A stretch of DNA of 64,000 nt from a virus: positions 20,578 through 84,577 of IMG/VR virus record IMGVR_UViG_3300030107_007800. One strand, written 5' to 3'. Position 1 is the stretch's first letter. Each line of letters opens with the position of its first letter. Below the pieces are notes generated by a model that was given only the letters and a program-made list of their open reading frames with translations, did not search any database and was not told the origin of the DNA. Position numbers and translations under genes: made by a program. Shown piece by piece: positions 1-64,000 of this stretch.

Positions 1-651
1 AAATCAAAAGAGCAGTTTTTATATGGCTCTATACCGATATATATAAAGAATGATCTATTTTTTTTAGATAATAGTAGCGACATTGGTCAAGTCATAAATA
101 TCGTTGAAAAGAGTGTTCCATCGCATTTGGTGACTAGTATTGATGTTGTTTATGTTGGGGACTTCCAAGAATTTGAAAACAAAAGATTTAATGCCGCATA
201 TGAAGATGGTGCAATTTATGTTATAAATGTTCAAGACAATGCAAAAGACATGGCGGACGATATTGTTCACGAAATAGCCCACTCTCTAGAAGAAAAATAT
301 ACAGATCACATATATGGTGACGGACAATTACAAAATGAGTTTTTAGGGAAAAGAGAGAGGCTGTATCAAATTTTAAAAGCCAATAATGAGAATTCTCAAG
401 AACACAAGAATCTGTTTTACGACTTAGATTATGACGCTAAATTTGATGACTATCTTGTCAATCAAGTTGGATATAAAAAATTAAGAAACTATATCAACGG
501 TCTGTTTTATTCCCCATATGCAGCAACATCAGTTAGGGAATACTTTGCAAGAGGGTTTGAAGCCTACTTTCTATTTAAAGATCAAAAATATCTTGCAAAT
601 ATTAGCCCCATACTGTATAATAAGATTGAAACCTTAGCGGATATGGAGTAA
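1..651 (+). CDS. Zincin-like metallopeptidase (5'-truncated; frame is open from base 1)
   Basis: HEIAH (HExxH) motif plus downstream REYFARGF, resembling the third-ligand helix of anthrax-lethal-factor-like zincins. No stop in frame between base 1 and the ORF-track start at 127. Confidence 0.6.
   Translation, partial: KSKEQFLYGSIPIYIKNDLFFLDNSSDIGQVINIVEKSVPSHLVTSIDVVYVGDFQEFENKRFNAAYEDGAIYVINVQDNAKDMADDIVHEIAHSLEEKYTDHIYGDGQLQNEFLGKRERLYQILKANNENSQEHKNLFYDLDYDAKFDDYLVNQVGYKKLRNYINGLFYSPYAATSVREYFARGFEAYFLFKDQKYLANISPILYNKIETLADME
593..621 (+). promoter_or_regulatory. Sigma70-type promoter TTGCAA-17 bp-TATAAT inside the 3' end of the first gene
   Basis: TTGCAA at 593-598, exact 17-nt spacer, perfect TATAAT at 616-621. 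GGAG at 645-648 precedes the ATG at 654. Confidence 0.6.
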
Positions 652-653
652 AA

Positions 654-1427
654 ATGGCTCACATTAGCTTTTCTGAGGCAAAAAACTGGAATTTTTGCCC
701 TTTTTATCATAAATTAATGAACATTGACAAAGTAAAGGGCTTCGAAGGCAATGCTTTTACTGCCTTTGGTAACGCTATTCACGACACTTGCGAGAAGATG
801 ATGACCGAGGATTTAGACGACAAAAGGTCGTTTTTTAGCCTAAAATTCAAGGAAATCCTCGAAAATCTACCCGAAAGCGCCAATAAAGATCCTAAATTGG
901 TTAATTCTATGAAAAATCAGGGTCCTTTGATACTAGATGAGGTTCTTCCCTCTATGAGAGAGCACTTTGGAGAGTATGAAGTCCTCGCCGCCGAGGAGGA
1001 CTTGATGGAAATGATTGAAGACTTCCCTTGCAAGGAGAAAAATAAGTTCAAAGGCTTTATTGATTTAGTTATTAAGACCCCTGACGGCAAAACACACATC
1101 ATCGATTGGAAAACTTGTTCTTGGGGATGGGATGCTCGTAAGAAATCGGATCCAATGATGACATATCAGCTTACTTTCTACAAGCATTACTGGGCAAAAA
1201 AGCACAACGTTGATCCAAAAATGATAGAAACTCACTTTGCACTACTTAAAAGAACTGCGAAAAGTGATAGAGTGGAAATCTTCCGCGTAACGAGTGGCAA
1301 AATAAAAACTCAAAATGCACTTAAATTTCTTGAAAAAGCGATTTATAATATTGAAAAGAAGAATTACATTAAAAACAGACTTGCTTGCAGTAAGTGTGAA
1401 TTTCACAAAACGGAACATTGTCCATGA
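654..1427 (+). CDS. PD-(D/E)XK exonuclease, Cas4/AddB-like, with probable Fe-S cluster
   Basis: GFIDLV...IIDWKT catalytic motifs, YQL..Y motif, N-terminal Cys (NFCP) and C-terminal CSKC..HCP. Confidence 0.85.
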   Translation: MAHISFSEAKNWNFCPFYHKLMNIDKVKGFEGNAFTAFGNAIHDTCEKMMTEDLDDKRSFFSLKFKEILENLPESANKDPKLVNSMKNQGPLILDEVLPSMREHFGEYEVLAAEEDLMEMIEDFPCKEKNKFKGFIDLVIKTPDGKTHIIDWKTCSWGWDARKKSDPMMTYQLTFYKHYWAKKHNVDPKMIETHFALLKRTAKSDRVEIFRVTSGKIKTQNALKFLEKAIYNIEKKNYIKNRLACSKCEFHKTEHCP

Positions 1428-2692
1428 TAGATAGAAAAATAAAAGTATTAACGATCAGCGATCACCCGCTCTCTCCATCTGGAGTTGGAACACAAACCAA
1501 AAACGTTATTGAAGCACTTCTTCAAAGCGGAATGTTTGAGGTTTTTTCACTAGCAGGGGCGATCAAGCATAATGATTATCAAGCGCAAACAGTAGAGCCA
1601 TATGGGCAAAGCTGGATAATACAGCCTGTTGATGGTTATGGTGATCAAGATGCAATTAGATCTTTGGTGAGAACTGTAAAGCCAGATATTGTTTGGTTTA
1701 TGACAGATCCGCGTTTTTGGGAATGGCTATGGGCGATGGATAATGAAATTAGACCACTAGCTCCTATGGTTTATTATCATGTTTGGGACAATTATCCCTA
1801 TCCAAAATATAATAAGAAATTTTATGACTCTAATGACCATATAGCTTGTATTTCAAAGGTCACGCACGATATAGTTAAAAACGTATCACCAGAGGTTGAT
1901 AGTACTTACATACCTCACGCCGTGGACCCTGATATTTTCAAGCCACTGGATCCGGAAAATAGAGAAAAACTAAGAGAAGAATATTTTGGTTCAGATACGA
2001 AATTTGTAGTTATGTGGAATAATAGAAATGCTAAGAGAAAACAGACAGGATCTCTAATTCATTGGTATTCAAAATTTTTAGAAACTCTAGATGAAGAAAA
2101 AGCTAAGGAATGTAAACTAGTTTTACATACGGATCCAAAAGACCCATATGGTCAAGACGTAGATATGATTTTAAACCACTTTGGCTTAAACAAGGGACAA
2201 ATTTTAATATCCAAACAAAAAGTAGCATCAGAAAATCTAGCATCAATGTATGGAATGGCAGATGTTACTGTAAACATATCAGATGCAGAAGGTTTTGGCT
2301 TGGCAACGCTGGAGTCTTTGTCATGTGGCACTCCAATCATCGCCACTATGACAGGGGGACTTCAGGAGCAGGTGACCGATGGCGAGAATTGGTTTGGGGT
2401 TGGCATTGAGCCAAGTTCTAAGTCTCTTATAGGATCTCAACAAGTACCATACATATATGAGGATAGGATATCTGAAAAAGACTTTGTTGATGCAATTTCA
2501 AAAATTTATAATATGTCCGAAGAAGATCGAAAAGAATTGGGAAGCTTAGGAAGAGAGCATACAATAAAGAATTATAATTTTGCTAATTTTCGTAAATCTT
2601 GGATAGAATTATTGGCAAGAGTCTACGAAGAAAACGGATCTTGGGAACAAAGAAAAAATTATAAAGCTTGGAGCGTAACGGAGATTATATGA
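1424..2692 (+). CDS. GT-B (GT4-like) glycosyltransferase
   Basis: SGVG loop, NRNAKRK, EGFGLATLESLSCGTP motif. Start moved to ATG 1424 (ATGA overlap). Confidence 0.85.
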   Translation: MIDRKIKVLTISDHPLSPSGVGTQTKNVIEALLQSGMFEVFSLAGAIKHNDYQAQTVEPYGQSWIIQPVDGYGDQDAIRSLVRTVKPDIVWFMTDPRFWEWLWAMDNEIRPLAPMVYYHVWDNYPYPKYNKKFYDSNDHIACISKVTHDIVKNVSPEVDSTYIPHAVDPDIFKPLDPENREKLREEYFGSDTKFVVMWNNRNAKRKQTGSLIHWYSKFLETLDEEKAKECKLVLHTDPKDPYGQDVDMILNHFGLNKGQILISKQKVASENLASMYGMADVTVNISDAEGFGLATLESLSCGTPIIATMTGGLQEQVTDGENWFGVGIEPSSKSLIGSQQVPYIYEDRISEKDFVDAISKIYNMSEEDRKELGSLGREHTIKNYNFANFRKSWIELLARVYEENGSWEQRKNYKAWSVTEII

Positions 2693-4026
2693 GAAAGAAA
2701 GTAATTGTAAGAGGACCAGTTTTAAGTAGATCCGGATATGGAGAGCAAGCCAGATTTGCGGTCAGGTCTCTTAGGGCGCACGAGGATAAATACGATATAT
2801 ATCTGAATCCAACCAGATGGGGTTCTTTAAGTTGGACTTGGGAGGACACCGAAGAAAGAAGGTGGATGGACGAGATGATAGCAAAAACAATGTCGTATGA
2901 AGAGCAGTGCGCTCAGGCAGGCATAACATCTGGTGCACATAAATATGACATATCTTTGCAAGTAACAATACCAAATGAGTGGGATAATGTTACAGCGGCA
3001 TATAATGTGGGATACACAGCGGGGATAGAGGTGGATCGAGTTTCTGCTGTGTGGATCCAACAAGCACTAAAGATGGACAAAATTGTTGTTGTGTCTGATC
3101 ATTCAAAAGATATTTTTTACGATACAAAATATACAGAACGTGATACTGAAGGTAACTATGTTAGAGACCTTGCAATTAATGCAGAGGATCCGAGACATCC
3201 GGAGGTTGTGACTGTTAATTACCCTGTAAAAGAAACTGGTTTTGATAAATTTGAACACAAATTTGATACTAAATTTAATTTCTTAACAGTGGCACAATGG
3301 GGTCCAAGAAAAAATCTGGAATCAACAATAGGTTGGTTTGTAGAGCAATTCAAAGACGATGAAGATGTTGGTTTAATTGTGAAGACAGCCATTGGAAACA
3401 CATCCACAATAGACAAGTTGTATACAACTGAAAGACTACAGAATTTGATGAATTCTCCTCGTTTAAAAGACAGGAAGTGTAAGATTTATTTAATTCACGG
3501 CGATATGACTGAAGAAGAAATGAACGGCTTGTATCGACATAATAGTGTGAAAGCTTTTATAAATTTGGCTCACGGAGAAGGATTTGGTTTGCCAATGTTT
3601 GAAGCTGCATACCATAAATTGCCTGTAATTGCAATGGGTTGGAGCGGTCAGGTGGATTTTCTTTATGGTCCAGATAAATCTAGGAGCAAATCAAAGAAAT
3701 CCAAAAAAACCACCGTCCCTTATTTTGCAAAGGTTAGCCACAAACTTGGAGAAGTTAGGGAAGATTCTTTGTGGGAGGGAGTTATTGATAAGGGTTCTTT
3801 ATGGGCATATCCCGTGGAGAAAAGCTATAAATCTGTTCTTAAAGATATGAAAGATAATTACAAGGATCACAAAAAGGTTGCTGTTGATTTGGACAAATAT
3901 ATACGCTCAAAATTTACAAAGGAAAGACAATATAAACTCTTTGCAGACGCAGTTTACGGTGACCAGCCTGAAGAATTTGACGTTGAAGATTGGCTTGGAT
4001 CTTTAGGCGAGGAGGTATTTGAGTAG
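2689..4026 (+). CDS. GT-B (GT4-like) glycosyltransferase
   Basis: SGYG loop, RKNL, HGEGFGLPMFEAA motif. Start moved to ATG 2689 (ATGA overlap). Confidence 0.85.
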   Translation: MRKKVIVRGPVLSRSGYGEQARFAVRSLRAHEDKYDIYLNPTRWGSLSWTWEDTEERRWMDEMIAKTMSYEEQCAQAGITSGAHKYDISLQVTIPNEWDNVTAAYNVGYTAGIEVDRVSAVWIQQALKMDKIVVVSDHSKDIFYDTKYTERDTEGNYVRDLAINAEDPRHPEVVTVNYPVKETGFDKFEHKFDTKFNFLTVAQWGPRKNLESTIGWFVEQFKDDEDVGLIVKTAIGNTSTIDKLYTTERLQNLMNSPRLKDRKCKIYLIHGDMTEEEMNGLYRHNSVKAFINLAHGEGFGLPMFEAAYHKLPVIAMGWSGQVDFLYGPDKSRSKSKKSKKTTVPYFAKVSHKLGEVREDSLWEGVIDKGSLWAYPVEKSYKSVLKDMKDNYKDHKKVAVDLDKYIRSKFTKERQYKLFADAVYGDQPEEFDVEDWLGSLGEEVFE

Positions 4027-4484
4027 TGTATTATGATGTTGTTGTTTTGAGTGGTGGCTTCGATCCTATGCACGTCGGTCATTTACGTATGATACAGGAA
4101 TCAGCAAAGATGGCTCAAATTGTAATAGTTGGGGTTAATTCTGATGAGTGGCTAATGAGAAAAAAAGGGTATGTTTTCATGCCTTTGGAAGAAAGGCTAG
4201 AAATGGTTCAAGGCATCCGTGGAGTTGCAAAAGCTATGGAATTTGACGACAACGACAATAGTGCCTGCGATCTTTTGCATAGAGTTCGATCTTTATGGCC
4301 TGAATTCAAAGTAGCGTTTGCTAATGGAGGCGACAGAACATCTGATAATATCCCAGAGATACCGGTTGCAGAAAAGCTTGGCGTTCATTTAATTTGGGGC
4401 GTTGGCGGAGGAAAAATCCAAAGCTCAAGCGACTTAGTTAATTCACACCCTCGATTTGCTTCACTTAAAGAAAAGGAAGAATAA
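4026..4484 (+). CDS. Cytidylyltransferase-like (HxGH) nucleotidyltransferase, TagD/RfaE-domain-II type
   Basis: SGGFDPMHVGH, VGVNSD, FANGGDR and terminal SSS motif. GTG start. Confidence 0.85.
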   Translation: MYYDVVVLSGGFDPMHVGHLRMIQESAKMAQIVIVGVNSDEWLMRKKGYVFMPLEERLEMVQGIRGVAKAMEFDDNDNSACDLLHRVRSLWPEFKVAFANGGDRTSDNIPEIPVAEKLGVHLIWGVGGGKIQSSSDLVNSHPRFASLKEKEE

Positions 4485-4489
4485 TCGTA

Positions 4490-5335
4490 ATGAAAATAGC
4501 TTTTTTAGCTGACTTCTTTGTTGAGGATGGGATTAATGGCGGCGGAGAGCTTAACAATGAAGAGCTTATTAAGTTATTAAAAAATAAGGGAAATGATGTA
4601 ACAAAATATCATACTCGTGGATTAACTATTGAGAAACTCCCAAATAAAGAAACAAAGTTAATTATCAGCAATTTTATTGGGTTGTCACAAGAAATAAAAG
4701 ATTATATAACGGAAAATTATTCTTATATAATTTATGAACACGACCACAAATATCTTAAAACAAGAGACCCCTCAACGTTTAAGAACTACAAAGCTCCAGA
4801 AGACCAAATAATAAATAAACAATTTTATAAGAGTTCCAATGCTGTCATATGCCAATCCAAGCTTCATATGAGAGTTGTTGAAAGAAATTTAAATTTAGAT
4901 AATATTATTAGTGTTTCTGGTAACTTGTGGTCCAAAGAGATGTTGGATTATTTGGAGAAAATATCAACATCTCAAGAAGAAAAATATGAAATTTGCTCCA
5001 TTATGTATTCCAGTATTCCCAATAAAAATGTAGAAGAATCTATACTCTATTGTAAGGTAAACGGCTTGAAGTCTGAAAAAATAATGCCGTGCTCTCATAG
5101 GGAATTCTTAACAAAATTAAATAAAAACAAAACTTTAGTGTTTTTTCCCAAGACACTAGAAACTCTATCTCGAATTGTTGTTGAGGCTAGGATGCTTAAT
5201 TGTAGAGTGATAACGAATAGAAAAATAGGAGCCACCAGCGAAGATTGGTTTAAATTAAAGGGTCAACCACTTATTGACAAAATGAGAGAAAAAAGACAGT
5301 CAATCCCAGACATTGTTTTGGAGCATTTAAAATGA
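4490..5335 (+). CDS. Putative GT-B glycosyltransferase
   Basis: GGGE N-terminal loop and ETLSRIVVEARMLNC (E-x7-E-like) motif; cluster context. Confidence 0.6.
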   Translation: MKIAFLADFFVEDGINGGGELNNEELIKLLKNKGNDVTKYHTRGLTIEKLPNKETKLIISNFIGLSQEIKDYITENYSYIIYEHDHKYLKTRDPSTFKNYKAPEDQIINKQFYKSSNAVICQSKLHMRVVERNLNLDNIISVSGNLWSKEMLDYLEKISTSQEEKYEICSIMYSSIPNKNVEESILYCKVNGLKSEKIMPCSHREFLTKLNKNKTLVFFPKTLETLSRIVVEARMLNCRVITNRKIGATSEDWFKLKGQPLIDKMREKRQSIPDIVLEHLK

Positions 5336-6270
5336 AGATATTGTTGACCACAAATAAAACATTAGTTAATATTGTAACTGGAAAATCTTGGGTTGATGGG
5401 GGTTATTACAACACATATCTTCCTTTAAAAGATATGGGTCACGATGTATATTTTTGGGACACTTGTAACCCGGATGAACCTGATTACTTAAAAGTAGTCA
5501 ACGAATTTCAACCTGATTTAATTTTTTGTTGTGTAACTGGAGATCCAAGGATTACTCCATACGAAATTAATGCTATTGAGGTAATGTCCGATATAACAGA
5601 GAAGAGCGATATAAAAACATTTAATTGGTTCTGCGATGACACTTGGAGATTTGATAATTTTTCCAGCCAAGCTTGTTGGTTTTTTAATGCATGCTCGACT
5701 CCTGAGCCCGATTATGTAGAGCGATATAAACAAATAGGGTATGAAAACATAATTGTAGGAGGGTGGCATACTAATCAAAATTTTTATCCCAAACAAGAGG
5801 TTGAAAAAAAATACGATATTACATTTATAGGTCAAATAAACAACTTGGATAGAAAAAATTATATGAATCATTTAAAAAGCAATGGTTTAAAGGTCGAAGC
5901 TTTTCACGGCTTGTCACACGAAGAGATGATGACAGTCTTGTGCCAGTCAAAGATAGGAATTAATTTTAGTAAAAATTATAATGGTAGACCAATAAGGACG
6001 CAAATGAAATTAAGACCATTTGAAATAGCTGCTGCTACGGGTACTATGGTTTTGAGCGAATACCATCACGGATTGGAGTACTTTTTTGATATTAATAAAG
6101 AAATAATATGCTTTACTAATGCTGAAGAAATGTTGCAAAAAGCCACGGCGTTATTGAATAACGATGCCTTAAGGGAAAAAATAGCCTTGAATGGCAATAA
6201 AAGATTTATCAAAGAACATAGCTCTCATAAAAGAATGGAGCATATCTTGAAGGAAATAGAAAAAATATGA
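5332..6270 (+). CDS. CgeB-like (Glyco_trans_1_2) glycosyltransferase
   Basis: WFCDD, YDITFIG, SKIGIN, RPFEIAA, C-terminal EHS..KR pattern. Confidence 0.8.
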   Translation: MKILLTTNKTLVNIVTGKSWVDGGYYNTYLPLKDMGHDVYFWDTCNPDEPDYLKVVNEFQPDLIFCCVTGDPRITPYEINAIEVMSDITEKSDIKTFNWFCDDTWRFDNFSSQACWFFNACSTPEPDYVERYKQIGYENIIVGGWHTNQNFYPKQEVEKKYDITFIGQINNLDRKNYMNHLKSNGLKVEAFHGLSHEEMMTVLCQSKIGINFSKNYNGRPIRTQMKLRPFEIAAATGTMVLSEYHHGLEYFFDINKEIICFTNAEEMLQKATALLNNDALREKIALNGNKRFIKEHSSHKRMEHILKEIEKI

Positions 6271-7250
6271 AAACAGTCTTTGTACAAGATCATAGTCACA
6301 TAACAGGTGCAGGTCTTTGGATTTATCAAGGATATAAGAGGGCTTGGGAAAGCTTGGGCTATAAAGTAGTGTATATTAAAGGTGACGCATCCGAAGTTCA
6401 AGGTATGAGCCAGCTAGCATCTAATGGTGAAGAATACCAAATTATGCTTACGGATGGATTTTGGGCGGCGGTTAATAGAGTTTGTGATCAATTTGGACAA
6501 AAAGACAAGTTTGATCATGCAATGAATAATGCAAAAAATATATTTTTATTCGCACAGCCAACTAAATTTCCACCTCCTTGGGGATCTCATCCAAACTTTA
6601 TTTCTTTATGCGATCCGGAACATATGGACGAGATAAATGGAAAAAATAATTACAAACTTTGGACATTTGCAGATGTACATAGCGGTAATGTTAAGGACAC
6701 ATTTTATCCAACTTGGAAAGATATAGCCACTATTCCTTTGGCTTTTGATAATTTTTCTTATAAAAATCTTAAAGATGAGAAGTATAAATTTGATGTATGT
6801 TTTGTTGGGGGGAGAGCCAATAATGGCTTTGATGAAAAATATCACATAATGATGAAGCATTTTTCCGCTTTTAAGGATTGTGGTTTGAAATGTGGGATAT
6901 TTGTTAATAGAGGCTTAAGTCACGAACAAGAGAATAAAATTCTTTATAATTCAAAAGTTGCTATAAACATACATGACGCCTACCAAAGAGAGCTTGGTTT
7001 GGATACAAACGAGAGAACGTTTAAAGCCTTGGGGCTAACAGGGGTGTTGGTTAGTGATGATATCGAGCAGGTAAAGAGATTATTTCCTAATGTAAAAACA
7101 AGCAATGATCCTGAACAAATGGTAAAATTTGTAAAAGAATATGTTAATATGCCTGAAGGCGAACTAGAAAAAATCAAAGAACAAAATAGAAAAATAATAT
7201 TAGAAAAGCACACCTATACCAATAGGGTAAAACAGATGATGGGGTTGTAA
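6267..7250 (+). CDS. CgeB-like (Glyco_trans_1_2) glycosyltransferase
   Basis: DVCFVG, SKVAINIH, NERTFK, HTYTNR motifs. Confidence 0.75.
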   Translation: MKTVFVQDHSHITGAGLWIYQGYKRAWESLGYKVVYIKGDASEVQGMSQLASNGEEYQIMLTDGFWAAVNRVCDQFGQKDKFDHAMNNAKNIFLFAQPTKFPPPWGSHPNFISLCDPEHMDEINGKNNYKLWTFADVHSGNVKDTFYPTWKDIATIPLAFDNFSYKNLKDEKYKFDVCFVGGRANNGFDEKYHIMMKHFSAFKDCGLKCGIFVNRGLSHEQENKILYNSKVAINIHDAYQRELGLDTNERTFKALGLTGVLVSDDIEQVKRLFPNVKTSNDPEQMVKFVKEYVNMPEGELEKIKEQNRKIILEKHTYTNRVKQMMGL

Positions 7251-7985
7251 ATGGTAATTGAGGCACCAAAAAATATACCAAAAGAAATGTTGCAAGGGTA
7301 TTCTATGGACGACACGGTTCCAATAAAGTACGCTTATAGGAATGATTGCGGTCAAGAATCTCAAGGAGAATATAACAATAACTATACGGCGGAAAAACTA
7401 GATCTTTTTATGAACATTATAAAGTCTGGCGGTGTCGGCGGATATAATATGACAGATATATGGATGTATCAGGCGTTAAAAAAATATCCAATAGATGGCA
7501 AGTCAGTTTGTATTGTTGGGTCAACTGCCCCTTGGTATGAGGCTATGTCTTTAGTGTATGGTGCAAAAGAATGTACTGTTTTTGAGTATTCTGATAGAGA
7601 AAATTTCGATGATAAAATAAAATATATAAAGCCCCAAGAAATTGGTAATTCTCAATATGACATATGCATTTCGGTGTCATCGATAGAACATGATGGATTG
7701 GGAAGATATGGAGATCCACTTGATCCAGACGGTGATCTTAGAGCTATGAAAGAGGCGAAACAATTCTTAAAAAAAGATGGTATAATGTTCTTGTCAATTC
7801 CAGCAGGGTATGATACAGTGTTCTTTAATGTTCATCGTGTTTATGGAGAGAAAAGACTTCCAATGCTGTTGAAAGGGTGGGATAAATTAGATGTTTTTGG
7901 AGAAAATCCGTTTACACTGAAAAACAATATCAACAATGAAACATCATCAGATTACCAGCCCGTCTTTGTTTTAAAAAATGTGTGA
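7251..7985 (+). CDS. DUF268-family, SAM-dependent methyltransferase-like protein
   Basis: VGS..PWYE, SSIEHDGLGRYGDPLDPDGDL and FNVHRVYG signature. Confidence 0.75.
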   Translation: MVIEAPKNIPKEMLQGYSMDDTVPIKYAYRNDCGQESQGEYNNNYTAEKLDLFMNIIKSGGVGGYNMTDIWMYQALKKYPIDGKSVCIVGSTAPWYEAMSLVYGAKECTVFEYSDRENFDDKIKYIKPQEIGNSQYDICISVSSIEHDGLGRYGDPLDPDGDLRAMKEAKQFLKKDGIMFLSIPAGYDTVFFNVHRVYGEKRLPMLLKGWDKLDVFGENPFTLKNNINNETSSDYQPVFVLKNV

Positions 7986-7991
7986 AGTAAT

Positions 7992-8735
7992 ATGTCAAGC
8001 CCAAGTAATCCAAAAATATCGATAATTATACCCTGCTATAATTCTGAAAAGTGGATCACCCGCTCTGTAAATTCAGCGTTAAATCAAGATTATAAATTTA
8101 CGGAGGTTATAGTCGTTGACAATGAAAGCACTGATGATAGTTTACAGATAATAAAAAACATACAAAAACAAAACAAGAGATTAATTGTTAGCACGGCTCC
8201 TAATTTATATAAATATTCTTGGACAGAACCTGTAGAAGAAGCCTTATCATTATGTAGTGGGGAGTATTTTACTATTTTGGGTTCTGATGATTACATATCC
8301 AACGAATATGTAGAAAATATTTCTAACATAATAAAAAAAAGTAATGGCAAAATTGAGGTTTTTCAAAGTCCAATAAGGGGTGTTGACTCTCAAGAAAGCG
8401 CACTGAATGATATTGGGCACCATTATAAGAATTTAACAGAATTTAAGAACAAGTTATTTACAGGGTGCCCAGTTAACACACCAGCCGTTGTATATAAAAA
8501 ATGCTTACACGAAGAAGGTAATATTTTTTGGGATTCTGAACAATATCTTGGATCTGCTGATTATAATTTGTATTTCCACCTTGCAGATAAGAAAAAATTT
8601 GTATATCCTTTCCCTAAATGGATTGGTTATTATTATAGGTGGCACTCCGAACAGTCAACGTGGGGAATGCAAAAAGAAGTAACAAGATATGATGAAATAA
8701 TCAAAGATAAATGGAGAAAAAAGTGGAATCTTTGA
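7992..8735 (+). CDS. GT2 (GT-A) glycosyltransferase
   Basis: ISIIIPCYN, VIVVDNESTD, LGSDD motifs. Confidence 0.9.
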   Translation: MSSPSNPKISIIIPCYNSEKWITRSVNSALNQDYKFTEVIVVDNESTDDSLQIIKNIQKQNKRLIVSTAPNLYKYSWTEPVEEALSLCSGEYFTILGSDDYISNEYVENISNIIKKSNGKIEVFQSPIRGVDSQESALNDIGHHYKNLTEFKNKLFTGCPVNTPAVVYKKCLHEEGNIFWDSEQYLGSADYNLYFHLADKKKFVYPFPKWIGYYYRWHSEQSTWGMQKEVTRYDEIIKDKWRKKWNL

Positions 8736-10519
8736 CAGTATCGGATTACATATTTAAAAAATTGTCTCAAGTTGGCATCAAGCATACGTTTACTATAACG
8801 GGCGGCGGAGCGATGTTTTTAAATGACTCTGCACATAGAAATAGTAACATAGAGGTTATTTGTAATCACCACGAGCAAGCATCCGCAATGGCTGCGGTTG
8901 CATGTTCAAAGTATACAAATAATTATTCTTGCGTAATGGTAACTACTGGGTGCGGTTCAACAAATGCTATCACCGGCTTGTTAGAAGCTTGGCAAGACAA
9001 TTTACCAGTTGTTTTTTTGTCTGGGCAAGTCAATTCTCATCAAACTAGTAAAGATTTTAATCTTGGATTAAGGCAAGTTGGCGTTCAAGAGGCTGATATA
9101 ATATCGGTTGTCAAACCAATGACAAAATATGCAAAGATGATAAAGAACCCTGCCGACATAAGATATGAGCTTGAAAAGGCTTTGTATATTGCCAAAGATG
9201 GCAGACCCGGACCTGTGTGGCTTGATATACCGCTTGATATTCAAGGGGCGCACATTAGGGAAAGAGATCTTAAATCATACGAAGTCGTAAAAAATAATTG
9301 TCACAATAGCGATGATGAAATAGAGGAATTTTTAAATAATTTAAAATTGTTCAAAAGACCAGTTGTTCTGGCTGGAAATGGTGTGAGGCTGTCGGGGGCA
9401 ACCAAAGAGATAAATGATTTTGTAATAAATAAAAATATTCCAATGGTTAACACGTTTTTAAGCGCAGATCTTATGCACAGTGAGCATTATCTAAATGTGG
9501 GTAGAGTTGGAATTAAGGGCAATAGAGCGGCAAATTTTGCAATGCAAAATGCTGATCTTTTGATTGTAATAGGGTGCAGATTAAGTGTTGCAACAACTGG
9601 TTATAAATATCATTATTTTGCTAGAGGCGCTAAAGTTGTTGTTATAGATATTGATGAACAGGAACACAAAAAAGAAACTGTAAAAATTGATAAATTTATA
9701 AAATCTGATGCAAAAAAGTTTTTAAATAAGTGTAATAAATACGACTTCATAGCGCCAACGAAGTGGTCAGAGGAATGCTATAAGTGGAAAAATAATTGGG
9801 ATAAACTGCCACAGGGAGCGGATGATGATAGTGAGGGGATTAGTATGTATTATTTCATGAATCATCTGTCAAAAAATAATAAACAAAATTCTGTTGTTGT
9901 TTCGGATGCTGGATCAGCATATTACGTTACAAGTCAATCACTGAGAATATCTGGCGAACAAAGATATATAACTTCGGGAGCACAAGCGGATATGGGCTTT
10001 ACGATACCAGCCTGCATTGGGATATCTAGTGCTTCAAACAAAAGATTGGATGTTATAGGCATAACTGGGGATGGATCATTTCAAACAAACTTGCAAGAAC
10101 TACAGACAATAAAACACCATAATTACCCGATAAAAATATTTGTTTTAAATAATGAAGGTTATCTCTCCATTAGAACAACTCAAAGAAAATTTTTCAATGA
10201 TAGATTTGTTGGAACTGATAAAGAGTCGGGGATATCTTTCCCAAAAACCTCTGACATTGCCAGAGCATATGGAATAAAATATTTTTCTTTTAAAACAAAT
10301 AAAGAAGTGGAAAACAACATTAAAGATGTGTTAGAATTTGATGGACCATTGATATGTGAGGTAAGTTGTAGAAAATGGGATCAGGTTTTACCCACCATCA
10401 GTTCCAAGAAAACACCTGATGGCAAGATGGTGTCAAAACCTTTAGAAGATATGTTTCCTTTCTTAACTAGAGAGGAATTTAATGATAATATGATCGTCGA
10501 GCCATTACCGGAGGATTAA
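8711..10519 (+). CDS. ThDP-dependent acetolactate-synthase-like enzyme (YerE-like carboligase by context)
   Basis: HHEQA, GRPGPVWLDIPLD, GDGS-x-LNN ThDP-binding motif; located beside rfbH and sugar SDRs. Confidence 0.85.
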   Translation: MEKKVESLTVSDYIFKKLSQVGIKHTFTITGGGAMFLNDSAHRNSNIEVICNHHEQASAMAAVACSKYTNNYSCVMVTTGCGSTNAITGLLEAWQDNLPVVFLSGQVNSHQTSKDFNLGLRQVGVQEADIISVVKPMTKYAKMIKNPADIRYELEKALYIAKDGRPGPVWLDIPLDIQGAHIRERDLKSYEVVKNNCHNSDDEIEEFLNNLKLFKRPVVLAGNGVRLSGATKEINDFVINKNIPMVNTFLSADLMHSEHYLNVGRVGIKGNRAANFAMQNADLLIVIGCRLSVATTGYKYHYFARGAKVVVIDIDEQEHKKETVKIDKFIKSDAKKFLNKCNKYDFIAPTKWSEECYKWKNNWDKLPQGADDDSEGISMYYFMNHLSKNNKQNSVVVSDAGSAYYVTSQSLRISGEQRYITSGAQADMGFTIPACIGISSASNKRLDVIGITGDGSFQTNLQELQTIKHHNYPIKIFVLNNEGYLSIRTTQRKFFNDRFVGTDKESGISFPKTSDIARAYGIKYFSFKTNKEVENNIKDVLEFDGPLICEVSCRKWDQVLPTISSKKTPDGKMVSKPLEDMFPFLTREEFNDNMIVEPLPED

Positions 10520-10520
10520 A

Positions 10521-11489
10521 ATGCCAGCAGATGATAAAAATAAAGTTACTATTTTAAAATTAAGAAGACAAAAAGAACAAAATCAAAAGACTGTTCTCAC
10601 AACAGCATATGATTATCCACAGGCAACCATTGCAGATGGTGCGGGGGTTGATTGCATATTAGTTGGAGATTCAGCAGGGATGACAACTTTCGGATATAAA
10701 ACAACAATTCCAGTGACTATGGATCAAATGATTACTTGCTGCGAGTCTGTATCTAGGGGTGCAAAAAATTCTTTTTTGATTGGGGATATGCCATATATGT
10801 CCTATCAGGTATCGAATGAAGAGGCTGTAATTAACGCTGGTAGATTCATTCGCGCTGGTATGGATTGTGTAAAGGTTGAGGGAGCTATGGTCGATAGGAT
10901 TAAGGCGATCTCAGATGCTGGCATTATGGTTATGAGCCACTTGGGATTAACGCCTCACACTAGGGCTATGTTGGGCGGCTATAGAGTTCAAGGAAAGACA
11001 GCGGAAGGTGCAGAGTACATTCTTAAACAAGCACTAGAGCTTCAGGAAGCTGGGTGTACATTTCTTCTTTTGGAGGGCATGCCAAGGGAATCTGCAAAAA
11101 TGATCAGAGATGAGTTATCAATCCCTGTTTATGGAATTGGGGCAGGGGATATGGTTGATGGTCAATTAGTTATTTTTCACGATCTGATGGGCTTGTTCTG
11201 GGAGTTTAAATCTAAGTTTGTAAAGAGGTATTGTGAGGCAGGATTAATGATGCAGGAGTCACTTAAACAATATGCTCATGAAGTCAGGACAGGCGCGTTC
11301 CCAGCAGAAGAAAACTTTTACGCTATTAAAGAAGAAGAGCTTGAAAAATTGTTATCCGGGGGCAATTGGAAAACTGAAAAGATAATTTATGAAACAGACC
11401 AAGGCTTTCCGACTAACCATTCAGCAACCCCTAATACGACACAGATTAATTGGCAAGCCTATATGAAACACGGCGATGCCTCTGATTAG
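10521..11489 (+). CDS. panB: Ketopantoate hydroxymethyltransferase family protein
   Basis: TAYD, ILVGDS, GDMPYMSY, VKVEG, HLGLTP, GIGAG, DGQ, KFVKRY motifs. Confidence 0.92.
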   Translation: MPADDKNKVTILKLRRQKEQNQKTVLTTAYDYPQATIADGAGVDCILVGDSAGMTTFGYKTTIPVTMDQMITCCESVSRGAKNSFLIGDMPYMSYQVSNEEAVINAGRFIRAGMDCVKVEGAMVDRIKAISDAGIMVMSHLGLTPHTRAMLGGYRVQGKTAEGAEYILKQALELQEAGCTFLLLEGMPRESAKMIRDELSIPVYGIGAGDMVDGQLVIFHDLMGLFWEFKSKFVKRYCEAGLMMQESLKQYAHEVRTGAFPAEENFYAIKEEELEKLLSGGNWKTEKIIYETDQGFPTNHSATPNTTQINWQAYMKHGDASD

Positions 11490-11497
11490 CGGTGTCG

Positions 11498-12340
11498 ATG
11501 AACATATTAATCACAGGTGGTAATGGGTTTATTGCCAAAAACATTTACCAAACAATCAAAGACGATCATAATGTCCATCTGACAAACAGGAAAACGTTAG
11601 ACATCCTAGACAAAGAACAGGTAAGTGTTTATTTCGATAACCACCAGATAGATGTTGTGATCCACACAGCAGTATCTGGGGGCAGCAGGATCAAGGAAGA
11701 TGGTCCGGGCGCACTAATAAACAATTTAGTAATGTTTGATAATCTTGTTAAAAACAATCACAAGTTTGGTTCGTTAATTCATTTTGGCTCTGGTGCTGAA
11801 TTTGATAGGAGAACCGATATTAAATCAGCAAAAGAAGATGATGAATCTAGTCCTGTTGATTATTATGGACTATCAAAAAAAATTATTAAAAGACAAATAG
11901 ATAAAATAGATAACTTTTATAACTTGAGAATATTTGGTTGCTTTGGCGTTGGTGAGGCAGACACAAGATTTGTAAAATCAGCAATCAAAAATGTGAGAAA
12001 TGGAAATCCAATAGTAATACATCAGAACAGATATATGGATTTTGTCTATGTCGGCGATCTCTGCAAAGTAGTGCGATATTACATTAAAAATATTGCAAAA
12101 AAAAACTTACCAAAAGATGTCAATTTGTGCTATAATAACAGCAAATCGTTACTAGATGTGGCAAATAAAATTAATGAATTTATGGGAAAGCCAAGTAATA
12201 ACGTAAACATTGAGAAGTCCGAGTTTTACACAGAATATACTGGAAACGGCGATAGATTAGAGTCGCTAGGAATAGATTTAGTTGGTCTAGATGAGGGGTT
12301 GAAAAGAACAATAGAATGGCAAAAGACATTAATCAATTAA
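11498..12340 (+). CDS. NAD-dependent epimerase/reductase (extended SDR)
   Basis: ITGGNGFIA, GSGAEF, YGLSK catalytic motif. Confidence 0.85.
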   Translation: MNILITGGNGFIAKNIYQTIKDDHNVHLTNRKTLDILDKEQVSVYFDNHQIDVVIHTAVSGGSRIKEDGPGALINNLVMFDNLVKNNHKFGSLIHFGSGAEFDRRTDIKSAKEDDESSPVDYYGLSKKIIKRQIDKIDNFYNLRIFGCFGVGEADTRFVKSAIKNVRNGNPIVIHQNRYMDFVYVGDLCKVVRYYIKNIAKKNLPKDVNLCYNNSKSLLDVANKINEFMGKPSNNVNIEKSEFYTEYTGNGDRLESLGIDLVGLDEGLKRTIEWQKTLIN

Positions 12341-13647
12341 TTAAAGATTGTTTAGAATATATTAGCGAGAATAGACCCCAAAATGATTGGGTTTCATACT
12401 CAGGTCCTATTCTGGATGACGATGAATATGCAGCTGCTTTGAGGGTAATTCTTCAAGACTGGTCTAAAAATTGGCTTATTTTTGGCAAGAAGGCTAGGGA
12501 GTTTGAACTTGAGTTTCCAAAATATTTGGGTACTAAATTTGGATCTTACACAAACTCTGGTAGTTCTGCGAACCTTCTTGCGATATCTTCGTTGACATCA
12601 AAGTCGGGATTTAATTTACCAAAAGGATCAAAAGTATTAACGCCAGTTGTATGCTTTCCCACTACTTTAAATCCAATCATTCAGAGTGGATTAAAGCCAG
12701 TGTTTGTTGACGTCACACTGCCGGATTTAAACCTAGATTTAGATCAAACAGAGGAATTATTAAAAAAGGACCCTGATATTAGGGCGATTGTTTTTGCACA
12801 TGTCCTTGGCAATCCCCCCGATATGGAAAGGGTTATGATGTTGGTTGATCAATATGATCTGGTTTTTATTGAAGACGCTTGTGATGCCCTCGGATCTTTT
12901 TACGACGGTCAAAAACTGGGATCTTTTGGACACATTTCAACCTGCTCTTTCTTCCCAGCGCATCATATGACAACTGGAGAAGGCGGGTTTGTTGCAACAA
13001 ATCGTTCAAAATTGAGAAAGTCTATTGCAAGTCTGAGAGATTGGGGTAGAGCTTGCTATTGTAACACATCTAAGCCCGGATCTGTAATTGACGGAACTGC
13101 TTGTGGAAATAGGTTCAAAAACTGGTTAGTTGGAATGCCAGATACAACCTATGATCATCGCTATGTTTTTGATGAGATAGGATATAATTTAAAGCCCCTC
13201 GACATTCAAGCAGCAATAGGGCTTGAACAGCTTAAGAAACTTCCATATTTGGAGGCAAGTCGTAGAAAAAACTTTGATAAGTTACAAGAAATATTTAGCA
13301 AATATGAAGATTATTTTCACTTGCCACAAGCAACTGAAAAATCTGACCCTTGCTGGTTTGCTTATCTTTTAACTGTAAAAAAAGGTAGTCCATTTACAAG
13401 GCAACAATTTGTTGATTTCTTGGAAGAAAATAAAATTCAAACAAGATCTTATTTTTCTGGCAATATCTTGGCTCATCCGGGATACAATCACTTGGCTGAT
13501 GAATATGAAGATATTCAAAAAGAATTCCCAATTGCTACATATTCTACCATTAATTCGTTCTTTTTGGGCACATATGCTGGTATAAATGACGAAAAAATGG
13601 CTTATATTGGTGAAATTGTTGATAAATTCTTTGAGGAAAGAGTATGA
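12316..13647 (+). CDS. rfbH: NDP-4-keto-6-deoxyglucose 3-dehydrase (E1, RfbH/DdhC)
   Basis: NSGSSANL; SFFPAHHMTTGEGG with His in place of the aminotransferase Lys; RDWGRACYC...CGNRF Fe-S cysteines; YDHRY..DEIGYNLK. Confidence 0.9.
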   Translation: MAKDINQLIKDCLEYISENRPQNDWVSYSGPILDDDEYAAALRVILQDWSKNWLIFGKKAREFELEFPKYLGTKFGSYTNSGSSANLLAISSLTSKSGFNLPKGSKVLTPVVCFPTTLNPIIQSGLKPVFVDVTLPDLNLDLDQTEELLKKDPDIRAIVFAHVLGNPPDMERVMMLVDQYDLVFIEDACDALGSFYDGQKLGSFGHISTCSFFPAHHMTTGEGGFVATNRSKLRKSIASLRDWGRACYCNTSKPGSVIDGTACGNRFKNWLVGMPDTTYDHRYVFDEIGYNLKPLDIQAAIGLEQLKKLPYLEASRRKNFDKLQEIFSKYEDYFHLPQATEKSDPCWFAYLLTVKKGSPFTRQQFVDFLEENKIQTRSYFSGNILAHPGYNHLADEYEDIQKEFPIATYSTINSFFLGTYAGINDEKMAYIGEIVDKFFEERV

Positions 13648-14594
13648 AAATTGTATATGTTACGGGCTGTTTGGGGTTTATTGGATCCTACGTTACCAGA
13701 AAATGCCTTGAAAAAGGCTGGATGGTCTATGGAGTTGACAAGTGTACTTACGCAGCTAACACAGATTTAATCGAAGAGTTCACAAAACATTCAAATTTTA
13801 GGTTTGAAAGGGCGGATATTAAAGATTTAGACCACTTATATGACTGTGATTATGTAATAAACACAGCAGCAGAGTCACATGTTGCCAATAGCATTGTTAG
13901 TAGTGATAAATTCCTTGAAACCAACGTTTTGGGCACTAAAAACCTGCTAGAATTAATCAGAAGTAAGCAAAAAAACGTAGGAAAGAGACCGATTTTGTTA
14001 CATTTTAGCACCGATGAAGTCTATGGAGACATTGTAAGTGGCAATCATAGTGAAAATGATCTTCTGAAGCCTAGCAATCCGTATTCTGCATCAAAAGCAG
14101 CGGCGGATATGCTTGTTTTGGCGTGGGCTAGGACCTATGACCTTCAATATAACATAGTTAGACCAGCAAATAATTATGGTATAGGGCAATATCCCGAGAA
14201 ATTAATACCATTAACAATAAAAAACCTTAATCGTGGAAGAAAAACTTGTCTGCACAACAATGGTGAACCTTACAGGTGCTGGCTTCACGCAGATGATACA
14301 GCCGAAGCAGTAATAAGGATCATTGAAAGTGGAAAGTTAAATGAAATTTACAATATTTCTGGTCATGAAGAGCACAAAAATATCCATACAGTACAGAAAA
14401 TAATTGAATCCTACGGATACAACATTGGTGATATAAACAAGTATGTAGATTTCACATATTCTAGACAGGGGCAGGATGTAAGATATTCGGTTGATGACGA
14501 AAAGTTGCAATCTTTGGGGTGGTATCCTAAAAAGAAATTTGATGAAGAAATAGAAAGTATAGTAGAGTTTTATAAAAATAAATTTATTTGGTGA
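13644..14594 (+). CDS. rmlB: dTDP-glucose 4,6-dehydratase-like
   Basis: VTGCLGFIG, AAESHV, STDEVYG, PYSASKA, NNYG..QYPEKLIP, D.RY motifs. Confidence 0.85.
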   Translation: MKIVYVTGCLGFIGSYVTRKCLEKGWMVYGVDKCTYAANTDLIEEFTKHSNFRFERADIKDLDHLYDCDYVINTAAESHVANSIVSSDKFLETNVLGTKNLLELIRSKQKNVGKRPILLHFSTDEVYGDIVSGNHSENDLLKPSNPYSASKAAADMLVLAWARTYDLQYNIVRPANNYGIGQYPEKLIPLTIKNLNRGRKTCLHNNGEPYRCWLHADDTAEAVIRIIESGKLNEIYNISGHEEHKNIHTVQKIIESYGYNIGDINKYVDFTYSRQGQDVRYSVDDEKLQSLGWYPKKKFDEEIESIVEFYKNKFIW

Positions 14595-14598
14595 GAAT

Positions 14599-15336
14599 AT
14601 GAGAAATCTTGGAATTAGCATTGTAACGGGGACCTTAAACAGGAGACATTTATTGTGGGACTTGATTGAGAACACAATAGACTCAAACCCGAGATTGGAA
14701 CTTGTGTTAGTTGATGGTGGTTCAACCGATGGTACTGTAGAAGCCATAAAAGCGCTAAATCATCCACAAGTTAAATTGATCGAAGTCGGAGAAAGAAGTA
14801 GTTATCCCCACTATATGGGCTTGGGCATAAAAAGCGCTTCTTATGAATATGTCTGTCAGTGGAATGATGATGTGCTGTTGGTTAATGATTGGCGTCAAGT
14901 TATAAATAACCTAGATGATAGTGGAATGTATATTTTTAATTGGAAATATGGAACAAAGGAAGATTTAAAAAATCCAGACTGGCTAGCAGGTGATCAACAT
15001 TCACAGGGGTGGTTTCTGTCCAACTCCAAACAGGAGGATGGATCTGGGGATATATGCGTTAATTATGGCATATACCACAAAAAGGTTTATCGAGAGTTGG
15101 GTATGTATGATAGTCAATTTAAATATTATTATGCAGACGGAGATTTAGCGGAAAGAGTTTGGCACTCAAAGAAATTTAAAATTAAAACACTAAGGAACAT
15201 AAAGGTTTTAGCTCTTTCTGACACACCAAAGACAGCAATCCACTATCAGAATGATCCTGAGATATACCACAGTAATATAGCAGCGTATAAAAAAGGGATA
15301 TTTAACTTCCCTACAGTGGAGAAATTAAGTGAATAA
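14599..15336 (+). CDS. GT2 (GT-A) glycosyltransferase
   Basis: LVDGGSTDGT, WNDD, YYADGDL motifs. Confidence 0.8.
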   Translation: MRNLGISIVTGTLNRRHLLWDLIENTIDSNPRLELVLVDGGSTDGTVEAIKALNHPQVKLIEVGERSSYPHYMGLGIKSASYEYVCQWNDDVLLVNDWRQVINNLDDSGMYIFNWKYGTKEDLKNPDWLAGDQHSQGWFLSNSKQEDGSGDICVNYGIYHKKVYRELGMYDSQFKYYYADGDLAERVWHSKKFKIKTLRNIKVLALSDTPKTAIHYQNDPEIYHSNIAAYKKGIFNFPTVEKLSE

Positions 15337-16027
15337 AATACTGTCTTTTAGCCTTTATGGTGATGATCCAAAATATACTATAGGTATGAAAAGAAACATT
15401 GAGCTTTTGAATGAAGTATATGGAGATGATTGGAAAATAAGAATATATTTGGATGATACTGTGCCTAGAGAGATGGCAAAAGAGTATAGTCAAATGGGCG
15501 CACAAGTCTATGATGTAACTGGTTCTCCTATAATAGGGGGTATGTTCTGGAGATTTTTGCCATTTGACGACAAGGATGTGGACGTGTTTTGTGTTAGAGA
15601 TGCAGATTCAAGACTTATGAGAAGAGAAAAAGAAGCAGTTGATGAATGGTTACAGGAGGGAACTTCTTTGCACATAATGAGGGATCACCCTCACCACAAT
15701 TACATTGTTATGGGAGGGATGTTTGGTTTTAACAAAAAGCCGAATGGACCTTATTCTTTTATTGAGGATTACAAAAATTTCATATATTCTGGATATAAAT
15801 TTAATAAAATGGATGATATGAGATTTTTAAATAGATTATATAACAAGTTTCACACTAGCTCAACATCCCATGATAGTTACGGTCGTGGCTCCGTAGATAA
15901 TAATGGAAATACATATTTAACACCTTCAAAAAACTACCCTACAATTAGGAAGAATAAGGAAGAGGGATTTATTGGAGAGATATGGAACGAAGATGAAACT
16001 TACGAAATACACAGGAGTTTGTTATGA
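15329..16027 (+). CDS. Conserved protein, putative GT-A glycosyltransferase
   Basis: SFSLYG..PKY, MFWRFLP, RDADSR (DxD), MRDHP.H, GGMFG motifs; cluster context. Confidence 0.55.
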   Translation: MNKILSFSLYGDDPKYTIGMKRNIELLNEVYGDDWKIRIYLDDTVPREMAKEYSQMGAQVYDVTGSPIIGGMFWRFLPFDDKDVDVFCVRDADSRLMRREKEAVDEWLQEGTSLHIMRDHPHHNYIVMGGMFGFNKKPNGPYSFIEDYKNFIYSGYKFNKMDDMRFLNRLYNKFHTSSTSHDSYGRGSVDNNGNTYLTPSKNYPTIRKNKEEGFIGEIWNEDETYEIHRSLL

Positions 16028-16809
16028 TGAAAATTAGCTTAGTAATACCTTGTACGCCATATCACTTTTGCAACTCTTTAACGGAAGTTTTAAAGTCATA
16101 CGAAAACGGAACCGTTGTTCCTGATGAAGTTGTTGTGTCTTTGAGTGAGGCACGAAAAGTTAAAAAAAATTCTTTAAACAAAGAAGCCTCGCAGTATTTG
16201 AATAGGTGTGCCTCTAATGGCGTTTTCAAAGAATTTAAAATTTTAAGTCACAGTACAAAACAAACTCACGGTCCAAATAGACAAGCGGGTTCAATGGCAG
16301 CCACAGGCGATATTATTATATATGGCGATGCAGACGACATTCCTCATCCCCAACGAGTGGAGGCTATTAAATATTGTTTTGAAAAAACTGATGCAATGCA
16401 GGTCAGCCATTGGTGGTGTCACGAAAAATGTCAATTTACTAGTTTTGATTTGCGAGACATCGATGAGCATATGATACCATATTCAGAAGTGAACGAAAAG
16501 ATGATCGACCCATTTGATCACCCAAATTATCCTAGAGTTGGCTACGGCGATGTATTTGGCAGAACGCATGGTGGCAATACGGCGGTTCGAAGAGACGCTA
16601 TCAAAGATATTCGTTGGAAAGATTGGCACGAACTTCGAGGTGCGCCAGCAGAAGATTGGCTGTTCTGTTATGAAGTAGCTCACAAATACAAAAAATCAAT
16701 TATTCTACCTATAGATTTAATTAAATATTCAGGAGGAGCCGCAGATTTATTGTGGGAAAATCTTCAATGGCGCGGGAATGGCTCTAATAAATCTATAGGA
16801 GCAAAATAA
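16024..16809 (+). CDS. GT2-like glycosyltransferase
   Basis: ISLVIP, PDEVVV, DADDIPHPQR, AEDW.F motifs. Confidence 0.7.
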   Translation: MMKISLVIPCTPYHFCNSLTEVLKSYENGTVVPDEVVVSLSEARKVKKNSLNKEASQYLNRCASNGVFKEFKILSHSTKQTHGPNRQAGSMAATGDIIIYGDADDIPHPQRVEAIKYCFEKTDAMQVSHWWCHEKCQFTSFDLRDIDEHMIPYSEVNEKMIDPFDHPNYPRVGYGDVFGRTHGGNTAVRRDAIKDIRWKDWHELRGAPAEDWLFCYEVAHKYKKSIILPIDLIKYSGGAADLLWENLQWRGNGSNKSIGAK

Positions 16810-16810
16810 A

Positions 16811-17608
16811 ATGAAAATAAAAAGAGCAGTAGTTTGCTTAAATTCATCACCATTGTATTCCGGCATGTGGGATATTCTTGCAGAAGTTTACGAAAAAACA
16901 ACAGACATTATTCCAACATTGATATTTTGTGGCACAAAAGATGAATTAGAAAAAGAGGTAAAAACAGATTTTGGAGAAGTGTATATTTTTCCTCAATATA
17001 AAGAATTTGTTGAAAGACCAGATCTAGACTGGACAGTTACGTGGACTCTGTTTTGGGCTATAGCAAATAAATTTCCAGACGATGTGTGTTGCTTTACTGG
17101 CATCGATGAATTGCCCATATCTGCTGTTTTGTGGGAGAAGATATCTAAAATACCTGACAACAAATATATTGTCGGACTAGGCTCAAAACCATATGGAGAT
17201 TTTGAGCACATAGCCTCTGGGCATAATATTGGAAAAGGATCTACTTTTAAAAAAATTCTTGACATACATAGCGACTTAAAGGTAGAATTAAATAGAGTTT
17301 GGGAATTGAGATATGATTTGTCAAGGTGCAATTTTGGATGGAATCTGGAAGACAATGGCTGGTGGGGGATGGACGAAGCATACATATCTAGCAAGTTGTA
17401 CGACCATCCAGACGTTGTTTTTATCGATAACGATTGGGTTTCTGAAAATCTTCAGAGCAAGAAAATAGACAGAATGTTCAATTGTAGTTATGATATACAC
17501 AGGCTAAATACAAAAGATTATTGGACTGCACACCTGATTAGACCGATCACTGATCCAAATAAAAAAGAAATAGTCTTAAGATTATTAAAAGATATGGGAA
17601 TTAGATGA
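16811..17608 (+). CDS. Hypothetical protein, possible glycosyltransferase
   Basis: 265-aa ORF in the operon; GIDELP and W.MDE motifs are weakly GT-A-like. Confidence 0.4.
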   Translation: MKIKRAVVCLNSSPLYSGMWDILAEVYEKTTDIIPTLIFCGTKDELEKEVKTDFGEVYIFPQYKEFVERPDLDWTVTWTLFWAIANKFPDDVCCFTGIDELPISAVLWEKISKIPDNKYIVGLGSKPYGDFEHIASGHNIGKGSTFKKILDIHSDLKVELNRVWELRYDLSRCNFGWNLEDNGWWGMDEAYISSKLYDHPDVVFIDNDWVSENLQSKKIDRMFNCSYDIHRLNTKDYWTAHLIRPITDPNKKEIVLRLLKDMGIR

Positions 17609-18681
17609 TGAATATTTTAGTTACCGCTGCCGGTAGTCCCGGATTCATAAATGTCAATAAGGCTATAAAATCATCTCGTGAATTGTTGGGCAAAGTTGTG
17701 GTCCATGGTTGCGACATAAATAAAGACTCCATAGGTCTTAAAATGATCAGTAATACTTTTGTTGCCCCTCGTGGAGATTCTGAAGAATATGTTTCGTGCA
17801 TTTATAATTATTGCAAAAAAAACAATATTGACTTATTGATACCTTGTGCTGATGAAGAGCTTTTACCGCTTTCAAGATCAAAAAGTATCTTCGACAGTAT
17901 TGGCTGTAATGTATTGGTTTCGGACCCCCCTTCTTTGCAGAAATGCTTAGATAAAGGCAGTTTATATAAGTTTTGCTCCGACAATGATTTGCAGCAGTAC
18001 ATTGTTAAACATCGCGTTTGTAATGATATAGATTCTTTATTGGATTCGTATAAACACTTAAATTCTTTGGGACATAAAGTGTGTGTTAAGCCTTCTAAAA
18101 CGCACGGCAGCCGAGGGTTTAGGTTGATAGAAGATGGCATTTCAAAAAAAGATTTTTTTGATAAAAAACCATCTCCACACGCTATAACACTGGATTCGTT
18201 GTGTGACATTTTAACTAGCGATGGCTCTGACACCTTTCCAGAATTACTAGTAATGGAGTATTTACCGGGGCAAGAATATAGCGTTGATTGTTATAAAAGA
18301 ACGCAAGATTTTCTATGCGTCACCAGAACTAGAGACGCAATAAAAGAAGGCATATGTGTTTCGGGTCAAACAATTGAAAACAAAGAATTGATAAGAGCGG
18401 CAAAAAAAATATATGAAAAAATAGGCTTGCTATACAATGCTAATATCCAATTTAGGTATGACCAGAAGGGAGATGCAAAGTTACTGGAAATAAATCCAAG
18501 ATTTTCGGGCACAATGGAGCACTGTAGAGCATCAGGAATTAATTTTGTAGAGGTAGCAGTGCATAATATTATGCAACTGAAGGAATACGACTATACAGTA
18601 AGATGGGGTGTAAAAATGAATCGTGTCTGGAGTGAGATATTTCAAAGCGGAAATGGCTTTTTTACTCTGGGGGGACTATAA
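17605..18681 (+). CDS. ATP-grasp ligase (carbamoyl-phosphate-synthase-like family)
   Basis: NILVTAAGSP, DK, VKP...GSRG, MEYLPGQEYSVD, LLEINPRFSG motifs. Confidence 0.85.
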   Translation: MMNILVTAAGSPGFINVNKAIKSSRELLGKVVVHGCDINKDSIGLKMISNTFVAPRGDSEEYVSCIYNYCKKNNIDLLIPCADEELLPLSRSKSIFDSIGCNVLVSDPPSLQKCLDKGSLYKFCSDNDLQQYIVKHRVCNDIDSLLDSYKHLNSLGHKVCVKPSKTHGSRGFRLIEDGISKKDFFDKKPSPHAITLDSLCDILTSDGSDTFPELLVMEYLPGQEYSVDCYKRTQDFLCVTRTRDAIKEGICVSGQTIENKELIRAAKKIYEKIGLLYNANIQFRYDQKGDAKLLEINPRFSGTMEHCRASGINFVEVAVHNIMQLKEYDYTVRWGVKMNRVWSEIFQSGNGFFTLGGL

Positions 18682-19314
18682 ATGACCTCTAATTTTACAA
18701 TAAGTCATTATGAAAAAACGATAAAATCATATATTGATTATGGTTATCTTTTTTGTGAAATGGGAAAGGAAAATAAAAATAGTGACTCACACAAGATTAT
18801 AATGTTTCACGATGTGGATCACGATATATCTTTGTGTAAAAATTTTTTAAACGTTGAAAAGTCTTTAAACATTGGAGCAACATATTTTTTGAGATTGCAT
18901 GCAAGATCTTACAATATGTTGTCTAGACAGTCAAAAGCGATTGCAGAGCATATTTTAGATTCCGGTGGAGACATTGGCTTACATTATGAACCTAGTTTTT
19001 GTCCGCTGGATAAACTTGACTACGCGCAACACATCCAAGAAGAAATGGAAATTCTGTCTACAGCTATAGGCAGGGAGGTGCACCTTTTCAACTTACATGA
19101 GCCAGCCAGAACAGGTGTCGATCTCTCCTCTCTTAACGCAAAACAAAATAGGTGCTACAACTCCAGCTTTTTCAAGGATTATAAGTATTTGTCGGACAGC
19201 AGTTGCAGGTGGAGAGAGGGATGTTTTTCTGAACACTTGGGGAAATGGTCAAAAATTCTTGTTTTAACTCACCCAATTTGGTGGTATAATAATTGCCCTG
19301 CGGAGAACTATTAA
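18682..19314 (+). CDS. Polysaccharide-deacetylase-like protein (WbmS-like)
   Basis: HDVD, ATYF, IGLHY, H.P, YLSDS, LTHPIWW motifs. Confidence 0.7.
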   Translation: MTSNFTISHYEKTIKSYIDYGYLFCEMGKENKNSDSHKIIMFHDVDHDISLCKNFLNVEKSLNIGATYFLRLHARSYNMLSRQSKAIAEHILDSGGDIGLHYEPSFCPLDKLDYAQHIQEEMEILSTAIGREVHLFNLHEPARTGVDLSSLNAKQNRCYNSSFFKDYKYLSDSSCRWREGCFSEHLGKWSKILVLTHPIWWYNNCPAENY

Positions 19315-19322
19315 TAAATAAA

Positions 19323-19667
19323 ATGAATTTTAACGAAACGAAAAAGAATACACCTCACGGAAAAATTGCATTGGTAGATATAGATGATACAATTTGTTTT
19401 TATCAAGATAATAGAAAATATGATTTAGCAGAACCAAACTACAAAAATATATCTAAAATTAATAAATTATATGATCAAGGGTGGAAAATAATTTATTGGA
19501 CTTCACGCGGCAGTATTTCTGGAATTGATTACTCGGAGTATACAACTTCGCAATTAGATAAGTGGGGTTGTAAGTATCATGAGCTTATTACTGGGACAAG
19601 CAAAAAGCCAAAACCAGCATTTGACCTAGTGATTGATGATAAGGCAAAAAGAATAGAGGAGTTATAA
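19323..19667 (+). CDS. Small HAD-superfamily phosphatase-like protein
   Basis: VDIDDTIC, YWTSRG, KP..DLVIDDK motifs. ATG 19323 preferred as start. Confidence 0.8.
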   Translation: MNFNETKKNTPHGKIALVDIDDTICFYQDNRKYDLAEPNYKNISKINKLYDQGWKIIYWTSRGSISGIDYSEYTTSQLDKWGCKYHELITGTSKKPKPAFDLVIDDKAKRIEEL

Positions 19668-19670
19668 GCT

Positions 19671-20678
19671 ATGACTAAAGTCGCCATAATAGGCTGTGGA
19701 GCGATCCTTCGCAGACATATTGAAGCAATAGAAAAAAATAAAAATTTTACCCTATCTTGTTTGTGCGACACTGATTCAAACATCATAAAAGATGTTCAAA
19801 AAAAATATCAAGTTAAAGGATATACAGACTATAAAGAAATGATCGCTAACGAGGATATAGATTTAGTCGCCATAGCAACACCAAATTCGCTGCACGTTGA
19901 ACAAGCAATTTATTGCTTAAAAAACAACAAAGACGTGTTAATAGAAAAACCAGTTTCTTTAGATCCCCAAGGTGTACTGGAGATTGAAAAAGTTGCAAAG
20001 CAAAACAAAAGAAATGCTTATTGCGTCCTTCAGGTACGACTAAATCCCTCTGTGCAAGTTTTTAGAAATGCAATTGACAAAGGTTTACTTGGCACCATAC
20101 GTGGAGTTAGCCTAATTCAAAGGTGGCAACGCCCTGTAGAATACTTTACTGGCTGGAGAGCGATACCTAGCATCGGAGGGGGAACTTTATATGAATGTGG
20201 TATCCACTATATTGATATTATGGGATATATTTTAGGCACCCCAAAGGTAGTAAAATCATCTGTATATAAAACAAAGCACAGACACTGTGAAATAGAAGAT
20301 ACGATTTACTCTTTGTTAGATTATGGAGATTTTGGTGGCACTCTAGAGGTTACTATTTCTGCTGAACCATTTAATTTAGAGTGTTCTTTGTCTGTTCTCG
20401 GGTCTAATGGGTATGTTAAGTTGGGCGGAAAAGCTATGAATGTAATCGAGACATACAATTTTTTAAGCAATGGGTGTAGAATTGAATTTGAAAATATGTT
20501 ACAATCTTCGAAGATAGACAATAAACCAAATTCATATGGATCATACGCCGGGTCGTGTCCTAACCATACTGAATTATATGAAAATTTGTCTAAATTTACG
20601 ATAGAAAAATCTTATCCATCTTTAAAGTTAATTGATGATATATATAAAAAATCAAATTTAGATGTAAGGTATTACTAA
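19671..20678 (+). CDS. Gfo/Idh/MocA oxidoreductase (WlbA/WbpB-like sugar-nucleotide 3-dehydrogenase)
   Basis: IIGCG, IATPNSLH, IEKP, WQRP.EYF..WR, GGG.L...GIHY.D motifs. Confidence 0.85.
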   Translation: MTKVAIIGCGAILRRHIEAIEKNKNFTLSCLCDTDSNIIKDVQKKYQVKGYTDYKEMIANEDIDLVAIATPNSLHVEQAIYCLKNNKDVLIEKPVSLDPQGVLEIEKVAKQNKRNAYCVLQVRLNPSVQVFRNAIDKGLLGTIRGVSLIQRWQRPVEYFTGWRAIPSIGGGTLYECGIHYIDIMGYILGTPKVVKSSVYKTKHRHCEIEDTIYSLLDYGDFGGTLEVTISAEPFNLECSLSVLGSNGYVKLGGKAMNVIETYNFLSNGCRIEFENMLQSSKIDNKPNSYGSYAGSCPNHTELYENLSKFTIEKSYPSLKLIDDIYKKSNLDVRYY

Positions 20679-21379
20679 TGAAAATCGGGATTTTTGCATA
20701 TAATTTTTCTCACTGGAAAACACAACAAGGGATTACTAATTTGGCAATTTCAGGGGTAAAGCCTGAAGTTATATTTGCAGCGGATCGCGTAAATCTCAAT
20801 TTTTATAAATCTAAAATTAGAACCAGCCCAAAAGATTTACATCTTGTTCACCCTAAAGATATAGCTAGCCACTATAAAATAGATTATAAAATTGTCACTC
20901 ATAATTCTGAAGAAGTTTATAACATTACGAAAGAAAGGGGTTTGGATTTGGGGATAATTCTGGGAGCAAGAATACTAAAGCCAATAGCTTTTAGGGGCTT
21001 TAAAAAGGGCGTCTTAAACATGCATCCCGGAATATTGCCTGAAAATAGAGGTCTCGACACAATTAAGTGGGCTATTATTAAGAATATGCCTCAAGGCGTT
21101 ACGACTCATTTAATTAATGAAAAAATAGATAGGGGCTTGTTGGTTGAAAAAGAATTAATTAAAGTTTATAAAGACGACACACTTTTAGACCTTCAAATTA
21201 GAATACAAAATTTGGAACAAAAATTAATGTTAAGTTCTATAAAAATTTTGAATGAAAAGAGTAGCACAAATGGTCTTAAAAATATTCTTGAGGGATCATA
21301 TAATAAATCAATGTCTCCTGATATTGAAAGGGAGTTGTTTCATAAATTTGGCAAATATAAGGAAAAGTTTGGTATATGA
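20678..21379 (+). CDS. Formyltransferase-family protein
   Basis: LNMHPGILPENRG...WAI...GVTTH..NEKIDRG (N-x-H...D catalytic set). Confidence 0.8.
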   Translation: MKIGIFAYNFSHWKTQQGITNLAISGVKPEVIFAADRVNLNFYKSKIRTSPKDLHLVHPKDIASHYKIDYKIVTHNSEEVYNITKERGLDLGIILGARILKPIAFRGFKKGVLNMHPGILPENRGLDTIKWAIIKNMPQGVTTHLINEKIDRGLLVEKELIKVYKDDTLLDLQIRIQNLEQKLMLSSIKILNEKSSTNGLKNILEGSYNKSMSPDIERELFHKFGKYKEKFGI

Positions 21380-22272
21380 AACTGATACAAATTAACGAAT
21401 ATTTAAAACTCCACGATGGTGAGAAGATCATCTACTGCAAACACTCTCCAGAGTACCCCGGCAACTATGAATATGTTTGCAAAGAAGTTATTCCATATAA
21501 AAAACACGATGTTGTGTTGATTGTTGCCGGAAGTGATTGTTGTATGTACAATCAGCATCTTGATATATTACCAAAAAACGTTAAAAAGGCATTCTTTTCA
21601 AATTGCCATATTGATAAAGATTTGTGGGGTGATATTATTGTGCCAATTCCTTTGGGCATTGAAATATCGGAGACAATAAACAAGGGAGCATACTCATATT
21701 GTCAAGGTTTTCCAGAAGGAGCCGAGAAAAAATCCACCCTATCAACCTTTCCAACCGGGGAACCATCTAAGTTTATTTACGCCAATTTTAGATTATGGAC
21801 TAACTTTTTTCACAGAAATCAGGTCAAACAAATGGCTTTAATTCAGCCACATATAACTTGGTGTGCCCCCCACGGTAGCAGTGAAGAGACTTCAGACAAT
21901 CCACGCCCTGTGGACTCTGAACGATTTGCTGCTGGTATTCCGTATAGCAAATACGTCGAAGAAATCCTAGATCATGAAGCTGTTTTGTGCCCCCAAGGCA
22001 ATGACAGTGGTGACAATCTTAGGATATATGAATCTCTTTATCTTTCCAGAGTTCCATTAACTTTTAATGCAAAAATGCACGAAAACTTACATCATATGTT
22101 CCCAACCGTGCTCATAGAAAATTTATCTGAATTGTTTTGTGAAAATAAAAATGATTTGCAAAAGAGAATTAATGATGCTAAGAAAAAGATGAAACATAGC
22201 CATGGCAACGGAAAATATCTTGATTTTAATTATTGGCAAGATATGATATTGAGAGAGGCAAATAAAATATGA
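21376..22272 (+). CDS. Exostosin (GT47)-like glycosyltransferase
   Basis: PIPLG, YANF, VLCPQGN..D..RIYESLYL..VP motif. Confidence 0.65.
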   Translation: MKLIQINEYLKLHDGEKIIYCKHSPEYPGNYEYVCKEVIPYKKHDVVLIVAGSDCCMYNQHLDILPKNVKKAFFSNCHIDKDLWGDIIVPIPLGIEISETINKGAYSYCQGFPEGAEKKSTLSTFPTGEPSKFIYANFRLWTNFFHRNQVKQMALIQPHITWCAPHGSSEETSDNPRPVDSERFAAGIPYSKYVEEILDHEAVLCPQGNDSGDNLRIYESLYLSRVPLTFNAKMHENLHHMFPTVLIENLSELFCENKNDLQKRINDAKKKMKHSHGNGKYLDFNYWQDMILREANKI

Positions 22273-22901
22273 AAAAAGTAGTTGTTTTAGGCAAGGGATC
22301 CCTGTGCGTAAAGATATGTGAATGGTTTTTGAAATCAAAGGAATATGAATTGTCCTGTGTAGTTCCGGTATTGCCAGAGCCATCTTGGACAGATTCTTTG
22401 AGTGAGTGGGCAAAATTAAAAAATATAAAAATTATAACATCAGGCAATTACAGAGATTTGGACTTTGCTCCAGACCTAGCTATGTCTGTGTTTTATGATA
22501 AGATATTTAAAAAAGACTTTATAGACTCTTGTGGAAAAATTATAAATTTACACAACTCGCCTTTGCCAAGATATAGGGGCGTCTCTCCAATTAACTGGGC
22601 TTTGAAAAATAACGAAAAAGAACACGGTGTTACAATACACGAGATAACGCCCGGAATAGATGATGGTCCGATTATTGGACAAATAAAATATAGCATATAT
22701 CCCGATATTGATGAGGTAAAAGATGTGTATCTAAGGGCTTTAAATTATGGGTATGTTTTATTCGAGCAAACCGCGCCACTGTTTGGCAAAATAGTCCCCA
22801 GACTACAAGATGATAGCGAATCTCTTTATTATGATTCAACAAAAAATGTTTTTTTGGGCGACAGAAGGTACTTTACTAAATCAGAAAATGGAGCTAGATA
22901 A
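22269..22901 (+). CDS. Sugar N-formyltransferase-family protein
   Basis: INLHNSPLPRYRG..PINWAL.N.E..HGVTIHEI..GIDDG motif. Confidence 0.85.
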   Translation: MKKVVVLGKGSLCVKICEWFLKSKEYELSCVVPVLPEPSWTDSLSEWAKLKNIKIITSGNYRDLDFAPDLAMSVFYDKIFKKDFIDSCGKIINLHNSPLPRYRGVSPINWALKNNEKEHGVTIHEITPGIDDGPIIGQIKYSIYPDIDEVKDVYLRALNYGYVLFEQTAPLFGKIVPRLQDDSESLYYDSTKNVFLGDRRYFTKSENGAR

Positions 22902-22902
22902 T

Positions 22903-23763
22903 ATGAAAATAGGTATAGTTGGTCTTGGGTATTGGGGAAAAATATTACTAAAAAATTTAGTTGATCTTGGATACAAGGACATAACAATATGTGAAAAGCA
23001 AAAAATTGATTGGAGCCAAATAGGGGGAACTAAATATAGAATAGTGCAGTCTTACAAAGATTTAAAATGTGATTTTGTGTTTATCGTAACTCCTCCAAAA
23101 ACTCATTATGAAATATGTAAACATTTTTTATCAAAAGGGGTGAATGTTTTTTGTGAAAAGCCATTGACGCTCTGTGAGAAATCATCATCCGAGTTATATT
23201 TAGAGGCAGAAAAATCTGGGGCAAAGCTGTTTGTTGATTGGATATTTATTTATAATCCTTGTGTTGAGGCGTTAAAAGAAATTATTAAAAAAAGAGGAAA
23301 GCCAAAAAACATAATAGCCAATCGACTGAATTATGGTCCTGAGAGGACTGATGTATCTGCTCGATGGGATTTATCTAGCCATGATATATCTATAGCGTCT
23401 TATCTGCTGGAGGAATATCCTGCCGATATTAAGTGGGTTGATTTTAAAAGAAATATTAATTCTTTACAAAATGACAGTGTTGTTGGTATAATATCCTTTG
23501 AAAAAACAAACCTACAGGTAAATGCGAGTTGGGAATTTGGCAAAAAAGATAGGATGTATACCTTAGAATTTGATGATGGTTTTGTTTATTGGGATGATAA
23601 TGAAAAGACCGTGATTGATGGCTTTGACAATGTTCAGGTACCCGAACACTCACCATTACACACCAGTATAAGCCAGTTTATCAGCGGCAAGTTTAATAAG
23701 CGACAGCAAAAAAAGATAACTTTAGACACAATAAGGATTTTAGAGAATGAAAGTAAAATTTAA
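22903..23763 (+). CDS. Gfo/Idh/MocA oxidoreductase
   Basis: IVGLGYWG, VTPP.TH, CEKPL, WDLSSHDIS motifs. Start moved to ATG 22903. Confidence 0.85.
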   Translation: MKIGIVGLGYWGKILLKNLVDLGYKDITICEKQKIDWSQIGGTKYRIVQSYKDLKCDFVFIVTPPKTHYEICKHFLSKGVNVFCEKPLTLCEKSSSELYLEAEKSGAKLFVDWIFIYNPCVEALKEIIKKRGKPKNIIANRLNYGPERTDVSARWDLSSHDISIASYLLEEYPADIKWVDFKRNINSLQNDSVVGIISFEKTNLQVNASWEFGKKDRMYTLEFDDGFVYWDDNEKTVIDGFDNVQVPEHSPLHTSISQFISGKFNKRQQKKITLDTIRILENESKI

Positions 23764-24883
23764 TGATTTAAACGCACAATGGCAAGTTATTAAAGAAGAG
23801 AGCACAAAAGGTATCGATAGGCTTTTTGAGCGTTCGAATTTTATTTTAGGAGAGGAAGTAAGCCAGTTTGAAGATAGCTTTGCTAAATACGTGGGGTGCA
23901 AATACGCTGTTGGTGTATCGAATGGAACAGACGCCCTAAAATTGTCAGCCCAAGCATTAAATCTTAACAAGCAAGGTATAACTGATGGATCAAAAAGCTG
24001 TTTTGTGATACCAGCGCTAACTTTTGTTGCCACACTGGGGGGCATAGAGCAGGCTTACCCAAACGCTTGGTGCGAACTCATTGATTGTGATGAAAACTTT
24101 CAAATGGACGTAGGCATTCTGGAAACCTTCGTAGCTAACAATAGGGCACTCTATGATGATATGGTTATTGTCCCTGTGCATTTGTATGGTTACTCCTGTG
24201 ATATGACTGCTATATGCAAAATCGCTAAAGATTGGGGGTGCAAAATATTAGAAGACTCCTCTCAGGCTCACGGCACAAAACACGCTGGACAAGTTGTTGG
24301 ATCTTTTGGAGATATTTCAGCTTTTTCTTTGTACCCCGGAAAGAACCTTGGTGCGGCAGGAGATGCGGGAATTATAACCACTAATGACGAAGAGCTATAC
24401 AAAAGGCTTTTAAAGTTAAGGAATTTAGGATCTGTAGAGAAGCACGTCCATGATATCAGGGGCGGTAATCATAGGTTAGACACTATTCAGGCAATTATAC
24501 TTAATGAAAAAATTAAACACATTGAAGAGTGGAACCAAAACAGAAGAGATGTGGTGGGCAAATATGAAAAATTAATTAACAATCCTTTGATAAAACTGCC
24601 ATCAACGCCGGATAATTGCCTGCCAACGCATCACGTATATCCGGTTATAGTAGAAGATAGAGAGCATTTTATTTCATTTTTGCAATCAAAAAATATTGAT
24701 TGGGGAATACACTACAAAATATGCATAGAAGAGATGGAGCCGTATATTCACATAGTTGACGAGCCAAATGAGAAGGCTATAAAAAATGCACAACATATGG
24801 TTAGTTTGCCCATCCATCCTTTTATGACTGAAAGTGAGGTGCAATATCTATGCGATTCGCTAAATGAATATGATGGGAAATAA
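23747..24883 (+). CDS. DegT/DnrJ/EryC1/StrS PLP-dependent sugar aminotransferase
   Basis: SNGTDAL, VHLYG, EDSSQAHG, FSLYPGKNLGAAGDAG, N.RLD..QA, SLPIHP motifs. Confidence 0.92.
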   Translation: MKVKFNDLNAQWQVIKEESTKGIDRLFERSNFILGEEVSQFEDSFAKYVGCKYAVGVSNGTDALKLSAQALNLNKQGITDGSKSCFVIPALTFVATLGGIEQAYPNAWCELIDCDENFQMDVGILETFVANNRALYDDMVIVPVHLYGYSCDMTAICKIAKDWGCKILEDSSQAHGTKHAGQVVGSFGDISAFSLYPGKNLGAAGDAGIITTNDEELYKRLLKLRNLGSVEKHVHDIRGGNHRLDTIQAIILNEKIKHIEEWNQNRRDVVGKYEKLINNPLIKLPSTPDNCLPTHHVYPVIVEDREHFISFLQSKNIDWGIHYKICIEEMEPYIHIVDEPNEKAIKNAQHMVSLPIHPFMTESEVQYLCDSLNEYDGK

Positions 24884-24885
24884 TA

Positions 24886-25806
24886 TTGATGAATGAAGAA
24901 GTGTTTATAATTACGGGCGGAACCGGTATGGTGGGCTCTGCTTTTAAAAATATATTACCACACGCAGAGTATATAACAAGGGAAAAGTTTCATAACTTAA
25001 ACTACAGCATAGCAGAAAAATCTGTAATACATCTTGCGGCTAGAGTGGGTGGCGTGAAGGCGAATATGGATTATATGTCCGATTTTTTTCAAGAAAATTC
25101 TACTATAAATAAAACGATATTAGACTATGCACACAAAGGCGGGGCGAAAAAAGTTGTTTCACTTTTATCAACTTGTGTTTATCCGGACTTCCCATATGTA
25201 AATTATCCACTGACAGAAGAACAACTACATTTGGGACCGCCACACGATTCAAATTATGGGTATGCATATGCAAAAAGAATGGTCGATGTTATGTCTAGGG
25301 CATATCGCCAGCAATATGGTTGCAATTTTATAACAGCTATACCCAACAATCTTTATGGAGAAAATGATAATTTTGATTTAGAAAACAGTCATGTAATACC
25401 AGCTTTGATAAGAAAAGTTTGGGAGGCAAAAATAAATAATCAAAAATACATTCAATGTTGGGGAGATGGAAAGCCGCTAAGGGAATTCACGTATTCAGAA
25501 GATGTGGCAAAAATATTGATTTTTCTCCTAAACCATTACGAAGATCCAGACCCCATAAACATCGGCAACACTGAAGAATATTCAATAAAGCAAGTGGTTG
25601 AGATTATATGTGATTTATTAGAATACAAAGGAGACGTTGTGTGGCAATTGGATAAACCATCGGGTCAATTTAGAAAGCCAAGCAGCAACCAAAAACTTCT
25701 TGATTTGGGTTGGAAAAAGAAAGATTACACATCTTTAGAAGAAGGCTTAAAAAAAACTTGTGAATGGTTTAAAATAAATTATCCTAACGTTAGAGGTGTT
25801 AAGTGA
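24886..25806 (+). CDS. fcl: GDP-L-fucose synthase
   Basis: [53 protein letters not shown] motifs. Confidence 0.92.
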
Positions 25807-26786
25807 AAACAGCAATAATAACCGGTATTACAGGACAGGACGGGTCGTATCTGGCAGAATTATTATTGGAAAAAGGCTACAATGTCATTGGTCTAAAAAG
25901 AAGAACGTCAATTATATGTACGGATAGGGTCGATCAAATTATAGAAAATAAAAACTTTAAAATGAAGTACTATGATTTGAATGATTCCGGCAGCATATGG
26001 TCACTTATTAATAAATACAAGCCAGACGAAATATATAATTTAGCAGCACAATCACATGTTCGCGTTTCGTTTGATATTCCCGAACATACAGTTGATGGTA
26101 TTGCACTTGGTACTCTTCGCTTGCTAAATGCTGCTAAGGAATTAGTACCGGAATGCAAAGTATATCAAGCGTCTTCATCAGAGATGTATGGGGATAATCC
26201 GAATTATCCCTTTAACGAAGAGTCTAGGCTAATGCCAGCAAGCCCCTATGCTTGCGCTAAAGTTTTCGCCCATAACCTTGTAAGAAATTACAGAATGTCA
26301 TATGGTCAATATGCGTGTAGCGGTATTCTATTTAATCACGAATCACCCCGCAGGGGCGAAACTTTTGTTACTAGAAAGATTACTATGGCAGCCGCTAGGA
26401 TTAAGTTGGGTTTGCAAGATAAATTATTTTTAGGCAACTTGGACGCAAAAAGAGATTGGGGCTTTGCCGGAGACTATGTTAGGTTAATGTGGCTAATGCT
26501 ACAACAAGAAGAGGCTGACGATTATGTAATTGCTACTGGAGAGACTCACTCTGTAAAAGAATTCTTGGATGCTGTTTTTGATCAAGCGGGTCTGGGAGAC
26601 GCTAGTAAATATGTAGAAATTGATCCAAGGTTCTTCAGACCGCAGGAGGTGCCATATCTCCTTGGGGATGCATCAAAAGCAAAAGAAAAGTTGGGATGGG
26701 AACCAGAGGTAACCTTTGAGGGCTTGGCTAAGATGATGTTTGAATCGGACTTAGAATATTTTAAAAAACAAATAGGAGAAAAATAA
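25803..26786 (+). CDS. gmd: GDP-mannose 4,6-dehydratase
   Basis: [58 protein letters not shown] motifs. Confidence 0.97.
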
Positions 26787-26787
26787 A

Positions 26788-26991
26788 ATGAATTTATCAG
26801 ATCAGGCTGTTGGAGCCGTTATGATGGCTCTGCAAAAGAGTCTTTTAGAACAAAGCGACATAGTACCAGTCCTTAAAGGGTTTGACTTTGTTGCTGCTTC
26901 CGAGGAAGAAGGGGAAGAAGCCGAGCTTTTTGTAAAAAATCCTCCCTTGGTTAAGATGGGAGTTGAAGAAGTTGGGGATACAGAGGAATAG
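26788..26991 (+). CDS. Small hypothetical protein
   Basis: 67-aa ORF with AGGAG upstream; fills the gap between flanking genes exactly. Confidence 0.6.
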   Translation: MNLSDQAVGAVMMALQKSLLEQSDIVPVLKGFDFVAASEEEGEEAELFVKNPPLVKMGVEEVGDTEE

Positions 26992-26992
26992 T

Positions 26993-27232
26993 ATGCCAAC
27001 CTATTGTTATCATTGCGAAGAATGCGATGAGCATTTTGAAGCATTTCATTCGATGAAAAGCATTGAAACAGTGTGTGCATTGTGCGGAAAAGAAGATTGT
27101 TTAACGAGGGTGCCTTCAATGCCCACTTACGTTAAGTCAAGAAATGCGGGTTCTGTTGTTAAGCAGCATATCGAAGAGGCAAGAATGCAACTTGAAAGTG
27201 ATAAAAAAGAGTCCAAGAGGGAAATAAAATGA
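26993..27232 (+). CDS. FmdB-family zinc-ribbon protein
   Basis: MPTY.Y.CEEC...F.....CALCG....L.R pattern. ATG 26993 with GAGG upstream. Confidence 0.8.
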   Translation: MPTYCYHCEECDEHFEAFHSMKSIETVCALCGKEDCLTRVPSMPTYVKSRNAGSVVKQHIEEARMQLESDKKESKREIK

Positions 27233-27537
27233 GCTTGCTTATATTTTTTCTAATTTTTTCTGTTGCATTAAATATTCTTTTGTTATGGTACATAAGAAAA
27301 ATGCTAGCCAAATTGTTATCGGTATCGGGCAATATGGGTAGTTTGGTCGAGGATTTAGCTTCGTATCAAAACCATTTACAGCAATTATATGAAATGGAAA
27401 TGTATTATGGGGAGCCAAGTATTAAGAATTTAATTGTTCACTCTAGACAGATAATAGATCATGTAAAAGAGTTTAGCGATGTATATAATCTTGTAGAAGA
27501 TAGGCTCGACGAAGTTGAAGAAACAGAAGTAGAATAA
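27229..27537 (+). CDS. Single-pass membrane protein with helical C-terminus
   Basis: Hydrophobic residues 3-21 followed by basic RK and an amphipathic/coiled-coil region. Confidence 0.6.
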   Translation: MSLLIFFLIFSVALNILLLWYIRKMLAKLLSVSGNMGSLVEDLASYQNHLQQLYEMEMYYGEPSIKNLIVHSRQIIDHVKEFSDVYNLVEDRLDEVEETEVE

Positions 27538-27538
27538 T

Positions 27539-28219
27539 ATGAGCAAGAAAAAGAATTTATACTTTACTAAAGATCACGAGAATGCAATTGTGCAGTATTC
27601 GAGAACTGATGATATAAAAGTTAGAACAGAGCTTTATATTCAGTGGATCGAGCCAGCATTCAGCGAAATGGTCAATAAGATAATTTATACTTATAGATTC
27701 ACAAACCTGCCAAACATAGAAGTACTTAGAGACGAATGTAAAATATGGTTAACAACAATATTGGACAAATATGATCCAAATAAAGGGTCTAAAGCTTTTT
27801 CTTATTTTTCCGTCATAACTAAAAACTGGTTTATTCATAAAGTTAGGAAAACAAACCAAAGTAACAAAAGGGAAGTACAATTAGATCAAATATCTAAAAC
27901 TTCTGATATCTCCAATATAACTGTAGAAAACGAATACCACCAAAAAAGAGAAGAGATGGAATTTTGGAGAAGTTTGTGGGAAGAGATTAACTTGTGGGAA
28001 AAAAACATCAATATGAAGCCTAATGAGCAGAAGGTGTATGAGGCAATTAAAATATTGTTGGACTCCCCCGATACCATAGAGATATACAACAAAAAAGCAA
28101 TATATCTTTATATTAGAGAAATAACAGGTCTTAACACAAAGCAGGTTGTCAATAATCTAAATAAGATGAGAGTCAGGTACAGGGTTTTTAAAAAGAAGTG
28201 GAATAGAGGAGAAATATGA
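27539..28219 (+). CDS. Phage sigma factor, T4 gp55-like (late transcription)
   Basis: LDKYDPNKGSKAFSYFSVITKNWFI resembles sigma region 2.3-2.4; N-terminal YF motif; C-terminal IREITGLNTKQV helix-turn-helix; lies directly before the structural block. Confidence 0.7.
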   Translation: MSKKKNLYFTKDHENAIVQYSRTDDIKVRTELYIQWIEPAFSEMVNKIIYTYRFTNLPNIEVLRDECKIWLTTILDKYDPNKGSKAFSYFSVITKNWFIHKVRKTNQSNKREVQLDQISKTSDISNITVENEYHQKREEMEFWRSLWEEINLWEKNINMKPNEQKVYEAIKILLDSPDTIEIYNKKAIYLYIREITGLNTKQVVNNLNKMRVRYRVFKKKWNRGEI

Positions 28220-28225
28220 TTTTAA

Positions 28226-28233
28226 ACTATTTA
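28226..28233 (+). promoter_or_regulatory. Putative late promoter ACTATTTA
   Basis: Intergenic, 8 nt before ATG 28242; same core recurs in three other intergenic gaps. Confidence 0.6.
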
Positions 28234-28241
28234 CAAATGTT

Positions 28242-28532
28242 ATGAAAGACTTAGAATCATATATCGAAGAAGCAATAAAAAACATCAGGAGTGATCGCGC
28301 TATCACCACGACTCTGTTAATGGAGTTGCTGGAGTATATGAAAAAGGATGAGGACAGGAAAGAGTCTGTCGGAACCATCGCCGCGAAATACGTAGAAACA
28401 CTTCAACGCTCTAATGAGCAATTGGTAAAAGTAAGCAACCTCATACAAAAAAATAGCTCAGGGTCCGAAGAGCTTTCAAGTCAAGATAAAGAAGATTTAT
28501 TTGATTTGATTAATCGCAAGGAGGCTGGGTAA
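28242..28532 (+). CDS. Hypothetical helical protein
   Basis: 96-aa ORF between the motif and the hub gene; TAATG coupling to the next gene. Confidence 0.65.
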   Translation: MKDLESYIEEAIKNIRSDRAITTTLLMELLEYMKKDEDRKESVGTIAAKYVETLQRSNEQLVKVSNLIQKNSSGSEELSSQDKEDLFDLINRKEAG

Positions 28533-31189
28533 TGAGGAATTCCAGAGGCTCCGGTGGGGAAAATAATGCCGACAATACGGTGAATGAAGGCTCTGTGCCC
28601 AACACAGCAGAGGGAAGCGAATACATATATTTAAACGCAAAGTTTGGTGATTTAAATCCAATATTTGATTCCGGTATTAAAGATGCTCCCCCATCAGACA
28701 ATAGGACTCCCAATGGATTCCAGCAGATTAATAAACTTGTTAATGCACATATCGAAGCTGATCTTTTGGAAAAAACAGGTCCTTATTTGGGAATAGTTTT
28801 AAGAATTGAATCTAATGAAACTCAGCCAGTCCCAACAGAAAAAAACTGGGTTGAAAGGGCGCAGACTGTCGCATCCAGTGGGGAAGCGGAAATTATTCCC
28901 CTGTTGACCTTAAGGGTAAGAATTCCAGAGCTACATGCTCATCTTCCAGTTCCCAAAAAGCTCCCCGACGAAGGAGTTTTCCAAACTGCTTGGGATATCC
29001 TTAATCGTGGATTGGGAGCTATGACAGATCACTCCATAATAAAAATGTATCCTGTATTCTCTTGTAGGGATACCGATGTTAGCACCTTTACTCCACAAAA
29101 GGGATCCTTGGTGTGGGTTGATTTTGTTGACAGAAAAACCCAAACAGGTGGAATATATTTAAAGCCACTTGATTATACTAAGGCGTCTATAAACACAGTC
29201 CGTATGGGCACCGGAGCTGGCGCTTCATTTACAAACGTTGGGTTAATGCCCCCCGGAGGTGCCCCCGGCGCGGGAAATTTTAATGGAAATCCTCCATTTA
29301 ATTACAGTGGACCGGGAACTTTACCTGATGGAACACCACCTACAGTAGCGGCAGTGAGGGAAAAGCTTTCAAGCTTTAGAGCACAAACCGGTCATAAGAT
29401 GTCGGAACATCCCGATAGATTAACAAGTGCGTATTATATTTTTGATAGATTCACACAAGCATTTGGGTGGACCGCTGCTTGGACTGCGGCAGCGTTGGTA
29501 CAATCGGGTGGGGAAAGTGGTATAAACACAAAAGCTACAGAAAATAAAGATGAGCCATATCCTAATTATGGTCCGGGGTTTGGGCTTTTTGCAATTACGA
29601 ATACTGGTGGTATGGGCGAGCCTAAAAATATGGCTTATATAAAGGGTGCTTGCGCTAAATTACCAAGCGAAATAAAAGATATGATAGGGTGGACCGAAGG
29701 TGCAACAATATTGCCAGACATTGATGCCAATGGGCAGATCATTGCTAGGGATGTATCATACTTGGCAGGTCTTCACGGAGGAGACACAGCCTTAGCCAAT
29801 GCCGATCCACCGCCCCCTACTAGAGTTGGCGCTAAAGTAAAAGGGTATTATGACTGTCACGATCCTAGAGTTACTGCTGATAGGTGGGCATTGGTTGTTT
29901 TGAAATATTATAAGGACAGGGCGTACAATCAAAATCTAACCGCAGCACAGTGTCTAGAGAAGCTTCACTGGTCTTTCCTTGCTGCTGGATACAAGAGTGT
30001 TTATATAAAAAGAGCAAACGAAGGAAGTGAAAAGGCTTTAGAAATTTTAACTAGATTTTCTCAGGGTCATGCAAAAAGGCAAAGAAACGGTCACAAGTGG
30101 CTTGGGGACGAACTGTGGGGACCGCTTGGTCCCTTTGCGGACGACGGAGATGGTGTGGATCCAATCATACTGGAGCCCGGACAAGATTGGAATCAGGGAA
30201 ACACGGTGTATCATCCAAGATATGGACAAGTTCCAGTTGTACGTAGAGGAAACAACCCTGCGCTGACAAAACAGGGAGCTAACTTTTATAGCTCTAAGGG
30301 CGGCTTTCTTTTGCCACCAAGAACAACTTTGGGAGGCATAACAAAAAGAATTATAAACATAGAAGGGGATGTGGTCGATACAAACTCTAGAATACTCAAT
30401 AGGGGTATATACAAAGTGGCTACCAATGTTGAAATGGTCCCCGATGTTAAAATTAAACCGGATAATTGGAGTTTTCAAGGTGATCCAAAAATGTTAAGAA
30501 CCAATAGGGTTAGACCCTATTCATACGGAATGATGCATAGGCGCTCTGAAAATTTAGTCAATGTTCCAACTGTATATCGCAAGAAAATTCAGAATCAAAA
30601 ATTGCATATTTTAGCAGCTAAAAGATTCGAAGCTATGAACTATTATTGGCTCAGGTATATAAATAATTTAACAGAAAACGAACTAAGAGATAACGATATC
30701 CGTGGTATATTTAGGATATCAAAAGGGTGGTCAAGGCACAAATACAAAGACGATTACGAGTATTATACTGATAAGATGGTCGATAAATATGGATCCTTAA
30801 AAGAGGGAAAAAAATACAACCCATTTCACTCTGCATACGAAACGGGTCTTGTATTTACTATGGGAAATAATGGCTTTTCCGCCCCAGAATCCGCAGAGTC
30901 CGATGAAGAATATCCGCCCTTTGAATATTATAAAAACCTTCTATCTTGGCAATGGTTGGTGAATCATGCTTATTTATTTGGCATATATCCGAATGAGTTC
31001 TATCCTTGGAGGTGGGAAGTGCAGGTACCTAGAGTCAATTGGTTTTCGGGTAATGATTTTGCAAATTCTAAAACTGGCGCAATAGTTCAGGGAGTGAGAT
31101 TTAAGTATTGTATGTATATTGTAGAAGAGAGCATCGAGACAGGCAGAAGAACATCTGACGAAGAATTCAACGAATACATATTTACTTAA
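28532..31189 (+). CDS. gp5-like baseplate hub protein: OB-fold-like N-terminus, tail-lysozyme-like domain, degenerate M15 peptidase domain
   Basis: LRVRIPEL...P..GSLVWVDF; AAAL...GESGIN...GFGLF; SAYETGL...WL..HA..FG...PWRWE. Confidence 0.55.
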   Translation: MRNSRGSGGENNADNTVNEGSVPNTAEGSEYIYLNAKFGDLNPIFDSGIKDAPPSDNRTPNGFQQINKLVNAHIEADLLEKTGPYLGIVLRIESNETQPVPTEKNWVERAQTVASSGEAEIIPLLTLRVRIPELHAHLPVPKKLPDEGVFQTAWDILNRGLGAMTDHSIIKMYPVFSCRDTDVSTFTPQKGSLVWVDFVDRKTQTGGIYLKPLDYTKASINTVRMGTGAGASFTNVGLMPPGGAPGAGNFNGNPPFNYSGPGTLPDGTPPTVAAVREKLSSFRAQTGHKMSEHPDRLTSAYYIFDRFTQAFGWTAAWTAAALVQSGGESGINTKATENKDEPYPNYGPGFGLFAITNTGGMGEPKNMAYIKGACAKLPSEIKDMIGWTEGATILPDIDANGQIIARDVSYLAGLHGGDTALANADPPPPTRVGAKVKGYYDCHDPRVTADRWALVVLKYYKDRAYNQNLTAAQCLEKLHWSFLAAGYKSVYIKRANEGSEKALEILTRFSQGHAKRQRNGHKWLGDELWGPLGPFADDGDGVDPIILEPGQDWNQGNTVYHPRYGQVPVVRRGNNPALTKQGANFYSSKGGFLLPPRTTLGGITKRIINIEGDVVDTNSRILNRGIYKVATNVEMVPDVKIKPDNWSFQGDPKMLRTNRVRPYSYGMMHRRSENLVNVPTVYRKKIQNQKLHILAAKRFEAMNYYWLRYINNLTENELRDNDIRGIFRISKGWSRHKYKDDYEYYTDKMVDKYGSLKEGKKYNPFHSAYETGLVFTMGNNGFSAPESAESDEEYPPFEYYKNLLSWQWLVNHAYLFGIYPNEFYPWRWEVQVPRVNWFSGNDFANSKTGAIVQGVRFKYCMYIVEESIETGRRTSDEEFNEYIFT

Positions 31190-31209
31190 GCGGGGGTATA
31201 GGATTTAAA

Positions 31210-32157
31210 ATGTCAAATTGTATTAAAAAACCTAATGATTTATCAAATTTGGATCCAAAAGTCAAGCAGAGTATGGATGCGGCGACCAAGGAAGAAAAGT
31301 TATCTTTGGAGGGAATTGGATGTGATAAAAAGCTAGAGCCCATACCAAACTTTCGTAAAGCTCCTTGTGAAGATGTTGTCGCTAATGGTCAAAACAATGT
31401 TCAAATTGTTGCGGGAAGAGATAGACCATCAACACTTTTATCTGGATATGGAGGCAGAGGTGACACACAGGCTGGGTCTATTGATATAGTTGTTGGGAGA
31501 ATGTCTGCTAATCCTGCGGTGGTCACTAAAGAAAACAAGAAGATCTTTGTAGATCCAGATTTTGAAAAAGATGCTGCAAGAATTCACATAAGTCAAAAAA
31601 CAGATGTTGATAAGAATTTTAATATTGCTGATGGAGTCGTTGGTAATTCAATCACCAGATCTGGTATAGGAATTAAAGCAGATAGTGTTAGAATAGTCGG
31701 TAGAGAGGGAGTAAAGATTGTTACTCAAACTGATAATAAAAATTCTTTAGGCGGCGATATATTATCAACAAAAGGTATAGATTTGATAGCAGGAAACGAT
31801 GACTCGGATTTGCAGCCATTAGTAAAGGGCAATAATCTTTTAGAAATTTTGAGGATTATAGTAGAGGACATCCGGAGGATAAATGGAATGGTCAATTCTT
31901 TAGCCACAAAGCAGGTTGCTTTAGATGCGGCTTTGGTTGCACACACACATCTAGTGATGCCTCTACCACCTGCTGCTCTTATTGCAATTCCATCAGTAGA
32001 ATTGGGTATAGCTGCAACTGCGGATGCGGCACAAATTGCTGCTCTTGATTTTCCCTCTCACGCCTCGCATACTGCAAATAGTATTACTAGCGAAATTGAT
32101 TATTTAAAGCCGGGAGGATCAAAGTATATAATTAGTAAATTCAACAATACCAATTAA
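31210..32157 (+). CDS. Putative baseplate central spike protein
   Basis: Beta-rich repeats (IDIVVGR, ARIHIS, IKADSVRIV), QPLVKG.NL and HTH (H-x-H) tip motif; follows the hub gene. Confidence 0.55.
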   Translation: MSNCIKKPNDLSNLDPKVKQSMDAATKEEKLSLEGIGCDKKLEPIPNFRKAPCEDVVANGQNNVQIVAGRDRPSTLLSGYGGRGDTQAGSIDIVVGRMSANPAVVTKENKKIFVDPDFEKDAARIHISQKTDVDKNFNIADGVVGNSITRSGIGIKADSVRIVGREGVKIVTQTDNKNSLGGDILSTKGIDLIAGNDDSDLQPLVKGNNLLEILRIIVEDIRRINGMVNSLATKQVALDAALVAHTHLVMPLPPAALIAIPSVELGIAATADAAQIAALDFPSHASHTANSITSEIDYLKPGGSKYIISKFNNTN

Positions 32158-32190
32158 TACAAAAATACAAATTTAACTTGGAATACAAAT

Positions 32191-35100
32191 ATGGCAAGCA
32201 CTCATAAGCACAAATTAAAATTCACCAATAAATATAAGGATAAAATACCCCTCAGATTATATCCGTCTGTAAATTCTCCAATTGTTGGATATACAAGTGC
32301 AGAATTAAAACAGGAAAATTCCGGAGGCGCACTCCCTTTAATAGTGCCGAACGAAGTAGATCTTGTTAGAGAGTGGGTCCTTGGAACCGGAAAAGAAGAT
32401 GATTACAGCTTAATAAAAATGCCAGCACTTTCGGATCCTTTAGACGAAAATTCCATTGAAGCCAAAGGGGGAATTTTTTATGTTCCAATCGCAACAGTTG
32501 TTGCAAAGTCAGCCCATCAAAGCAAAGTTTTAGAAAAACTACCAATAACTTTAGAAAAATTATCTCCAATGGCTCAAGTTCTCAAGCCAGAATGGACGAA
32601 AATGGAATCACCGTATTATGATAGGGAATACGGTGATTATTGGATCAACGCAAGGATTCCGCACACATGCGTGGCAGAGGGGCTAACAGATGAGATGAAG
32701 TCTGAAGCCACAGAAAATGCGATTAAGCAAATTTATAGACACTTTAATATTGATTTGGATAGTGAAGACTATGGTATGAGTTATTTTAAAAATGGCTTAT
32801 TGGCAACAAAAATAGTCGATTGGTATATTTCTACAAGACCACACTCCAGATTGCAGGTTTTTGTAAAAATACCAGCCATATATATAGAATTTTTAAAAAC
32901 AGTGCAAAAATCCACTTCCTCTTATGATGATGATTATCCAATGACTGAGGAGGTATTAAATTGGTCTGAACTTGAAATAAGTATCCCAATAAATTCTTTT
33001 GACGCATCTATCGACAGGGCAGTTGAATGTTTAAAAAAATATTATAAACAATATATGACTGCTGATTTTGTAGTTAAAAAATTTAATTTTGAAAAAGAAA
33101 TTAAAGCACTCAAAGATACAAAATCAAAGGTAAAGTTTTTATTAAATGAAAATAATATAAATTATCCAAGCACAGACTCCCTGAGTAATAGCAAAAAAAA
33201 TCGTTCTGTTGGCGGTATCATAAAATTTAGATTTAATCCTGATTTTTCTATTAACAGCGTAGAATATTCATCTAAATCTCTTTCGAACTCTCTTCATACT
33301 TTAAAAACCACCTATCCATTTAACAGCCCCAGAACTAGTTTGTTGTTTCTAAGACATAGAGAATTGTGCAACCCTAGTCTGTCTTTAGTGGGTTTTTTAA
33401 AAACTTATATAATAAGTCCGGTCGTCAATATTGAGTGGAACGAGAAAAATTCGCCATCTAGCAGAGTAAAAAACAAGCAAGTATCACAATATGGTCAGTT
33501 TGATTTAAATATATCGCCATTAGATTTGCAAGCTTCTTTGAAAAATATTTCTTTAAATTTGAATTCCAGATTAAATGTAAATCCAGACCTAGATATTGGT
33601 TCTTTTGGCTTCAACAATTCGGCGTTTAATTTAGGTGATGGCACGAACCCAAAATTCGACTTTAAGCTTGAAGCTGTAAATTTTAGAGACTCACTTAGCA
33701 TATTCAGTGGAGATATGTTTTCATCCCCCGACCTTCTTGATTCTCTGAGTTGGAGATTGAGAAATGGCGGATTAGACGATTTGTACAATTATGTATTAAA
33801 ATTTATAAATTTTGAAAAACTCTTCGCTGCGATTGGCAACTATTACGCTTCGTCAACTGCCCTATCTCCGAGTTGGCAAAATCGAAAACTGGGCGATCTA
33901 TCAGCGCCAGATTTCGGAGGTCTTGGTGGTTCACTGGGATCAGCAGACCTCGCACCGTCTATGGGTTCTTTTGGCATTCCCCCCGGAGGAGAGTGGTTTG
34001 CTTCAAATCCACTGTTAAATGCACAAGGATTAGATTTGCAAGGCGAAGATTGGGAGGCAGCCTTTGGCGACCTGACGGGAGTTGATTTTGGAGGATTTGG
34101 AGATTTGTTGTATGGAGGTGGCGTGGGGATGGACTCTTCTTGGCCCAATGTTGGTGGTGTCGCCCTTAGCGCCCCAGATTCATCTTTTGATTTCAATTTC
34201 GAAATACCATCTTTCACACTCAGGATACCGACGTTCAACCTTTTAGACACATTGTTGGCATCGTTAATGGAGATTTTTGAGCGGGTTTTGACCCAGCTAA
34301 TACTTCAATTTATATTATACTTGCTCGAAACATTGTTGGAGAAGAACACAAGTTCAGCCGCCCAAGGCTGTGATTCACCATCAGATTTGCTCGATTCCCC
34401 ACGACTGTCGGAGCCTAATGTTTCAGCGGACATAGCAGTTTTAAAAAATTATGGAGGTGAGAATCTTAATAATCTTATGAAAGATTCGATAGGTGTTTTT
34501 GACGATGAGGTGTATAGAGAAAGATTGGCTGAAATATTTACAATTTGCGGAATTCCAGTACAAGGATTTACAAGCTTGATGCCAAATGACGCAGAATATG
34601 ACGAAAACAACGACCCTTCGCTCATTAACCCCCTTACAGCAGTTTCTTTTATGGATTCAATATCAGAAATGATCAGTCCATTCGAGCTGTTGAGCTTGTT
34701 TAGGGGAAATGCTGCGTATTCTCTTCTAAAAGAAATTCATGAAATGTCAGAATCTGATGAGCAATATCAGACCATAACATACACCTTGGACACGACCTCG
34801 AAAATAGAGAGCTTTTTTGTATGCTTGGGGGAGAACTTATCTGAAGACGTAATTGAGCAAGTGCGAAGTGACATAATTGAGACTTATGAAAATCCCGAAA
34901 TGTGCATCGATGTTGTACAAGAATTAAAAAGCCAAATGGAAGAAAAATGTCCCGGTCCAAAAACTATAGCTAGAAGCGTCTATAAGGAAGTGTATGATTC
35001 GGCTATTAAATATAAAAGAATAGTCAATCTTCTGCGGGAATCCAAGGGGGAAGATGACAAACATGTTCCTTCGTTGTTTAACGATGGACCAGTTAAGGGC

Positions 35101-37533
35101 ATTCTTTCTTCAGAAGATGTCAAGCCAAAATCACAAGATTTTGTAATATCAAAAGTTTCTCAAACTATAATGATGCCAGCTTTAATTTCTGCAAGGATGG
35201 ATATGGCTGAATATTTTACTGAAAAATACGGTACAAAGGGGGTCGAGTTAATGATGGGAATAAAAGAAAGCCCTGAAACTGCCACCAACTCCGCGCCGAA
35301 TTATTTTTCCTCGCATCAATTTGATGACGCGGCTGCATTGAGTTTTTCTACTAATTTATATGCGAATCAATATCTGTTTGCAAATTCTCCGGAGTTGTAT
35401 TTGTTTACGGATGGAAGAATGCAAATAATTAACACGTTTGTTAATGACAAGTACGTCCCCTCGCTAAAAGTATCAAATACTGCTATTCCAATCGGAAACA
35501 CAATACAGAATGCTATTGATTCAAGCCAAAAATTAAATGATATTATAGCTGAGTCTGAATTTTCTTTTTCAAAGCAACAGTCTGTGTTTTATGAATTAAT
35601 AAGAAAATATTATACAGATAAGTACCCATCCTCTTCGGGGAATCTTGACGGAACCGCTCTGGCATATTTTTTACATAGAAATTCATATGCAAATTTTGAA
35701 AACTCGACCTCATATGAAAACTTGTATCACAATATGTTTTCAGAAATGTTAGAATCTATTATGAACTTAGTGGCTACTCGCTGGACTGGAACAGACGGAA
35801 CCAAGTCGTTGAAGGAATATTCGAAAGCAATTTCAAATAATATGACTATAAATAAAATTCTACAATACGACCAAGCCAAGCAAATGATAATGGACCAATA
35901 TGATTTGGCTGACTATGATAACCCCAACGATACGGCTATTGGAAAAAAACAATATGCATTATTAGCGGGGGTTTTTCACATATACCATAGAGCTTATATA
36001 ATGGAGTATCTTGCAAGGGCTATGCCTTTTTATGAAGTATTTGGGTTTAGTTCTTTAGAGTCTGGAGGCAATTTTAAATTAGCTGCAAAATATATTAAAG
36101 AATTGATAAAGGTTGATTTGGGCACCGCAGAGGATTCAAGCTACATTCAAAGCCTCGACTTTCTGACCGACTCTCTCGGTTTAGAACCTACAACCGCTTA
36201 TATCCTCTCTCAGGAGACTTTAAGGTATGAAAGGTTTGCACAATTGTGCAAAGAAGTGGTTGAATTCCTAAGAGAAAAGGGTGAAATCACTCAAAGCGAA
36301 TATGCATCAATTGATAAATCAAATACTGACTGGAGTGTTGAATATTATATAGATAAAAATTTTATGAGTGTTTATGAGGTTTTTGCAAGTGATGTGTTCG
36401 GAGAAGATCAGTCAGCCGCATTTGCGGCAAACCTTGATGCCCTGTTCGGGTCCTTCGATTATTCACGCCCAGTACATGACATTGCGGGTGTATCGTGGAG
36501 TGCCGTAGAGGGCGGTTTGGAATATACACAATATACGGGCAAAAGCTACGTAACAAATGGGGACACGATTACAGGTGCTCTTTACAATCAATCCACCAAT
36601 TCAGGAAACCCACTAGACGATGAATCTTTCTCTTTGTTAGCTAACTCATCTATGTTTACTAGGGGTAAATTTTTTATACAAAATTACTTTTACTTAGAAG
36701 AGGGTGGCACCAATTCTAATTCTAATTTTAAAAACAGAAGTCCTCACGAAAAAAGGGTAGTTAGCGAAAAAACTTTTCACAAATTAATTGCATCATTGAT
36801 CTATGGTCAAGACCAAAATCAAGCCTATGGAGACATCCCAGACATAGGCAACGATTTCAGCATATCCTCTGTTTTTTCGAGCGTCAAAGTGGGGTCTAGA
36901 TTATGCTATGGGGTGGCGGTGGACTATAAAGGATCAGAAAATTCTCCGGGGTTTTCAGCCACCAACCGAGTAGGAAAATGCGCCCAAAAAATTTTTGATG
37001 CTTACACAAGCACAACAAGTAATCTCACAAGCACTGAGATGTCATCGGGCAAAACTATTGCCAAATATGACAATTCTTTAATTTGTCCCGATGGAGCTAG
37101 TCCCATTTATGACGCCACAAATGGTGCTTTGAATTTAAGGCTGACTGACCAAGCCCCCGACGTGGAAGACCCGTTTTCCTATTCAATAGTAATTCCATTC
37201 TGTTCCGTAGAAACAGAAATGCCCCCGTCTACATTGATGTCTTATTTGTTGACTGAAGAGGGGCAAACACTCTATGAAGACGGATTTGACTACAAATCAG
37301 AGTGGAACAAATTAAACTCAGACATATTTAAAACTGAGGAGTACAAAGCTTTAAGAGAGTTTTGTTTCCCAGTGGAGGATATGTTGATGTATGCTTCAAT
37401 ATTTGGTGTACAAGTGGTGTCTTACAATAATCCAACTTTACAATCAGCATTGGCTAGCACAAAGATTAATTTAATATCCTCTATAAAGTCTATAGAAAAC
37501 GCCAAAAAATGGGATTATCTAAAGGATAAATAA
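32191..37533 (+). CDS. Large (1780 aa) hypothetical virion/baseplate protein
   Basis: Long ORF between the spike and gp25-like genes; no family recognised. Confidence 0.5.
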   Translation: MASTHKHKLKFTNKYKDKIPLRLYPSVNSPIVGYTSAELKQENSGGALPLIVPNEVDLVREWVLGTGKEDDYSLIKMPALSDPLDENSIEAKGGIFYVPIATVVAKSAHQSKVLEKLPITLEKLSPMAQVLKPEWTKMESPYYDREYGDYWINARIPHTCVAEGLTDEMKSEATENAIKQIYRHFNIDLDSEDYGMSYFKNGLLATKIVDWYISTRPHSRLQVFVKIPAIYIEFLKTVQKSTSSYDDDYPMTEEVLNWSELEISIPINSFDASIDRAVECLKKYYKQYMTADFVVKKFNFEKEIKALKDTKSKVKFLLNENNINYPSTDSLSNSKKNRSVGGIIKFRFNPDFSINSVEYSSKSLSNSLHTLKTTYPFNSPRTSLLFLRHRELCNPSLSLVGFLKTYIISPVVNIEWNEKNSPSSRVKNKQVSQYGQFDLNISPLDLQASLKNISLNLNSRLNVNPDLDIGSFGFNNSAFNLGDGTNPKFDFKLEAVNFRDSLSIFSGDMFSSPDLLDSLSWRLRNGGLDDLYNYVLKFINFEKLFAAIGNYYASSTALSPSWQNRKLGDLSAPDFGGLGGSLGSADLAPSMGSFGIPPGGEWFASNPLLNAQGLDLQGEDWEAAFGDLTGVDFGGFGDLLYGGGVGMDSSWPNVGGVALSAPDSSFDFNFEIPSFTLRIPTFNLLDTLLASLMEIFERVLTQLILQFILYLLETLLEKNTSSAAQGCDSPSDLLDSPRLSEPNVSADIAVLKNYGGENLNNLMKDSIGVFDDEVYRERLAEIFTICGIPVQGFTSLMPNDAEYDENNDPSLINPLTAVSFMDSISEMISPFELLSLFRGNAAYSLLKEIHEMSESDEQYQTITYTLDTTSKIESFFVCLGENLSEDVIEQVRSDIIETYENPEMCIDVVQELKSQMEEKCPGPKTIARSVYKEVYDSAIKYKRIVNLLRESKGEDDKHVPSLFNDGPVKGILSSEDVKPKSQDFVISKVSQTIMMPALISARMDMAEYFTEKYGTKGVELMMGIKESPETATNSAPNYFSSHQFDDAAALSFSTNLYANQYLFANSPELYLFTDGRMQIINTFVNDKYVPSLKVSNTAIPIGNTIQNAIDSSQKLNDIIAESEFSFSKQQSVFYELIRKYYTDKYPSSSGNLDGTALAYFLHRNSYANFENSTSYENLYHNMFSEMLESIMNLVATRWTGTDGTKSLKEYSKAISNNMTINKILQYDQAKQMIMDQYDLADYDNPNDTAIGKKQYALLAGVFHIYHRAYIMEYLARAMPFYEVFGFSSLESGGNFKLAAKYIKELIKVDLGTAEDSSYIQSLDFLTDSLGLEPTTAYILSQETLRYERFAQLCKEVVEFLREKGEITQSEYASIDKSNTDWSVEYYIDKNFMSVYEVFASDVFGEDQSAAFAANLDALFGSFDYSRPVHDIAGVSWSAVEGGLEYTQYTGKSYVTNGDTITGALYNQSTNSGNPLDDESFSLLANSSMFTRGKFFIQNYFYLEEGGTNSNSNFKNRSPHEKRVVSEKTFHKLIASLIYGQDQNQAYGDIPDIGNDFSISSVFSSVKVGSRLCYGVAVDYKGSENSPGFSATNRVGKCAQKIFDAYTSTTSNLTSTEMSSGKTIAKYDNSLICPDGASPIYDATNGALNLRLTDQAPDVEDPFSYSIVIPFCSVETEMPPSTLMSYLLTEEGQTLYEDGFDYKSEWNKLNSDIFKTEEYKALREFCFPVEDMLMYASIFGVQVVSYNNPTLQSALASTKINLISSIKSIENAKKWDYLKDK

Positions 37534-37545
37534 GGAGTAAAATAA

Positions 37546-37947
37546 ATGTCAAGAGTATCTACGCTCGCACCTAGATTGCCGTTATCATTTTCGCCAAACG
37601 GCGGCTATAATATGCTTGTTACTATCAAGCAGGCAACAAAGCAAAATTTTAAATGCCTTTTATTAACCGCCCCCGGTGAAAGAATGATGGATCCGCAATT
37701 CGGTGTTGGTTTGAAAAAGTATTTATTTGAAAACTACACCCCGCAGCTAAGAACCAAAATATCTTTTGATATACAACAGCAAGTATCAACTTATATGCCG
37801 TTTTTGACACTTAGGAATATAAGAATAGAATCAGGAGAAGATTTCAGTCCCCCTGATTTCAACAGGGTTTATATTTCTGTTGAATATGCAATAAATTCAG
37901 TTTCCGTTGTTGATATTCTTAATATAAATGTAACGAATAATCAATAA
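37546..37947 (+). CDS. gp25-like baseplate wedge/sheath initiator
   Basis: QNFKCLLLTAPGERMMDPQFGVGLKKYLFE signature; AAGGAG RBS. Confidence 0.9.
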   Translation: MSRVSTLAPRLPLSFSPNGGYNMLVTIKQATKQNFKCLLLTAPGERMMDPQFGVGLKKYLFENYTPQLRTKISFDIQQQVSTYMPFLTLRNIRIESGEDFSPPDFNRVYISVEYAINSVSVVDILNINVTNNQ

Positions 37948-37950
37948 TAA

Positions 37951-37958
37951 ACTATTTA
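37951..37958 (+). promoter_or_regulatory. Putative late promoter ACTATTTA
   Basis: Intergenic, followed by GAGGAG RBS and TTG start at 37978. Confidence 0.6.
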
Positions 37959-37977
37959 ATTTTGAGGAGATAAGCAA

Positions 37978-39786
37978 TTGCCGTTCGAAAAAAAAGACAT
38001 AGTACCAGTTAATTACACCAGTAGGGATTTTGAATCGATTAAAAAAGATTTAATAACCCATGTTAAAAGATATTACCCCAATGTCTATCAGGATTTCAAT
38101 GAGGCATCATTTGGCTCAATTATGTTAGATACTGTCTCTTATGTTGGTGATGTATTATCTTTTTATATGGATTACAATGTAAATGAGTCTTTTTTAGAGT
38201 CCGCTATAGAGACGAATAATGTAATAAAGCTGGCTAGACAAATGGGGTACAGATATAAAGGGTATCCGGTCGCTAGCGGCATCTTAACCCTTTATATCGT
38301 TGTTCCTGCCTCATCTAATGGAATACAGCCAGACTTAGATTATGCTCCGATATTGAAGGCTGGAACTATATTTGGAACAAAAGTTGGAAACATTACCTAT
38401 ACTTTAAACGAAGATGTTGACTTTTCTTTACCTAGTAATGAAGTGGTGGTTGCAACAGTAGATTCTGCAACGGGTGTTCCGACCGGATATGCTATTAAAG
38501 CAAAAGGTCAGATAATTTCTGGAGAGGTAAAAAGAAAACAAATGAAAATCGGACCCTACCAGAGATTCAGAAAAGTATTAATACCAGATACGAATATATC
38601 TGAAATAATTTCGGTCAGAGACTTGAATGGTAACGAATATTTTGAAGTGGATTATTTAACACAAGATACAATATATGTACCAGTTGTCAACAAGGACAGC
38701 GACAGCGACAGTGTACCATCAATATTGAAGCCTAAGAAAATTCCTAGAAGATTTGTTTTTGAGCAATTGTCAAATCAGTTTTATCTACAATTTGGATATG
38801 GATCGGAGAAGAACTTAACAAATGAGATCATAAGTGACCCTAGCAAAGTAATTATGCAAGTAAATGGGAAGGATTATATTGTAGATGAAAGCTTTGACCC
38901 AACAAATTTGGTGGAAACAGACAAGATGGGTATAGCACCAGCGAACACAAGTTTGACTGTAGAATATAGGACCAACAGTACGAACAGAACTAACGCCGGA
39001 AGCAGGCAGATAAATAATGTAACGGATCCAAAATTTAGCTTTGCAAATGTTGGCAGCTTATCGCAAAATAAAGTTCGATCTGTCATAACCTCATTAGAGT
39101 TTGAGAATGAGAAACCAATTATCGGCAGTGTTTCTACGCCAACATTGGAAGAAATAAAATACAGAGCCTACGGAGCGTTCTCATCTCAAAATCGCGCAGT
39201 AACTGCAACCGATTACAAATCTTTAATATACAATATGCCTCCTAAATTTGGCGCAGTAAAGAGATGCAATATTGTTCAAGATGATGATTCTTTTAAAAGA
39301 AATTTAAATTTATATGTAATTTCTGAAAACAGTAGCGGGCATTTTGCAAGATCTACAGAAAATTTAAAAAGAAACTTAAAAAATCACTTATCAAGTTATA
39401 AAATGATAAATGATACAATAGACATATTAGATGCAAAAATTGTAAATATTAGCATAAAAATAGACATAATAGCAGAAGAAGAGAAGAATAAATTTGAAGT
39501 TTTGCAAACAGCAATTGATAAAATAAAATTTGAAATTCTTAATCATAAATACGATATTGGAGAACCTGTGAGGGTTAGTGACATATTCAAAACATTGAAG
39601 AATTGTGACGGGGTATTAGATGTCGTGTCAGTTGATATCAACAGAAAGAGGGGTTCGCTATATTCTACTTTCTCTTATGATGTTAAAGGAAATACTTCTC
39701 CTGATGGCAGACTGATACTTGGTAGGGAAGATGTAGTATTTGAGGTAAAATACCCAAATTCGGATATTGTGGGGACAGTTAGATAA
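37978..39786 (+). CDS. Baseplate wedge subunit, T4 gp6/baseplate-J-like
   Basis: YTSRDFESIK, ESFLESA...V.KLARQMGY, SQNRAVT..DY motifs; directly follows gp25. Confidence 0.85.
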   Translation: MPFEKKDIVPVNYTSRDFESIKKDLITHVKRYYPNVYQDFNEASFGSIMLDTVSYVGDVLSFYMDYNVNESFLESAIETNNVIKLARQMGYRYKGYPVASGILTLYIVVPASSNGIQPDLDYAPILKAGTIFGTKVGNITYTLNEDVDFSLPSNEVVVATVDSATGVPTGYAIKAKGQIISGEVKRKQMKIGPYQRFRKVLIPDTNISEIISVRDLNGNEYFEVDYLTQDTIYVPVVNKDSDSDSVPSILKPKKIPRRFVFEQLSNQFYLQFGYGSEKNLTNEIISDPSKVIMQVNGKDYIVDESFDPTNLVETDKMGIAPANTSLTVEYRTNSTNRTNAGSRQINNVTDPKFSFANVGSLSQNKVRSVITSLEFENEKPIIGSVSTPTLEEIKYRAYGAFSSQNRAVTATDYKSLIYNMPPKFGAVKRCNIVQDDDSFKRNLNLYVISENSSGHFARSTENLKRNLKNHLSSYKMINDTIDILDAKIVNISIKIDIIAEEEKNKFEVLQTAIDKIKFEILNHKYDIGEPVRVSDIFKTLKNCDGVLDVVSVDINRKRGSLYSTFSYDVKGNTSPDGRLILGREDVVFEVKYPNSDIVGTVR

Positions 39787-41336
39787 TGGGACTATACAGA
39801 TATACGGCTAGCGCGGACAACACAATTGCAGATGCATTTCGTTCTAATTTAATAGGCAGATCGACCGGCTCTAATATGGGTGCAGCAGACGTCCTTGAGG
39901 CATTTTATATTGTTGGGCAAACATCCGCTTCATCTGGCTTATCAACCGAAAAATCAAGAATTTTAATCAATTTTCCTTTTGATTCAATTGAAAGCGACCG
40001 AAGCGCTAGTGTTATACCTGAAAACGGAAAAGTGTCGTGGTTTTTGAGACTATATAATGCACGACACGCATCTACAGTCCCAAAGAAGTTTTATTTGACC
40101 ATTGAGCCAATATCGGGTTCTTGGCAAGAGGGAACCGGTTTGGATATGGAAGAATATTCAGACCAAACATACAATTTGTTAACTGGATCAAATTGGCTAT
40201 CATCATCCAATACCACAAAGTGGAATTCTCCCGGAGGAGATTACGCAGCTGATGACCCGAGATATTTAGCAAGCCAACTCTTTGAAGACGGGACAGAAGA
40301 TCTGAATGTTGATGTCACATATGCGGTAGAGAAGTTTTTACATGGCTCTGGTTCTGGTTTAGCTAGAAATGGTTTTGGCATAAGGCTATCGGGGGGCTAT
40401 GAAGCAGGCTCTCAGACATATTATACAAAAAAATTCTTTGCAAGATCAACTGAATACTTCTTCAAGAGACCAGTACTTGAAGCAAGATGGGATTCCACTG
40501 AAAAAGACAATGCAGGCAATTTTTATATGAGCAGTGCATTAGCGCCAGCAGAGGACAATCTTAATAAATTATATTTATACAATTATATTAGAGGTCAACT
40601 AAAAGATATACCAACTTTGGGTCACGGTGATTTAATACATGTCAGCCTGCATTCTGGATCTGATCAAAATGTAACGCCTTCTGGGGATCCTTTAGCATTG
40701 GCAATTGGTGGAGGAGTTACCGTTGACGGGTTTCAGACAAGCTCGTTAGGTGGCAAAATATCTACAGGAATATATACGGCTAGCGTTGTATTTCCAGCAG
40801 TTAGTTCTTCAATAACAACGGTATTTCCAGTTTGGAATTCTGGCAGTGCAGTTGAATATGGTAGAACAGAATATCATACTGGTTCAGCGATAGATATTCT
40901 TTCATTTAATGCATCAAATTTCAATCCCAATCCGAAATATACATCTCGAATTACAAATTTAAAATCTTCATATTCTAGAAGTGAGAAGGCAAGATTTAGA
41001 TTATTTGTGAGATCAAGAGATTGGAATCCAACAGTTTACACTGTGGCTAGCACAGAAATAGAAAACACCATAATTGAGGATGCTTACTATAGAATAGACA
41101 GAATCGTTGACGGCACAGAGGTCGTATCATACGGAACTGGATCTTTAATCCAACCAGAAGCAATCGAAACAGCATCATCGTTTACTAGATTATCATATGA
41201 TTCGTCCGGCAATTATTTTGATTTGCATATGAAGATGCTAGAGAGCGGATATGCATATACAATAAAGTTTGTTTTCTATTCGAACGGGTCGTATGTTGAA
41301 CAGCCAGAGGTTTTTAAATTTAGGGTAGAAGATTAA
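39786..41336 (+). CDS. Baseplate-associated structural protein
   Basis: SRILI.F, W.EG.G, W..PGGD, KKFF.R......P.LEARWD pattern; coupled to the gp6-like gene; rich in [ST][GA]S. Confidence 0.6.
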   Translation: MGLYRYTASADNTIADAFRSNLIGRSTGSNMGAADVLEAFYIVGQTSASSGLSTEKSRILINFPFDSIESDRSASVIPENGKVSWFLRLYNARHASTVPKKFYLTIEPISGSWQEGTGLDMEEYSDQTYNLLTGSNWLSSSNTTKWNSPGGDYAADDPRYLASQLFEDGTEDLNVDVTYAVEKFLHGSGSGLARNGFGIRLSGGYEAGSQTYYTKKFFARSTEYFFKRPVLEARWDSTEKDNAGNFYMSSALAPAEDNLNKLYLYNYIRGQLKDIPTLGHGDLIHVSLHSGSDQNVTPSGDPLALAIGGGVTVDGFQTSSLGGKISTGIYTASVVFPAVSSSITTVFPVWNSGSAVEYGRTEYHTGSAIDILSFNASNFNPNPKYTSRITNLKSSYSRSEKARFRLFVRSRDWNPTVYTVASTEIENTIIEDAYYRIDRIVDGTEVVSYGTGSLIQPEAIETASSFTRLSYDSSGNYFDLHMKMLESGYAYTIKFVFYSNGSYVEQPEVFKFRVED

Positions 41337-44300
41337 TGAGCAAATATGGTGATAAAAATAGCAAATTAAGTTCCCTTTTTGGAAAACAAAATCCCCAAGG
41401 AACTTCAATGTCCAAATTTGTGGCTTCGGCGAGCTTGGATTCCCTTGGTGATAGAATAGAGTCCGCGCAATATATTCAATACGAAGTAGAAAATAAAAAT
41501 AGAGTAGTTCCAACCGTTAATTTTTCAAGACCTGCTGAGTTTGCAAAATATGGGTCTGCCGAACAATATTATAAAACATCCGTTGAGAGAATATACAAGA
41601 CTTATCCATATGACGGATCTAAAAAAGAAAAACTTCAATGGTCTTTGTCATCTTCTTATTTAGACAATTATATTCTTGAGAATGAATATCCACGAACAAA
41701 CGGGTTTATAAATCTCGCTGGTATCAATGTCTCCTCCAAAAATGCATTTGGCAACAATGCGGGATCTGGGACCGAAACGTATATATTATCCAGCCACCCC
41801 AACTACATTAGCGTGAAGGGGGGTCCAAATCAAGCCTCCCTTCCGATATATGATCAGGAACTCGACAAGGGTGTAGATTTTAAAAAGCCCGAACATAAGG
41901 CTAATTTTTTTGACTCCTCAAATACAAGAGAAAAAAACATCACGATAGATGGCGCATCCGGAAATACAATAGAGTTTTGGATAAAAGATGCCCACAACCC
42001 GATTGTGGGGGGTTACAATAATGTTGTTTTCGACGCTTGGAATGGAGATAATTCAACCTTACACCCCACCGGCACCAACGGTGTTCAGCCCGGAAGCGCA
42101 AGTTACGGACGTATGCTTCTTGAAAGACGAGTCATATACGGGCATCCGGGATCATTTATTGATAATCACCTATTTCACCTTACATATCATTCTGGGACGA
42201 CAGGCGCTGAGAGAGTCCCTCTCTTGCCAGTGGCTACAGTTGGCTACCCAGCTGCTGGGTCTTGGAATCATGTTGCTGTTACTGTTAAAAATAGTGGTAA
42301 TTCATCTGCTGACAAAGGCTTAATTGTAAAGACATTTCTTAATGGCGATCTTATAGATAACTTAATTACCGGTAGTTCTGTTGCCGAAGTCAATACAACA
42401 GGCAGCATTAATGCAAATATTGGCGCATACCGGACTTTTCCGACAGAATATGTTAAAGCGACGTCGTTGTCATTAGGTACACCACAAACTACTTTTGAAG
42501 GCTTCGGTACTATTAGCGCGTCTTTTGACGAATTTAGATTTTGGAAAACAGCAAGAACTGAAAACGAAATAGGCAGAAATTGGTTTACGCAAGTTGGGGC
42601 GGGAACAAACACAGATACTGCTAATACAGATCTTGGATTTTACTTTAAATTTAATGAGGGAATCACCGGAGATCCGAACGCAGATCAGACTATATTGGAT
42701 TATTCAGGCAGGGTATCAAACGGCACGTATCTTAATTATGCCACTTCCTCTGCTGTTTTCAGCCATTTCCCACGCAGAAACACGGGATCAGCTATAGTTT
42801 TGGCAGAAGCCGCCGAAAGAGAATTTAAAGATCCGATTTTATATCCCCACAGCCCAGAAGTCTCTTCTTACAAGACAAGCGCTATGAAAAAAGGACAAGA
42901 ATGGGACTATAGAAACCCTTCTATGCTGTATAGGACGCTTCCATCTTGGATTCAAGAAGAAGATTCTGTAAAAAATCGAAATACAACTTTGGGTCTTGTG
43001 CAGGTGATGGCAAGTTACTTCGACACCTTACATCTTCAGATTGATGAAATGAAAAGGGTCAAAACGAACAGATACATCAGTAGTAGTGTAGATACTCACA
43101 CCAAGCCGTTTCCCTATGCTTCTAAGCTATTAAAAAACGTAGGCTTTGTAGCACCAGAAATATTTGCTGACACTGATGTGGTATCAGCCTTATCACACAG
43201 GGATGATAATAGAGAATATGAAAAGAAACTTTATGACGTTAAAAACTATATTTATCAAAATGTTTATAACAATCTAAGTTTTATTAACAAATCAAAGGGT
43301 ACGCAAAAGGCAATAAGAAACTTAATTAGGTGCTTTGGTGTCGATGATGAAGTGTATAAAATCAATTTTTATGCTGATAACGCAGAATACACCCTAACTA
43401 ATAATTTCGTCGATAAAACAGTAAGAAAAACATATGCGGATTTTAATGACGTTACGCGATTTGGGGCAACTGTTTTTTCCTATAAAAACCCTAGCGAATC
43501 AAATAATTATGGATACATAACGGGGAGTAAAGATACAGGCGCTGGATTTGACAGAACTTTGGCGATGACTGTTGAGGCAGAGGTTGTTTTGCCAAAAAAA
43601 CCGGATCCCGGAGCGCCCAATGCTCATAACAAATATTATGAGCACCTCACATCATCTCTGTTTGGTATGCATTCAGGGAAAATATCAAATACCACTGAAG
43701 AATTGCAATCTGGAGACACAACTTGGGATCCCAATGATTATGCTAATTTTCAAGTTTATGCTGTAGCTGACACATACCAGATTCATGAAAGAGACTCCAA
43801 AAGCGTTCAATTTATTTTAAAAAGTCATAATTCCGTACTGCCGGAACTAACCAGCAGTCTTTATCTGGGACAGTATGAAGATGTTAGGTGGAATTTTGCA
43901 GTTAGGGTTAAGCCAAATGGGTATCCTAATGTTGGCGTTGCAATATCTGGATCAACTGATGCTACACGTATGACATATGATGTGGAATTCGAAGGAATCG
44001 CCGCAATATCCGACTTGGTTGTCAATAGTTTTAAGGCAACGGGGTCAATATCAAACACTGCTGGTTTGAGATTTATGACTCAAGTAAAGAGGCTTTATGC
44101 TGGCGCACACAGAACAAATTTCAGTGGCACTTTGTTAGAGGCTTCAGACGCGCTTGTGACATCTTGCAGATATTGGGCAACCGATATAACTAGTGAAGAA
44201 TTTAAAGGTCACGCCATAGATCCGACATCATATGGAGTAGAAAACCCGTATAGGAATGCATATTTATTTGCAACTAGAGATAACCCCCAGCCTGCAAATT

Positions 44301-47300
44301 TGGAAACCCCAAGAGCGAAGACATTATTGTTAAATTGGGAGTTCGATACGGTCACAGGATCTGACGCTAGTGGTCAATTTGTAGTAAAAGACTCGTCATA
44401 CACTCAGATTCAAGATGAAAAAAGCCAAATATGGGACACAACTCCGGATCTGGCAAGTCTTTTGGAAACAAATCATGATGCACTAGGTTTTGGTTTTCCT
44501 GAAAATAGTGACGATTCTGTTCTAAGAGATTATGTTCCTGCTTACAAGCAGCAATTGCCAGAAAATATAAATGATTCAAATATGATTACCGTGGCGCAAA
44601 CGGATGATATTGCATTTACAAAAAACACACTACCAATTAAATTTGCTTTCGCTTTAGAAAAGAGTATGTACCAGACAATTTCTGAAGAAATGATAAAGTT
44701 TTTCTTGACCTCGAAGGAGGCTAGTGCGCTAGAGAATTTATATGGAGATCCAGTCAATAGATATAGGCTTGATTATAAAGCTTTAGAAAAAATTAGAAAT
44801 TTGTTTTTTAACAGAATAGGCAACACGCCGGATTTAGAAAAATATCTTAATTTTTATAAGTGGTTAGACAATTCAATTTCTGTAATGGTTAAGGAACTGG
44901 TCCCTGTTTCCGCAAAAATGCCGGGAGTTACCAACGTTGTAGAAAGTCATATGATGGAGAGGGGCGGAAAATATCACAATAAATTTCCTACCTTAGAGAT
45001 GAAGCCTCCGGTCCTTGAGGATCCCATTCGCGGAATAAACGAAATGCTTTATAATTGGAAGCGAGGGCATGCCCCGACACCGCCACACGCTACAGGCGTC
45101 CAAGCAACAACAACAATTACAGCAACAGCAACCCCAACAGCCGGTAAGCAGATTGTTTTACGACAACTTTTAGCGGACGGAACACCACATGCATATACCT
45201 TTACTGTTCACAATACAGCAACAGGCGGAAACGTCTTTGCTAAAACAGGTGCTGATCACGGTCTGACGAATTTAAAAACACTCCTCGATGGCTCGGGAAT
45301 ATTTACGACTAGCGCTGTTCAAAACTTGGGTGGAGGATCTTATAGATTAACGATAACGCAAAATTTAACAGGCGTGAACGGGAATTTTATTGTTACCAGT
45401 AACATTGATAACTATACTATTGAGGGAGCTTCATCTGCCGCAGCAGATGGTGTGTTTTCCGGCGGCTTAAATAAAAACCAAGCAGACAATTGTTTTTGGT
45501 GGAATAAAAGAGCAATAAGAACGACTGATAGCTTGTGGTCTGGTGACAGCGATCTTGATGTTGCTCGCAAATTAATACACACTGCGTCAGTACAAGTTTT
45601 AAACAGAACTCTTGATACCACAGTGAGACTGAAGCTGGACAGGATGGGTGTAACCAATACCTTAAACAAAAAGCAAATTGTTTTTGGAGAAACACCTCCC
45701 GGAACCGGAGAAAACATAAAGTTCAGCACAACGACATTCAGTGCTCCAACCACTTGCTCTGATACAATTATTGATAATCCTCGATTTAAATTTAAACCTC
45801 AATTTAAAGTAGAGGGGGACAGCGTTGGGTCTAAGCTTCAAGGCAAAATGGTCTCTCCTGTTGTGTTTCGTAGGTCTGAGGTGGGAAATCAAAACACAGA
45901 CCCTAACGGCTTCCTTAAAACAAGCCAACATTTGCAAGATTATTATTCAGAAACAAAAGATATACCAATGCAAGGTCCGTTTACGGAACAGCACGTAGGT
46001 GGATATCAATACAGACACACTGGAATAAACATTGGACTTGCTTCTATAAGGCGAGAGGGCTGGTTCACGACGGTAACAAAAGTTGGCTCGGAGACCGTTT
46101 ATGTCATTTACAATCCAAGTGCTATATCTAGCGCATATCCTAGAGCTGATTATTCGCGAGATCATATCGCGAAAAGTCCTCTAAATATTAAAAATATCAA
46201 GAATGTAACTAGTTCAACAAATCCCCATGGCGTTCAAGACGACTTGGGGAGTTCGATAGCATTAGGAAACTATTCTCACGATTATGAGATGATACAGATC
46301 CCCGGTAGATCTATAAATAATAAATATTTTATTGAAAATTTAGGCGTTTCAACTGCATCGACAGATTCAACATTTGTTTCTGGATTAGTTGATAGAACTA
46401 TTCCCAACAAAAGCACCAACAAGTATGTTTTCGCTAATAGATTTTCAGCACCGGGAGGTCCAGACACTCTAGGCGCGGGTTATTTAAATTATGAATCAGA
46501 AACATTCTCTGTATACAATGCCCTACCTTACAGGAATTTAGCAGTAAGATCTCCTCTTAATAGCATTTTTCTGAGAAGACACGCGGGATTTGGAGGCTAT
46601 GATTACCAGAGCGGAATTAATTCCACTAACCCCGTTGCGGCATTTCACAAAACTCCGAGAAATGGTGCAAAAAGGCTAAAAGTGACTGGTGTTTCTGATA
46701 TAGGAGCACACGACGGTTTAGGACTAGTGCTTTCAACCGCTTCTGTTTTTGATAATGCTTTTGTGCAGCATATGATCCCCAGAAGCGATATGCAATACAG
46801 TTGGATAACCGCATCTGCGATTATGGGACCATATGGTTATGAGCAACCGGACCCTTCTCTGGCTTCTTTAGCGTCAACAGACATAACCTTTATTCAGGCA
46901 AGTCAACACGCAGCCGTATCCAGTTCATTTGGCGGCGCATATGGCGGCGCAATATTGTCTATTTTTGGTATATCAGAACAAAATCCATTCTCACAAGACG
47001 GCAGAATAGTGACAGATTTTGTTGGTATGAACAACAATGTGTTGTCACAAATAACGGCGTCAGAAAACACTCTTGGCGCTATTTTAAACTCACCCAGAGA
47101 GGCTCCAGCCACTGGTTTTGTGCGACCAATCAACAACGCAAACAATCAAGCAGGAGCGATAGGTGATGCTGCATTTTTAAATGCTATAAATCTTAATAGA
47201 AATGGTGCAGGCGGGTTTTCTTCTTGGAAACAAGTTAGGCAGTCTTACAATCCTTTGGTAAGGGATATGAAAAAGACCAATAGAATATCTTTTGTTCGAA

Positions 47301-50300
47301 CATCTAAGGGAAAACATATCAATTATGACACAAATGGTCTTTTTGTTGATGAAGATCTGATGTTTTCGTACACAGAACCAGCAGTTTCATCAAAATTCAA
47401 ACCGTTGCAGCATAAAATTAATTTATGGAATTACCAAAATAATCACGGCGTCGGTGGTGATCAAATTATAGTAAACAGTAGTTACGGAAATAATCTAGCA
47501 TATTACACTATGACAAACATGCAGGGTGTGCCCGGTGTCTTTGATAGTATGACTGAAACAATCGGATTTTCTCCAGAACCAGTCTCGCAAGTTTACGACG
47601 ACCTCAAGAGATTATACGTAGGCAACGCTCTTGATGCCTATTTGTATGGTGCAAACGCAATTTCCTTAGTGCCTCAACTTATTTACAGAGAAGTTGTTTA
47701 CCCTCAAGAATCTAACACTTTCTTAGCTAGAACGAGAATGAGGCAAAATTATGAAGAGGCAAGTGGATCAGGAGAATTTAATAAGCCACTTGGAAAAGCA
47801 AGAACTTTCTGGAGAGATGATAGAGATGACAGACTTAGGTCTATTAATGAGGCTATAAATTCTATGTCAATTAGGATTGATAGCGGTTCGTTTAGAGAAA
47901 CATCCTATGAAGGACTTCTTGATTTAAGCTGTTGGCCACTGGACGCTGCTTATCCTATGACGCAATTTGCCCCAACGGGGTCAAGCTCTACTTTGGTATC
48001 TCCAATTACTAGCGTCATAACAACTGATACGCCAAGGGGGATGGGCTCTTTTGATATTCCATCGGATCACAAAGTTCGAACACTAAATGGTGAATTATCC
48101 TATGGAAACTATATGTATAATCTATATCGGGTCCCACTACAAGGGCACGGCGTAGAAGCAGGTAGTACGTTGGGAACCTTTTCACCTACAACGGCATCAC
48201 AAGCATTCGAGTACCCAAGTATTGTTTTGTCTGGCAATGACCAGAGTACAGCTAACGGAATGTATTCTATATCCCATTTGAATTTAATACCGGAATATAC
48301 AGCGCACTTAACATCGAGCAGAAACCCTTGGTTTGATTCTTATGATGAATATTCAAACGACATCAGAAGAATCGGAAAAGACTACAGCATCCTCCCAGAG
48401 TTTAGAATTTCCGATAATATGGATTATTATCTTGCAACTGGCGGCAATACAATAAAGGGTAAAATAGTTAATTATAAGTTTCTAGACTTGCCGGGAGCAA
48501 GTTTAGACGTAACTTCTAGTGCTAAAGTGGCAAATGTCCCAGCCACAGTTAACGACAAGTTCTTTAGATTGTACTCAAATTCAGATTTTATGAAACATTT
48601 TGAGGTTATCAGAGACGACCATCTCGATACACCCGTAGCTGATTCGAAAGTAGCCTTGATACCATCTAGGATTAGATTAAAGTGTAAAGCTATTAAAAAA
48701 TTGCTACCATACCAAGGCTTTTATCCAGCCTTGAGGACCGTTCAATTGGGTCAACTATTCTCGTCTTCGTTTGGTGATAGCTTAACAGGTGCATATGATG
48801 ATTTTTCGGACTCAATAGACGTACAGAATCAGAAACTAGCAGCACTAATGCAGCCTTTCTATGCGCCGGGAATTATGTATAACACAATAAAATCAGGCAT
48901 TGCTGTTGATTGGCCGGTGATGACAGCTTCGGTTGAGCTTCAAACCCCCGGAAATGGCACATCGGATACTTCAATTACCGGTACGGAGCCAGTATACGGC
49001 TTTCGTGGCGCAGGAGTTTTTAATTTTACTCCTCAATTTAGAATGCCGTTTGAAGCCATCTTGAAACCACACAAGCATATTCCTCAATTTGAAGAAAATC
49101 CAAATAATGAAAAATCTAAGGCAAACACACCGGCTTATATGTACCATGCTTGGCCACATTTCGTCTCCGCATCTAGCGCGGACGGAGCTAGTAAGGGACC
49201 CGGAGAAAGAGGAAATACCGTTGGTCCAACTGGGTCTGGTGCCCCCACAGGTCAAGACAATTGGTATGGCAAACTCAACGGTTCTTATAGAAGACCGTCG
49301 CCAAACTGCGCTTGGTTGGGCGATTATGATAAAAAATACTCTCTAGCTGTAAGCAATTTTATGTCAGAAGTTGTTGACTTTTTCTTGGAAGAACAACAAT
49401 TAACGTCGTTTGTCTCCAAGCCAGAATCCGAGTTTAAAGAAATGATGTCAGGTTCAACGTATTATATGGACGTTGTATTGAGAAAAACTCCTCATTTCAA
49501 AATGTATGAAGGACCTGATAGGCTTTTTGCTGTTTCCTCTCACACCACGGGGTCAGACTTTGTATACACAGGGTCAGTTGGAGCAAGAGGCATTCACTAT
49601 GGTCCATCATTTATGTCCGCCAGACCTTCTTTAACTATGCGAACACAGCAACACAAGATATTGGATCAAATAGGGGATCCGGGTCCTGCGCCATACACTC
49701 CGCCATATTTTTATGGAAAATCAATCGCTAGAATATCGTTTAAGCCACACATAGTTATAGACCCTATGCCTCCCGGATCTTCTGAAAAGTTTACTTTAGA
49801 CCAGATTCTCGCAAACGCGCAGGTAATCTCTGACACATTAAATACGGGAGATAACTCATTAGGAAAATTTGAATTTAAACTCTTGCAAGATCCACTAGGA
49901 ATCCTGTCAAATAAGATCCCAATGAACTTTGCATCCGGCACCGCAGCGTTTGAAAATCAGATGCAAATAGATTCGAGTGTTAATTTATATCAACGTGTGC
50001 GAGGGAAAAAAGTCAACTATAATATTTCAATAGGTGACGACGGACAACCAATTTATACTCCAAGTACTATTGAGGGCGCAGGGGACGATACATCTTTGGA
50101 CAGGTGGTGTATAGAGACAAAATTTGAATGCCCAGTCTTAAACTTTAAAAACCACTCAGTACAGACTTCGTTTCCAGACGGTAATAAGCCATATTACAAC
50201 GGAGACGGAAATGAGAGAAAGTTGACAACAGGAATGTGGAAAACTTACGGAACAATACCAAAAGATCACGCCACCGGCTTTAAAGAGGGTATTTTTCTAG

Positions 50301-51460
50301 AATTAAAGGACACTTTCCCGCAAAAGGTACACGCGACAGTCGATTCAGTTCAGTTGGGCTCCGAACCTCAACAGGCGGGAAGAGGTCCGCTGAACCCAAG
50401 AACTGGAATTCCAGACTACCAAGGCTCAAGCCGAGCAAGGGTAGGCGTTGGTGAGACAATTCCAGATTGGAACAATGAGATAGATGTGGACTATAGCACG
50501 ACTGGATCATTGATTGATGTGTGCGGGTTTGATGTTGAATCCAAAAGAATTGGTCGCCTTGCTGAATCTAAAAAAATAAGCGAGGCTGTGGTCGCAATAC
50601 CCGTCAACACAGATGGGTCTTTCGTGAAAATACCGAAAGAGGCTTATCTGACTCAGCTAAAAAATATGACTCAAAAGAATATCGCAATTGATGTAGGAGA
50701 TTTTGGAGCACCACTACAAATTAAGACCACATCTATATCAGATATGATTAGGAAGATGAAAAAATACGTTATTCCACCCCATTTAGATTTTGTTCATAAT
50801 CAGGACATACTGGATGACAAGGATATGGGTCCATTTGTTATGTACATTTTTGAGTTTCATCACACTTTGTCACAAAAAGACCTTTCTCATATCTGGCAAA
50901 ATATGATGCCTGACATTTCTGTTACAGCAGAAAAAGACGAGGCTTTTATAGAGCATCCTGTTTTGACTGGTCCAAATTTTGAGTTCTTTGGCACATCCAC
51001 TGGTGTCCTTACTGGTCCGGACGCAATGAATACTTCTGAAATAAAGGTATTCCCCGATCATCTTAGGTGGATGGTTTTTAAAGTGAAGCAGAGGGCGAAA
51101 AATAATTATGATGCAGTAACAATTGCGGGAGAAAAGGAAGTAGGATTTGGATTGGGAGATTTGCAGTCCAAAAGCACAACAGCATATGGGGGAAATCAAT
51201 TGGCATTTAGTTACAATTGGCCTTATGATTTTTTCTCACTAGTTGAATTGGGCAAGGTTGAAGTAGCTCATGCTTTCGAGCCAAGAAATTCACCAATTAA
51301 ATCACCTACGGAAGAACCATCGGAGGATAAAAGGACCAAGGAAGAACAAATAACAGGAGGTCACCATACCTCTGAAGACACCAGCACCCACGACTCCGAA
51401 GATCCGACTTTAAATTACACTGCGGACGGTGGGGGTATTAAACTCTATACTGGAGATTAA
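41336..51460 (+). CDS. Giant (3374 aa) baseplate/tail protein with LamG-like domains and gp7/P2-I-like motif
   Basis: TIEFW...WNHVAVT...FLNG...FDEFRFW.TART..EI...YFKFNEG (LamG/ConA fold), a second such domain, and KSKGTQKAIRNLIRCFG. Confidence 0.7.
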   Translation: MSKYGDKNSKLSSLFGKQNPQGTSMSKFVASASLDSLGDRIESAQYIQYEVENKNRVVPTVNFSRPAEFAKYGSAEQYYKTSVERIYKTYPYDGSKKEKLQWSLSSSYLDNYILENEYPRTNGFINLAGINVSSKNAFGNNAGSGTETYILSSHPNYISVKGGPNQASLPIYDQELDKGVDFKKPEHKANFFDSSNTREKNITIDGASGNTIEFWIKDAHNPIVGGYNNVVFDAWNGDNSTLHPTGTNGVQPGSASYGRMLLERRVIYGHPGSFIDNHLFHLTYHSGTTGAERVPLLPVATVGYPAAGSWNHVAVTVKNSGNSSADKGLIVKTFLNGDLIDNLITGSSVAEVNTTGSINANIGAYRTFPTEYVKATSLSLGTPQTTFEGFGTISASFDEFRFWKTARTENEIGRNWFTQVGAGTNTDTANTDLGFYFKFNEGITGDPNADQTILDYSGRVSNGTYLNYATSSAVFSHFPRRNTGSAIVLAEAAEREFKDPILYPHSPEVSSYKTSAMKKGQEWDYRNPSMLYRTLPSWIQEEDSVKNRNTTLGLVQVMASYFDTLHLQIDEMKRVKTNRYISSSVDTHTKPFPYASKLLKNVGFVAPEIFADTDVVSALSHRDDNREYEKKLYDVKNYIYQNVYNNLSFINKSKGTQKAIRNLIRCFGVDDEVYKINFYADNAEYTLTNNFVDKTVRKTYADFNDVTRFGATVFSYKNPSESNNYGYITGSKDTGAGFDRTLAMTVEAEVVLPKKPDPGAPNAHNKYYEHLTSSLFGMHSGKISNTTEELQSGDTTWDPNDYANFQVYAVADTYQIHERDSKSVQFILKSHNSVLPELTSSLYLGQYEDVRWNFAVRVKPNGYPNVGVAISGSTDATRMTYDVEFEGIAAISDLVVNSFKATGSISNTAGLRFMTQVKRLYAGAHRTNFSGTLLEASDALVTSCRYWATDITSEEFKGHAIDPTSYGVENPYRNAYLFATRDNPQPANLETPRAKTLLLNWEFDTVTGSDASGQFVVKDSSYTQIQDEKSQIWDTTPDLASLLETNHDALGFGFPENSDDSVLRDYVPAYKQQLPENINDSNMITVAQTDDIAFTKNTLPIKFAFALEKSMYQTISEEMIKFFLTSKEASALENLYGDPVNRYRLDYKALEKIRNLFFNRIGNTPDLEKYLNFYKWLDNSISVMVKELVPVSAKMPGVTNVVESHMMERGGKYHNKFPTLEMKPPVLEDPIRGINEMLYNWKRGHAPTPPHATGVQATTTITATATPTAGKQIVLRQLLADGTPHAYTFTVHNTATGGNVFAKTGADHGLTNLKTLLDGSGIFTTSAVQNLGGGSYRLTITQNLTGVNGNFIVTSNIDNYTIEGASSAAADGVFSGGLNKNQADNCFWWNKRAIRTTDSLWSGDSDLDVARKLIHTASVQVLNRTLDTTVRLKLDRMGVTNTLNKKQIVFGETPPGTGENIKFSTTTFSAPTTCSDTIIDNPRFKFKPQFKVEGDSVGSKLQGKMVSPVVFRRSEVGNQNTDPNGFLKTSQHLQDYYSETKDIPMQGPFTEQHVGGYQYRHTGINIGLASIRREGWFTTVTKVGSETVYVIYNPSAISSAYPRADYSRDHIAKSPLNIKNIKNVTSSTNPHGVQDDLGSSIALGNYSHDYEMIQIPGRSINNKYFIENLGVSTASTDSTFVSGLVDRTIPNKSTNKYVFANRFSAPGGPDTLGAGYLNYESETFSVYNALPYRNLAVRSPLNSIFLRRHAGFGGYDYQSGINSTNPVAAFHKTPRNGAKRLKVTGVSDIGAHDGLGLVLSTASVFDNAFVQHMIPRSDMQYSWITASAIMGPYGYEQPDPSLASLASTDITFIQASQHAAVSSSFGGAYGGAILSIFGISEQNPFSQDGRIVTDFVGMNNNVLSQITASENTLGAILNSPREAPATGFVRPINNANNQAGAIGDAAFLNAINLNRNGAGGFSSWKQVRQSYNPLVRDMKKTNRISFVRTSKGKHINYDTNGLFVDEDLMFSYTEPAVSSKFKPLQHKINLWNYQNNHGVGGDQIIVNSSYGNNLAYYTMTNMQGVPGVFDSMTETIGFSPEPVSQVYDDLKRLYVGNALDAYLYGANAISLVPQLIYREVVYPQESNTFLARTRMRQNYEEASGSGEFNKPLGKARTFWRDDRDDRLRSINEAINSMSIRIDSGSFRETSYEGLLDLSCWPLDAAYPMTQFAPTGSSSTLVSPITSVITTDTPRGMGSFDIPSDHKVRTLNGELSYGNYMYNLYRVPLQGHGVEAGSTLGTFSPTTASQAFEYPSIVLSGNDQSTANGMYSISHLNLIPEYTAHLTSSRNPWFDSYDEYSNDIRRIGKDYSILPEFRISDNMDYYLATGGNTIKGKIVNYKFLDLPGASLDVTSSAKVANVPATVNDKFFRLYSNSDFMKHFEVIRDDHLDTPVADSKVALIPSRIRLKCKAIKKLLPYQGFYPALRTVQLGQLFSSSFGDSLTGAYDDFSDSIDVQNQKLAALMQPFYAPGIMYNTIKSGIAVDWPVMTASVELQTPGNGTSDTSITGTEPVYGFRGAGVFNFTPQFRMPFEAILKPHKHIPQFEENPNNEKSKANTPAYMYHAWPHFVSASSADGASKGPGERGNTVGPTGSGAPTGQDNWYGKLNGSYRRPSPNCAWLGDYDKKYSLAVSNFMSEVVDFFLEEQQLTSFVSKPESEFKEMMSGSTYYMDVVLRKTPHFKMYEGPDRLFAVSSHTTGSDFVYTGSVGARGIHYGPSFMSARPSLTMRTQQHKILDQIGDPGPAPYTPPYFYGKSIARISFKPHIVIDPMPPGSSEKFTLDQILANAQVISDTLNTGDNSLGKFEFKLLQDPLGILSNKIPMNFASGTAAFENQMQIDSSVNLYQRVRGKKVNYNISIGDDGQPIYTPSTIEGAGDDTSLDRWCIETKFECPVLNFKNHSVQTSFPDGNKPYYNGDGNERKLTTGMWKTYGTIPKDHATGFKEGIFLELKDTFPQKVHATVDSVQLGSEPQQAGRGPLNPRTGIPDYQGSSRARVGVGETIPDWNNEIDVDYSTTGSLIDVCGFDVESKRIGRLAESKKISEAVVAIPVNTDGSFVKIPKEAYLTQLKNMTQKNIAIDVGDFGAPLQIKTTSISDMIRKMKKYVIPPHLDFVHNQDILDDKDMGPFVMYIFEFHHTLSQKDLSHIWQNMMPDISVTAEKDEAFIEHPVLTGPNFEFFGTSTGVLTGPDAMNTSEIKVFPDHLRWMVFKVKQRAKNNYDAVTIAGEKEVGFGLGDLQSKSTTAYGGNQLAFSYNWPYDFFSLVELGKVEVAHAFEPRNSPIKSPTEEPSEDKRTKEEQITGGHHTSEDTSTHDSEDPTLNYTADGGGIKLYTGD

Positions 51461-51508
51461 CGTCTAGTGGGTAGTGTTTTATAGTGTGTGCGAATAAATT
51501 ACAAGGAT

Positions 51509-51515
51509 CTATTTA
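51509..51515 (+). promoter_or_regulatory. Putative late promoter CTATTTA
   Basis: Intergenic, 6 nt before ATG 51522; no RBS in between. Confidence 0.55.
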
Positions 51516-51521
51516 TAGAAT

Positions 51522-52499
51522 ATGAAGTTTTTTGATAAAAAAGAAGAAGTGCTGGATATTGAATTGACTCAATATGGCAAACACCTGTTGTCAAGGGGTG
51601 TACTACGCCCAGTTTTTTATGCTTTTTTTGATGATGATATTATATATGATAGTCAATATATTGGCGGCGGCTCAAGTGTTCAAGTGGAACACTCAACAAA
51701 AGAAGGCGACAGAATAAGAAATGTCCCGCGCCCCCATACACAATATAGTTTTGGAGGAGTTGAGAGCAACTTTGATAAAATACATAATGCAGTTTACTAT
51801 AGTGATCCGGCTCTCGACTTAGCATTCACTATAGAACTTACTGAAACAGAAAAATTAGAATATCTGGCAAAACCCCCTTCTGCTATAGACAACTATAATA
51901 GAATGGCTTTGCCTTTAGGGACAAGTCAATATAATTCTGATAATCTACCGGCTTGGGACTTAAAAATGATGAGCGGGGAGATCACAGGTTCTGTTTTGGA
52001 TTATACTGGATCTTCCGGCATAATAAAGATGCCTCAACTTGATATTGAGGTTTTTTATGAAACTGAGATTAAACAACTGGATGACGGAAACGCTATAAGT
52101 GGAGACAGCTCAGAGAATATAAATATTTTCCCTGATGGGACCTATGTTGAGATAACAAAGGATTATATTGCAATTGATTTGTCCGAACACAATTCTCTTT
52201 TTGAAAATGAAAATTTCGAATTAGAGGCATACGAAATGGTGCTGGAACAATCTGTCGATACTAATCATTTGATGGAGTGGACGTATAGACCCCTGTATTT
52301 TATAGATGGTGAAAAAATTACTAATGATGTTTTTTATAAAAATAATTTAAGGCAAAAAACAGATGTCACGCAAGACAATGTGGAGTATTATTTTGATTTA
52401 AGAGTCGATGATGAAATAACAGATACTGCTGGTATGAGAAATAATATAATCACAGATATTTATAAAAAGAAGCCAAAGAACGATAAGGAGCCCTGTTAA
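51522..52499 (+). CDS. Structural protein; N-terminus paralogous to 60518..61462
   Basis: LDIELTQYGKHLLSRG...YAFFDDDIIY matches LDAVLTDAGRARLARG...YAFADDEIDY. Confidence 0.6.
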   Translation: MKFFDKKEEVLDIELTQYGKHLLSRGVLRPVFYAFFDDDIIYDSQYIGGGSSVQVEHSTKEGDRIRNVPRPHTQYSFGGVESNFDKIHNAVYYSDPALDLAFTIELTETEKLEYLAKPPSAIDNYNRMALPLGTSQYNSDNLPAWDLKMMSGEITGSVLDYTGSSGIIKMPQLDIEVFYETEIKQLDDGNAISGDSSENINIFPDGTYVEITKDYIAIDLSEHNSLFENENFELEAYEMVLEQSVDTNHLMEWTYRPLYFIDGEKITNDVFYKNNLRQKTDVTQDNVEYYFDLRVDDEITDTAGMRNNIITDIYKKKPKNDKEPC

Positions 52500-55400
52500 T
52501 GGCTACTGCTGGATATAAATTACCAAAAGTTAATTTTTTAAGTATTTCTCTCGCTGGCGGGAATGATTTACTGCGAAAAAATGACGAACCTCACACGAGA
52601 CAAGCTTCAGAGATGGCAGATGCTCTCTTCGGAACCGGTGCCACCACTTCATCACTCGAAGAAGACTACACTACACCTTCAATAATGAATGTGAATATAG
52701 TTTTGTCTATAGACATATCTTTTGATGTTTCAAAATCAAATCTATATTCTATGTTTTTTAAAGATGATTTTACGAAATATTTAAAAATACGAGTTGTTCA
52801 AAGCACAGGCACATTCACAGAAGCCATAGCAAATAATGTGAATTCGTATTTGCGACCGGGAGGAATCATCGACTCAGAATCCCCTGTCGTGATGGGAGGC
52901 GTTGGTAGCAGCCCCAGTGTTGTTGTACAGAATTTAGATCTTCCAGAATATGATGGGAAGAGCCCGGAATTAACACAAGATCTCGCATTTTCCACATCAA
53001 TGAGGTATGATAGTGAAGGAAATAAGGTATACACCTTCACATATCCTGTCACTTTTCAGGTCCCTGAAAGCGAAGGGGGGACAGATGTCGAACAATTGTC
53101 ATATTTTGTTCATTCATACATTAATATAGAGCAATATAAAATAGAAAGCGGATATTTTGAAGATTTTCAAATACCAGAAGCAATTGTGGATAACTTGGTT
53201 ATGGGGGAAGTTAATCAAGTTCAAGTAATAAGGAATGGTTCAATCAACAATTATTCGCAAGTATTTTATAAATCCCCGCTAGATGATAACGGTCTACCCA
53301 GATTACCAGAGCCAGATGACGATTTAGAAATATGGACTGGACCAATCCACTACCATGGACCTCAAAATCCGGGTCCTAAAGGATATATAGGATATATGGC
53401 AGGGTCACCCGGCGCAGATATGGGTCCTTTTTTGGGTTACACAACGGTATTCAATGGCACAATAAAAGATTTTAGAACCCTGAAGCAACTAGAAAAGTTG
53501 CAATTTAATTATTCTTTGTTTTCAAATACTTGGTTCAACGAAAAGACAACTAGAAATATGTATAACAATCAACAAGCGTTGAAGCAATATATGTCTAGAG
53601 AAAATCCATATTTTAGCGACACAGATGGTCACACAACATTAAAAGACCTCCAGCTAGCTAACTTAAAATTAATGTCTGAGACAAAGGGGAGAGCGCCAAT
53701 ATTCTCAGATTTGTACACAGCTATGGATGGCTCTGGAAACACAAGGTTTTTGTTCGCCTTCAACGTAAAAGAAGCTTTAAAGAGCAATTCAGCTTTCCCG
53801 GCACTGCTAGACCATATATTTGAAGGATACGGCGATGCAGAAGGGCTCGTAGAGGATTTTATAAACAACAAGGTGATAACAAGTTTTAAAATACTAAGAC
53901 ACAGGGTTCACGAAGAAAATCCAGCCATGGCAACGGTGGATAAAAAAGAAATAATAGAAAATGAAGAACCAAAACTGGTTTGTGAATCCTCCGATGACAA
54001 TTCGGGTAAACTAAAGATCGATAAGCAAGAAAATGACGCGGGGGAAACTCTTGGGACAATTGCAGAAATTGATTTGCACTTGGCAGAGGTTGAGCAAAAT
54101 GCAAACATAATATTTGGGTTGAGGCATTATACAGGCACCGATCTTCAAACGCCAATAGATGGCGATTATATGTATTCTATTGAAATAAAAATGAACGACC
54201 CCCTTATACCTTGGATGGAGGGCAAAATTAAAATTCTAGAAACGTTATTGTATGGCGCTGAAGACAACGAGGAAGACGGAGGCTTCTCGGGCTATGCGGA
54301 TATGGTATCAAGCGACCCGAAATATTATAACTCGTATACAGACCGATTTACGCAAGAAGGGATAGAAAAGATAGAACACCCAGACAGTCCGTATAAAACA
54401 GTAAATGATTATTCATATGCTTCATCCAAAATAGTAAGCTTTTTTACAGTGCTCGATAATTTTTTATTTTTTAGAGATGAACTACCAGCTTTATACCACT
54501 TTCTATATGCAATATCCAGCCCAGCATTTGGAAATCCATCGGGAGTAAATCAAGTTCTGAAAGTAATGGAGAATATATATTCAAAAGTTTTAAATGTTTT
54601 TTCTTCTGCGTCAGGGTACAAGAAAGCGGTAGACTCTCAACATGTCGGTGCTGATCAGCAATTGGCAGCAGGAAGGGAGCCGAAAAGAGATTTTGTTATT
54701 TCTCACTTATTCCCACAAGTTATAAAGGGCGAAATAAATCACTCAACTGGATATGATTATATATCCATAGAAGATACTATTAAGGAGGACACGCTCCCCT
54801 CAAAGGGTCTAAAAAGATTAAGCAGAACTCAACTTGAAACTAGAGCTAATATGGAGGAAACAAAATTCTTTACAAATGTCCTCTCGGATTATGACATTGT
54901 AATACCAGAGTTTCCGTTGGCATTTGACCCAAACAACTGGATGCAGGAGTATGGTGGGGCGGTGGACCCAGAGGATTACAATGTATTGTTTAATGAAGCA
55001 AAACAAAAAGAGGGCATTTTGTTAAACGCAGGGGATACAGTTTTGAATAATAAATACGCATTTTTCAGTCCGTCCCTCGTTAATTTTGCAGGAGAGGAGC
55101 CCATCAACTTGTTAAATGGGGGAAGCTTGAATTCGGATATGAGAGATACGAACAATGCAATGCTAAATGCTATTCGCTATAATTTAACAAAACAAAATGA
55201 CTATGATTACCCCGATCCGGGATCTGAGGTTGCAACTGGGCGTATTAAAACACTTCCACTGGGTCTTAATCTTCTCGCCGGAAACACAACACCAGAAGTA
55301 GTCGTCACCGATGATGTATCAGATTTAAAATACGATTTGTTAAACATTCTGAATCAGAGGCAAACAACAGTGCGTATACCAAAAGCCCCCGCTGGACCTG

Positions 55401-56875
55401 CTGGACCCACCAAGGGCAAATCAAAAGGAGTGGCAAACGTTTTTGGGGGACCAGATGGGGCAGTTAGTAGTGAACTTATTGAAGCATCAACCATAGCAAT
55501 AGATCCAAATGCTATCGGAAGCCAATATGATTTGGGTCCCGCTGGTGGAGAAGGACCTAATATTTTTAATTCTAAAATAAATCCTAGTCAACTTTTGTTA
55601 ACAATAACACAACAAAACGCATTTGATTTTCTTGATGATAAAACATGGAAGTGGAAACATTACGTTATGGATTTTGGTTACAGCTCCTTCAAATCAGAAT
55701 ATCAAAAATTTATGGGCTCCGGAGGCAACGCAGACGGTACAGGCTATAGCAACAAGCCTTTGAAAGTAGCTCCAAATCAAGTAAAATGCTTAATGTCAAA
55801 TCTGGACTACACTAAGCCATTTTCTGTTGGCGTTTTTAACGAATTAATATTAAAAATATATGACACAAAGCCGGGAGTTTATTCAAATCTTACCGAGGGT
55901 GATACAAAACAATTCTATGTATCTACCAATATGTACGGGGAGGAAAAGGTGATAAGTGAGCCCAATAGAAAAGTTATATATGAAACGCCCGAGTTCTTAT
56001 CCTTCTTCTTAATGAATTTTAAAAATCTAGTAGAACTGCAAGCACTTGTGGCATATGAAGACACTTATGAAACAAGCATATCTCCCATCGCCGGATTTGA
56101 TGTAGATAAGGAACTTGGCTATAATGTCAATGCGCCTATATGGAAGAAAATGGATTATGAAATGTATGAAAAGTTGCTGAAAGATGTTCAAACAATTCCC
56201 GGAGGAGGGCAAAGAAATATTTTAGTTAGGCTTGTTCCGTATGAGAAAGATCTTTATGGCGTCAAAAGATATCCAATTATGGAATTGCCAATATATAATA
56301 TGCACTTTATAATAGATCTTTCTGAATACAATGTGGGTGCGGTGTACTTCCCGGATCCAGTTGTAATAGAAGAATTAGACCCCGATGAAGCAGGAGCCAC
56401 CGAATATGAGGGCTTTATTCCTGTTGGTGTTGGCACAACCTTATTCGGAGAAAGTGTCACGACAGGTATGATGCCCGAAATGATATTAGAAACGGATGAA
56501 GGATGGGTCGGCGGTTTTGCCGGGGGTGTCGATGTGGGTACCGGCGCAGGCGTTGTTGGAGGCGAACCGGGCACCAGCCCAGTCGTGCAAGCGGGACAGG
56601 GAGGTCTTGTTGGAATTGCTGGCGCAGGCGCAGGTCAAGAGGGACCTAAGCTGGGACCCCTCGGCGACCCAGACGCGGACGGCGGCGGCGTTCCGTTGAT
56701 GCAGAAGGGCATTTTCTCATTCTTAAAAACTTCCTCACAACTCGCAGGAAGACTCGGGGTCACATCGGAGACTATAAGCACGGCGGCAGCCCCTGCCGCA
56801 CCGGTTGAACAACAGGGAATGAAAGAGGCAGATCAAGCAGCAATGAAAGCGACAACTGAACAATCGCAATATTAG
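52499..56875 (+). CDS. Large (1458 aa) acidic hypothetical virion protein
   Basis: Long ORF in the structural operon; Gly-rich C-terminus; no family recognised. Confidence 0.5.
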   Translation: MATAGYKLPKVNFLSISLAGGNDLLRKNDEPHTRQASEMADALFGTGATTSSLEEDYTTPSIMNVNIVLSIDISFDVSKSNLYSMFFKDDFTKYLKIRVVQSTGTFTEAIANNVNSYLRPGGIIDSESPVVMGGVGSSPSVVVQNLDLPEYDGKSPELTQDLAFSTSMRYDSEGNKVYTFTYPVTFQVPESEGGTDVEQLSYFVHSYINIEQYKIESGYFEDFQIPEAIVDNLVMGEVNQVQVIRNGSINNYSQVFYKSPLDDNGLPRLPEPDDDLEIWTGPIHYHGPQNPGPKGYIGYMAGSPGADMGPFLGYTTVFNGTIKDFRTLKQLEKLQFNYSLFSNTWFNEKTTRNMYNNQQALKQYMSRENPYFSDTDGHTTLKDLQLANLKLMSETKGRAPIFSDLYTAMDGSGNTRFLFAFNVKEALKSNSAFPALLDHIFEGYGDAEGLVEDFINNKVITSFKILRHRVHEENPAMATVDKKEIIENEEPKLVCESSDDNSGKLKIDKQENDAGETLGTIAEIDLHLAEVEQNANIIFGLRHYTGTDLQTPIDGDYMYSIEIKMNDPLIPWMEGKIKILETLLYGAEDNEEDGGFSGYADMVSSDPKYYNSYTDRFTQEGIEKIEHPDSPYKTVNDYSYASSKIVSFFTVLDNFLFFRDELPALYHFLYAISSPAFGNPSGVNQVLKVMENIYSKVLNVFSSASGYKKAVDSQHVGADQQLAAGREPKRDFVISHLFPQVIKGEINHSTGYDYISIEDTIKEDTLPSKGLKRLSRTQLETRANMEETKFFTNVLSDYDIVIPEFPLAFDPNNWMQEYGGAVDPEDYNVLFNEAKQKEGILLNAGDTVLNNKYAFFSPSLVNFAGEEPINLLNGGSLNSDMRDTNNAMLNAIRYNLTKQNDYDYPDPGSEVATGRIKTLPLGLNLLAGNTTPEVVVTDDVSDLKYDLLNILNQRQTTVRIPKAPAGPAGPTKGKSKGVANVFGGPDGAVSSELIEASTIAIDPNAIGSQYDLGPAGGEGPNIFNSKINPSQLLLTITQQNAFDFLDDKTWKWKHYVMDFGYSSFKSEYQKFMGSGGNADGTGYSNKPLKVAPNQVKCLMSNLDYTKPFSVGVFNELILKIYDTKPGVYSNLTEGDTKQFYVSTNMYGEEKVISEPNRKVIYETPEFLSFFLMNFKNLVELQALVAYEDTYETSISPIAGFDVDKELGYNVNAPIWKKMDYEMYEKLLKDVQTIPGGGQRNILVRLVPYEKDLYGVKRYPIMELPIYNMHFIIDLSEYNVGAVYFPDPVVIEELDPDEAGATEYEGFIPVGVGTTLFGESVTTGMMPEMILETDEGWVGGFAGGVDVGTGAGVVGGEPGTSPVVQAGQGGLVGIAGAGAGQEGPKLGPLGDPDADGGGVPLMQKGIFSFLKTSSQLAGRLGVTSETISTAAAPAAPVEQQGMKEADQAAMKATTEQSQY

Positions 56876-56886
56876 GGATAATTGAA

Positions 56887-59800
56887 ATGGTAGATGAAAG
56901 AATAAGAAATGAATATTCAAACAGATATGCGCTGGTGGTACCAAATGCCGGATATTATTCTTCCACCACATCCGGCAACACGGCAAATAACAAAATAAAC
57001 CTTTCTATGACTCCCTCCGACTTTCGTTTGGTTGCCGACCCCTTCCGACAGGCAGTAGGGAAAGTGTGGACACTCAGACCGGCAATCGAAGCGGGAGAAG
57101 AAGTAGCTGGCACTAATAATGTTAGATTTCTTGGAAAAACGGATAAATTTAGCATTCCCACTCCATATCAAGCCTCATTCGGCTCCTTGGAGGATATGAA
57201 ATATAAAGATGTATCCGATTTGTGGAATAACGATGTTTTTACAAAGGGTATGTACCCAGATTCATTAAATTTGAAAAGATCTGTAACCAGAATTCAAATG
57301 TTTTTTGGAGCACCAGATTACTCTGTTTATGGCGTGGCTGACCAAGCTGCCTCTTCTCTTATGGCAAAGACAACTTTCTTGGCTATGATAACTGATATGG
57401 AAAGAAAAAATCAAGATTCTGCCTACACAATAACCTTTAAAGGCGAAGATGGGCTTTTCGAAGGAGATCAAGTTGATTATCCAATAGTTTTCAATCTCAA
57501 TACCGGTTTTGGTGGCGCTCCATATAACTATGCTTCGATGCTTTCTTTCAATCAACCAGCAAGTCCAAAGTATTCGGATATTAGTTTGATGGATGTTATG
57601 ATAGAGCCACTGTCTTCCAATGCTAACAAGATAGCCAACCACCAATCAGCTCGCGAAAATGCGACTTCTATTATGGGAGCCGCAATATTTAAGGCAGGTC
57701 AACAATCGAGGTTGAGAAATTATTATAATTTCTTTTCGGACACATATGCATTTCCAAGCGAAGATAATACTAAAAAAGTGGATAAAAATGATACTTATTT
57801 GGATTATGCGTTTGCTATGCCCCTTCCCATGTCTCCGAGAGCATTGTCTCTTACTAACGAGGTGGTAAATAAAACGGATATTGTTGTGGACATAAATCCG
57901 CAATATAATTATTATTCTAAATTTTATGAAAAATCTAATAAAGACAGGAATCAATTGTGGGCATCGTCTGACGGGCAATCTTATAGGATTGACCCTCAAG
58001 ATTTGCCACTAATTTATCAAGTGCCACTTGATGAAGATAACACCCCGTCTTTAGACACGGATAGTGAAAAATCAAAGTTTAGATTCGAAAATTTCGGACA
58101 TAGAATAATGAATTGCGGCTATGAGAGAAACTGGTTTCATTTTGCTAGGGATCAAAATATAATTCTAGACCAAAACAGCCCTCAGTTTTTGGATAAATAC
58201 AATAACGTAAAAAGGCAATTTCCTTGGTATGTTGATTTGCGATTCAATTGCGATACAAATAGAGAATTCACAACCCTTTTTACTGAAACTGGAATGATGT
58301 ATAGGCTAATGTCTTCTATTATTGGAAATCTTTTTAGAGGCACCAATAATCATGTGAACTTTCCGGGAGGAGGAGCTAGCCCGAAGCCCTCAAAGGACGA
58401 CCCAATTCTTACTAAAGAATATTATGATAAACATGACAATAATTATGACGACACCCCGGAAAACAAAAGAGCGTCGATATGCAAAGGGGGTGTATATTCC
58501 ATAGAAAGCCATCGGAGCTTCTACCAGTTGATCCCCCCTGCATCTTCGGAGGACAAAGAAGCGATTGGCGACGATTTGGTTAGAATGGATTCTTCTGGAA
58601 CCAACTACCGAAGAGAGTATGATTTAAATAATTGGCTGGATCACTTTATTGAGTATATTGCTAAAGGCGAAGAAGCAATGAGTGCGGACTATATCGATCC
58701 CACTGTAAAAAGTCCATATTCCTCTTATGAAAAAATTCGTTTTTTTGATGGGGAAGACGAAACCATCAACGGGTATTACAATGATGCCAATACGCCAATA
58801 GAAGCTTTAAAGGTTTTAAACTTTATAGACAGATATCAAAGTGCCGTTAAGCTGCATCAAAGAAGTTATGCAGATATATTAGACGGTACAAAAGCCTACA
58901 CAGAAACTTTATTTTATAGAATACAAAAAGTTTATGTTGGAACTGATCGATTCCCCGGCACACCAGACGTCATTACTCAAAACATATGGCTTCCCAAACC
59001 TGTAGGCTTTGAAGAAGACCAGCAGATTATGAAATATATAGACACCCAGATACCATACGATCAAAACTGGGAATATACAATTTACGCTTATCAACTTGTT
59101 GTGGGATCTAGATATGGCTTTCAGTATACGTCATTTATTGGCAAAGATTCCTTGGCTGATGTATTGGCTGACCAATTTGGTATGACTAGTCCCAATAAGG
59201 TAAAGGCAGTCAAACTAGATCAAAGTTTTCGGCAAACCGCCAACGAAGAAGGTTACAACTACAGCGGTGGAGTTTCAGGCGGAACCGAAAGACTAGAGTC
59301 GTCAAACGAGGATGGGGTTGTTGACGCCCCTCAGAATTCACGATCTTATTTATGGAAGAGAGAGAATGGTGATCCCGGAAGACTAATACAAATGGACGCG
59401 ATCTGCGAACCAGAGGTTCGTTTGGTGGAAGTTCCAATTTATAAAAAAATTGTACGAATATCCGATGCACCATCAATTGCACCAGAAATAGACATAGTTC
59501 CTTTAAACAAGGAAAAGCATAAGATAAAAATCAACTTTTTACCTAGCACGGTGGACAGAGAAATGGAGCCGATATCTATTCTGGAACAGGACAAGTTCTT
59601 TTTTCATTATGTAAGGTTTGCTCAGAATAGAGATTTGCTTAAGTCTAACAAACTGTCGGAAATACTAGGTGATGATCATGATCTGCATCCTCAACCAAAT
59701 GCTCGCTATGTTGAACCAAAGTTGGCTTTTAAAAGCGATGACTATCCTGTACAATATGAGATATTTAGAAAATCTACGGCTCCTGAAAATTACCGAAGTT

Positions 59801-64000: not shown

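What the first reader, a model, noticed from the sequence alone, without database searches (positions are those of the whole stretch)
8711..14594. Yersiniose-like C4-branched 3,6-dideoxysugar module with an unexpected PanB
Seen: ThDP enzyme - panB - SDR - rfbH - 4,6-dehydratase in one contiguous run. Established: in yersiniose A synthesis the 4,6-dehydratase and E1 (RfbH/DdhC) give the 4-keto-3,6-dideoxy sugar, ThDP-dependent YerE adds a pyruvate-derived C2 unit at C4, and an SDR (YerF) reduces it. PanB is not part of that pathway. Inference: PanB hydroxymethylates a 2-oxo-acid (for example pyruvate to 4-hydroxy-2-oxobutanoate, or ketoisovalerate to ketopantoate) that becomes the ThDP donor, or it modifies the acyl branch. 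Either would yield a longer, hydroxylated branched sugar by an undescribed route.
Basis: partly seen in the sequence, partly recalled or inferred. Interest (0 to 1): 0.8.

Follow-up and report, generated by a model that had tools for sequence, protein, structure and literature searches.

The report
Phage branched-sugar genes with PanB
An uncultured aquatic phage, like many of its relatives, keeps a vitamin-B5 pathway enzyme (PanB) right beside a sugar-branching enzyme, so this common viral gene probably helps build an unusual branched sugar rather than vitamin B5.

Summary
Five tightly packed + strand genes at 8711-14594 encode a YerE-like ThDP carboligase, a canonical PanB, an extended SDR, an E1/RfbH-type 3-dehydratase and an RmlB-like 4,6-dehydratase. 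They lie in a 25-kb glycan island of an IMG/VR phage contig.

The ThDP enzyme is not an AHAS. Its best solved relative is the YerE-like JanthE, and it separates from AHAS on a tree at 100% support.

PanB lies directly beside a YerE-like gene in 36 of 36 phage loci found through PanB. This holds in two gene orders, in three ThDP clades and for two PanB lineages. None of 80 bacterial YerE-like loci has PanB; their neighbours include NeuB-family, HpcH/HpaI or HMGL-like enzymes. In two related viral loci an HpcH aldolase sits directly after the ThDP gene, where the window has PanB.

Best reading (0.6): PanB supplies a 4-hydroxy-2-oxo acid, probably ketopantoate. The carboligase decarboxylates it and adds it to C4 of an NDP-4-keto-3,6-dideoxyhexose, and the SDR reduces the branch. 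This is a new donor-supply variant of the 2022 scheme for acyl-branched sugars, in a phage setting. It also questions the reading of viral panB as a CoA gene. No biochemistry exists.

The parts
7992..8735 (+). GT2-family glycosyltransferase whose end overlaps the ThDP gene start by 25 nt. It is a candidate transferase for the branched sugar.
   Evidence: Pfam Glycos_transf_2, E 2e-24. A homologue lies upstream of the ThDP gene, directly or within two ORFs, in 7 of the 35 related loci that share the window's gene order (L005, L007, L009, L010, L012, L013, L014). Its role as the transferase is inferred.
8711..10519 (+). YerE-like ThDP-dependent carboligase. Proposed to decarboxylate a 2-oxo acid and add the acyl unit to C4 of an NDP-4-keto-3,6-dideoxyhexose.
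   Evidence: Three TPP domains. Best PDB hit is 8RPH, JanthE, at 377 bits; then 5AHK at 252 bits; AHAS reach 207 bits or less. It scores below all AHAS equivalog cut-offs. On the tree it lies in the non-AHAS clade, split at SH-aLRT 100. The GDG ThDP motif is invariant in alignment A1 (G453, G455).
10521..11489 (+). PanB (3-methyl-2-oxobutanoate hydroxymethyltransferase) with a C-terminal extension of about 55 aa. Proposed supplier of the 4-hydroxy-2-oxo acid donor.
   Evidence: Pfam 323.7 bits. Over both the TIGR00222 and NF001452 cut-offs. PDB 1OY0 and 1M3U at E 4e-57 and 5e-56. E. coli positions D45, S46, D84, K112, E114, H136, E181 and I202 are identical in 36 of 36 phage PanBs; 212-214 carry conservative changes. 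Directly adjacent to the ThDP gene in 36 of 36 loci.
11492..12340 (+). Extended SDR (RmlD/epimerase-like). Proposed YerF/ErwF-type reductase of the branch carbonyl.
   Evidence: Pfam Epimerase and RmlD_sub_bind. Only weak NCBIfam and PDB matches to RmlD. Homologues occur near the ThDP gene in 21 of 36 phage loci, 63 of 80 viral loci and 8 of 80 bacterial loci. The substrate is inferred.
12316..13647 (+). E1/RfbH-type PMP-dependent NDP-4-keto-6-deoxyhexose 3-dehydratase.
   Evidence: NF011936 441 bits, over the cut-off of 423. PDB 3BCX at E 1.4e-90; the alignment shows His where aminotransferases carry the PLP lysine, and the CxC...C cysteines are retained. A His-type 3-dehydratase is present in 30 of 36 loci.
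13644..14594 (+). RmlB-like NDP-glucose 4,6-dehydratase.
   Evidence: Pfam GDP_Man_Dehyd and Epimerase. TIGR01181 305 bits, below the cut-off of 365; the CDP-glucose model scores only 84 bits. PDB dTDP-glucose 4,6-dehydratases at E 2e-68 and weaker.

Best explanation
The five genes make an NDP-activated, C4-acyl-branched 3,6-dideoxyhexose by the YerE/ErwE-type route, with PanB as the donor supplier.

Proposed steps:
1. The host supplies NDP-glucose, because no nucleotidyltransferase is found in the contig.
2. The RmlB-like enzyme makes the 4-keto-6-deoxy sugar.
3. The E1-type dehydratase removes the 3-OH to give the 4-keto-3,6-dideoxy sugar. Its reductase partner is not encoded nearby and is presumably the host's.
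4. In parallel, PanB hydroxymethylates a host 2-oxo acid with 5,10-methylene-THF. The most likely reaction is 2-oxoisovalerate to ketopantoate. Less likely it makes a smaller 4-hydroxy-2-oxo acid.
5. The YerE-like ThDP enzyme decarboxylates this acid and adds the activated aldehyde to the C4 ketone.
6. The SDR reduces the new branch carbonyl. This would give a 4-C-(1,3-dihydroxy-2,2-dimethylpropyl) type branch.
7. Neighbouring soluble glycosyltransferases then use the sugar, probably on phage proteins.

Shown here: the gene identities, the family placement and the conserved PanB-ThDP linkage. Inferred: every chemical step, the donor identity and the acceptor of the glycan.
For: 1. The ThDP enzyme is YerE-like.
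- PDB ranking is JanthE (8RPH) 377 bits, then 5AHK 252 bits, then AHAS at 207 bits or less. The order is the same for the two other phage ThDP types.
- The tree of 109 enzymes splits the AHAS clade (E. coli IlvI, seven loci with an AHAS small subunit next door, and L113) from all phage and sugar-cluster enzymes at SH-aLRT 100.
- 33 of 79 bacterial homologues have an E1-like gene within 5 kb.

2. The acceptor pathway is present.
- The window has an E1-type dehydratase with His and the Cys motif and an RmlB-like dehydratase.
- 30 of 36 phage loci carry a His-type 3-dehydratase, 15 E1-like and 15 ColD-like.

3. The PanB-ThDP linkage is conserved.
- The two genes are directly adjacent in 36 of 36 loci: 23 in the order ThDP-PanB and 13 in the order PanB-ThDP.
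- Among 80 viral loci found through the ThDP enzyme, 29 have PanB (25 of 74 distinct), 8-73 nt from the ThDP gene.
- A second PanB lineage, 44-47% identical to the window's, is linked to a ThDP gene in 4 of 4 loci.
- PanB association needs at least 4 changes on a 175-row ThDP tree.
- Median pairwise identity is 76% for PanB and 35% for the ThDP enzyme.

4. The slot argument.
- Steitz et al. 2022 showed that aldolases beside YerE-like enzymes make 4-hydroxy-2-oxo acid donors. ErwE rejects pyruvate and accepts 4-hydroxy-2-oxobutanoate, -pentanoate and -hexanoate.
- 33 of 72 non-AHAS bacterial loci have NeuB, HpcH or HMGL genes within 5 kb.
- In the 80 viral loci, HpcH or HMGL (17 loci) and PanB (29 loci) never co-occur.
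- L146 and L147 have the HpcH aldolase gene directly after the ThDP gene, where the window has PanB; two to three further ORFs then precede SDR, 3-dehydratase and 4,6-dehydratase. Their ThDP enzymes sit inside the starred 35-row clade that is otherwise PanB-associated.

5. PanB looks like an ordinary small-molecule PanB.
- It is over the equivalog cut-off.
- The conserved E. coli positions and pocket residue I202 are identical; I212L, L213V and V214I are size-conservative. I202, I212 and V214 are named as scope-controlling positions in PMC7610986.

6. It is not a pantothenate pathway.
- No PanC or PanE/ApbA in the contig.
- None in four relatives, two of them estimated 100% complete.
Against: - There is no biochemical or structural-glycan evidence, and I know of no natural sugar with this branch.
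- Ketopantoate has a quaternary carbon next to the keto group. In what I read, no YerE-like enzyme was tested with it. The bulkiest donor mentioned is 4-methyl-2-oxovalerate, for JanthE.
- PanB was absent from all 80 bacterial YerE-like loci, so no cellular cluster with a solved glycan supports the idea.
- PanB is far more conserved than its partner. That would also fit a role independent of the partner's specificity.
- No nucleotidyltransferase and no FNR-like E3 reductase are present in the contig. No nucleotidyltransferase is present in four relatives either.
- The Pfam HpcH matches in L146 and L147 are marginal (26.3 and 26.5 bits against a cut-off of 25).
- 19 of 74 distinct viral YerE-like loci show none of the four donor-type genes within 6 kb.
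- The 80-locus lists are the best 80 of more than 500 candidates, not a census.
Confidence: 0.6

Rival explanations
1. PanB acts after branching. The ThDP enzyme first adds an acetyl, propionyl or isobutyryl unit from an ordinary 2-oxo acid to the 4-keto sugar. PanB then hydroxymethylates the carbon next to the branch ketone on the NDP-sugar.
For: The adjacency data do not tell the order of reactions. The phage PanBs share a conserved C-terminal extension of about 40-55 aa that E. coli PanB lacks, which could bind a larger substrate. KPHMT is promiscuous as a class II aldolase (PMC7610986 passages).
Against: All E. coli active-site positions checked, including pocket residues, are kept in 36 of 36 phage PanBs, and the protein passes the PanB equivalog cut-off. 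That argues for a small 2-oxo acid chelated through its carboxylate, which the sugar-bound hydroxy-ketone lacks. In the documented cases the aldolase acts before the carboligase, and ErwE rejects pyruvate. Aldolases that make free 2-oxo acids occupy the position next to the ThDP gene.
Confidence: 0.1
2. PanB and the ThDP enzyme cooperate in another way. Either PanB acts as a class II aldolase that adds the 2-oxoisovalerate enolate directly to a keto electrophile, such as the 4-keto sugar or pyruvate, and the ThDP enzyme then processes the resulting 2-oxo acid. Or the pair makes a free hydroxy acid that is attached as an acyl substituent, for example by the ATP-grasp enzyme at 17605-18681.
For: KPHMT variants and wild type accept aldehydes up to C4 and C5 aldoses as electrophiles. 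The island has an ATP-grasp enzyme, two formyltransferase-like proteins and an aminotransferase, so acylated amino sugars are probably also made.
Against: The ThDP enzyme belongs to the clade whose characterised members do the C4 branching themselves. The ATP-grasp gene does not appear in the PanB neighbourhoods of the 35 related loci. A 3-dehydratase, which is needed only for the 4-keto-3,6-dideoxy acceptor, accompanies the pair in 30 of 36 loci.
Confidence: 0.12
3. PanB is an auxiliary metabolic gene that boosts host pantothenate and CoA, as the virome and prasinovirus literature assumes. Its place next to the ThDP gene is inherited synteny without a shared function.
For: PanB is a canonical PanB by sequence and is much more conserved than its neighbours. 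PMC8940887 reads viral 'pantoate transferase' as a CoA-boosting gene. PMC6851583 suggests the same for prasinovirus PanB.
Against: The adjacency survives two gene orders, three or more ThDP clades and two PanB lineages. That is not expected from passive synteny in mosaic phage islands where the other genes vary. Neither PanC nor PanE is present in two relatives estimated 100% complete. PanB lies inside a translationally tight sugar operon. Aldolases take the same position in relatives.
Confidence: 0.08

Closest known systems
Erwiniose, caryophyllose and gastriose pathways: the 'unifying scheme' for acyl-branched sugars (ErwE/ErwF/ErwI/ErwJ, MMAR_2331-2332, MygE/MygI/MygF; Steitz et al. 2022, PMC9306805)
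   Same: A YerE-like ThDP carboligase sits beside an enzyme that forms a 4-hydroxy-2-oxo acid by C-C bond formation. With them are a reductase and the genes for the 4-keto-3,6-dideoxyhexose. The window has the same logic and the same kinds of partners.
   Different: The donor supplier here is PanB, a folate-dependent hydroxymethyltransferase of the PEP-mutase/ICL superfamily, rather than a pyruvate aldolase. The expected donor is ketopantoate, with a gem-dimethyl group, and not a pyruvate-aldehyde adduct. The setting is a phage glycan island with no membrane or export proteins, not a bacterial LPS or LOS cluster.
Yersiniose A pathway (YerE/YerF of Yersinia pseudotuberculosis)
   Same: 4,6-dehydratase, E1 3-dehydratase, ThDP branching at C4 and reduction of the branch, as summarised in PMC9306805 and PMC12247030.
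   Different: YerE uses pyruvate and gives a C2 branch, and no donor-making enzyme is needed. The window's dehydratase is closer to dTDP-type than to CDP-type enzymes. I had no YerE sequence to compare directly.
JanthE of Janthinobacterium sp. HH01 (PDB 8RPH/8RPI/8RPJ)
   Same: It is the closest solved relative of the window's ThDP enzyme (377 bits, E 1.5e-111). It is a YerE-like enzyme that accepts longer and bulkier 2-oxo acid donors and ketone acceptors.
   Different: JanthE has a CDG ThDP motif, whereas the window enzyme and its 40 aligned relatives have GDG. JanthE's physiological substrates are unknown. I could not see its gene neighbourhood.
Housekeeping PanB/KPHMT of pantothenate biosynthesis (E. 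coli 1M3U, M. tuberculosis 1OY0)
   Same: 38.5% identity to E. coli PanB, with all active-site positions checked conserved. It passes the curated equivalog cut-off.
   Different: No panC, panD-type context or panE in the phage genomes searched. It always lies beside a YerE-like gene. It has a conserved C-terminal extension.

Membership tests
YerE-like ThDP carboligases (decarboxylase superfamily) | Three-domain ThDP enzyme architecture with the GDG...N ThDP motif | tested here: met
   Pfam TPP_enzyme_N, _M and _C. G453, G455 and N481 are invariant in alignment A1.
YerE-like ThDP carboligases (decarboxylase superfamily) | Closer to characterised YerE-like enzymes than to AHAS | tested here: met
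   PDB ranking: JanthE 377 bits, 5AHK 252 bits, AHAS 207 bits or less. That 5AHK is PpYerE is recalled; one search found no paper naming it. On the tree the enzyme is separated from the AHAS clade at SH-aLRT 100. No YerE or ErwE sequence was available for the tree.
YerE-like ThDP carboligases (decarboxylase superfamily) | Clustered with the genes for an NDP-4-keto-3,6-dideoxyhexose and a reductase | tested here: met
   E1, RmlB-like and SDR genes follow in the same operon. The same association is seen in 30 of 36 phage loci and 33 of 79 bacterial loci.
YerE-like ThDP carboligases (decarboxylase superfamily) | Catalyses aldehyde-ketone cross-coupling onto a keto sugar | not testable with these tools
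   Needs an enzyme assay.
Acetohydroxyacid synthase (IlvB/IlvG/IlvI) | Reaches the curated AHAS model cut-offs and groups with AHAS | tested here: not met
   Best AHAS model TIGR00118 scores 356 bits against a cut-off of 538; all others are further below. It lies outside the AHAS clade.
Acetohydroxyacid synthase (IlvB/IlvG/IlvI) | Regulatory small subunit (ACT / ALS_ss_C) encoded next to it | tested here: not met
   No such domain appears in any of the 30 ORFs at 127-26786 that were scanned against Pfam. In contrast, 7 bacterial loci of the AHAS clade have it.
PanB / ketopantoate hydroxymethyltransferase | Passes the curated family models | tested here: met
   PF02548 323.7 bits; TIGR00222 275 vs 207.55; NF001452 312 vs 272.
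PanB / ketopantoate hydroxymethyltransferase | Metal-binding, catalytic and substrate-pocket residues of E. coli KPHMT | tested here: met
   D45, S46, D84, K112, E114, H136, E181 and I202 are identical in 36 of 36; I212L, L213V and V214I in 36 of 36. The roles of the first seven residues are recalled. I202, I212 and V214 are named in PMC7610986.
PanB / ketopantoate hydroxymethyltransferase | Works within a pantothenate pathway (PanC, PanE) | tested here: not met
   No PF02569 or PF02558 match in the contig or in four relatives, two of them 100% complete by CheckV. The host could still supply these enzymes.
E1 / RfbH / DdhC 3-dehydratase | Passes the RfbH model; His replaces the PLP lysine; [2Fe-2S] cysteine motif present | tested here: met
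   NF011936 441 vs 423. The alignment to 3BCX and to its H220K variant 3BB8 shows the His and the CxC...C cysteines. The motif definition is recalled.
E1 / RfbH / DdhC 3-dehydratase | Partner reductase E3 (FNR-like flavoprotein) | tested here: not met
   No PF00175 match in the contig, which is 47% complete. The step is presumed to depend on the host.
YerF/ErwF-type branch ketoreductase | NAD(P)-dependent reductase encoded beside the YerE-like gene | tested here: met
   An extended SDR follows PanB. Homologues lie beside or near the ThDP gene in 63 of 80 viral loci. No YerF or ErwF sequence was available for comparison, so orthology is not shown.

The most novel reading that the evidence does not exclude
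Abundant uncultured aquatic phages use ketopantoate, normally a vitamin-B5 intermediate, as the ThDP donor. The product would be a previously unseen 3,6-dideoxyhexose with a C5 gem-dimethyl dihydroxy branch, placed on their own proteins without any membrane step. If so, much of the 'pantoate transferase / panB' signal that viromics counts as a CoA or vitamin auxiliary gene belongs to virion glycan synthesis. The same may hold for the 'acetolactate synthase' plus PanB or oxovalerate-aldolase genes of prasinoviruses. YerE-type branched sugars would then be a common viral surface chemistry.
Probability: 0.35. Interest if true: 0.8.

Novelty: new variant of a known kind. Interest (0 to 1): 0.66.

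Why it matters
1. It would add a fourth kind of donor supplier, a folate-dependent hydroxymethyltransferase, to the ThDP-based route to acyl-branched sugars. It predicts a new sugar with a quaternary carbon in the branch, and an enzyme pair of use for making hindered tertiary alcohols.

2. It changes how a frequent viral 'auxiliary metabolic gene' is read. PMC8940887 reports 'pantoate transferase' as the most abundant vitamin/cofactor gene in its marine viromes and reads it as boosting CoA. In every phage locus examined here, PanB is part of a sugar operon. That the virome signal is the same gene family is my inference.

3. YerE-like branched-sugar modules turn out to be widespread in viral contigs, including giant-virus bins. 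This points to virus-made exotic glycans as a general feature.

4. The hypothesis can be tested directly with five soluble proteins.

Tried and rejected
- DNA-level search of the module against GenBank phages found nothing.
- Protein searches of PanB and of the ThDP enzyme in that collection gave only matches under 60% identity. Many lie in unannotated fragment records or in records titled as bacterial genomes. The only named phage PanB, in Microcystis phage MaAM05, lies next to panC and sufBCDS with no ThDP gene and looks like cellular DNA, so I dropped it.
- I looked for a PanB-ThDP fusion among 8 long relatives of the ThDP enzyme. There was none; the extra domains are cupin or unknown, HAD, methyltransferase and radical SAM/SPASM.
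- The search for homologous proteins with PanB returned only near-identical metagenome proteins (the best 120 all at 80% identity or more), so it gave no cellular relatives.
- I considered that the ThDP enzyme is a true AHAS feeding 2-oxoisovalerate to PanB. I rejected this on model scores, tree position and the lack of a small subunit.
- I did not establish which nucleotide carries the sugar, nor the identity of the 2-oxo acid.
- Prasinovirus genomes could not be reached with the tools, so that lead rests on paper passages only.
- Krug et al. 2024, the in-silico survey of more than 200 YerE-like clusters, and Lanza et al. 2024, the JanthE paper, are not held. They and the supplement of PMC9306805, which is closed, may list PanB-type clusters that I could not see.
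- 'Not in print' rests on five searches.
  - (YerE + pantoate): 32 papers, 10 listed. Only PMC11331486 was relevant, and it treats the two enzymes in separate sections.
  - zero occurrences of panB, hydroxymethyltransferase or phage in PMC12247030.
  - 21 papers, 15 listed.
  - 1 paper.
  - 0 papers.

Full report
**What is there**

The window is the last 64 kb of an 84.6-kb IMG/VR virus record, estimated 47% complete. Nearly all long ORFs are on the + strand and GC is about 36%.

From 1.4 to 26.8 kb lies a run of sugar-related genes: several glycosyltransferases, DUF268, an ATP-grasp enzyme, two formyltransferase-like proteins, two GFO/IDH/MocA oxidoreductases, a DegT aminotransferase, an epimerase-family SDR and Gmd. 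After it come a late-sigma-like gene and very large proteins, one with a baseplate-wedge match.

None of the 28 island proteins (1418-26786) has a hydrophobic stretch that would pass as a membrane helix in a simple Kyte-Doolittle scan.

The five genes of the finding fill 8711-14594 exactly, with 1-2 nt gaps or 4-25 nt overlaps.

**Identity of the five proteins**

- The 602-aa protein has the three ThDP-enzyme domains. It scores far below every curated AHAS cut-off.
- Its best solved relative is 8RPH (377 bits). A paper that I read in passages identifies 8RPH as JanthE, a YerE-like enzyme of Janthinobacterium sp. HH01.
- Second is 5AHK (252 bits). By recall this is the Pseudomonas protegens YerE homologue. 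PMC12247030 says only that PpYerE and JanthE structures exist, and one search found no paper naming the entry.
- True AHAS follow at 207 bits or less.
- PanB passes both curated PanB models and aligns over its whole catalytic domain with M. tuberculosis and E. coli PanB.
- The 443-aa protein passes the RfbH model. It aligns with the Yersinia E1 dehydrase 3BCX at E 1.4e-90. It has His at the position that the 3BB8 variant changes to Lys, and it retains the cysteines of the iron-sulfur motif (the motif definition is recalled).
- The last protein is an RmlB-like 4,6-dehydratase.
- The SDR has only distant RmlD-like matches.

**Is the PanB linkage conserved?**

A scan of IMG/VR with PanB gave 35 loci with PanB at 69-85% identity. 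After ORF calling and clustering, PanB is the direct neighbour of a ThDP enzyme in all 36 loci, window included. The order is ThDP-PanB in 23 and PanB-ThDP in 13. Some loci are near-duplicates: 30 distinct full-length ThDP sequences remain.

PanB is strikingly conserved, with pairwise identity of at least 68% and a median of 76%. The partner ThDP enzymes range from 28% identity upwards with a median of 35%.

Thirty of the 36 loci hold a DegT-fold protein with His in place of the PLP lysine. Fifteen of these have the E1 cysteine motif and 15 are ColD-like. One of the ColD-like proteins matches ColD 2GMS at E 2e-54. The six loci without one are all cut short of the full 10-kb flank on at least one side (4.1-17.2 kb held).

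The reciprocal scan used an alignment of 41 ThDP enzymes and gave 80 viral loci, 74 of them distinct. PanB lies 8-73 nt from the ThDP gene in 29 of them (25 distinct, 20 of these not seen before). Two further loci end 60-76 nt after the ThDP gene and cannot be judged.

Three of these loci carry a PanB only 44-46% identical to the window's. A scan with that PanB found 4 loci, two of them new. All have a ThDP gene beside PanB or about 1-1.7 kb away.

**Bacteria**

The same alignment, scanned over one genome per species, returned the best 80 of about 600 candidates, at 30-43% identity. None has a PanB homologue in up to 10 kb of flank.

Within 5 kb of the ThDP gene, 79 loci could be scored:

| Neighbour | Loci |
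|---|---|
| E1-like protein at 35% identity or more | 33 |
| Nucleotidyltransferase | 28 |
| NeuB-family enzyme | 19 |
| C-methyltransferase | 15 |
| HpcH/HpaI aldolase | 8 |
| AHAS small subunit | 7 |
| HMGL-like (DmpG-type) enzyme | 6 |

Of the 72 loci without an AHAS small subunit, 33 have at least one of NeuB, HpcH or HMGL.

**Trees**

On a maximum-likelihood tree of 109 ThDP enzymes, one clade is set apart at SH-aLRT 100. It holds E. coli IlvI, the seven loci with an AHAS small subunit, and L113.

All phage enzymes lie with the bacterial sugar-cluster enzymes, in three separate phage clades. The window's clade has 10 rows, and its sisters are three bacterial enzymes with NeuB or HMGL neighbours.

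A 175-row FastTree that adds the second viral set needs at least 4 changes of the state 'PanB next door'. The starred 35-row clade around the window holds 30 PanB-linked enzymes, two HpcH-linked ones, one with none of these genes, and the two cut loci.

**The slot argument**

I read parts 1-2 of 3 of the main text of Steitz et al. 2022; the supplement is closed. It shows the following.
- In the erwiniose, caryophyllose and gastriose clusters an aldolase lies beside the YerE-like enzyme.
- ErwE rejects pyruvate, but uses 4-hydroxy-2-oxobutanoate, -pentanoate and -hexanoate.
- A reductase follows the carboligase.

PanB's product, ketopantoate, is also a 4-hydroxy-2-oxo acid made by C-C bond formation.

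In the 80 viral loci, PanB (29) and HpcH or HMGL (17) never occur together. In L146 and L147 the order is ThDP, HpcH aldolase, two to three further ORFs, SDR, 3-dehydratase, 4,6-dehydratase. The aldolase therefore sits directly after the ThDP gene, exactly where the window has PanB. Their Pfam HpcH scores are only just over the cut-off. NeuB-family genes sit beside the ThDP gene in 11 further distinct viral loci. That they supply donors is my inference.

**Which 2-oxo acid?**

E. coli positions D45, S46, D84, K112, E114, H136, E181 and I202 are identical in all 36 phage PanBs. I212, L213 and V214 become L, V and I. Passages of PMC7610986 name I202A, I212A and V214G as the changes that widen KPHMT's scope.

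So the phage pocket is of normal size, which fits 2-oxoisovalerate or smaller substrates. I recall that E. coli PanB does not use pyruvate (Powers and Snell 1976, not seen here). I therefore favour ketopantoate, but this is the weakest link. In what I read, no YerE-like enzyme was tested with a donor that has a quaternary carbon next to the keto group.

**Against a vitamin role**

There is no PanC and no PanE/ApbA in the contig. There is none in four relatives of 117-194 kb either, two of them estimated 100% complete, and each of the four has one PanB.

No nucleotidyltransferase is found in the contig or in those four relatives, and no FNR-like E3 in the contig. NDP-glucose and the E1 reductant would therefore have to come from the host.

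**Literature context**

- PMC8940887 (passages) calls 'pantoate transferase' the most abundant vitamin/cofactor auxiliary gene in its marine viromes and reads it as raising CoA.
- PMC6851583 (passages) reports PanB in OlV7, OlV2, OlV5, OlV6 and OtV-2 with unknown role.
- PMC5371798 and PMC5454428 (passages) report 'acetolactate synthase' in prasinoviruses. In MpV-1 they report acetaldehyde dehydrogenase plus oxovalerate aldolase, read as amino-acid or aldehyde metabolism.

These gene sets resemble the ErwE/ErwI/ErwJ logic, but I could not reach those genomes. This is a lead only.

I found no paper linking PanB to YerE-like enzymes. Two key papers and all supplements could not be seen.

**Verdict**

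The module is a YerE-type branched 3,6-dideoxyhexose pathway, and PanB is a conserved member of it in phages. PanB most likely acts as the donor supplier (0.6).

It is a new variant of a scheme described in 2022, in a new setting. It also changes how viral panB should be read. Earlier notes of this scan on the same genome saw the same module (e1-6124863), and they read the island as an export-free virion glycosylation system (e1-6124861, e1-6127552, e1-6127551). Of that second reading I checked only the absence of membrane segments.

Noticed in passing
L002-L004, L008, L011, L015, L016, L018, L019 (ORF directly upstream of PanB, e.g. L019:8457-9995); L017 (same family directly downstream of the ThDP gene): In 9 of the 13 loci with the order PanB-ThDP, a B12-binding radical SAM enzyme of about 510 aa lies directly upstream of PanB; in L017 the same family lies just after the ThDP gene. 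These neighbourhoods often also hold a radical SAM/SPASM protein, an RmlC-like 3,5-epimerase, an Mpo1-like protein and a ColD-like dehydratase. This suggests a further-modified, perhaps C-methylated, branch.
   Followed up: partly
L146-L199, including GVMAG contigs L154, L169, L177, L194, L197: YerE-like ThDP enzymes with SDR, 3-dehydratase and 4,6-dehydratase neighbours are common in viral contigs. They occur also in contigs labelled as giant-virus bins, with HpcH aldolase, NeuB-family or HMGL-like genes beside them. Acyl-branched sugars may be widespread in viruses.
   Followed up: partly
window 11322-11489 (PanB residues about 268-322): The phage PanBs share a conserved C-terminal extension of about 40-55 aa, absent from E. 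coli PanB, that begins YAIKEEELEKLL. Its function is unknown.
   Followed up: no
window 1418-26786: None of the 28 island proteins has a predicted membrane helix. No NTP_transferase, PanC, ApbA or FNR-like domain is found in the 84.6-kb contig. The island also encodes an ATP-grasp enzyme, two formyltransferase-like proteins, two GFO/IDH/MocA oxidoreductases, a DegT aminotransferase, an epimerase-family SDR and Gmd. At least two more modified sugars are therefore probably made.
   Followed up: partly
L146:6450-7607 and L150:7815-8972: A 385-aa protein with two 4Fe-4S ferredoxin motifs and an LdpA-like C-terminus lies next to the HpcH or ThDP genes in two viral loci. It could be the missing electron donor for the E1-type dehydratase.
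   Followed up: no
literature (PMC6851583, PMC5371798, PMC5454428): Prasinoviruses are reported to carry 'acetolactate synthase' together with PanB (OlV7, OtV-2 and others), or with acetaldehyde dehydrogenase plus oxovalerate aldolase (MpV-1). These are read as amino-acid or CoA metabolism. The sets resemble the ErwE/ErwI/ErwJ and PanB schemes. Adjacency was not checked.
   Followed up: no
window 127-651: A 174-aa ORF has a sub-threshold Pfam match to the anthrax lethal-factor N/C-terminal domain family (E 6.9e-4, 19.8 bits against a cut-off of 27.4). Homologues occur in 10 of the 35 related loci. This is probably a chance match, or at most a metalloprotease-like fold.
   Followed up: no
L120, L121, L145, L155, L162 (about 5 kb downstream of the ThDP gene): Some PanB-bearing loci also have a NeuB-family gene just after the 4,6-dehydratase. 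The window has no NeuB homologue at that place.
   Followed up: no
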